DNA from: Convolutriloba macropyga | Taxonomy: Eukaryota | DNA: 64,000 nt | Reading direction: 5' to 3' | NCBI RefSeq assembly: GCF_964194025.1 | Contig: NC_134479.1 | Location: 16,988,001 to 17,052,000 of the forward strand | Part shown: piece after piece, positions 1 through 64,000 of the stretch | How positions within the stretch are numbered: the first letter of the stretch is position 1 | Layout: each line of letters begins with the position of its first letter | Program-made: the position numbers and the translations under genes | Notes under the pieces: generated by a model | The model's database searches: none | Seen by the model: only the letters and a program-made list of their open reading frames with translations | Told to the model about the DNA's origin: nothing

Positions 1-10499: not shown

Positions 10500-11897
10500 T
10501 TTATAGTCAAAACGTTCTGTCGATTGGTATGGATCGACACAATTTCTCTGTTGCAATTGCGCAATTAGGAGGACAGAAAGAAATCGCTGATAATATCAAA
10601 TTTTGTTCGTTGTGATGGCATCTAAGTTCTCATCAGTTGACTAGAATGGATTAAAAGTAAAACGAGATCCATATATGTACTTGCAGTACTTGATAGACAA
10701 CCTGCGCCAATGTGATTGTTATCATTCTTTTCTTTGGTTTAAGGGTTTTTCCGTACGCTCTGTTATTCGTTAATTCAAACAACATTTTTTGAGTGTGTTC
10801 CAATAGGAGTGTCTCTTTGGTGTTCATTGTGATATACCGCTCCAGCCAACTCTCTTGCAGAAACTGAATGAGACAATGTGATGCACGTTTTCGGATATCA
10901 AACCAAGTAGAACGTAAATCTAAGGGTTCTGAGGTTGAAGCGTATGGACTGTTTTGTCTGAGACTGTTTGTAGCAACATAGGGACAATTGACAACGACAG
11001 CACGACAATCAGCTCCATTTCATCTGGTAGCCACTCATCATGTATCATTTTTTTGGTGCTAGGGAAAAATCACAATTGGGGTCTCGTATGTCTTGTGGAT
11101 ACATTAGGTCGACTTCAAGGATCTATTATAAGGAAAAATCAGATGACGTATTGAGTTCCTGCTCGACTGACATGCATCTCAATATGTATTCATCTACTAT
11201 CTATTTAGATGCTTTGGTCACATGATGCCACCATGCAGGTTGGTCGATCACCATGCATCGAAAACAAAAACAAAAATACACTTAGCGTACTACATTATAT
11301 CTCCACGCTCCCTGGTTGTCAACAATTGAAAATTAGGCCGGGAGTTTTTGAAATTATCGTCACCAGCAATGTTTGATTCGCTGTAGTGTTATGCACGTCT
11401 TTCATGCATAAACGCTTCCAAAGTGCTTCAAAAATGCACACCATTGAAAGGGTGTCAAAATTCAAAATCGAGTTATTGTAGTCTTTAAAACTACGACAGT
11501 TATTTTTTCTTCAAAACAGTTCTTGCTTTTTGTAATTCTTATTCCGGAATCTGCAATTTTCCGTTCTCTAGTTTGCTTTTCCAGCATTCAATTGAAGACT
11601 TGTTCTGCTGCGAACTTCGATTTTCCTTTCATGTATGAAAATGAATAGATTCTTTCTCCTTTGTTTGAAGCTAGTTCATGACTTGCATTTTCGAAGATAG
11701 CATCGAAAAACGGGGAAGCTTAATTAGGGAGGGTGGCAACTAACTTTTCCGGCAATGTATTTCGAAACTTGAATGAGAGGAAAAAGTGCAAATACTCATA
11801 AATTGATTTGAGTTGTCCTTCTCTTGTCCTGACTTTCTCAACAGGGACGCTAAGTGTCATCGATATACACTTCTTGTCTGTTGGGGGGATGACGATG
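10500..11897 (-). pseudogene. pPolB remnant (duplicate of 6100-7691)
   Basis: Same motifs as the unit-1 copy, with an extra internal deletion near 10585. Confidence 0.7.
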
Positions 11898-14149
11898 AGC
11901 AGTACGGTAACCTAACATATGCTTGTGGGAGGGGGGGGGGGGTTGGGCCTCATTCCCTACAAAAATTTCAGGGACCGCAAAACTGATTTTCCGCCAAAAA
12001 TTTTTTTGTTTCGATCAAACCTTCTAGCATCGTACACCTATTTTCCAGCCGAAATAGTTATTCTTATGGCAAACTACGAACACTTAATTGTTACTTTTTC
12101 CGTGGATATTCATTTTTGGGAAAGTTTTAGAACATTTTTGTTTCCTAATGCGCGCAAGAGGAAAATTCGTTTTGAAATTTTTGCATTTAGGAAATGCGGA
12201 ATTGTTAAAACTTGTTAGCTATTGTTTACGGCGGGGATTTTATGCGAAATAAATCAAAGCGGAGCTACATCTTGGAAAACAAATCACAGACTACAAAAAT
12301 AATTGAGCATGCTGTGTTTTATGGATTTTGAAATTAATATGCTTCACAGTTGCAGAAGTGGTTCAATTAAGATTTAAATAAACTATGCCGGCGAAAGCTG
12401 TTTGGAAATTCATTTTTGTAGAAGGACACAAATCTCTGTTTAAGAATCAAAAATTTTGTGAGTTAAATTACGAAAAAAAACTGCCTTCTGCGCCCCTGTC
12501 AAATAATTAACGTGCAAACCCTAACTTGGGCTCTAGAAAGAGAATTTTAACCTTTTATTCTCAACCAAAACACTCTCACAAAATAACTTTGTAAAATCTG
12601 AAAGCTTTCTGACAACAATGACACAGTTCAAAATTAGGAGCTCTAACTTGATTTTTAAAATTGATAAGGAAAATTTAGAGCCACCTAACAGAAAATCACA
12701 AGAACCGTCATATATGAAACTGTACTAGATATAAATAATCATTTATTTTCATTTCTCATTCATCAAAGGACGTCAACCACAAAAATTGTCTCCAAATTTG
12801 ACACTTATAAGTTTACCAGACCGTTGTTAGCGGTAAAATCTTTTATCGACTTTGTCCAATTTGTAAAAAAGTTTTACTTTGAATGAACAGGTTTGAAGAC
12901 TACATTAAATATATTTGTCCAAGTTAGGTGGGCGGGTAATTTAAAAGGAAGACTGGACAATTCATCTGAAATAATTCCCCTTTCTGTATTTAGATCAAAA
13001 ACTATTTCCTATTTCGAAATTTCTACAATTTATTTGAAGATTTTTGGTATATAGGACTACGGATTATGGAGGGCAGTGTTTAAATGGCGTTAGCAGAATG
13101 TCTGTTAGCTGAAAATTTTTTTTCGTTGAAAGCATTGAGATAAAAATGATTTCTTTCTCAACATTTGTAGTGTAATAATGTCTCTCTTTAGTTCATTTCT
13201 TTTTCTTTCCAATTTAGTTCGAATTCAAATCTTTTTGTTCATAACCTCATTGCATTCCAATGTAATGGGTTTGTGGTAGATTCCATCCAAGTATCACCGT
13301 TTACTGCGATGAAAATCAAAAATCTTCATGGCATAGACATTTGCCTTCTCAAAGCAAATGGCGATGTCTATGTCGTAGATAGGGGAGGAGGAGCACTTGA
13401 ACATCATTAACAAATTGATTGATGTCAAATCTGTCCACATGCAGGATGATGACAGACTAGAATAGATGATATTCCAACTCATGGTCCCAGTATTTACCAA
13501 AAACTGGGAATTAATCCCCTGATATATATAGTGGTTCTACTATTTTCAGGTAAGGCTGATTTAAACCTTTTTCTTTCCAAAAAAAATCTTCAAATTAAAA
13601 ACGAACAAAGTGGAAGTTAAGTCCTTTAAAAAATGATAGGCAATCCATTTTAAATCTCTATTGTTTGTCAGAATTATCTCTATAAGCACGCGTGCCTTTT
13701 TTGAACAGTGGGTAATACTTTCTGTCTTGCAAAAAAAATTCTTTTGCAACTCGAGAAAATGATAATAATAATAAGATCTCACCGCTGTTTGTTTCTTAGC
13801 CCGTTCTTTGATTGATAGCCTTCCTTCTTCTGACTTTTCCAACGAACATCCCTCAGTACTGGTTGATGTTCGACGTGTTTTCCCGCTTGAATCAATTTGA
13901 AAACGTTGGGAGTAATTTTATTTGTTTCATCTTCATCAAATTTTGGATAAAACTCAAGAACATCACTCTGTTTTACATTTGTTTTTGAGGGATGATGGGA
14001 ATCAAGATCAAGGCTTTCTCTCTTTCTGGTAGTTCAAAAACACTATAAGTTTCAGCGGTTTCATCTCCCCAGTCAACTTCTTCTTAAAAATTTTTGTTGA
14101 ATAACTTGTCCCTCAGACTGTCATGTCCAACAGGTATTGTTGTTTTACG

Positions 14150-16600
14150 GTCAGTGTTGATGTAACCTTTATGCCCGTACGCACTTAGGGCGATCTTGTT
14201 GAGGCAGTCAGATTAAAATTGATGCTTATCCGAGCTAAACTGTATTATTATAGCTCTCAAGAGGTTATTTTTCTGCAAAGTTTTTAAACAGTTCGTGTGT
14301 TATTTTAGCTTGAGTATACTTCTTGGTTGTGTTAACACAAATTGATAAATGGCCGTGCAATTATTGATTATAATTTAGGTTTTAAAGCGCCAAACTCTTC
14401 AATTGTTGCTCCTAAAAGTTTTCTTCAAACTTGGGGTCGGTTTAACCATTGAAGCGATCATCTAGCTGATCATGTTCTCTAAAAATTGAAAGATTAAAAT
14501 GGCTTCTCTAGGTTAAATTTATGTCTCAATTTTTATTAAATTTGGTACGATCCATTTTGTAGAAACGCTGTGTCCGAATACAAAATTTGATACTCTGTTG
14601 CCTTCTTTGTAATAATATAGCGAAAGCGTGACATAAACAGGTTTGACGTTTCTAATATGCTAGCTCATACTGTGGTTGGCTTTGTCCTCTATGAACAAGA
14701 ATTGGCTGTTTCCTCCTTCTAATCAGTGAAAGTCCCTTTTCCAAAATTTTGATGAAAGAATTGATACCATACGAAATGGCATTGGGTAGTTCAACCTCAT
14801 TCTTGGCAAAAAAGTTACTCTATTTCTTAGGCTTTTCCGACTGTTGAGTTGGACATTAGTTTATATAGGGCCTGATTCATTTTAAACACTGCTTTCTGAC
14901 GTCTGTTAGTGTTCAGGTTAACGATGTTTGAGAGTCATTTCGATAAACACATTTTGACTGCACGGTGCAATTTGTGGAATTTCATTCCAATGGATACAAA
15001 AAATTCAGGTTCCAGTAATGAGTAACATACTTTCTTGAGTGATATGCATGTCTCACTTTTTTTAATTTGCAGTGTGAAATCTTTAGAGGAAATTTAGTTC
15101 AGATTGATATTCGCTCAACTGTACAAGATCCAGAGGTTCTTTATTCGATATTAGAGGAAAGTCACTGTGTTTGCCATATAGTTGATCCAGGTAATCAAGG
15201 TCTGCTCTTACAAAATGTCCAGTATCTCCCTCATCATTATTGTTCAACATTTCTTCTAGGCCGATCTGCGCCTCAATTTCGAAGCTCTTGAGAGCGAGAG
15301 GAAAGAGTAGCATGACTCCACCGTAAAGGTTGTTGGCATCAATCTACAAGATAGACGATGATTCTTTTGTTTCATCAAAACTGTTTGGTGTAGAAGTTGT
15401 GGAAGTTTCTGAACAAAAAGTGTACTGTTTCCAAACCATCTCGGATCAATCTATCCGTCAAATCTAAGATGTTACGATTTGTCAACAATTCAAGATAAGG
15501 CTTAAAAACTTTGAGAAAAGCTTTTCCTGACAAATTCAAACCGGTTTAGAACTGAACACAATCGAGTCTGTAAGTCTCATTACAAATTGCTCTTCAATCG
15601 TCAAATCAGAAAGCGAATTGAAAGCCATCTCCTGTTAAGTAAAGCTCGAGAATTTTTTCGAGATATGCACAGCTGAACACTCTAAACAGTTCCTGGAACT
15701 CTTCAATTTGTTCCAGCATGATGTACATAATGATATATATTTGAGACCGTTTTTCTGATTCTGTATATTAGGGAGTGATGTTTCAGAAAGGTTTTGGAAC
15801 AAATCAGTGAAAGAGTACGCAAAACGTCCTTTCCTTTTCAACATTCTTTTTTGATCGGCTGAGGTTCCTCTATAGAAGTTGTCTAATATAGTATATTTGT
15901 TGTTTGGATAAAGTTTAAAACAACTTATCTGAGCTGCTAAGCATAAAAAGCAAGCCGTCTATGAAACTCAAGTACTCTTAAACAGCAATTTTATTTCTTT
16001 TACGTTTTTTTTGCTTCAACATTGACACCAAAGTTCATGGCGATAAGTTTTCGTCAGAGGTTGGAATGACGTCAATTTGTATAATTTTGGAAGCTGAGTA
16101 AAATGATTTGACGATATGCATGTCATCGCTCATCACATCATGCGCAAAACAATTGATGCAAATCTTAATGTTCTACGCTTCAGGTAACAGCCACAACGTA
16201 CAAATATTCAGCGAAACATCCAGTAAAATTGCAATGATCTCTAACTATAATTGTTTACTAGCTCTGTATTACAAATACAGAAACAATTATGGGCTTTTTT
16301 AGAGGTTGCTACTCTGGTAAATTTACAGAATCTACTCTAGTTGAAGAAAAAGTGTACTAGTTCTTCTAATTTCCCTGCGGTCAGGTCCTCTATTTAAGTA
16401 ATTGTATTGATGTCATAGTTTTCTGCTCAATTTCCATAGTGCAGTAACTACAGGTTGCGTGAGGTTCGATAACGCAAATATTGGCAAACTTTTGGTCTGC
16501 TCTTGGCATTGCCAACAGGTACACATAGCAATTCCTGATCAAGTTACACTACAAATGGTGAGAACGATCTTTCAACGTAATTGTCCAACGCTATTTCTTT
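14150..16600 (-). pseudogene. Protein-primed family B DNA polymerase remnant
   Basis: LKRKGRFAYSF (exo region), IDANNLYGGVM (motif A, ~15310-15345), LYKLMSNSTVGK (motif B, ~14835-14870), ILYSDT (motif C, ~14570-14590), EEFGALKPK, and NKIALSAY/GH at the C-terminus. Confidence 0.88.
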
Positions 16601-16699
16601 TTTCTCGGGATCGAGCAAAATTGTTGTTATTTGTACTGATTCACTATTTTAACAAATTTTCTGATGATTATTAAACGATTCCTCAAATAAGCTAACACG

Positions 16700-17900
16700 A
16701 CAAAAAGTTCGGCAAAGAAAACCTTTAGAGGTTTGTCATTAAGAAAACAGAAGTTCTGTACTCGATTTTTAGAGGAAAGTGACTGTTTTTATCAAGTGTT
16801 TAATCCAGGTACTCACGGTTTGTTTCTACTATACACCCTACATCACCCTCATCATCAGTGTATCTTCTAGGCCAATTTCCTCCACATTTGCCAGACCCTT
16901 GAGAGGGAGAAAATAATATAACATCACTCCACCGCAAAGATTGTCAGCATCAACGTATAGTATGGACGTCAATTCTTTTTTTTTCACCCAAAAACACTGA
17001 GAAGTGAACAGTTAGAAACTTCTGAGCGAGAACTAAACACCGATGCCAATTGATCTTGGATCAACCGTTACGTCAAATCTAAATTGTTACGATTTGTCAA
17101 CGGTTCACGATGAGGTTTACCAAATTTGACAAAAGTGACTCCCGACAAGTTCAAGAGGCATAATAAAACTGAAAACATACCAGCCCGTAAATCTCATATG
17201 AAACTGCTCCAAATTCTTCAAACCAGCAATATAATTGAAGGACACCTGCTGTTCAGAAGAGCTTAACAAACTCTCTGATACTTGCATAGTTGAAATCTAT
17301 AAAAAGTTTTCGGAGTTCTCTAAGTTGTTCCAGCATGATAACAACATCATTATTTTTTAGACCTTTTCTTCTATTTCTTGATATCAAATGGGAATTTTTC
17401 AGAAACTATTTGAACGAATCAGCGTATGAGTTTTCAAAACTTTTCGTTGATTGGCTGAGTATTCATTGTAGAAGTTGTCTAATATGGTAAATCTGTTGTT
17501 AGTTAAAGTTTGGATTAGCTTATCAAAGCTGCTAGGCATAAAGTGAAAGAAAGCTGTCTATGAATCTCAACTACTCAGAGACAGCAAATTCATCTCTTTT
17601 GTTTTTTTTTTCGTTTCATTGTAGACCTCCAATTTCAAGGCGAGAAATTATTTGTTAATGTTTGGAATAACGTAAATTGTTGTAAACTGGGAAGCTGAGT
17701 AAAGTGCTCAAGCGGTATGATGCAAGTCATTTTTCATCACATCTTCTGCAACGATTGGTGTAAAATTTTTTGTTAGTTTTTGTAAAATGGGAACCTGAGT
17801 AAAGTGATTTGACGATATATTAAATTTCGTAGGTCATCGCATTTTCCTCGACGATTGGTGTAAATTTTATTGCTCTACTCACGGTGTGCATATCCAACGA
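16700..17900 (-). pseudogene. Further pPolB remnant (exo to motif A region)
   Basis: SILYVDADNLCGGVM...GCIVETNREYLD...SHFPL; diverged paralog of 15100-16150. Confidence 0.75.
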
Positions 17901-19723
17901 AACATTCTGTAAAAAGACAATGATCTATAATTTTTTTGTCGCTGGCCATTTCAGTAAAACAAATACAGCATGAGTTATAAAATTCTTTATTCAGTATCAC
18001 TCCAGTGTGATGAGGGAATTCACGTTTCATATTGTACAAAAAGCGTGCCTTTCCACTCGTGACAAAAAAGTTTTTACGTTAATTTGAGAAGTCAAATTTA
18101 CACATTTTTTTCCCTAATGATAACTTTTAACCGTTCTAAATATTTGATTTTGTTCCACAGCTAAAAGGACTACCGAAAATCAATTTCAAATTTCTTGGTT
18201 TCCACAGTTACAAGGACTACCAAAAATCAATTCAAATTCCGAAGTAAAGATATTTACTTCGACTTCGTCCATTTCCTCGAAATTTGAGATTCCCATAAGG
18301 CTCTTCGTAGTATCAAAGTCACCCGTACGTTGTTTTTGCTATTGGGTTATTGTTGGTGAACTTAATAACATTTTATTGAAGTTCTGGAAGATTACCAGTG
18401 TTTCTTTTTTGTAACCCAGATGCTATGCTGCAGTATAACAGTAACAAAACAATTATCATCTTTTCTGCTGTGAATGTTTAGCAGGTTTGAAATTCCTTTA
18501 AAAAAATGACCTTTTCGAAAAAGTTTGCAACTACTGCCACGAACATGTGCAAGTAGTTGCAGCTTCGGGCTAACATCTCGATAAATAGTATCCGCCAGCC
18601 GCTTCCATGGCTGGAAGACTGTGACCAGTATTTTTACAATGCTACCAAGGAGTTATGTAAACGTTACTTTTTGAAGTCTAGTGTGGTAAATTGATATATT
18701 GTTGGTATTGAATTGAACGGTAGTTCTCTCGATTACTTCTGTTCAAGATTTTTTGAAGACTTAATTTGACTGTTAGCTGTAGTTTTTGTGGATATTGGTT
18801 TGTGTGCTTCCTGGCTATGAATAACACTTTTTTCCGTTTCGCGAAAAGCTACTCCATGACATCCAAACTATTAGAATCAGGAATGTTTCGTAACTGTGGA
18901 TTCCACCGTTGATTGATGTAACTGTTGGGTGCAGAGGAATAAAGTCTTTGGGGTCCTTGACAAAAATAGGTAGACCAGTTTCAATATTGTAGTGGTCTGC
19001 ATCTTGAGGTATCAATTGAAAGCTGATGTTTATGAATAATTGGTTTTAACCATTGGTTTCTGAGGATTAGTAATCAAATGATTGCGTAACAACAGTAGGC
19101 TTTTTTCCTCTGCCGTACATTGTAAAGGAACTGAAACGCATCAGAAACAATGTTTGTTTCATTTTCAAAATTTTTAGCGCTCGTCTATGGATAAGCTGTG
19201 AAGAACACTGATAAGAGTAAAGAAACTGCAATAAAAAATAAACAATTCTAATATGAATTGAAGATTGAAACAAAATGCGGAGTTTCAAGCAAAGAAAAAC
19301 TGTAGAAAAAATGGTGTCTGATTGGAAATAAAATTAAGCACAATGAAGACTATCGAAGTGTGAAATTTGAAATTCAGTGACAATTTGAAAGTCAAAAAAA
19401 CGTTTTCCCAATCACTGATTGAAAATGTTTCCATGATAATTTTGTTCAAGTTTAAACCGACTTGAACTTTGAAATGCGAGTGAGTGCGAATGATTTTGTA
19501 TTAAAATTTTATCTTTTACACATTTACATCTTAAAGATGTTTATTTTGTCAGTAGGCATTGGCACCGGAAACCCTCCAATGGCCTGAAAGATGAAAGAGT
19601 AAGAGCGGACATAAGTTAAGTGATTTTTTACTGTAAGTTGAACGAGGTGTCCGACTTTTCCATGCAAAAAAAAATTCAGAAAAAAAATTCGGTGGTTGAA
19701 ACGCCTGATGTTGATAAACATTT

Positions 19724-19842
19724 TGGTCTTTCCCATTATTGCCCCCCCCTCCCCCAGCTTAGTGGTGAGATAACCTATAGCCCCCCCAATCATGGTAATT
19801 ATACCATAATGGGGGGGGGGAGGGCTATAATGGGAAAGACCC
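19724..19842. mobile_element. 119-bp MITE
   Basis: TIRs GGTCTTTCCCATTAT.GCCC.CCCC / GGGGAGGGCTATAATGGGAAAGACC, flanked by direct repeat AAACATTT (19716-19723, 19843-19850). Confidence 0.75.
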
Positions 19843-21858
19843 AAACATTTTAGGCAGCTAAGTTTGATTGGAAGCGCGCTGTACAAATACCCTCAAAAAC
19901 GTTGAGTTTATACCAACGAATGTAGTATTTCTACATCTCCAAGAATCCAATTCAATTATTTCCACTAGTGGTATACATCGACACTTGGTGTACAGATTGT
20001 GCATGCAATAAAGAACTGTTCTGAAAAGAGTTCTTGCGTATGCACTGTTTCCTTTTAAGTAATTTTGAAACCATGACTCCATATAGTTAGAGTAAAAACA
20101 ATCTTGAAGTGGTGACGAAAACTGCTACTGCTGTTGAAAACATGGGTATAGTAGGCAGACTGATGCAGATTTTCTTTTTAAGAGGCTTTGGTTTTGATCT
20201 GTTTACCATGTTTTGTATTATTGAAATTTTTTTTCGATCAAATTTTTTAGGCTGAAGCTCATTTGTTTCTCATCAGATTTGTGTTCTTGAAATGTTTTTG
20301 CTTGGTTTCTTGTAATTAGGGCTTCTAACAAACGTATAAATTCATAAGCTGACAAGCTTTGAGCAATTGCTGGGCCGGAGGTTTCTGTTTTGCATTATAT
20401 GTTGCAGGTTCGATGACCGCAGACAAAAAAATATTGGCTGTAAATTAGCAGTGGTCGGTCGCCAACCTCCAATTATTTGCGAATATCCAGCAGTTGCGAG
20501 TTAAAACGAGTTCTGTAAAATATTCACAAACCGGTCATGTTCTGGTACACATAAAAAATAGTTGCGACTTATTCTGCACCAATTGTCAGTACTTGCAATT
20601 TTCAAAAATGTAACAGGTCAGTAAATAGTAAAAGTTATTGGTCAGCATCAGTCATTAGTTTGAAATGCGAAAGCATACAGATGTCGATTTTGTACTAAAG
20701 TTTAATCTTTTTTACTTCTTTCGAAGATGTTTGATTTTTCGGTAGTCATCGGCATCGAGAATTCACCTGTGGCCTGAAAGGCCAAAATATTCAAATAAAA
20801 TTAATTATTAGAAAATGTTTGCTTGAATTTTTAATTCTAAGTTCTTATTTTGTAAAAAAAAAATGAACACCATTGCGAAGTCTGAGATAATTTGGTCTGA
20901 CTATAGTGCTTACGATATACATAAGATACAGAATCTTCTTGCAGTGTACAGCAAACATCACTGCGATTGAATGTTAGCAAATATACCTTACAGCTTATCT
21001 CTTGCATTGTGCCAGATATTGCTCATTCCCGTTATAGTCACCAAACATTTTGGGACTCGAGCGTCTAGCGTCCAATACTAAATGTACAACAGTGACAATA
21101 ATGTAGACAATTACTATTGTATTTTAAATGAAATAGCTGTCGAATGAAGTTTAAAGCATTTATTGTAGTCCTGAGTGCCTTTTTAAAACCAATTTGAGTT
21201 TTAGGTCGAATGCTGAGCGAATTTTTTGCCCAGTGACTTTTCTGAGTTTGGGGTTATCTAAAATGCTCTCTTTCGATTTGAACTATGAGGTGCTATATAA
21301 CAAGCTCTACTAAAACAACAATTTGAAGCCCCTCCCTCCCCCCCCCCCCCCCAAAAAAAACATCAAAAAATAATCAAGCAGCCGCTGGTCATTCGAGAGC
21401 AATTTGTCCGACGTTATTTGCTATTTTGTTTACACGATGGCATTGAATTAAAGTGTACGGGATTGAAGCTGTAAGAAATGACGAAGGAAAATTCAACGAT
21501 TGCTATTGTGCTGAGATTATTCTACTCTTTGCATTATGCTGTACATTTTATCGTCGTTTACAAATCACGTGCTTTTAAATTATACACACACCTGCTAATA
21601 TTGTTCTATGTACCTTTAATGTACGTGCTTTTCTTAACGCTAGCTTCTATTTGATTTGTAGAGATTCAGTTAAAGTTTGCTTCTAAAAAATTGTTTTCAC
21701 ATTATCATTTAAAAAAATGATGTATTGCACAGTTTGGTAATTATCTGTGCGCAATTGATGTGGCTTATCTGGACAGAGTTACCTCAAAATCTTCAATTAA
21801 AACTTTTCTTCGGTCATAATTCATATTTAAGCTTATAATCGTATCATATTTTTTGAAT

Positions 21859-22506
21859 ATGTCTCTAGCTACTGCAGCTGTCGAAAATCTTGGATTGCGT
21901 CAATTTTCCTCGAAAACAACCAATGAGAGCGTTGAAGCTCACTGTTTTTTGATAAATTTTCACCGATTATTAAAGTCAAGTAAAGAATTTGCCGTTGATT
22001 TGCAAATCAAAAACAAAGAAATCTTACACGCAGTTGTTGCGCTTTACAATTCATGCTTACCAAATATTGAACCCGATGTTTTATATTCCACAGTTTGTGG
22101 GAAAAACTCGTGGACTTTGGTTGTTTTACTATCACCAGAAACAGCTTTGGAAAAGTTATGTACTGACAAAAAATGCGAACCTGATTTGGACATTTTAGAA
22201 CCTAGCTATGGAGTATTACGTAATGTCACGGCGCAAAATTATGTAACAGACAATGCTTTACATAACACAGATGATGGAATTGGGATAAACGAAGATATAC
22301 CCTTGCATGGATTTTTGAAAGTCGTGCAAAAAACCTACACGGAACTAGAGGAAGAAAAGGCACAGGAGATATGTCCTAATTGTCGTCCGAGTAAGTTTGC
22401 TGGTGTTTATTCAGACGAGGAAGATGGGGCTGAAAGCAGTTCAGAGGACGAGTCAAGCGACGAGGAAGAAGACTTCTCGGAAGGGGCTGATGAATTCATA
22501 GCAGAG
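21859..22506 (+). CDS. GCN5-like GNAT acetyltransferase, coding exon 1 of 2 (423-aa model)
   Basis: ATG at 21859; donor GAG|GTGAGA, phase 0. VALYNSCLPNIEPDVLYSTVCGKNSWTLVVL matches the GCN5/PCAF alpha1-alpha2-beta start, followed by an acidic tract. Confidence 0.8.
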
Positions 22507-23261
22507 GTGAGATTATATTTAAAAAGCTAACTCGGTTTTTTAAAATCTTTGCAAAAATTAACGTGCCTGCCAACGCCTAAATTGGGGTGCATAAACGGCG
22601 CTAAAGCGGAGAACAGGATAAATTGACAATTTTTCCCCGAACGTGTTTCTAATGTCTGTAATTAAATTCTTAATCTTTCTTAGTTTTTAGAAATATTTTT
22701 CGGTTGTTTGAAATAAATAAAAATAAAGATAACTTGAAAGATAAACTCGGTTCGTGGTCGCAAGTCTGCTGGGCGTCTTGTTTCCTTATAATAAATTGTT
22801 TACGGATTACGCATAATAAAAAAGGGCATTTACATAATTTATTTTCAAATGTCACATGCGCTCCGAAAGGACACCATTGACCCCTATGGATCGTTTTCAG
22901 GCGCCTTTGTGAGGAAGAGAAACAAAGAGTTTGTTGGGTGAATGCAGGGAAAAGGACTTACTATGTGTCTTTAAAAACTTCAAATAAAACCAAAGCATAA
23001 TTCTTGGAGTTAAACGGCAGTATACAGCTTACTAATATCGATGGCCCCAATCAGCTAAAAATAGTTTTTTATGTCTAAGGAACCAATAACATAGTTTTTG
23101 AGGACATTTTTAGCAAAATTATTAGCTTTTATTTTCTTTAATTTATCTTGGACTTTTGAAAAAAGTAGGGTCCAACCCTAGCAAGCAGTTGCATAGTTTT
23201 CTCAACCTTACTGTGATTGAGCAGTTACTTAGTTTAGGGTAACTAACTTTAAGTTGTTTTT

Positions 23262-23982
23262 TTAATAGCCGCCTCATCTTCTCAGCCGGCTATTATAGCG
23301 CTCCTATTACAATTCAAAGAATTTGAATTGTATTGGGGCGCTGTCTTTTTTTTTAAGATCTGTTCACACATTTTCATGATTTTTGAAGTCAAATTGGAGT
23401 AGTGATTTTGGTCACGCCGAAACAGGAAATGGAGCGAAAAAGCGAGTGGTTTTGCGGCGTGAAATTTTTTCGCTCTAATTTTAAAGTAGAGTGAGAATAT
23501 GGTGTTTGAACAAAAATTCGCTTTATCGGTAGTGATTTTTTGTTCACATGCGGCAATTTCACTTTGATTTTTACTGTTTTTTCGATTTTTTGGATAGGAT
23601 TTTTTCTAAATGATTTTTCCAATCCATTCATAGTCCGTTCTAGGTCTAGTTTTCTGTTTAGTCAAAGAAAATTCTTTGAATTGTACGTCAGGACTTGTCC
23701 TGCTATGTTTTTTTTTACTTCGTCGAATAAAAAATTCTTTCGCTTTACCTCATTTTGCCGCCTTTTCAACATTTTGCGTGATATCTTTTTGACTTCTCTA
23801 GACTAGTTTCTCTCTTCTCTCATTCTGCTAAAAGTGATTTTGAACATCAGTTGCTCAGCAAAGCAATTCAAAATGTACAGAGTCAGTATAAAAAAATGAA
23901 GTCAGAAGTAGAAACGGGATAAACCCATAAAGCCCAATTTTAGATGCCCGCTATTTGAACGTCGTTCCTACAAGTCTTAGTT
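23262..23982 (+). mobile_element. Helentron/DINE-1-like non-autonomous element, family 1
   Basis: 5' AATAGCCGCCTCATCT with local inverted copy CGGCTATT; hairpin TACAATTCAAA-GAA-TTTGAATTGTA; 3' AGATGCCCGCTATT followed by stem-loop GAACG-T-CGTTC; sits in a T-run. Confidence 0.6.
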
Positions 23983-24767
23983 ACCATCTCTAATGCTTAT
24001 TGGTATTGATAGTAGCCCCTGTAGCCTCTCTCTAAGAAACAGAAGTACGTTATGTTCAACTACGAAATGCCATCAAAATAAATCGGACTTAAAAAATGTT
24101 TTTGTAAAAAAAATCTTTTTTTTTAATCTTTTTTTTCCCGATTCCCTCATAGGCCGTTCTAGGTCTAGTTGTTTGTTGAGTCAATGAAAATTCTTTGAAC
24201 TGTGCGTCAGGACTTGTCCTGCTATGTTTTTTTAATTTGTCTCCATCGATGGTTCTTACGACCTGACTTCTTGGAATTGACTTTTTCAATGACTTCTACA
24301 GCTTTGCAGTTAAAATTTGTGTGCGTGACGACATTTCTGCTTTTAATATCAATTTTGCAAAAGCTCTTTTAGGGCTTTTTCCTGATAGGTTGTATGTGTC
24401 ATAAAATTGCCAGTCCGAATCTAACCCAAAAAGTCTAGTTGTCTATTAAAGGACTGGTGGTCGATCTGTCTATCTTATTTCTTTAGTTGTTACAAATCAT
24501 GGAAAGCCACAGGCGTCTATCGTCCAGTTTCAGGAACAAGCGTCTATCGTCCAGTTTCGGCATAGCAATGCGTGCTGATTACATACGCAAGCGTTTTTTA
24601 TTAGTTTTTGGCCTAAATTAGTTATGGTCATGGAAAAGTTCATTTTCAAGTATTTGCCCAATAAGAAATTATATAAGAAAAGGTTAAAAAATGTGTTCTA
24701 TGAAGTGGAATTTTTTAATACTGGTTATTTGCTGTAGTAAATGTAGCATTGGATGCTTTTATTTCAG

Positions 24768-25391
24768 GTTGCGAGACGTCGCCATGTCAGAAACATTTAT
24801 GCTGAGAAAACGAAGAGAATCAAATTTTCCTCAGTGCATGTTGAAAATCGACTTATCGCCTCCTTAACGTACGAAAGAAGCTTCGCTATTCCAAACGAAA
24901 AAGTATTTCACATTACAGTTCTATCTGTTAGGATGAAGTTCAGAAAGTTGGGTTTGGGACAATTTCTTGTGGATGAAGTTAAAAGCAAGAAAGACAAATT
25001 CGACACTTTAGCGGTTCTGGCAGACACCGATGCGGTTCAGTTTTTCAAAAAGCAGAATTTTACTCAAGATTATTTGATTTGCTCACGATATGAGGATTTA
25101 ATTGATACCTGGACCGACTGTGTTATAATGATATATATCCCACCGGTTTTGGACCCGGAGAAAATTGAGTTAGAGAAAGATCTTGAGTTTGTTGACAGGC
25201 AAACTAAATTTCTTCAAGATGGGTCTCTGAAGTTGTATCATCAGCAGTTTGGATTAGTTACCCAATTGAAAAACGAGGCAGTTGCCACCCGCAAAATCAT
25301 TGATATGCAGAAAAAGATAATTCACTCTTTGATCAAGGAAATTATGTCGAATGAAGAGAATCAACAAACTACAACTAGTAGCAAAAACTGA
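24768..25391 (+). CDS. GCN5-like GNAT acetyltransferase, coding exon 2 of 2
   Basis: Acceptor TTTATTTCAG|GTT, phase 0. Acetyl-CoA motif A VRMKFRKLGLGQFL and LADTDAVQFFKKQNF (GCN5: YADEYAIGYFKKQGF). Coiled-coil-like tail; AATAAA at 25426-25431. Confidence 0.87.
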   Translation, partial: VARRRHVRNIYAEKTKRIKFSSVHVENRLIASLTYERSFAIPNEKVFHITVLSVRMKFRKLGLGQFLVDEVKSKKDKFDTLAVLADTDAVQFFKKQNFTQDYLICSRYEDLIDTWTDCVIMIYIPPVLDPEKIELEKDLEFVDRQTKFLQDGSLKLYHQQFGLVTQLKNEAVATRKIIDMQKKIIHSLIKEIMSNEENQQTTTSSKN

Positions 25392-27661
25392 AACAAATTT
25401 TGAGTGTTCTATTCAACGTTGCAGAAATAAATGGTTGTACAATTTTTTTTTCTGAACTTCATTTTTTACAAATGATCTCAAGAATTGATACCGTTTCATT
25501 GTTCTCAGTCAAAGTTTGGAGCAATCCTCGTACTCGTGTGTCTTTTTTATGTAGAATTTAAGCATAGAAATCCACCAAGAGTAGAGATTCATCTAAATTT
25601 TGGTGAAAAGATTGATAAGTTTTGCTTATTTTCTGATTTGAGCAAATTTTCTCGTGGGAAATTTTTCGTGCGATAAATATATTATATCCACCTCATCATC
25701 AACATCATGATCGTCATTACCAGTCTTTTCCTAGGCAACTTTATTTGCTTTTTTGCTTGCTGAGTGTTAAAGTTAAAAACCAATTTCGTCTGGTCGTTAT
25801 AGTTACACTTTTCAATGTTTCTTTCCGCCGTTGGTTTGAATTGAATGTTTGATCGCTGTTGAACGAAAGTATTGGTGACATGTATGTTCTTTTTAATTCA
25901 GAGTTTTTGCCTAATCCTTTTTGCGCGTTCTAGAAGATTCTTGGACATCCTTGAACATTCTTGAATTTTGACGCTGGTCGTCATTTTTGAGTGATCTCAT
26001 TTGCTCTCACTTCGAAGTAAAGTTTGTTGCTGAAATGAAAACAAATGTAGGTTAGCAAAGCACAAGGGTCTGATAGCCGAGTTGTTAAGCTTCTGTCGAG
26101 AATGCTGAAGGTCGGTGTTGGAATGTCACAGCATTTATTTGCACTTATGAAAAATTCATTTAGGCTACACCCTCTGAATTTAAGTGCCCCGCCTGTCATT
26201 CTAGAGCTTTTTCTCCGACGTTGTAATGGGTTTATCTTCTCTTAACTCATATTTGATGGTTTTTTCAAGTGTGTAAGATCTACTGTTAATATGACGAATT
26301 TTATTGAACTTTTGAAAAAATCCAGGTGCGATTGTATTGTTGCTGTAGTCCTAACCTGTTTCGTATCGGGTGTAGGTTCGTTTAAGAATGGGGTGAATTG
26401 AACTGTACATCTGTTGCTCTCAAAAAGTTATCTTTCTTAGAATGGCCAACCAGTTATTGAAAAAGTGTGATTTCTTGACCGCTTTGTTGTTGTGGATAGT
26501 CCGCCATTTAGCGGGAAAATGTAGTGTCTTGGCCGCTGGAAAGCAAAGCTTTTGTATCTTCCGCTGCTTATTTCAGTTTTTATACCTGCGATAACTGAGT
26601 TGATATATTGTTTTGCTCGTAAATTTTTGTCACGGCCTGAACTCGTGAGCTTCAAATCAGCTTTGTGCATTTATTAACGCCGTTTGTTTGAATTGCGGGA
26701 GACGTGTTTCATACCTATTGGAGCAGGTTTTTCAGTCACACGAATAGATTTTTTCGTCTCGTGTGGCTTGCCGCTTTGAAAATGACCTTTTCTATCATTC
26801 TCTCTCTATCTCTGTTTGTAATTGAGTTTTCCATACTTTAATTGGAGCAGTTGAAGTCAATTGAGGACATCTCAGCCTAATTGTGGGCTATTTGAGGGCA
26901 GCCTTCCAGTAAAAAGAACTTTCTTTTTGAAATATGTTTCGGTCTGCTTTTCATTTACATTGTAAGACTAAAGGTCTACAAAACGATCGCAGGTTTTTTC
27001 AGATCTACCAGCATCTGTTTGTTCTTCTGCAACATTTTTCTTGTTTTTTTGTTCAAGATATTGCTTTGAGGAAATAGCCTGGCTGCAGACTAATGGAACT
27101 TAGGAAAGATTTGTCTTGTTTTTACGACGCATTTTTCTGTGGAGAGTTCAAAATTTCCTTTGTTTTTGAGCCTTCTTGTTGTGTTCGTACACACTTGTTT
27201 CTGTGAAAATTTAACTGAAAAAAGTTTTGATTCTATCTCTTGAAGATATCGAAAGGAAGTTGGGCGACATACATGGTGTCGGTGGCAAAATGCGTCTTTC
27301 GCGATTGTTTTTTGAGGAAAATTTGAGGAAGATGTCAGCTTGTGCTCTAAACCTATTTGAACGATAAATGAACCAGAAGTCAGCTCTGATGAAGCGCAAT
27401 TTCCCTCAAATAGCAATCAATTGTTTTCAGCAATGATGGCTCCCCAGCAGCTGATGGCTGCCATTTTTGCACAACAGGAAAAATCTTTCAACTGTCGTTT
27501 TTGATTTGAAGTTTAGGAAATAAACCTTGTTCGAAAGATAAATGCAAAGGGTGGTTGTTCGAAAGAAATGCAAAGGGAAGCCAGAAAAAAATAATTTGGT
27601 CAGTTTCTGAGCCCTAAAACAAAAACCGATTGCGAGAGAAGGCCGTGCTGATTACTGGTTG

Positions 27662-28775
27662 TTAATAGCCGCCGTCAGCCTTCTCAGCGGCTATTATTTA
27701 GGCGCTCTCCTTTTTTACAATTGAAAGAATTTGAATTGTATTGGGGCGCTGACTTTTTTAAGATCTGGGCACACATTTTCTTGATTTTTGAAGTTAAATT
27801 GAAGTAGTGATTTTGGTCACGCCGAAATAGGAAGTGGAGCGAAAAAGCGAGTGATTTTGTGACGTGGATTTTCTCACTCGAATTTTAAAATGACTAAGAA
27901 AACGGTGTTTGAACAAAAATTCGATTTCGTGGTTGTGATTTTTTTGCAAATGCGAAGTTCGTAGCAATTATTCTAAACGTGCCGGTCTTTTTTATGCAAG
28001 TTTTTTGCATGACCATTTTTGCGCTTTTCTTGTAGAACTGTCTTTGACTTCTCAAGTGACTTTTTTCTCGCTTTCATTTTTGAGTGATCTCTATTCTCAC
28101 TGTGAACTAAAATTTGTTGCTAATATAAAATCGATTGCAGCATGGCAAAAAAAGGCCTCATAGATTTAAATTGCCTCGCCTGTCGTTCGAGAACAGTTCT
28201 TCCGACATTATTCGGTTTATGTTCGCTCAATGGTGTTGCCAATCCAATTGTTGTCCAATCAAGGTCTAGCTTTTTTGTTTAGTCAATGAAAATTCTTTGA
28301 ATTGTTTCAGGAATTGTCCTGCTATGTTTTTTTAAATTCGCTTTACCTTTTGATCACGTTTTTTCACGATTTTCACGCTTGATTTCTTACTTACTTTATT
28401 CTGTGTTTCAATTGAATTTTTTTCAGTTCTTTTACGTATTCAATTATATAATGTAGAAACTCAAAAGAGCAAAATCAAAAGAAACGAGAAAATCGTATAA
28501 AGCCCGGTCATTAAGTCATATTGCATCAGGTTACCAAAATTCTTTAAAGAGATCTGGCTTTAGTATTATGCTTAAAAGCTTTCAGTTTAGAAGCTGAATT
28601 TAGTGTAATGTTAGAATCTAACCGAATATTCAGAATTTACCCACCAATTATGAAAACCTTGACACCTGGAAAAATTCAGTCAATTTCTATCTTTTAGTTT
28701 TTCTGTTTCAATTCCAATGTGCTTCAAGCGGGTCAGTGACGGCTATTTTTTGGCAATTTGGCATCTATGTTAGTC
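27662..28775 (+). mobile_element. Helentron/DINE-1-like element, family 1
   Basis: Same 5' double hairpin and ~300-bp core as 23262; 3' TGACGGCTATT plus imperfect stem-loop at ~28737-28763. Confidence 0.6.
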
Positions 28776-29754
28776 CAGGACTCTAATCGGGGAGGGTGCG
28801 GGTTGGAACCCCTACCTAGTCAGAAGATTTCTGCATAATAACAGTTTCTGTAGCCTGTGACCCCTTCTAAATTGATACCTTTGACAGTCCTTCGGATGCA
28901 ATCCGTTCGACGTTACTCTTTTTGTGTTCAATTTGATGAGGTCTGAGTAAAAATACAGTTTATATGAGGTCTTTTGGATTTGCATTTCCGCCACAACAAT
29001 TAGAATTTGAACCCTCCTCAATCTCGAAACTTGATCTGATTTTACGCTACAACTGGCAATTTCTGGCGAAAAATGTCTTGACATAAGCCGAAAGCCTCCT
29101 GGCCATGTAAAATTTTAAAATCGACCTATAAAGAAATTTATGTAACTCCTGACTAAGTCCTGACTAGGTTGTTTCAAAGTCGTGACTAGGTTGTTCTACC
29201 ACCTGCAACTTAAATTCTTTAGAATTCACTTTCCAAAAGTTATTTCATTTTTTGTGATTTGAGTAATTTAAGTGGGTTTTCTGAGAGTTCTTGAAAGCTA
29301 ATAATGTAAAGGAAAGGCAGTTTTCTGATTTTTGCGTTGAAAGTTCAGAAATTCGTTGGCTTTTTTAAAAAGTTTAAACACTTTGTATTTACTCTGTATT
29401 TACTCTACGGATATGAGCTAAACGATTTCTTTGAGTTTCAACAATGAGTCAATTCAGAAGAGCTGCTTCTGTTGAATCATGTTTTAATGTGTTAAGGTAA
29501 GCGTTAAGTAAGTCTCTTAAGTTTATGCGAGTTGGTATCTAACAGTTTAGATATAGATTCTCGAATGGTATGAAAACTTATATAGCAGCTCAAAATAATT
29601 TGCTATAAGCTTAAATACATAGACACAAAATCAGAGTTAAATTTAGATAATAATAACAGAAATGTTTTGAAGAGCTTCAGTACGTGCAGCTGTATAGAAA
29701 ATAAAAAGCTTTAATATTGTGCTTTGAATTTTCACATGAATAGAAACTAATGAG

Positions 29755-30038
29755 ATGTTTTTGACAAAACTAGCGCGAGGTAACTTGTTGAACGTCGGTA
29801 GATTTTCGGGGTTTGGCCTTATTACAAATTTGCGAGACGGATTTTCTATCCAATCTAGAACCAAGGCCACTCTTCCCGATTTGCAGTATGATTACAATGC
29901 CCTGGAACCCTATATTTGTACTGAGATTATGCAATTGCATCATGGCAAACACCATCTAAATTATGTCAATACTTACAATGCTGTGGAGCAACAATTAGCA
30001 GATGCTATCGGAGAGGGAGATACCAGTAAGGCTATCAG
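29755..30038 (+). CDS. SOD2: Mitochondrial manganese superoxide dismutase, exon 1 of 3 (233-aa model)
   Basis: Arg-rich targeting peptide, then [18 protein letters not shown]...[12 protein letters not shown]; donor AG|GTTAGT, phase 2. Confidence 0.95.
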
Positions 30039-30267
30039 GTTAGTTTTATTGAACTTCATCGAAAACTTGCTAATTTATTGCGGAACGAGGGAAATTGGAA
30101 ATATGAGTCGTGAAGCTGGCCTCTGTGTGTTCTTAACTTATGAGTCAAATATCTATACCTAAAGTATAACTAGGTTGAGGTGCTCTTTCAAATTAACTTA
30201 TAATCAGAACATCTTGAACGCACACGGAAGTGAGGGACGAGCACCGTCTAAAAAGCAAGCCAAAGTC

Positions 30268-33200
30268 TGATCATAGTCAAAATTGGACCAAGCTTAGTGT
30301 CAGCATTGCAGAGCTCAAACCACTATACAAATGAAACACTAACTTATTAGAGGGCCAATGTTGTTTGTCATGAAGGAGAGTGAGAGACAAAAAGAACAAT
30401 GAAATCAAACAAAAACAAGCATTACAAATCACCAAAACTCAGTCTATTAAAGAAACGAAAAAATGAAAATATCAGATAAAAACTTAACTAAACCAAATGA
30501 CTTGTGCTTCACCAGAACAGATATGGGACCTGTTTTTTATTGAGAATAAGTAATTAGTAGACAGAAAACAAAAAGCGATAAGTTAGAAAATACGTTTACA
30601 CTTTTTGAAAACGGTTAAATTGAAAGTCATGAAAGCAATTAGCAAACAACTGAATTCATTCAATGGCTTTATTTATACTTTCATACAAAACCTTCGAGAC
30701 CTATCATTATCCAGAATGTCATACGACTAAAAAAGGAACGAATACGGGCTTAAAATCAAAGGTATTTCAATGTTGCGAGGAAACGGCGTCGAAGCCTATA
30801 AAATAAAATTCTATTCACTAAAAATATTGCAAAAAAAAATCAATTGTACTTTCTCATTATTGCGCTCTCTCATCTCTTGTCATTATTGCGCCATTAATAT
30901 GATGATCGGACAAGACAACAAAAGAGAACCTCGAGAACTGATCAATATCAAAATAAATTTAAAAAATTTCGAAAATAATGCCAAAAAGCCATTATTTAAA
31001 TATTAAAACAGCAATGAAGACTAAACTTTAATTTACTTGAAACAGAATGCTGTGTTTCTTTTTTTTGCAGAATTCTTTTTGAGACTACGCTTAAAGATGG
31101 CATAAATAAGATTGGAAGTGGCAAATCTCAAAAAACCATCATTTTGAACTAAAAATTGGTAAATAGATTAAATGTTTTTGCTTAGGAAGCTAATTGGACA
31201 TGTCACCATCGGTACTAAGTCAAAAGACTACAATTTAAAATCGCATACAGGCAAAACTGAAAATTTCACCAAAATTTTTACACAAATGGCGTTGAAGCCA
31301 AAAAACCGTATTCTTTTCGCTAAAAATTGTTATTTTTTATTAGTCTCCATTTGGACGTAAATTTGACCTGTTGCTTCTCCATTGAAACAAGAATTGTTCC
31401 AATTCTTAAAAAAATAGCTAATTTGACCGAAAAGTTGTTATATCAAAAATAAATGATGAATTTTGAAATTTTATCGAGTTATTTTACCAAAAAACCATTG
31501 TATCAACTGAAGGCATAAGATAGTTTTTTTGTAGCTCTGTGGATAACGAATTAGATATATGAATAATCAGACTCAGTCATAAGACTATAAAATGAACCTC
31601 TACTGCTTGGAAAACTCAAAGAATTCGTTAAAAATTGAGAAAAGAGTTAGTCGGAGCCATATAAACCATGAGTTTTTAAATGAAAATAGACTGCCCTGTA
31701 ATTGGATGAAAAAATTGCAAAAAATGGTTTTAAAAGGACACCTAAAATACAATCGGAATCCTCTTTCAATGCAAAAATCAACGATGAGACCAAAACTTTC
31801 TTAGGAAATGGGGGTATAATTAGCCCCTATCTGAGTAAAGGAAGAGTGTCAGCAGTTATCTCTGCACCATCGGTGGTCAAACTGGACAATGTGGGACAAA
31901 TAGGCATTTTTGAAGATATTTTGTTATGAAATAAAGGAAAAATTGCTGAATTTTTAAAAATTTAGCTGAAAATTTTGCCAAAACAGTTGGTTCAAACAAT
32001 TCACCAACTCTTAACTTGTGAATTTCTTTGGTTCTTTAATCTGATTCTGCATTCAATCAAAGCCCGCTCTAGAAAGCTGTTAATTGTTTAGTCTACCTTT
32101 TAGAAAATAGTGGAATATGATCATAGTCAAAATTGGACCAAGCTTAGTGTCAGCATTGCAGAGCTCAAACCACTATACAAATGAAACACTAACTTATTAG
32201 AGGGCCAATGTTGTTTGTCATGAAGGAGAGTGAGAGACAAAAAGAACAATGAAATCAAACAAAAACAAGCATTACAAATCACCAAAACTCAGTCTATTAA
32301 AGAAACGAAAAAATGAAAATATCAGATAAAAACTTAACTAAACCAAATGACTTGTGCTTCACCAGAACAGATATGGGACCTGTTTTTTATTGAGAATAAG
32401 TAATTAGTAGACAGAAAACAAAAAGCGATAAGTTAGAAAATACGTTTACACTTTTTGAAAACGGTTAAATTGAAAGTCATGAAAGCAATTAGCAAACAAC
32501 TGAATTCATTCAATGGCTTTATTTATACCTTCATACAAAACCTTCGAGACCTATCATTATCCAGAATGTCATACGACTAAAAAAGGAACGAATACGGGCT
32601 TAAAATCAAAGGTATTTCAATGTTGCGAGGAAACGGCGTCGAAGCCTATAAAATAAAATTCTATTCACTAAAAATATTGCAAAAAAAAATCAATTGTACT
32701 TTCTCATTATTGCGCTCTCTCATCTCTTGTCATTATTGCGCCATTAATATGATGATTGGACAAGACAACAAAAGAGAACCTCGAGAACTGATCAATATCA
32801 AAATAAATTTAAAAAATTTCGAAAATAATGCCAAAAAGCCATTATTTAAATATTAAAACAGCAATGAAGACTAAACTTTAATTTACTTGAAACAGAATGC
32901 TGTGTTTCTTTTTTTGCAGAATTCTTTTTGAGACTACGCTTAAAGATGGCATAAATAAGATTGGAAGTGGCAAATCTCAAAAAACCATCATTTTGAACTA
33001 AAAATTGGTAAATAGATTAAATGTTTTTGCTTAGGAAGCTAATTGGACATGTCACCATCGGTACTAAGTCAAAAGACTACAATTTAAAATCGCATACAGG
33101 CAAAACTGAAAATTTCACCAAAATTTTTACACAAATGGCGTTGAAGCCAAAAAACCGTATTCTTTTCGCTGAAAATTGTTATTTTTTTTAGTCTCCATTT

Positions 33201-33968
33201 GGACGTAAATTTGACCTGTTGCTTCTCCATTGAAACAAGAATTGTTCCAGTTCTTAAAAAAATAGCTAATTTGACCGAAAAGTTGTTATATCAAAAATAA
33301 ATGATGAATTTTGAAATTTTATCGAGTTATTTTACCAAAAAACCATTGTATCAACTGAAGGCATAAGATAGTTTTTTTGTAGCTCTGTGGATAACGAATT
33401 AGATATATGAATAATCAGACTCAGTCATAAGACTATAAAATGAACCTCTACTGCTTGGAAAACTCAAAGAATTCGTTAAAAATTGAGAAAAGAGTTAGTC
33501 GGAGCCATATAAACCATGAGTTTTTAAATGAAAATAGACTGCCCTGTAATTGGATGAAAAAATTGCAAAAAATGGTTTTAAAAGGACACCTAAAATACAA
33601 TCGGAATCCTCTTTCAATGCAAAAATCAACGATGAGACCAAAACTTTCTTAGGAAATGGGGGTATAATTAGCCCCTATCTGAGTAAAGGAAGAGTGTCAG
33701 CAGTTATCTCTGCACCATCGGTGGTCAAACTGGACAATGTGGGACAAATAGGCATTTTTGAAGATATTTTGTTATGAAATAAAGGAAAAATTGCTGAATT
33801 TTTAAAAATTTAGCTGAAAATTTTGCCAAAACAGTTGGTTCAAACAATTCACCAACTCTTAACTTGTGAATTTCTTTGGTTCTTTAATCTGATTCTGCAT
33901 TCAATCAAAGCCCGCTCTAGAAAGCTGTTAATTGTTTAGTCTACCTTTTAGAAAATAGTGGAATATGA
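30268..33968. repeat. Near-identical 1.85-kb tandem duplication in SOD2 intron 1
   Basis: 30268-32117 and 32118-33965 differ at about six positions by eye; TGA microhomology at the junction. Confidence 0.97.
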
Positions 33969-34322
33969 CCTTTTAGAAACCTGTGGAATATCTTCAGTTG
34001 ATTACCATCCAGTAATGGTGAGTTATACCTGCTTGAAGATTTTTTATGGACTTAAGATATAAATCATGTGTGCAAAAGGAGATATTACCTATATTCTGCA
34101 AGAAATTGGTGGAGCATTAAATGACAGGTTGACTGAAGAAAAAAAACACCGTGGTCGATTGGGTACCAAAATAGTGTGGATGAACCTTAAAAAACTTTGG
34201 GTTGACGATAATAGTGGGCTCGACCATCTAATTAAAGTTGGGAAATTAACCCCCCCCCCCCCCCATTCAACTTTAGACTTTTCATATGGTCATTATCTGT
34301 ATTTGCCCTATTTGTGTTTCAG

Positions 34323-34503
34323 TTTGCAACGTAGTTTCACACTCAATGGAGGCGCACATTTGAACCATTCTATATTCTGGCAGAATTTGTCCCCCAATGG
34401 AGGAGGAGAACCTTCTGGAACCCTAGCGGATATGATCAAGTCTGCCTTCGGATCATTTGACGTGTTCGTTGAAGAAATGTGTTCGAAAACGATCGCTATT
34501 CAT
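34323..34503 (+). CDS. SOD2: MnSOD exon 2
   Basis: Acceptor TTTCAG|T; [23 protein letters not shown]...FGSFD; donor CAT|GTGAGT, phase 0. Confidence 0.95.
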
Positions 34504-35569
34504 GTGAGTTATACGCTAAGGCCAGTGTTGTTTGCTCGTTGTAGCTATACGAAGTGGTAGCTATTATTAATTTACTCCGGCTTTTTAAATTAAGTTCGGA
34601 TTTTTCGACATAATAGTATTTCGAAAATGCCGCCAGGTCAATTAAATTTGACAGTTGCGAATAGTAATTTAATTCTCATACCGATTCTTTGGGTTCATAT
34701 ATTTATGCTAGCAACTCATGAGAATGTAGCTATATGGGTTGTAGCGCATATGAACGTTCTAGTTGGTAGGCAAGAAGATGGGGGTTTATCCATGGGGGGG
34801 GGGGCAGATTACGTCAGTGATTATTTGCTCCCAAACGAAGTTTGTAGCAATTGTATGAGTTATGTCGGTCTCCTTTTATGCAAATTTTTGCTTGACCGAC
34901 TTTTCGTGACCCATTTAAATTTTTGTCCTCAAAAAAGGATAAGAGGTAGCGCCGAACGGGCATTAAGTTCTCTTAGAACCTTTCAGCTCACTAGTCTCCA
35001 AGTATGTGACTCACAGAAACTGTTTTGGATACTTATACGGGTGGTTCCAAAAGGTTGAACCCCGCCACCTCCCTCCACCCCCCACCCACATCAGCCGCCC
35101 TCCCACTTCACCCCCCCCCCCACCAATCCCCACGCCTGCACATCGTTCAAGAGCACTTGATTTCCAATGTCAGATATATAATACCGTGGCAATGGGAGTG
35201 TGTAAATAGTAATGAATGAATAGAAATAACTGAAGTGAAAAAAAGAACTCCTGGACAAAACGTAGATCAAGAAAACTCAAAGTCTCTCCATGACAGGCCT
35301 CGATACCTAATTTTGTTGGAATAGTGAAACTTCTCAGTGAAAGGTCCTTATTTTATAGTGTTGTCTTAACATTCTGCAAATTCTCGCTCTTTTTGAAAGC
35401 GTTTGATATTATGAAGTCATTCCATGAGCTCACTGCACTTGCGAAAAAACAATTTCTTGAGCAGTTAGTTTGAACTTTACGTTTAAAATGAATTTTTTCC
35501 GAGCGTTTGTTTTGGTGATATTTGATTATTGCAGCATTCAGATTATGAAAAGCAGGAACTGTTTTGAGT

Positions 35570-37870
35570 ATATTTCGAATGAATACAATGTTTATTTTTT
35601 GTATTCAGGACATACTCGATTGGCAGAATCTGGTATTGCTGTTTTATTTTATTAGCCTCACACATGCTCTTATAGCACAATTTAAATGTGTTTCGAGAGA
35701 TATTGTCACTGAATGCCTGATAGTAGTTAATTTTAAGGCACTGTAATGGACATCTAGGCACCAAGGCCTTCATTAGCTTCAATCTGGTGCCTACTGTGAA
35801 TGGTGTTTTTTGCATTAAGGCCCTTATTCCACATGCTATTTGCCGTTGGAGATTTTTCAATTCTTCTGAGAAGATCAATTTTGTATCATGAAGACTCTCA
35901 AGTATTCAACAGATTCCTTTTGATTTATTACTTCGCCCTTAACTCTTATTGTCGATGGTTTTGTAAATCTATTTTTTGATCGGTTGCACAATTTTTTGGA
36001 GCTCAAATTTAAGTTATTTTGGTCAAAGTTCTGAACTTTGATAGATTTCTGCTGTTGATAGATTTCTCTCCTGAAAAAAAACTAAGGTATCACCAGCATA
36101 TTGAACCCGGTTACCCCGATCGTTAATATGACAGGCATGATGGTTTCTGTAAATGTTGAAGAGCAGAGGGCCAAGTACTGTTCACTGAGGAATATTTTTG
36201 TGCGGCTCAATCGGGTCGGATGCATTATTATTGACTAGAACTTTTTGAATGCTTTTCTTTGTAAAAGCAGTCAGCGTTTGTATCGATTTTTTGTCAAATC
36301 CAGTAAATCCTAATTTTTTTAACAACAATAAATCTAATTGAGTCAAATGCCTTTTAGAGGCCAAGAAGTGCAGTTGCCACATACTCATTGTTGTCAATAC
36401 GAGAACGTACGGTTACTGTAAAGTAAAAAGTTAATCTTGTGTATAATATTGTGACCGAAAACCAAAATCGTTTATAAGACAGCAGTTTGTTGCTGTCCAA
36501 AAAAGAGCTTAATAATTTAATAGTTTTTCTCTTTTCTCGAATCCATTTGAAAGTCCACAAGTTACAGAAATTGAACCATGCTTCTCTGAATTTTCTTTCT
36601 CGTCTTTTTTGAGAAAGTACATTGATCAATACAGTTGTTCAAGAGCCTTGTAAGATGCGGAACAATGTATTCGGCATCATCTTTCAGCGCACCGGCAGGA
36701 GTTACAAAGAGGCCTAGAGGTCTGTTGGTGTTGAGTGATCTGACAATGTTATGCACCTCATGTCCACTAACAAACCGAAATGAAAAGGCTGCTTTTTTCC
36801 GGCTCCAGATGTTTTGATCCATTTTTTTTCTATACTGAAAAAGTAATCGGCAAGTCGCAAAAATTTGTAATTTAGCAGAATCCCGATGTCTTGAGAGTTT
36901 GAGAGGTATTCTCCGAAGGAGTTCTCAAAGAAATAAATTTGTCCTATTGCTCTTCTTTTTGTTTCTTGCGTCATTCATGATTTTCCATTTTTGATCAGTA
37001 GTTGAGTTTTTGAATAGCTGGGATATGACACTGTCCTTTAACGAAGAGATATTTGGTTTGTCATTTCTTATAAAATACGTTTTTGGTGGCGCACACTTAA
37101 AAATTACATCATATTTTTCTTGTTTAGTTCCAGGTACATTTCATTGGGCTGGTTGGACTGATGGAAATTTGACCAATTGGCTTGCAAGAAATGATACTGA
37201 AAATTTCACAAGCTGTAATGTGATCTTTTGTTCTTTGTTTTTTCATGGGACATTTTTTCCTTTAAACTCTCTGAGAACAAAGAGTTGGCAAATGATAAGT
37301 TTTGTGCTGGGTTTGAAATTTCGTCAAAAAATTCCCTCTTTAACTGCATTACCAGTAATTATGTAATCAATCAAGCTGTCTGCGATTGGCTGACGTTGGC
37401 AACGATGTATTTACAGGCTGTAGTTTATATGGAGTCCATTTTTTATCAAAAAATTCTCTCTTTTGTATTTTTATCATAGATGTTAAGGTCCGCCCTGAGA
37501 ATTAGGTTATTTTCATTAGCTGTGTTGTCAATGCTGATTGCCAGGTTCTCAAGGAAACAACTGCTAAAGTTTTTGTGATAGTTAAAGTGATTCCAACAAA
37601 GAAAAGGTTGCATTGAGTCAATTTTGCATACTACCTAAATGCTTTCAGACCTATCTGACTCTATGAGCAGGTCGCTTCTTGTCCTCGGGTTTAAAATTTT
37701 TGATTCTAATAGCATAAAGTCACCACCTTTCTTATGTGGATGTTCGTTGTTAGTTTTCGATCAGCTCGAAAGGAGAGAAAATGTCAAACTCCCATAGCGT
37801 TGTTTCGTCTATATTTGTTCGCCACGTTTCGCTATGTCCATAGTTTTTGTTTTTTGTGAAAAATCACTTA
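35570..37870 (-). mobile_element. Decayed non-LTR retrotransposon (CR1/L2-like APE-RT ORF2) in SOD2 intron 2
   Basis: RT motifs L*KAFDS, IPQ*TVLGPLLFNIY and VQYAGDT (YADD-like); GFRS upstream; possible APE remnants near 37550-37800. Confidence 0.85.
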
Positions 37871-38984
37871 TAAATGGTTTTTTTGGCTGCGTTTTTTTTG
37901 CAATACTTGAGGTTGAGGTGACAATTGATAGTTGAGGTGAATTTTATGTTCCTTGTACAAGCGTAGAGAATTTTTTTTATATGGTCCTACGCATTTAGAG
38001 GTGGACCAAGATGTACAGCATCTGAGGTGTTTTAAAATGATTTTGAATACTCATGAATGAGTTGTTTTTGAAAAAATAAAACCTTTTTCTAAAAACTTAG
38101 ATTTTGTAATGGACCTATCTTGGAAGAGAAGCGATTTTAAATCTTAGATAAACTGCAGGCCAGAGTTGATGACTATGACGCGGGAATTTCAAAGACCAGA
38201 GCAATCAACAGAACTGTTATAAGTTCATGTCTTGAAATCATTTGACTGTTCGATTATGAATGTCTATCAACTAAATGCCAATTACGTTGCTGGTTGTCCA
38301 TATGGTTTGTAATAGTCAAAGTGCCCTTTTTGGCTGTTGATTTGAAATCGCTTTGCCATAGTACCAATCATTGTACGGCTGGTAATGCATGTGTTGTCGC
38401 TGCTTGTTACAATGAATAGCATTTTTTTTCGGGACTTTAAGGATATAATGCCAGAAGAATAAGGCAGAAGTATTGATAGCAGCTGGTTTTTCAGAAATGG
38501 CACTCCCTTTGACTGATTTTTGAGACATTACGTCTGCAATGGTTTTTGAGCATTAAGTGTTGATAGACGTCAGAATTGAGCTGTTCAGGTCATTCTATTT
38601 CTTTGAAGTTTACCGACTGTTTTCTAAATGAGCAATCGTCTATTTTTTAAGACAATCGTCGGTTTTTTTGACAATCATTTGTTTTTTATTGTCAAGGCCA
38701 TAAAAGCCCCGTACAGCCAAAACCGTCCTCTAACCGTTGCCCTACCCCCGCTGTTGCTACCGCCCCCCCCCCCCGGTGCACCTCCCGCGCTGCGCTCAGC
38801 TCACGCCTCTTCAATTATGCTAAAGCTAGCCTCATTAAACCGTGGCTAGCTATTGACGAAGCCAACCGCTCGCCGGTCGCTTGAGAGCAATTCGCCCGAC
38901 GTTAGTCGGTTATGTTCAGTATCTTTTGTCAAGTGTTCCTAGCTCTCATCTATCTAATCACGAGCCTTCGTTTTAATCTAACAG

Positions 38985-39221
38985 GGTTCTGGTTGGGGCT
39001 GGCTTGGCTTCAATAAAGACAAAAACAGGCTGGAACTGGCTACCTGTGCTAATCAAGACCCTCTACTGGCTACTACTGGATTGCACCCGTTGTTGGGCAT
39101 CGATATATGGGAACATGCCTTTTACGTACAGTACAAGGCCCGACCGGAATACTTGAACGCTATTTTTAATGTTATAAACTGGAAAGATGTCGAGAGAAGA
39201 TTGTCTGAAGCCATGCAATGA
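38985..39221 (+). CDS. SOD2: MnSOD exon 3
   Basis: Acceptor CTAACAG|GGT; GSGWGWLG...NQDPL...[13 protein letters not shown]...INW; TGA at 39219-39221. Confidence 0.95.
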
Positions 39222-39829
39222 AGGAACATCTAAATATATGAAATTTATGAGAATGGACAAAGTTTGATGAAAAGCCTCTTACCTTATAAGGATTTTTTGT
39301 GAGAGAAAAATCATGTTTAAATATCTGTTCATCAAAAATCGTTTCTACGAGCTCACTATTTGCATTTCATTAAAAATGAATTTGCGAAAATTGTTTTGAC
39401 AGTATTCGAATGACTGTTACCTATGCTGAAATTTTATTGCAACCATCTGACTTCATTTTTCTGTGACTCGAATTCTACCGGTCAGCCGTTGAAGTTGTGT
39501 GCGTGATGTTATGTGATGCTTTCCTGTGTCGGAGTTCAGGTCACCTGGGTAACAAGATTTTCCAGTGTTGCACGCGAAAAAATGACATCAGTGCTCACTT
39601 ATGTTTTTCGAATGCATAATTTTAATACATAGATTGAATGAGGGTCTAATAGAGTAGTGCATCTAAGCCGAGGCCCAACTATCAGTGCTCTAATACTCTT
39701 AATGACGAAGGTAAATTTGCAGATTTCAATTTTCGTGGAAAAATTCCTATTTTAGTCAGCATATTTGTGACTGCTTCTTTTAGTTTTCAATAGACACAGA
39801 GAGATAGCAAGGCAATTATTGATCTCAGC

Positions 39830-39990
39830 GTAAATTTATACGTTTCAATGAATTCGAATTGTATTGGGGCGCTGCTTTTGATCTGTTCACTCAAATTGGA
39901 GTGCCAAATTGGAGTGATCAAAGTTAAATTGGAGTGATTTTTGATAACACACGAAGTTAGTAAAGTGGGTGAAGAAGTGAGTTAATCAAA
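39830..39990 (+). repeat. Degraded fragment of family 1 Helentron-like element
   Basis: GAATTGTATTGGGGCGCTG...GATCTGTTCAC core shared with 23320, 27730 and 40410. Confidence 0.55.
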
Positions 39991-40359
39991 GTTATTTTTT
40001 TATCTGATAGCAAAAGTCAGTGGGCAACCACTGGTTTTTGAATTTTATGCTATCGTTTTCCAAAAGTTATTTGGGAATATTTTGATTTACTCGTAATTAT
40101 CGTTCTTTTTGTTGCCTTATCAATGAGTTCCATTAGCGGCAGGTCCCATCGGCGTAAAAAGACGACGTATGTACTGTTTCCAGATCACAGCTTTTAGTTT
40201 TTTGACTATAATACTATTTATTCGCATAAATTGTTTAAATTATTTAGTTTTGCCCGTATTTGTTGTTCCTTTTGTTGTCTTAGTCGCTTAGTCTCATAAA
40301 TGACGTGCCATCGACTTTCCAATGAGAATAAAGAAACATAATATTCGGCTGATAGTTGA

Positions 40360-41480
40360 TTATAGCTGCGATGCTGTAAGCGGTGCTCTTGTTTTTTACA
40401 ATTCAAAGAATTTGAATTGTATTGGGGCGCTGTCTTTTTTTAAAAATCTCTTCGCACATTTTCATGATTTTTGAAGTCAACGTGGAGTAGTGATCTTGGT
40501 CACGCAGAAACAGGAAAGGGAGCGAAAAAGCGAGTGGTTTTGCGGCGTGAAATTTTCTCACTCTAATCTTAAAGAGGATTGAGAAAATGTTGTTTGAACA
40601 AAAATTCGCTTTCTAGCTATTGGTGTTTTGTTCACATGCGGCAATTTCACGTCTATTTGTACTATTTTTTTTATTTTTTGGATAGGATTTTTTTCTAAAT
40701 GATATTCCCAGTTCATTCAAAGTTCATTCTGGGCCTAATTTTTTGTTTCGACCATTTTTTTTCTCGCTAGTTGTTTTTTGTTCACATGCGTCATTTTGGC
40801 TTTGACTTTTTTGACCTTGGCTAGTTTTTGGTTTGAGCCAATTTTACTTTTCTCGCTAGTGGTTGTTTATTCTCGCTAGTGACATTTTGACATTGATTTT
40901 TTTATCTGAATTTTTGGAAATGGTTTTCCCAATCCATTCATTCATAGTACGTTCTAGGTCTAGTTTTTTTATTTAGTCAATGAAAATTCTTTGAATTGTA
41001 CGTCTGGGACTTGTCCTGCTATGTTTTTTTTGTTTATTTCGTCGTCAAGATTTTTGTTACAACCATATGACGTCACAACCACGTCAAATCGGCTTTTTGT
41101 TCATTTGTTCATGCAATTTCAACTGAATTGCGTGCGTGACGTCATTTTTCGCTCTTCGTTGAGCTAGTTTTTTGTTCATTCTCATGATTGAATTTTTGCC
41201 TCACTCTTAAATATGACTTCCTCACTCTGAAATTGACTTTTCTGTGCTTTAATTCAATAGAGTTACTCTTTAATAAAGAGATAATGCCAAATGAGTGCTT
41301 GGCACTCTAATTGCAGATTATATAAGAGCAGCTAATAGAAACAGCAATAAGTTATACAGATTCTTAATCAAAATTTAACACCTCAGCCCTTGATGAAAAG
41401 AATAAGTTTCTTTTATGGTCTGTCTTTTTTACCTTCTTTATGAGACTAAAGATCTATGAAGCTATTGCGGCTATTTTCTG
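40360..41480 (+). mobile_element. Helentron/DINE-1-like element, family 1 (right end uncertain)
   Basis: Shares the hairpin, core and CTAGGTCTAG...GGACTTGTCCTGCTATG block with 23262; 41400-41480 resembles 26915-27005. Confidence 0.6.
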
Positions 41481-44394
41481 ATTTTAAGGTGATTTTAAGG
41501 TGATTAAATGCAAAACCAATCAAAATTGCTTAAGAATTTCATTTCAGTACTAAAAATAAGTACTTGAGAAGTTCTTTTTACTTCACTTTGCACGTTGACA
41601 GGTGCTTATAGGGGCGTTTTTTTGCAAGTTAGTGCCAATTTTCAAATCTCTAATGTTTTCAATTGGTTTGTTTCTCTTGTTATCGTTTGCGGGGACGTTG
41701 AAAGCACATTGTTAGTTTTTAGCGTTATGCAAAGACGTTATCAATGAATTGATTGCTGTATTAAGTTAGAGGAAATTTTCTTTTTAATTAAAAGTTATCA
41801 TATCTACGATGATCGGTTTTCAGAGCTCCAAAGATCAACAAATTGATAGTAAATGCACAAACTTCTAGTGAAGCATTTTGGACCAATCTAGTTCAATTTT
41901 TGTCAACTAAATTGCAGCGTGGACTGGTGCTTCAAATGAAAATGCATATCAGAGTAACGTTGCCGAGTTTCTCCGAATTTGGCTGATCAATAATTATATT
42001 ATTTTACCAGGCCTTAAACCGTCTTTGTAGCAAAACCGTCTTGAAAAATGTGCTTTGCCTAAATAGAAGTCGTTTCAGGATTAAAACGAGGTTATCATGC
42101 TTTTTGGGCTTGGTTTGTTGCAATGTATTATCATTTTCCGGCTCTAGGAAATAAACCCCAAGGAAAAAAACCCATGTTAACATTGTATGAAGGAACATAT
42201 GATTTCAATGAAAACCCAAAGCAGAAATTTAAACACGCATGCCTGAAAAACTTCACGTGATTGAACATAAAATTTCCACTTTCAGTGTTGCGCTTTCACG
42301 CTTTAACATTACAATTACGCATTTCAATGACGCCTATTCGATATTTCAACGATAGTCAGTTTTTTCCGAAACGAATTGTCTGTACCACACGAATATCAGC
42401 CCGTAGATTATTTGCAATCATTTGCTTCATTTATGTCATTTTCAGAAACTGTTTCAATCGTTTGCTTTTGATCTCTGTAACTGTGTTGTAGTGTTATTAA
42501 TTTAATTTAATTTGATATATTTCAAAGAATAACGTGGATTAATCTTCCATTTTATGGAAAGTTTGCTCCAACGAAAACTGTGAGAAATGCTTCAAACAAT
42601 TGGCCTATTTTTTTCATTTCTGTCAACTGGAGGATCTTTTTGTCATTTTCTTTGTTTTAGTGCAAAAATTGTTTCATTTTTGTTATCAAGGAGCTGTTCC
42701 AAAATTTAAATTTGAATGATTCAAATCAGTAAACTTGTTGTTAGAATCATTATAAGTTTGAGTAAAATTTTCATTAAGATACAGATTTTAGTTGAATCTG
42801 GCATACCCAAACTCGCGTCCTCAATATGCGTGCTTGTTGACAGTCCACAGTTGACATCTTTTGAAGCTTAGAAAAGTAATGCTGAAACGCGATTATTGAT
42901 ATCATGTTTTTCGCTTAAATTGGGAAATTTCTAACATACTTTTAACACCTTTCTCAATTTTTACCCCCAGCTAATTTTTCCTTAAAAATTGATATTGATG
43001 GGTTAAAAATTTCCAATTCCAGTTCTTTATGAATCATACTGACGCTGTTTTGGTACCACTGGATATACCACGCCGATTGGGTCTGTCACGCTGTCATCGA
43101 AGGGCAAAAACTGGAAACTAGTCGTATCATAAGTCACATCTAACTCTGATCAGAGGTCATAGTCTGATCATAAGTCGCTCAAAATTTTGGACAAGGCTTG
43201 CTTGCACGTAAGTTTAGACTGCGCTCGCGCAAAATTTTGATCAGAGAAATCTTGTAATGGTCTGGTCATAAGTCTCATTAAAGTCCGATCACAGAGCAAT
43301 AAATTATTTCTCTCATTTGACCTATACTTTTTTATTAATACTTTTATTAATATTACTTATATATTAATACTTATTAATACTGATTAATGCTTTATACTAA
43401 GTTAATACTAAGTCTATTAATACTTTTATATTAATACTTTTTATTAATACTTTTTGTTTGACTTAGAAACACGGTTAAAGATATTTCGCCCTAACACTTA
43501 AAATACGTACCATCTGCATGAGAGAGCATGGATCGCACTAAAGTCGCGCGAAAAGCTTGCGTTGCGAGAAAGCCTTACAATAAATTCAAGTGATCAGAGG
43601 ACACTTGGGGTCTAGCCTAGGCTGATGAGAGGAGGCCGCGGCCACACAAAGTTCGCACTATTTTTTCGATGCACGAAAGTGGGTCAGTGGTCATATTGGT
43701 CTGGAATGGTCAGGTCAGACTTCAAAGTCTGGGAATGGTCTAATCAGAGGTCGCTTAAGTCTGGCCTCACAACCTGTGGTGTTGGCTTACCAATGTTGAG
43801 CTGCTATTTCGCAGAAACAATTATTTTCGTCGTTATTAGCATTTTATATGATGAAACTGAACACTATGTTTTGAGGTAACTGAACAGTATACTGAACTGG
43901 TAACCTATAACATAAAAGTTGGAGGGATGGTCTAGAATGCACAGTACGCTGGAAGTTCTTTACAACAATTCTCGAATCGCTGAAGGAAAATTTTTGTTGG
44001 AAAGTAGGTGTTTTTGTTTTCGCTTCAATGTTTTGGTGACTCCCCAGCAAACATTTTCTCAGCTAAATCGTTTCAAATAATATATTTGACACCAGCATGC
44101 TTTTTAAAACTTTAAAAAAACGTCATTAGGAAACTATTTATTGATTTTTATGCGAGCAATTACACAATTGTATTTAAGGTTATGATAAATGAACACTTAT
44201 TTTTTTCTGTTGATCAAATTTTGAGCGTTACACAGCACAGCTGTGATTCGAATTTTTGCTCAACTCTTCAAGCTTCGTTGTTTCAATTTTTAGCAGTTGT
44301 ATTTTTGTAATAGTTGATTGAAGACTTCATTAAAGAATTTGTAATAGTTATGATTATGTAGTTCATAAATTGCAGTCGTCCTGAAAAAAGTTTC

Positions 44395-44631
44395 TCAAGC
44401 CGAGCAGCAAGTCGACCCCCAATTGTAGATCAACCTCCATGGATCAGCAGAACCCTCCTGAAAGTATATCCCAGTGTTGTTAGCCCGGAATCTTTCCACC
44501 CCGTACCAGCTGTCTTGAAGGGGTCTCCAGTCCTGTGAGTTGTCATTTATGGCTTTGAGTGGAAGTGTCTCTGGCATGACCTTGACCGCCTTGAATTTCA
44601 TGGAGCTTTGGGCTCTCGCATCCCACCAGTC
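44395..44631 (-). CDS. Discoidin/Asp-box protein, last coding exon
   Basis: Acceptor TTCTTCCAG|GAC, phase 0; DWWDARAQ...WGSTCCSA*. Confidence 0.8.
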   Translation of the reverse strand, partial: DWWDARAQSSMKFKAVKVMPETLPLKAINDNSQDWRPLQDSWYGVERFRANNTGIYFQEGSADPWRLIYNWGSTCCSA

Positions 44632-45151
44632 CTGGAAGAAAATCTAATTGTCTTTTCAATGTTAAATTTGAGCGATGCGAGCTAGCCACTACAGATCAAA
44701 TGACACTGTCATCTGGTCATCAAACTCTTGCCTGCCCGGGTCGAACGAAAGTTGTTATCCCAGAAATTCCCGCTTATGGATTGAAAAATGTATTAATATC
44801 CATTATTAACAGCCAGACAGTAAAACAACGATTATACAAACCAGTCGCAAATGTCTAGCTTTTTTGCGTGTGACTTCGTAGCTATCTCAGACTACAATAA
44901 AATCTGTTTGCTGCGCGTCTCATTTTCTTAGAATTTTTATTCTCAATTATTTCAAACGGTGTGATCGAGATGTGTCACTAGAGGTTGTGATTTTTGACTA
45001 GATTCGGAAGCAAAAAAGCCCTAATTTTTTCTTAGATTTTTGGATTACAAATATGTAACTACAAAAAAGCAAAACTATCTGGTTGAAAATGAACATTAAA
45101 AATAGTTCTACATTTTTTGTGATTTATTGAAAACCCAAAGTGTAGAATGAC

Positions 45152-45288
45152 CTTAGTAGGGACGGTGATCCAGTTGTTTCCGACATCAGAGGATGCCAGA
45201 TATGTCTTCTGGCTTCTGCCAATTGCGAACATCTGGTACTCTGGCTGGACCAGGTAGCCAATCACACCTGCGATCATCTTACTCATCG
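45152..45288 (-). CDS. Discoidin/Asp-box protein, internal exon
   Basis: TTTTTCCAG|CG ... AAG|GT; encodes AIGRSQKTYLASSDVGNNW (Asp-box SxDxGxxW). Confidence 0.8.
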
Positions 45289-45472
45289 CTGGAAAAAGGA
45301 TGATAAGCTGCCTATTTTATTGTATTTTTTTAACCAGTCTTTCGGAAGGATATTTGAGCGATCGTATTCTTTTATTGGATCCTTTCTTCTTGTAATGCTA
45401 CTCAGCTCCACTTATGGAGCGCGTGACATTACATGGTAAACTATTTACGTAAAAATGCCATGTGCTCATGGG

Positions 45473-45709
45473 AGTAGTAATAGAGGCTGACTAGAGGAAC
45501 AACGGTGGGGGGGGGGGGGGGGGGGACAATTTGAGCACCGCCATTTTTACAACGGGGTGGGATGCCAAAATTTTTTTTGACCTGATATCAAAATCTTCTC
45601 CTTTTTTTTCGCCGAAGTGCAATTTTAGAAATTTTTGTCCGTCCCCCCAAATTGCGTTACCCAAATTGTCCGTCCCCCGTTGTTCCTCTAGTCAGCCTCT
45701 ATTACTACT
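45473..45709. mobile_element. 237-bp miniature non-autonomous Maverick-type element
   Basis: Perfect 33-bp TIR AGTAGTAATAGAGGCTGACTAGAGGAACAACGG; 6-bp direct repeat CATGGG at 45467-45472 and 45710-45715. Confidence 0.85.
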
Positions 45710-46046
45710 CATGGGATTCCTAGTCAAACGTCGACCATATGAAAACACAAATAAAGTCGAGGTGGTGCGATTTCCTTGCCTAAATTATATGGTTGAGCAC
45801 ACTACTAAAATCGACCCAAAGTCTTCATATGTCTATCAACGCCCTCTTTATACCCAATATCGGTCGAACATGGTCTTTCCATCAGTCGACCTTTGATTCG
45901 AGTTGCTAATAATATGCACACTTAAAAGGTGCGAAATGATATGAATCAAAAAGCCATCAAAATGTGGGAAAAGGAAACTTTAAAAAGAAATTGATAACTC
46001 GTGTTTGTTTTGCCAATAAATTTAATGCTTTTTCGATAAATCTTAC

Positions 46047-46105
46047 TTGTCCACAGGAATCTTCCATTGACGATCATCATCCGAACACAGTCAATTATGT
46101 TGTCG
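46047..46105 (-). CDS. Discoidin/Asp-box protein, 59-bp internal exon
   Basis: T-tract CAG|C ... A|GTAAGA; needed to bridge phase 2 to phase 1 between its neighbours; encodes DNIIDCVRMMIVNGRFLWT. Confidence 0.78.
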
Positions 46106-46556
46106 CTGAAAAAAAACGACTTTTAAACTATTATATAACTTTTATTGTTGATTTCCGGGATCCACGATAATAATACATTTGTACATCGGAGATCAGAAAT
46201 GGATTCGATGACATTTCAAATTCAGATGACAGTAATTACAGAGAGAGAACAAGTAATGTTTTTTTGTCGAAACGGAGCATTGACAATAATTTGGCGTAAT
46301 TGGCGTTAATTTTGAACAGCGTTTTAGACTTCTCGTATTTGATTATCCTAATTATTGCAATAACTGACTTGACTCTCAATGAACCAAGTTGATTAATTCT
46401 TTTTTAGTATGTCTTTATCTTTATACCTCAGGTAGCTGGGTTCAATCCGTATCAATAAATGACTCAAGTGCTAAAATAGCTAAAATGTGTTCTACTGTTT
46501 GAGAGGGTGGGGGCATGTATTTAGAGGATTTGTTCACGAAAGGTACTGATGCTTAC

Positions 46557-46668
46557 TTCATCAAGTTCTTTTCACACACGTAGAGTGCCCGGGCATCTGG
46601 GTCGGCCAAGAACCCTCTGGTGTAGAATTCCGGCCTCACAACCTCCGTCTGATCCAGACCGCACGCAC
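46557..46668 (-). CDS. Discoidin/Asp-box protein, internal exon
   Basis: TGCGTAG|GT ... AA|GTAAGC; encodes ACGLDQTEVVRPEFYTRGFLADPDARALYVCEKNLM. Confidence 0.78.
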
Positions 46669-47409
46669 CTACGCACAAACAACTTGTACCTTGCTTGAGA
46701 TCATGTCTCGGAGAACATTCAGAATGATCACTTTGACCGGTAAATTTAGGAGAAAGCGTAGAAACCGCATACGTAATGTTGATAGATGTAGCCGTTTTTG
46801 ACCGGCTTTTAAATAAATGAAACTATTTCTTAGCCAATTTTGAACTTAAGAATTGCTCATTCAAAATTGAATTCTAAACTTGTTGGTCGTGCAGGCAAAA
46901 ATATGCATTACGAAGACAAAGATTCCTTCAGAGCTGTGATTTCATAGCATGACCGATGATGTGTGGGCAAGATCCGCATTACCAAAAAAACCCAATATGT
47001 ACCCTATTGTTAAAATTATCAGACGTACTATTCGGCGTAATCATGCCTAAATGATGTAATTTTTGAGGTATAAAGTATATAGTATATTTATCATGTTTTA
47101 AATGTAAGACTAGTTAATTTAGACAGACGTATACGGCCATGACTATGCCTCAGCGACCACTGGACTTAGTATGAAAATATCACATCCAAACATCAAATAA
47201 AAAATTTTACGCTTAAGTATCATGAAACAACCTGTTTGTGAAACAAGTAACTTATAGTTAATAACCGAAATATTCAACAATAAAATTACACAGAAAAAAT
47301 TGGTTTTATGTCGATGGGAATTTTAGCACATTGAGTTTTTTTGGCATTTGGTAAATTGTCACGTCACCAGCATGACCATGAGTGTAAATTTGAAGTATAT
47401 TAAACATAC

Positions 47410-47617
47410 GAATATAGTCGCCGGCTACAGAGTCACTCGGTTTGCATCCCTGCAGTTCGAATCTCCAGGAGATGCCAGAATTGGGGGAGAGCAGTTCAGT
47501 GAATATGAACTCGACCCACTTTAGTCTCGTCAATACCCGGATGTCGAAATAGCCCACTCTGTAGACTGCGTGGGAGTGCCCGTGATTAGCGGAGGGGTAT
47601 GTGTCGTCCATGTCGAA
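47410..47617 (-). CDS. Discoidin/Asp-box protein, exon with F5/8C C-terminus
   Basis: TTTATTTCTAG|TTC ... C|GTATGT; ISWRFELQGC matches the discoidin terminal RxELxGC motif. Confidence 0.82.
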
Positions 47618-47744
47618 CTAGAAATAAAAATTAAACCAGTTCTTCAAAGCCTTCATTAATATTCAGTTGTTGAAAAGGATGTTGATAACTGGAGGATCGG
47701 GGCGGAAAGGCAAACCTCTATTGCATACATATCGGAACAATGAA

Positions 47745-50700
47745 ATACCAACCCCACTTTAGTGGGAAGGAATTGTATACTCAAACGGTTTTTTGCTCAG
47801 TCAATTTTTGCCGATCGGTATTTATCGTACATATTTGAGAAAAATTACCCAAAAAGTTGGAAGAAACCATTCAGTATCCATCCTTTATCTTTAAAGATAA
47901 AACCACTAACACTTGTTGACAATTTTATCCCACTTTTTGACAAAATTGATGAAAATTTTTTAAAAAATTAAGGAAAACTTTAATGAAAACAACGGAGTTC
48001 GGTCTACTAAGGACAAAATTTTAACACTCAATAAATCCCTGGAAAAACTGGATTTCAAAAATTAATTTAATTATTATTCCTTATAATTCGTTATAATTAA
48101 AGATTTTGAAAATTCATTCTTCCAGGGATTTATCGAGGTTGAAAATTTTTCAAATCGTTGACCGATCTTCGTTGATTTCATGCACATTTTCGGTATTTAT
48201 TTTACAAAAATTTGCTAAAATTTGATAAAATTGTCAACAACAGTGTTATTGGTTTCATCTAAAAAGATACAGGAGGGATACTCAATCGTTTCTTCAAATT
48301 TTTTTCTTAACTTTCTGCTATATTATTCGAATTGCAAACTTTTTCGTCAAAAAAGGCTCTCAATTTGGTTTGTTTAAGCTCACTTTGTGAAAGTTTAACC
48401 AAAATTGAGACTTGAATACTCAATCTTTCTTCTTTTTTAAGTGAAATAAAATTTAGTTTCAATGTTAGTTTTACTTATAATTAATGGTTTATTGGCTTTG
48501 GTACTACCATTTTTAAAAAAAATAGGTTGTTTTTATTGAATATTTGCGCATTTTTAAGGTTCTTTTTGTTTACTTGACAAACTATCGCGTTAATGAAAGG
48601 TCCAATGGGGAATTATTGTGTTCTCAATAGAAAATATTTAAAAGTTCTGGTGTTTTTTTAGTTTTGACGGCCGCGACATCGTTCTCTTGTCAAATTTAAT
48701 GGATTTTTGAACTTTTATCAGTGCTCATTGTCCTTTTTGTGGTTTTCCAGCAATGCATTCCTCCAGGTATTTAAAAGAAACAATATAAAGATTTCACTCC
48801 ATAGCTAAAGGTTTTGACGACTTTAAAATTAAAAAATTTCCAAAAACAAACGTAAATTTGAAACTACCCCTTATTTTTCTTGATTTTCTCATGGTGTCAC
48901 TTAGTCTCTTTTGACATTTTTGTTTACTTTTTTGAGTTAAAATATTTTTTTGTTAATACGCTTTGGGTATATGGTTTATAATGTCGCACATTTTTTAGTT
49001 GTTTCAATACTGTAGATTCGTAAAATTGTTTCTGAAATTTTGAATTCTGTCCGTATTTTTTGCAGACGCCGGACTCAGTCTCTTTAATCAATTACATCCA
49101 CTTCGCTTCTTCACTTGGAAAAAGTAAATTTAAATCAAGTGTTCTTTAAAGGCTCTTGTGACTTTGTATATGATTGTTTATAGATAATGTCCGTGAATTT
49201 GTGAACTTCGCATCTTTTTGTCTTACTTATGTCAACTTTAAGATGTGTCTCAGTAAAGGCAGTCAATTCTCCTCTTGTGTATGTAAAAGAACCTCTAATT
49301 TCAATGTTGGTTTTATTTATAATTAATGGTTTCTTGGCTTTGGTGCTATCCGTTTCTTTTTTTTATATAAACGTGATTTTTACATGTTGATTTTTTGATG
49401 TTCTTGTTTACTTGGCAAAATAATGCTTAAATGACAGGTCCGATTGGCGTTTGAATTGTTCAAAATGGTTTTTATTTAATGTCTTTGTAATTATTTCAAC
49501 CAGAAACCTAATTGATGTTTTTTTTGCGTTTTCTAAACAAAATTCAACAATTTCTCTCCCAAATTCTATCAGATTTTCTAATTTTTCGTTCTTTTTGTTG
49601 TTTGCAACATATTTCGGAAAATGAAAGGTTGCAATGCCTTTTTTTGATGTAATTGAACCAATTTATTGAATTCAGTTTTTAGCTAACGATTCTAATGACA
49701 TTCAAATTAAATAATTTAAAAAAGTACTTTGAAGCTACAATTTTGTTCTTGATTTTGTCATTTTATCATGCTATTTAGTTTTTTTGACAGTTCTTATCAA
49801 ATTTCTGCTGAACCACAAAACATTTTTCTAGTGGTTGTTTGTTTTTGTCTTATGGTTTATAATGTCTCATATTTTTAGTGGTTTCAATACTGTAGTTTCG
49901 TAAAATTAATTTTGAAGCTTTAAGTTCTCTCCGTATTTGATTTTTGTAGCCTTACGACTTAGTCTTAGTATTATCTGGCCGAGTTGACTTCCTAACAAAT
50001 GAAAGATGACCCGTATTTGTTTTTAGTTAAAAGCTTAATTATCTTTTTAATGATTTTGGAAAAAGTTTGTTTCAAAAAATCAATGAATTTTTGAACTCTT
50101 ATTACTTTTATCTTACTTCTGTCAACAATTAGCGGGCATCGGTAAAGATAGATCGTATCCTCTTTCTAGCAAGCTAAATTTCCATCTATTTAGTGCTTTG
50201 TTTTCAACTAATCATTTGTTGGCTTCGATGCTACGCAATTTCATTTAAAAAAGTGATTTCTGTATATCTGCCCAATTTTGAAGTGGGTTTATATTTTCCT
50301 TGGCCCTATATCCTTAAAAGGGAGAGATCTTGTCGCGTTGGTAAAATAAGAGTGCGCATTTGAACCTATTTAATGTCCTCAGCGAATTGATTTTGGTTTT
50401 AATGGCGGCGACTGCGTTTTTACTGGTTAATATTTTTGATATTTTAAAAATCTTTGACTGTCTTTTTTGTTCTTTTTGTAGTCGTTGGACATTTTCTGGA
50501 TAATGACACCTCTCAATTGCTTCTTCAAAAAGGTATAAAAAAGAGGTATCAGTTGCTTCCACAATTATACCTCAAGAGGAATAAATTAACCTTTTTAATG
50601 ATCTTAATTGATACCTGTTGGTTTTAATCACTTAGAATAAAATAGTTTACAAAAAATGAAATTTGTTTTTGAACGTTAGACCAGATTCCATGACTTTTTG

Positions 50701-51022
50701 TGCAGGACGGTCTAATTTGTATTGTTTAGATTTTTATTTGAGGCTATTTTGATTTTGTTGTGGTTTTGTTGTGACTTAAATCGGGTTTATATGTTTGTTA
50801 TTTTTTAAAATTTAAGTTTTTCTTTTGTCTTTCTCTCGTTAATAGCAGGTCTCCTCGGCCATTTAACGCGGCATTACTTTATTCATTTAGTGATATGCTC
50901 AACAATATGTAAATTTCTTGACGTTTTCTGTCTCTTCCTCATTGGGTAGACAATTATGTCAAAAATGTGGATGAGAGGGGTCGGAACCTTATGTGCGAAC
51001 GCACATTACCGAGCCTCCTTCT
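47745..51022 (+). mobile_element. Helentron/DINE-1-like element, family 2 (~3.3 kb)
   Basis: 5' end homologous to 60074; 3' GGGGTCGGAAC (50977-50987) + stem-loop ATGTGCG-AA-CGCACAT; internal ~880-bp tandem repeats and a long inverted repeat. Confidence 0.7.
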
Positions 51023-51492
51023 TTTTAAGTAATTCTTATGAGATTGGTGTTTTTGGCTTTATTTTTGGTGCAAAACTGCTGTGTCTCTGGAGACAAATTT
51101 TATTGGCTTGTTGAATTTAGAAACATTGGAATTGCCAGACGACTAATCGACTATTTAAAATTGGTTTAGGAAGAAATGTCATATGGGATCTTTTAAGTTG
51201 AGTTTTTTCAAGGCATTGAGCTTGTCCGATAAGTTTTTATAAAACCTCGCACGATATTTGTTCGAGAAACTGTAATATTATCTTATAAGAAGCGATAAGA
51301 GTTGCATCAAATCACAAATAATGAGTTTTGATTTAATGTCTGATATGAGGTTTATCATGACAAAGATTCTGGGATCACTGGGAGATGAAAAGAATTGTGG
51401 CTTGATTAGAATTTATACAAAGGCGCGTAAGTAAAATTTGACCATTACAAAATTAATAGATAGTTAAATTTTGATTTTTAACCGGTATTAGT

Positions 51493-52505
51493 TGCAGAAT
51501 TTTTTACTTTGCTTGGGCTGACTAGCTGGGAACCGACTAGCGCCCAAAATTCTAACAAACTAAAAGGGGTGTTCTGATGGCTCTCAGACCTCTACTGGAG
51601 GGTTACTTTGTGCCCACGCTGCTCTTGTTGGCTGTAAGAAATTCTAGTGGGAATAAAGAATTGATTCGAGTAATTAAATAAGATCAAGTGAATGAACAAG
51701 AAATGTAAAAGATCACAAAAGCAAACCAAAAATCAACCAGAGATTTATTATAAAAGTTGGTTCACAACTTTAACTTTGTAACCAAACTCACAACTAAAAG
51801 AGCTACTGTTAAAAGAGCTAACGAGAACAGTGCTACTGTTCTCTCAATTCTACAATCTCTCAAGCAGCTTGATCTAACTGCGGTTCTCCGGTGTTCTGAT
51901 TTCCAATCGTGCAAAGCGGTGTTCTGAATTTATCAAGTCAGTTCAGCTATCTCAACAAAGTTTTCGTTATCACAACTTCTCTACAGGTCGACTCCTAAGC
52001 TACAGCTCTGTTATTGTACTGTTCTGGTAATGGTTTTTAATCTACCCCTTAGTAACTAATCAAGCAACAACGTACAAGAGTGATCAAACAAGAGAATTTG
52101 TTAACCTCGCATTATTGACCACATTAATTATGCCGTTCCTTATGTAAAGTTTGTTATGACTTCAAATAAACAATTAAATGACCTGAACGCCTTCTTCCTT
52201 ATTTACTTCTAAACCAGCTATTCAAATTAAAACAATAGCAATATCAGACTTATGACGCTACCAATTATGCACTGGGTCATCTTCAGAGCTTCAGAGTTGT
52301 TCCAGCTCATTTCAGACTATACCTATGAAATAGTTTCTCAGCCCCCTTCTCCAAACAATATATAGTATCATAATGAAAATTGGCAAATTATATCTATACA
52401 TCACTCTCTAAAAACTTGCGAAACATGGGAAATGTTCACTTTGTTTCATCTCATTGGTACGATTGCTGCTCTAGAAGGTGAAACTCAAATTTTCCGAATT
52501 CTACG
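51493..52505 (-). repeat. 3' LTR
   Basis: Direct repeat of 57795-58823; terminal bases mutated (TGCAG.../...CTACG). Confidence 0.92.
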
Positions 52506-55500
52506 ATCCTCCCTTCTACACTATTATTCTCCCGAATAATTGTTAAGAATCTGTTTGATCTTATTTTCCAACATTGTTTAATACTCATGAAGTTTCGTTT
52601 TTTTTATTCTCAGATTTATATTACTCATATCAGTTTTCTTTGCATACACACCTTACTTTTTCCATTACTAAATCCACAACACTTCGCAACAGGCTTATTC
52701 ACTTAAGTTAGCACTAGTGGACCAATTTGTGAACCATCGCTAACTACAAATGAGTTTTTTATAGAACATCAACATATTATGCCTCTGTCTATAGATACAA
52801 CACATAACAACTAATATAGAGGCAACACAATTCCATTTTGTTACGTCTTATCTACACAATAACTGGTTAGTTGAACCATCGAATCTTTACAACATTTACT
52901 CCTTCAAACAATTCCGGTAACTCCAAATTAAAATTACTCGTGATTCAACTCACCTTGCTAATACTATTTCAAGGTTAGTTAAATGCCACATTAGCTAAAA
53001 TTCACAAACCAAGTTTCTGTGTTTAACCACTGATACTTTACGCACCCTCTACTAGTTACAGTTTGGACAAAAATATCAAGCAATTATTTCACTACAAAAA
53101 CAAACTTAACACCATTAACCAATATTTCGGATTAACTTTAGCTTTTTAACGACCAATGATTAGACAGAAAAAAATTGAAAAACCAGATGATATATTAAAT
53201 TAAGACCAAGCTATCGTGCTGAAGTTTATGAAACCGACTGTACCTTCCCAAAACCGTTCTTCTTTCGATTCTTGAATGGATGTCCTATCTCCTCACTGGA
53301 CCGCAACCTCACATCTGGAGGTCTCCTCTTCTAGCACCATTTCCTGATCAGCTTCAGCCTTTTCCATCTATCCTTCCGACTTGTCTGAAGCCACATTGTC
53401 CCTCATGACATCGGGTCTCGACAACCGTTGAAAGAGAATCCCCTCTGACAGAACTCGTCCCTTCTCATAATGAAATTCGACTACTGACAGAGACTCCCCT
53501 TTTTGTTGTAGACTACATCACTTGCGCTATCAAAAGTTGGGGACTACACAATTGGCATTGAATCAACCTCCTCGCGTCTGCAAAATTCGTTTAAAGACCC
53601 CAAACAAAATGGATAACATTCCCTTCGAGGGCCTAGGCCTTGACTAACACAGTTAAAAGCCGCTCCCATTCAAAACCTTAGGTCATCGGAGTATCTTTCT
53701 ACCATCCACACATTGCTGTGCCTTGTATCTCCCTCATTAAGTCTCTAAAAACTCTGCTCCCTCGACTCCTGTATTCAATTGGGGGTCCGCATATCTGTCC
53801 TCCACCATATCTGATGTCATGCCATTATTAATTTCTGATTGTTCCGAGGAACCTCCAGCTTCATTTTCAAGAGTAGACCAAAAGTCCAACTCTTCGGTTG
53901 TGATCACACACAACACACCAATTGTCAAGTCTGGTTGCGCTTCCTCTACATCTGTATCGTAGATCAATTCGTCAGTGCTCGAGAGTGCCCTGCCTTTGCC
54001 TAATTCAACCTGCTTTCTGCTTGTTTCACTCAACTACTCAAACTTCTTCAAGTCCTTCTATGTACACCTTACATCAAAACTCACTTTTCGCGCTTAACTG
54101 AACTTCAAACACCTTTTTCCTGAGGTCGTTTTAAGCAAAGGATTTTCTCGCTTGCTAAAGCTACTCCGTGACCCGCTTCAATCCTCAATCTTAACCGAAG
54201 ACTCCGATTGCTATCTCCTGAACTGATTGGTTGTCTGAGCTCACTTTCAGATCTCTGCAAACTTTCACTACGCGGCGGAAAGATTGATGTGTCCATCACA
54301 CTCTCTGAACCCAAGGACATTTTTCAGACCTTGGAACGTAATTCTTAAATACTTGCTTGAGCCTCTTCAAATCTTGTTCTTGTCTCAACTCGTTTGTTTC
54401 TACCTAGGAACATCCTGAAGTGTTGTCCTGCTCATTTCGACTATTCGGTTTTACTGCTAAGATCTGTGAAATATTGGCTCTATCCAACTTCCAAAATTTT
54501 TTCATGATAGCCAACATTAGAAAAAGCAAGAAATCTAACCAAGCAAAAACGTATCCAACCAATGTCCCGAAAACCGACAAAAAATCGCAAGACTCTACAC
54601 GCCATTGCCTATCCGTGACATCACTGCTTCCTCTTTCTCCAAGATGAACCATCCTAATAGTCTCTATTAATTCGTTATAGCTATGAAAATAGCTCGCCAA
54701 CCGAACGACCTACGCGAATACTTCATCAACCTGAGGGTAATCTGATGTAGCCTCCCACATCAAAATGGTATCACAAGCTCTGCCTAATACTTGAACTTTT
54801 TTCTTTAGATCAACTGTTTCAAACTCGTTTGTCCAACTTCCAATTTCTTCCTGATCGCTGGTGCCTTATATTCAAACTTTCCTTAAAAAGTTTCACTTTT
54901 TGGCAACGATAGCAATTGAGGCCTTTTCTTTAATTCGTCATTGGTCCTCTGCGTAACTTCCCCTGCCGATATGCAGTGGCCAAGCTTGCAAATCCAATGA
55001 GCTTTCTCTTCTGTTGGCTTTGGTGCCATGACCACCGCAGCTGTCTTCCACAACGCTTTCCTAAACTCTCGAAATCACGTCGAGTTGCACTTCTTCTTTA
55101 ATTGAAGTGCAATTGTCAAAAACTTCTTCCAGTCAGCAGTTGACGTGCCTGTTCCACCCAATTGAAAAATTCTTGCTGTATCACAGTACAGAGATGCTTT
55201 ATAACACCTCGAAAATACTTGAGATCTATCTTGCCCATCTTCACCTCGGAACCTCTGGACTATGCCTCTGCTACTTTCAAAATGAACAATTGTCCATGTA
55301 CTAATTAACTCAAAATCTTGAAAATCCACCATTGTTTTAAAAACTACACACAGTTTTAGTGGTCTGCCTTTAAAGTCACCCGGGTCGTCAGTCCTTTGAA
55401 TTTGTCTAAATATTTCTCCAAACCTATTTTTTGTGATTCTATACATCGCCCAGGTTCAGAACTAACGCTTGCGGAACCAACGAAACCATTACCTTTCATT

Positions 55501-57774
55501 TTGTCTTTATTTTCGTTTCGAAAAGACTCCTCTTCAATTCTACTAGGGACACAGCCCCATTTCTTAGGCAAACGTGGAACTTCTTCAATTTTTCTACGGT
55601 GCAAATCTCTTCAACCAAATTAGCTCTAAGATTGTCCTCAGCTAGACATTTTGCATAAATTCTATGAATGGACTCTATTTCTCTAAAACAAACGTCAAAG
55701 CCTCCTACTAGAGACGGAAACTCAGGTGCCATGAGAGGTACGTCCTTAAGGCTTTTCTTCTTGAGTAAATCCAAAGAACTCAGTAGGAACCTAACTTTCC
55801 TCATTCTCACTTCCTTCATAGTCCAAATCGCTCACAAAGAGGCAGTCCTCTCCTCCATTGTTTGCTGGTAAGTTGTCAACGTAATAGAAAAACCTTCAGG
55901 CGTAACTCTTTTCTCTAACTTTGACAAGAACTTTTTCTTACTCCCCTCCTGTAGTCTTCTCTGATCCTTGCTCTTTATATCACGGCGCTGCCTTTCCTCC
56001 TCTTCCTTTTTGAACCCGTGATTGTAACTCTCTATCCCCCGAAACTTTTTGTGCATCAAAATTTTTGCATTGTTCAACTCTTTTACAATCGTTTTCTTTT
56101 CCTCGACAGGCTTCTTCACCAAATTTTTTAAGTGACTTCTTTTTGAACTACATAGAAGCAATATTCGTCTCGAGTCATTCACTAGGGATCACAATTATTT
56201 CCTGTCCGGTGCTTTGATTGTACCGATACTTAATACCTACTTGCTATTCCCTGTTTACTTCTAACATACGCAGACCTAATTGTACTGCTTGCTCCTCACT
56301 CAATTGTAGCAAATCTACCACGTTCTGGAAGTTTCTCATTGCTTCTTCTTGATTACTGCATCCCGTTCTCTCTAATTCCGAACCAACTTCACTTAGCTCA
56401 AAATCTTCCTCTGAGTTCTCGCTTAAGAAGTGTTTTATCCAGCCTTCTGCTTGACCATTCTCACTCTCCGCTTTCTCTTCCATTACACTTCTTCCCCTAA
56501 TTCTACCGGTGTCCGTACGATCACAGTTTTTTCCCTACTTATAGATATATAGATAGCCTATTCTCAATAATGTCAAAGTATTGTCCTAACGACATTACCA
56601 CTTCACCAGTTTCCGACAACCAAAACCTGAAAGGCAAATCCGAAACCGCTTGCAACGCCCAACATCTCAATAGACTAAGCATAGACTCCATAAGCTTGAT
56701 CCTCACTCATTTGTAACACTTCTGCAACGTTAAGGTAGTACCTCCTCCAGTCCTCCCAATTCGGAAACCTTTTTGATGGAAAATACTCTTCAAACAAACG
56801 GGAACGCACTCCATTCCATGTTTACTAAATAATTAAGTATCTTTTTCTTTCTCTACATATTCGTGGTGTTCCTCGGCTCGAACTCTTTCTACTCTGTCTA
56901 ACAGTCCTCTATGTCTGAGAAGAACCCTTAGCCTCGCACGTCTGCTAAATCCAGTTCCTCCACTCATATCAGTAACTACCGTTTCTCTAACATGACCTAA
57001 TCTGCTCTACCACGCTACTCTAACGACCTGCTGCTGTTGAACCACCACTGGCATTTTTCAAGCTTCTTCTTTTCTCTCTGCCTTCAGAGTCAAACTCTCT
57101 AGCTTGTGCTCCTTCAAGTTCAAGGAAGGATTAAACATGTGGAAAATCTCTCTCTCTCTCTCTCTCTACTCAACTCTACTCACCAACCTTGCACGCACAA
57201 CTGTCACTTGCCAAATACCAGCTTACCAACTTCACGTTCTAAGCTGTCGAAACTGTGAATTGGCTTTCTTTCTTCAAGAAAAACCAATTACTAACAATGA
57301 CAGTCTTGAATAACTTGCTCTCACGTATATTTTCCCTCTTTAGACCACCTCTAACTCTCTGTTCGCAACTCTCACTTTACCTTGCCTCTCAAATCTCTTG
57401 ATCTTCGTCAAGGCACTGTAACAACCTTCGCTTGGAAAGCTGATACTCTACTCAATTCTCTGCACAGACTCAGCCTCACGCAACTTACGCTCTTGACTAA
57501 GTCAAAACACACTCTCCTCTAATCTCAAGAAAAACTAAATGTTAACAATACCCACAGTCGAACTCCAACTCAACTGAAAACTGCTCTGCACTTTAACTTT
57601 CTCTCTTTCTCTCTCAGTCAAGCTCCAAGTTGACTCTGTCCGCGAGTTTCTCTTTCTTCCCTCCTCGCACAAGTCATTTCTCCTTCACTCTCTTGTTCGC
57701 ACTTGCAAAGTCCAACGTCCAACTACAACCACCACAGCCGTCAATCAACTCCAACTGTCAAGAGGTCTCGAGAT

Positions 57775-57793
57775 AGCCCACTCAGGAGCGCCA
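57775..57793 (-). promoter_or_regulatory. Primer binding site, tRNA-Asn-like
   Basis: TGGCGCTCCTGAGTGGGCT, 1 nt from the 5' LTR end; resembles the complement of metazoan tRNA-Asn 3' ends. Confidence 0.65.
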
Positions 57794-57794
57794 C

Positions 57795-58823
57795 TGTAGA
57801 ATTTTTTACTTTGCTTAGGCTGACTAGCTGGGGACCGACTAGTACCCAAAACTCTAACAAAGTGAAAGGGGTGTTTTGATTGCTCTCAGACTTCTATTGA
57901 AGGGATTACTTTGTCCATACACTGCTCTTGTCGGCTGTAAGAAATTCTAGTTGGAACAATGAGTTGATTCGAGTAACCAAATAACATCAAATGAATGAAC
58001 AAGAAATGTAAAAGATCACAAAATCAAATCAAAATCAACTAGAGTTTTATTATAAAAGATGGTTCACAACTTTAACTCTGTAACCAAACTCTCAACTAAA
58101 GAGTTACTGATCTCTCAATTCTACAAGCTCTCAATTAAGTTACTTGATCTAACTGCGGTTCTCCGGTGTTCACGGTATTCTGAGTTCCAATCGCTCAAAC
58201 CGGTGTTGTTGTTTCCAATCGCGCAAAGCGTTTTTCTGAGTTTATCAAGTCAGTTCATCTCACTCAACAATGTTTTCGTTATCACATCTTTTCTACAGGT
58301 CAACTCTTAAGCTACAGCTCTGTTATGGTACTGGTTTGATAATCGTTTTTGTTCTATTCCTTAGTAACTAATCAGGCAACAACGTACAAGAGTGACCAAA
58401 CAAAAGAATTTGTTCACCTCGCATTATTGACCACATTAGTTATGCCGTTCCTTATGTAAAGTTTGTTATGACTTCAAATGAACAATTGAATGACCCGAAC
58501 GCCTTCTTCATTGCTTACTTCTAAACAAGCTATTCAAACTAAAACAATAGAAATATCAGACTTATGACGCTACCAATTATGCACTGGGTCATCTTCAGAG
58601 CTTCAGAGTTGTTCCAGCTCATTTCAGACTACCTATGAAATAGTTTCTCAGCCCCCTTCTCCAAACAATATATAGTATCATGATGAAAATTGGCAAATTA
58701 TATCTATACATCACTCTCTAAAAAGTTGCGAAACATGGGAAAATGAAAAGGGAACTATGCACTTTGTCTCAATGGTACGATTGCCGCTCTAGAAGTTGAA
58801 AATCAGATTTTCCGAATTCTACA
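57795..58823 (-). repeat. 5' LTR
   Basis: Intact TG...CA ends with a 9-bp terminal inverted repeat. Confidence 0.92.
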
Positions 58824-58898
58824 TTAGTTTTTGAAGGAAATTTTTTCTTTATTCTCCAAAAAGGGAAAGGGGTTCCAAATTTCTCCTCTTTTACATAC

Positions 58899-59039
58899 CT
58901 CTCTCCAAACATGCAGTTCTTCGTATTTTCTCCAGTACTGTCCTTCTATATCGGTGCTGTATCTCAACTTGAACTTCTTAACAGTTGTGTTCATGTTGAT
59001 GTAGATACGAGATAGGTAGTAATCGTCTACCAGGGCAAC
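58899..59039 (-). CDS. Discoidin/Asp-box protein, exon (F5/8C middle)
   Basis: GTTTAG|GTT ... GAG|GTATGT; VKKFKLRYSTDIEGQYWRKYEE matches discoidin VxxFxLxYSxDGxxW; phase 0 joins to 47617. Confidence 0.82.
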
Positions 59040-59156
59040 CTAAACACATGGCATGAAAACATTGTTTGATCTCGTGAACTAAATATTTCACTCAGAAATT
59101 AATTAGTTTGCCCGTTTTTAATATTCTTAAGTATAATTTAGTATCAACTAATTGAC

Positions 59157-59338
59157 CTTGAACTTCTGTGCGACCGAATACTGTCCTCCCCAGTTGCTAG
59201 ACTTGAATCCTTTGTCACTTAGAAGGAAGCTCTCTGTGAGTGGGTAGACAATCGGGTCCAGGTAAGTTGAGGCTGAGAACTGGCAAGGGTTGTTCATATC
59301 CAGGTTGTGTATGTCAATGAGCAGGTCACATGAAGACT
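59157..59338 (-). CDS. Discoidin/Asp-box protein, exon (F5/8C start)
   Basis: TTCAG|AG ... AAG|GT; SSCDLL...CQFSASTY matches the discoidin N-terminal C...QxxASS pattern. Confidence 0.8.
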
Positions 59339-59572
59339 CTGAACAGTTTCACATGCACCAAATTTGCTGACGTCATCTTAATCTAATCTGGTGATAATCA
59401 TCGATATTTAATTGTTATAAAATAACTTATTATCGCAAGTTATTTATGAATAATTGTGTTACCCCTCTAATTTTCAATTGACACCGCGTTTTTTCAATAT
59501 GGATTGAGATGGCCCTTTTTTATGACCCCTTTTTGGCTCGTGAAAATTACACCAAGTTTTATTGGGACAGAC

Positions 59573-59778
59573 CTTGTACGAAGAGTTGAATCAGCTCTGT
59601 ACTGATTTTTGGAGAGTAAAGAGTGTTCGCGTCTCTGTCGTCTGTGTCTCGGTAGAACTTCTTGTAGAAGTGTTCCATGGGAAGAGCTGTGAAGTAGATC
59701 CTGGCTACAGTGAAGTACTCGTGACTGGCTGCGAACTCAAAAGTGACGTTGAATCGCAAGTACTCCGTCTTTTGAATG
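59573..59778 (-). CDS. Discoidin/Asp-box protein, most 5' exon in window
   Basis: TTTTTCAG|C ... CAAG|GT, phases compatible with the next exon; beta-rich YLRFNVTFEF; upstream exons lie beyond 64000. Confidence 0.7.
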
Positions 59779-60073
59779 CTGAAAAATGACTAGCACTTTA
59801 ATTATTCGGATTTGCATATTTCTGCAATGTAAAATATAGTTAAAAATGTTTCCAAAAAACAGAAACAAAATAATTATCCTCAAAAAAATTACAGTGCCAA
59901 TCAATACAAATTGTGTATTACAGACCAGCGCCCCTGCCAAACGGAACTTGAGCAAGATTAGCACAAAATTCAAAAGGAGAATTTAGGACTGGAATTTGTG
60001 ACGAAATTCATTACCGTATTCGACAAATAAGCAGGTGAGCATGTTTTGGAACAGTAACTTTATCTATTTGGCG

Positions 60074-63000
60074 TTATTGTTCCGACCCCACTTGTGGGGG
60101 AAGGAACTATATACTCAAATGGGTTTTTTTTTTTGTTCAGTGAATTTTGGCCGATCGATATATTCGTCGTAGAGAAATGTGAGTGGTATCATTAAAAAGC
60201 TGGTCCAGCGTAGAATTCAAAAGTAAAAAGATTTTTTTGAATTTCGTTTTTTTCGAGGAGTTATCGAGGATTGAAGTTTTGTGTGAACAATGGGATCTTT
60301 AGCATGATTGTTCACTTTTAGTACAATTTTCTTCAAACTAAGATCTTTTTTACGAAAACATTAATTCAAATTTCTATAAAAAGAATAAATTTTGAGTTCG
60401 TAAAAGTTGAATGCAAGGCGATAGAAAGACTAGTTCTGGTCTCATAGGGAAGTTCACTATCAAAAAAAAATCGAACTCTAATTGAGAGCCCTTTTTTTAA
60501 TAAAACTTTTCTCTTTTTTGCTTTTTTAAGTCACCTAGAGACAAGTCACATTTTATATCGACGTTCTATTAATGACAAAACTCCTTTATAGTCGAATGAA
60601 GCGCAATGAACAAAAAACGTCGTTTTCAAGGAATTGCTCATGTTTTTTTTTGGCTTCGATTCTGAGTTTTCGTAATTTTGAATGAAATTTTGAATTTCTT
60701 TTTGAAGTTTTACTATTTTTTTTGGAGTCCTATGGTAGGGATTCATTGACTAACAGTGCAATATGTTCCATAATGAGCATTAAGTGAACATGTCTATTTC
60801 ATTGAGGGGGCGGCTAATGGCTGTTAAGACTTAAAAAATAATTTTTCGAATTTTTTTTTGAATATTAAAGAATCATAATCTTATTATAGTGAATTGTAAG
60901 TCAGTCCAGGGGTGAGAGCACCCTCTTCCTTCCTACTGCAACCAAAATTAAACTGGTTAGCGGTTTTATCTTCTATCTATTGGTTATATGACTTCAATGA
61001 CAAAAAATTTCAATTTTTTAAAATTTTTTTTGGATTTTTACGTATTATTGGTTACTTTTGAAATCTTATCACATTATCCAAATATTGACAGTTCCCATTA
61101 GCTTAAAAACGATGTTCTGTGGATGACCAATAAAAATTTTAAACAAAAATTTATGGTTTAAATGGCTTCGACACGTTCTTCTTGCACTTTTCTACTGATT
61201 TTTTGGTTTTCTCCTGTTTTTTTTGTTGTTTTAATAGTCATTATACTTACTGTGATCTCATAATGAATACCTATGCATGACAAACATAAATGTACTGCCA
61301 CCGGGGTATCTTTGAGCGTTTTTATTGACTTCCGTTGAAAGCTATTGAATTTAATGTCTGTTAAAATAAAAATCACTTTTCGAAAATTTTATTTGAACAA
61401 TAACAATTCCTAAATTTTTCTTGAACTGTTAGTGAGTTTCAGTATTGACTGGACCCACTTGCTTTTTACTGCGACTAAAAATATTCTGTTTAGCTGTTTT
61501 ATCTTCTAGCTATTGGTTATATGACTTCAATGACAAAGATTTCAATTTTTTTAAATTTTTTTTTTGGATTTTTTGAATTATTGGTCACTTTTGAACTCTT
61601 TATCACATTATCCAAAGATTATTGTAATCCAATTGGCTTAGAGAGGACGTTCAGTGGATCACAGAGAAAGTTTTCAGAGAATAGCTAATGGTTTAATTGT
61701 CTTCGACACTTTCTTCTCGCATTTTTCTACTGAATTTTAGTTTTTGCTGTTTTTGTTATTGTTTTCTGTCATAAGACTTATTGTGATGTCTTTTTAACTA
61801 TCTATGCATGACAGACATCATTTTCCTCCCTATGGGTTATATCTGAGCATCGTCATTGAGCTCCGATGAAAGATTGAGTTTACTGGCTGTTAAGGGTTTA
61901 AAAATAATTTTTCGAAACTTTTTTGAAATTCAACCATTCCTAATTTTTTTTCGTGAATACTCTTGGTCATTGTTGGTTCTAACAGAATCCATTTCCGTTC
62001 TACTATAGCCAAAATTAATCTGGTTAGCGGTTTTATCTTCTACCTATTAGTTTTAAAACATCAATGCCACGAGAATTCATATTTTTTTTGGGTACTTTAT
62101 TTTGTTTTTCGATCCTTTTGAAATCTTATCACATCATCTTACTGCTGAGAGTCCCTATTGGTTTAGGGAAGAAGTTCAACGGATCATAAATAAAGTTTTC
62201 AGGGAAGAGCTTATGATTTGAGTTGCTTCGACATTTTCTTCAGGCACTTTTCTACTGAATTTGTGGTTTTTGCCTCTCTCTGTTGTTGTTTTCATAGTCA
62301 TTAACTTGTTGTAAGGTCTTATTGATGAAATACGATTGGCAAAAAAACTTATTGTCCCCTCGAGGCAGCATTTATTGTATATACTGGCTTCCGTTGAAGG
62401 CTAATGAATTTAATGGCGTTGATAATACGTGTTTTCCCGCAATTTTCGTGCGTCTAATGTATTTGTTTATATTTGTTGATTTTTTGAAATTATATTGATA
62501 AAAAAGGTTTTCCCATTGCTCCTGAAAAATTAATTTAAAATTGAAGAGTGTTTAGTGAAAAGTTCATTTTTTTAATGCCTTCGACCCTTTTGTCGCTCAA
62601 TTTTTTTTCCTGAATTCGCTGTTTTTGTTCTTTAGGTAGCCGTAAATTGCTCACAGATCTCATAGGCTTGTAATTGAGGACTGAATGAATGATGTTGCTC
62701 GAAACATTCAGTATATAGCGAATAGGTTCCTTTCGTCAAATTTAACTTCTATTCATCAATCAGATGTCCCATCGAATTTCGTGTATTTCAAGAAATAACA
62801 TATATATTGATATTATGTGCCACTGTTGTTTCGTTTTTCTGAACGTTTATTGAATGGCCATTTTTTGCGTTTCTTTTTCTCTTCCTTCAGAACAATCGCG
62901 TAATAACAGATCCCAATGGTTTTTAAATGTGGCCCAAGTAAACTTATTTAATCTTTCAGTATAAATCCTTCAACTGAAATAGCAGAAATAACAACTGAAT

Positions 63001-63650
63001 TAAAAATACATATTCAGATGATAGGTATTGATTTTAATGGTAGCAAAGGTTTGTGTTTTCGCAAATCGTTTGTAATTTTTTGAGTTTCTCTTTAGTTTGT
63101 TTCTATGGCATAGTCTGACCACAGACGGGTGCTTTTGGTTTTGTAATGACTTTTTAGTAATTTATCAAGGATTTTTTTATTAAAAACCAATGTTTTTTAA
63201 GATTTTTGAATTTTCTTGGTGCAAAAAATGTTGATTAATTTTTAAGTTTCGCCTCACTGTTCGTTCTTTTTGTCGGCTTGTTACCTAGTCTCGTTAAGAA
63301 AACTTTTCATCTGCTGTATAGTTAGTAAAAGGTAAACTTGTGTAGTTAAGGTTTTATCTGACTGCATTTTGACGTTGTTACCAGGTGCTTTTAAATTTAG
63401 ATATTCATTTTTTGCCGCCAAAATTTTGTTGGTGCTATTTTTTTTCTAGTCTCTTCAATGTCAGGTCACGTTGGTGCTGTAATGAAGCATGGCATTAGTA
63501 ATTCAATTAGTAGATAGAATGTGTAACGATTGTTTTAAACTCAAACATCTATTTTTGTTATCTCTTGATTTGGTTGACATTTTAGTCAAAAATGTAGATG
63601 AGCTCGGGTCGGAACATCATGTGCGAACGCACATTAACGAGCCGCCTTGT
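60074..63650 (+). mobile_element. Helentron/DINE-1-like element, family 2 (~3.6 kb)
   Basis: 5' TTATTGTTCCGACCC plus local inverted GGAACTATA; 3' GGGTCGGAAC (63606-63615) + stem-loop ATGTGCG-AA-CGCACAT, then a T-run; internal ~535-bp tandem repeats. Confidence 0.75.
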
Positions 63651-64000
63651 TTTTGGTAAAGGGGCAATAATCTATCTTTGCATAAAAAACGTATTTGAAG
63701 TACGGTTTGAGCAAGTGACGGTTTTCTTCTATTTTAAAAACACCTTTCTGCTCTATTTGATTTTTTATGGATTTCATCTCGCTGTGCATTAACGTCTTAA
63801 TTTTTGTTTAACAATTTTTAAAAAAATTGTTAAACAAAACAGAATTTTAAAAAAATCTGAAACAATTTTCTGAAATATGGAAATGAGCTTATCTGCGTTC
63901 AAAATTCTGACGATCAAAGAATATATTATAATCTAGAATATGTAACTAATCTTATTGACACGCAAACCGTGAAAGGGATCTGAGACATCACACCTGAAAA

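Follow-up and report, generated by a model that had tools for sequence, protein, structure and literature searches.

The 237-bp element at 45473-45709 of the window, the 64,000-nucleotide stretch of Convolutriloba macropyga DNA analysed here, is a fusion of the outermost parts of a Maverick's two ends, and it belongs to a recurrent class of unique, end-to-end Maverick stubs. The class is a newly described variety of an already known kind of deletion product. We consider it somewhat probable that this stub, and the class with it, arose by collapse in place through aborted break repair.

The original prediction had described an element of 237 bp with perfect 33-bp tips and an exact CATGGG duplication, and all of these features are confirmed. 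The perfect terminal inverted repeat, which begins AGTAGTA, occupies 45473-45505 on the left (plus strand, with its (AGT)2 start) and 45677-45709 on the right, and the exact direct copies of CATGGG lie at 45467-45472 and 45710-45715. When duplication lengths of 4-9 were tried, 6 alone fit directly at the tips. An 8-bp, hAT-type duplication (CTCATGGG, overlapping the right tip) was considered and rejected, because it would break the symmetry of the tips and because the duplication is of 6 bp in 16 of 23 stubs and in 17/17 long elements checked. The left tip is followed by a run of 19 G (45507-45525, plus strand), a feature whose length varies among all relatives, versus 5 C only on the right side. 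Beyond the 33-bp tips, the inner arms are 80% complementary over 30 further bases (4 differences in 21). The element has a folding z of -10.4, and nowhere else in the whole window is there a perfect inverted pair of 20 bp lying within 1 kb. It resembles a MITE in being short and non-coding, with inverted ends and a target-site duplication. It also carries two marks of autonomous Mavericks/Polintons, namely the end motif, which is (AGT)2//(ACT)2 or (AG)3//(CT)3, and the 6-bp duplication; being geneless and of 237 bp, it is not itself such an element, which would have pPolB and integrase genes and a length of 13-25 kb.

The best other genome matches to the element, among the best-scored candidates, reach 78-81% and are restricted to its bases 1-171. 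These matches are the ends of long elements; a Maverick deletion derivative is recognized by just such homology of its arms to the ends of Mavericks with genes. Together with the (AGT)2 ends and the 6-bp duplication, the homology of the arms bears out the Maverick origin that had been proposed. A sampled long copy of a sister subfamily has domains of pPolB, rve integrase and A32 ATPase; inverted repeats in this subfamily extend for about 135 bp, beyond which the two ends diverge. The left arm of the 237-bp element (45473-45643, plus strand) extends past the ~135-bp repeat into sequence that, in the long relatives, is exclusive to the tRNA-bearing end, and the element therefore combines roughly 170 bp from one end with roughly 65 bp from the other. 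The right arm, with its 33-bp tip, takes up 45644-45709 on the minus strand and amounts to ~61-66 bp. A 13-bp direct repeat (45635-45647 and 45666-45678) is present where the two arms join, in a junction zone that spans 45635-45678 on the plus strand; the exact break cannot be placed, because a close parent is absent.

The tRNA in question is a tRNA-Met(CAT) gene located 0.25-1.5 kb inside one end of the clade's long Mavericks, where it adjoins a TATG microsatellite. It was detected by ARAGORN at 8 of 19 loci and by Rfam at 3 of 3, and it is present in the long elements L021 (1247-1318), L029 (1218-1289), L007 (1340-1411), L012, L013, L017, L018, L019 and L022. We take this tRNA to resemble an initiator tRNA.

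The local Mavericks of the window are of other kinds. The tip of the element had been said to follow the same plan as those at 4715 and 7692, and in outline this is so, since the window tips at 4715, 7692 and 9048 all have AGTAGTA, about 25 bases and a G run; yet only 14-16 of 33 bases match the tip of the 237-bp element, and these tips therefore represent other families. The same mismatch rules out the local Mavericks as the parent of the stub. In the genome, the 4715 family has 14 tips, forming 5 pairs of 4.3-23 kb and zero stubs, and the 7692 tip is unique. The three tips come from two families and lie within 1-18100, a region with degraded Maverick genes on its minus strand (integrase at 167-619, ATPase at about 1740-2410, and polymerase fragments at 7100-7690 and 14570-18050). 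The tips at 4715 and 9048 carry similar flanks, as do tandemly duplicated ends elsewhere. Tandem duplication of element ends together with host flank is common, with 15 clusters at 0.4-5 kb spacing among 470 tips and the same flank in 6 of the 7 clusters viewed (examples are L179, L181-L183, L185 and L186).

The element lies in a host intron, as had been claimed. In run X5, one contig skips 45289-46046 and joins the sequence on either side, the ends of this 758-nt interval read CT..AC, which is GT..AG on the minus strand, and the flanking exon frames are open; the 237-bp element therefore sits in a minus-strand intron, 184 bp from its 3′ splice site. Elsewhere in the window, the region comprising 24747-25391 and 29740-34560 contains a host GNAT acetyltransferase exon according to Pfam, and exons there read like Mn-superoxide dismutase, which we presume them to encode.

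The insertion had been thought recent, and a second allele speaks against this. In run X3, a different sample from the same study as X1, one contig covers the stub junction and the right flank; the junction is the same, 7 letters and 12 gap positions separate the two alleles within 190 bases, and the stub therefore predates the split of the two haplotypes. Alleles of the flank are 6-8% different in places, and the perfect tips and duplication bound the divergence at about 3.8% per lineage. On these sequence comparisons, the stub appears to be neither fresh nor ancient. Among the listed contigs of four runs, which as contigs cannot show fixation, there is no empty-site joint; the assembly yielded no alternative haplotype of the site in the best 40 of 188 candidates scored, and no long allele was seen at the stub's own site. 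Run X6, which bears another organism label, contains 151 identical bases at a depth of 2.8.

The class to which the stub belongs emerged from a genome-wide census. The tip pattern has 517 matches in the genome versus 0 in the control. The census used 470 of these 517 tips and, for a second type of tip, 100 of 105, and two-ended elements were defined by pairing neighboring tips, the search requiring near-intact ones. Among the 158 two-ended elements, 12 are ≤300 bp (11 of them independent), 3 are 301-700 bp, 7 are 0.7-12 kb and 136 are >12 kb, so that the sizes are bimodal. With uniform breakpoints in a 19-kb element, the expectation would be 0.00016 for the ≤300-bp class versus 0.40 for the 0.7-12 kb class. 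Target-site duplications are exact in all 17 long pairs checked, one of which is within a microsatellite; the other long pairs are defined by spacing alone. Randomly drawn unpaired tips include further stubs, with 6 of 90 having a second tip that was changed or different.

The collection comprises 23 independent stubs from many Maverick subfamilies, ranging over 76-627 bp with a median of 173 bp. Their 6-bp duplication is exact in 16 cases, has one mismatch in 3 and has two or more mismatches in 4. Four of the stubs are situated in local duplications, and one, of 116 bp, is an almost pure palindrome. Tandem duplicates of 124 and 187 bp were dropped from the count, as was a 489-bp fold-back (L128, G000:C4:1093700) that has Maverick-like tips, no duplication and an inverted repeat extending beyond it into flanking sequence. 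No junction is common to two sites among the 23 stubs, and identity of >85% between stubs is confined to tandem duplicates with the same flanks.

An asymmetric-end family, mostly of 12-25 kb, has two different tips that are alike for 7-9 terminal bases, and one of its ends folds back over ~220 bp (examples are L174/L175 at G000:C3:4086868-4102982, L157/L155, L158/L082 and L162/L152). The single copy sampled has integrase and ATPase matches and a weak polymerase-like match. A supposed set of amplified fold-back minis of 220-250 bp (32 of 80 sampled tips) was discarded, as these are actually ends of long elements of this kind. It had been suggested that the 237-bp element would define the minimal cis-acting end. 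Long elements of the asymmetric-end family have exact 6-bp duplications in 4 of 4 cases with 7-9 common tip bases, and the 33-bp inverted repeat is therefore not an integrase requirement; such elements narrow the needs of the integrase to a few terminal bases. The 47 pairs of the family comprise 4 stubs, 2 elements of 2.8-4.3 kb and 41 of 12-25 kb. Stubs arise at a similar rate in this family (4/47 pairs) and in the symmetric families (8/111), and pairing of inverted repeats is therefore unnecessary for stub formation.

The junctions of the stubs provide a further line of evidence. Scoring required a parent match of at least 0.82 of the maximum, which made 12 of 22 independent stubs scorable; the 237-bp stub, with a best parent match of 0.55 of the maximum, is outside these 12. 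Microhomology at the 12 junctions is 0-6 nt with a mean of 2.2, where random joins average 0.77 (P ≈ 0.0006), and the scorable class thus has the short microhomology or filler at unique junctions that is associated with abortive gap repair. The arms kept are 30-241 bp long, except for one of 630 bp. Both ends retain ≥30 bp in 22/22 stubs analysed; on one side of a further stub, only ~19-32 bp are left. One locus (G000:C11:10.41-10.43 Mb) has a stub of 302 bp as well as an element of 18 kb, which have in common the 107-bp host flank and the six bases preceding them; this stub therefore originated where a long element was inserted. The layout is that of an 18-kb element missing its last ~19 bases, then a copy of its 107-bp left flank, and then the 302-bp stub. 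The long copy (L177/L178) matches integrase, ATPase and other Maverick genes at 78-98%, and a polymerase domain query gave no match to it. Of the 23 loci, this one alone, itself a complex duplication, showed long and short forms at a single insertion site.

The sequence of events that we consider somewhat probable is as follows. A Maverick of 17-20 kb would have been placed in the intron by its integrase, generating the CATGGG duplication, and would subsequently have been excised or broken. Repair would then have copied 30-250 bp inward from each side, with the sister chromatid or the homologue as template, and stopped; the stopped ends would have been joined at 0-6 nt of microhomology, at times with a templated switch, of which the 13-bp repeat in the 237-bp element may be a trace. 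The short stub would have been tolerated in the intron and would have been immobile since. The break may have been a programmed excision or ordinary damage. To our knowledge, that a retrovirus-type integrase can excise an element has been proposed in the literature rather than demonstrated. A circular Maverick with one repeat has been interpreted as a possible excision product, according to the accessible part of 10.1101/2022.07.12.499685. Abortive gap repair is the accepted origin of deleted Ac, P, Tc1 and Mutator copies, as described in the available text of PMC3814204, and the types of junction in the stubs agree with end-joining following P excision as far as the available sections of PMC2895639 describe it. 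Retention of at least 30 bp at each end also fits integration that needs intact ends, and the share of stubs is inflated by selection against longer insertions.

Other explanations place the events differently. A defective genome could have formed outside the chromosome, by a polymerase jump or from a broken genome whose ends were held by integrase, and have been integrated once, its inner ends being joined by host repair; we regard this as possible and on balance doubtful. It would account for the exact 6-bp duplication in 16/23 stubs and for the ≥30 bp kept at both ends in 22/22 analysed, the stubs from asymmetric-end elements would fit protein-held ends, and short microhomology is compatible with it as well. 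However, the C11 stub occupies the same site as a long element, and a short replicon should outnumber its parent and leave identical sisters, whereas stubs with a sister elsewhere number 0/23 (upper 95% bound 12%). The lack of sisters weighs also on the proposal that the 237-bp element is a MITE-like parasite, copied and reinserted by a helper Maverick, as the original prediction supposed. Its intact tips and exact duplication are of the expected form, many long elements of sister subfamilies have ends that are 95-99% identical, with exact duplications in 17/17 checked, other Maverick subfamilies look recently active, and a non-autonomous Polinton has been named in zebrafish (Polinton-1N1_DR, in the accessible text of PMC9341505). 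Nevertheless, a MITE is expected in many copies, uniform in size and junction, at sites independent of one another, and here no second copy was found in the best 40 of 92 and the best 40 of 188 candidates scored, where matches reached at most 81% over bases 1-171, and no junction is common to any two of the 23 stubs. A matching active helper also failed to appear. Among the 71 listed tips of the subclade, 3 match the 33-bp tip exactly, two being those of the 237-bp element and one that of a 174-bp stub, and no long element among those listed carries it; moreover, two of the long elements closest to the stub have fragmented Maverick genes. We judge the parasite to be very improbable. A single in-situ deletion product, which had been named as the competing possibility, is likelier, although the event is recurrent, with 23 independent stubs.

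It seems unlikely to us that the stubs are due to ordinary random deletion, or to recombination between repeats within the ends that would leave a 'solo end' comparable to a solo LTR, with short remnants then being favored by selection. Short G-run motifs are indeed repeated in both orientations within the ends, and shorter insertions are, as a matter of general knowledge, better tolerated; but the frequency with which both breaks lie ≤250 bp from the tips far exceeds what uniform breaks allow, and the junction overlaps of 0-6 nt contrast with the >30 bp that single-strand annealing needs according to the available part of PMC3814204. A 'solo end' formed by annealing at long homology was rejected on account of these overlaps. 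Collapse in place remains the reading that we favor.

Several known systems share features with the stubs. Linear DNA viruses such as adenovirus and AAV form defective or snap-back genomes that keep just their two ends, as the stubs do, and the 116-bp stub is nearly palindromic in the same manner; unlike those genomes, the stubs are known here from genomic sequence alone and not as replicating or packaged forms. Non-autonomous Polintons are usually described as kilobases long and multi-copy, whereas the stubs are 76-627 bp and single-copy. Both types have Maverick ends without polymerase or integrase, the Polintons in print being, in the portions of the sources available, Polinton-1N1_DR (PMC9341505) and Tlr1, which is sometimes so called (PMC5499653). 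Deletions of Ac/Ds, P, Tc1, Mutator and Ozma, as presented in the available text of PMC3814204, likewise keep the ends and the duplication, have lost the interior and show short microhomology or filler. In those systems, excision is by a known transposase and the products often amplify into families, according to the same text, whereas for the Maverick stubs the enzyme would be a retrovirus-type integrase, excision is putative and 0/23 have been amplified.

Animal Mavericks have (AGT)2//(ACT)2 ends and a 6-bp duplication, as set out in the accessible sections of PMC8097293 (Barreat and Katzourakis 2021). The 237-bp element agrees with them in end motif and duplication, and its long relatives agree in having pPolB, rve integrase and A32 ATPase. 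In contrast to this geneless stub of 237 bp, the intact vertebrate Mavericks of that source are 12.7-24.6 kb in length, with repeats of 46-1447 bp. Its survey, in the part describing the search, was seeded by integrase and polymerase matches 4-40 kb apart, and was therefore blind to stubs; the survey of PMC10748475, from its accessible text, was likewise gene-first and would miss them. Maverick remnants of several sizes occur in C. elegans (available part of 10.1101/2024.01.15.575659), and no non-autonomous Polintons were seen in the anole (available part of PMC3014272). The accessible portions of PMC6431247, PMC9683012 and 10.1101/2025.02.07.637071 contain nothing on mini Mavericks. We found no description of MITE-sized Mavericks among the papers listed by our literature searches, and short non-autonomous Polintons may be recorded in supplements or in Repbase.

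Finally, we note that the single 237-bp element is inert and carries little weight by itself; it is the stub class, which escapes gene-first surveys, that bears on the route by which an integrated Maverick leaves the chromosome to replicate. A tentative and rather doubtful extension is that the stubs are donor-site scars, in which case Mavericks would excise themselves, about 7% of the two-ended copies would be aborted repairs of the resulting holes, and cutting would need only a 7-9-base tip and the G run. If true, the stubs would document, at the level of the genome, the excision step assumed in the Maverick life cycle. The presence of tiny, two-ended remnants beside dozens of recently active long copies makes the question of excision testable by genotyping alone.
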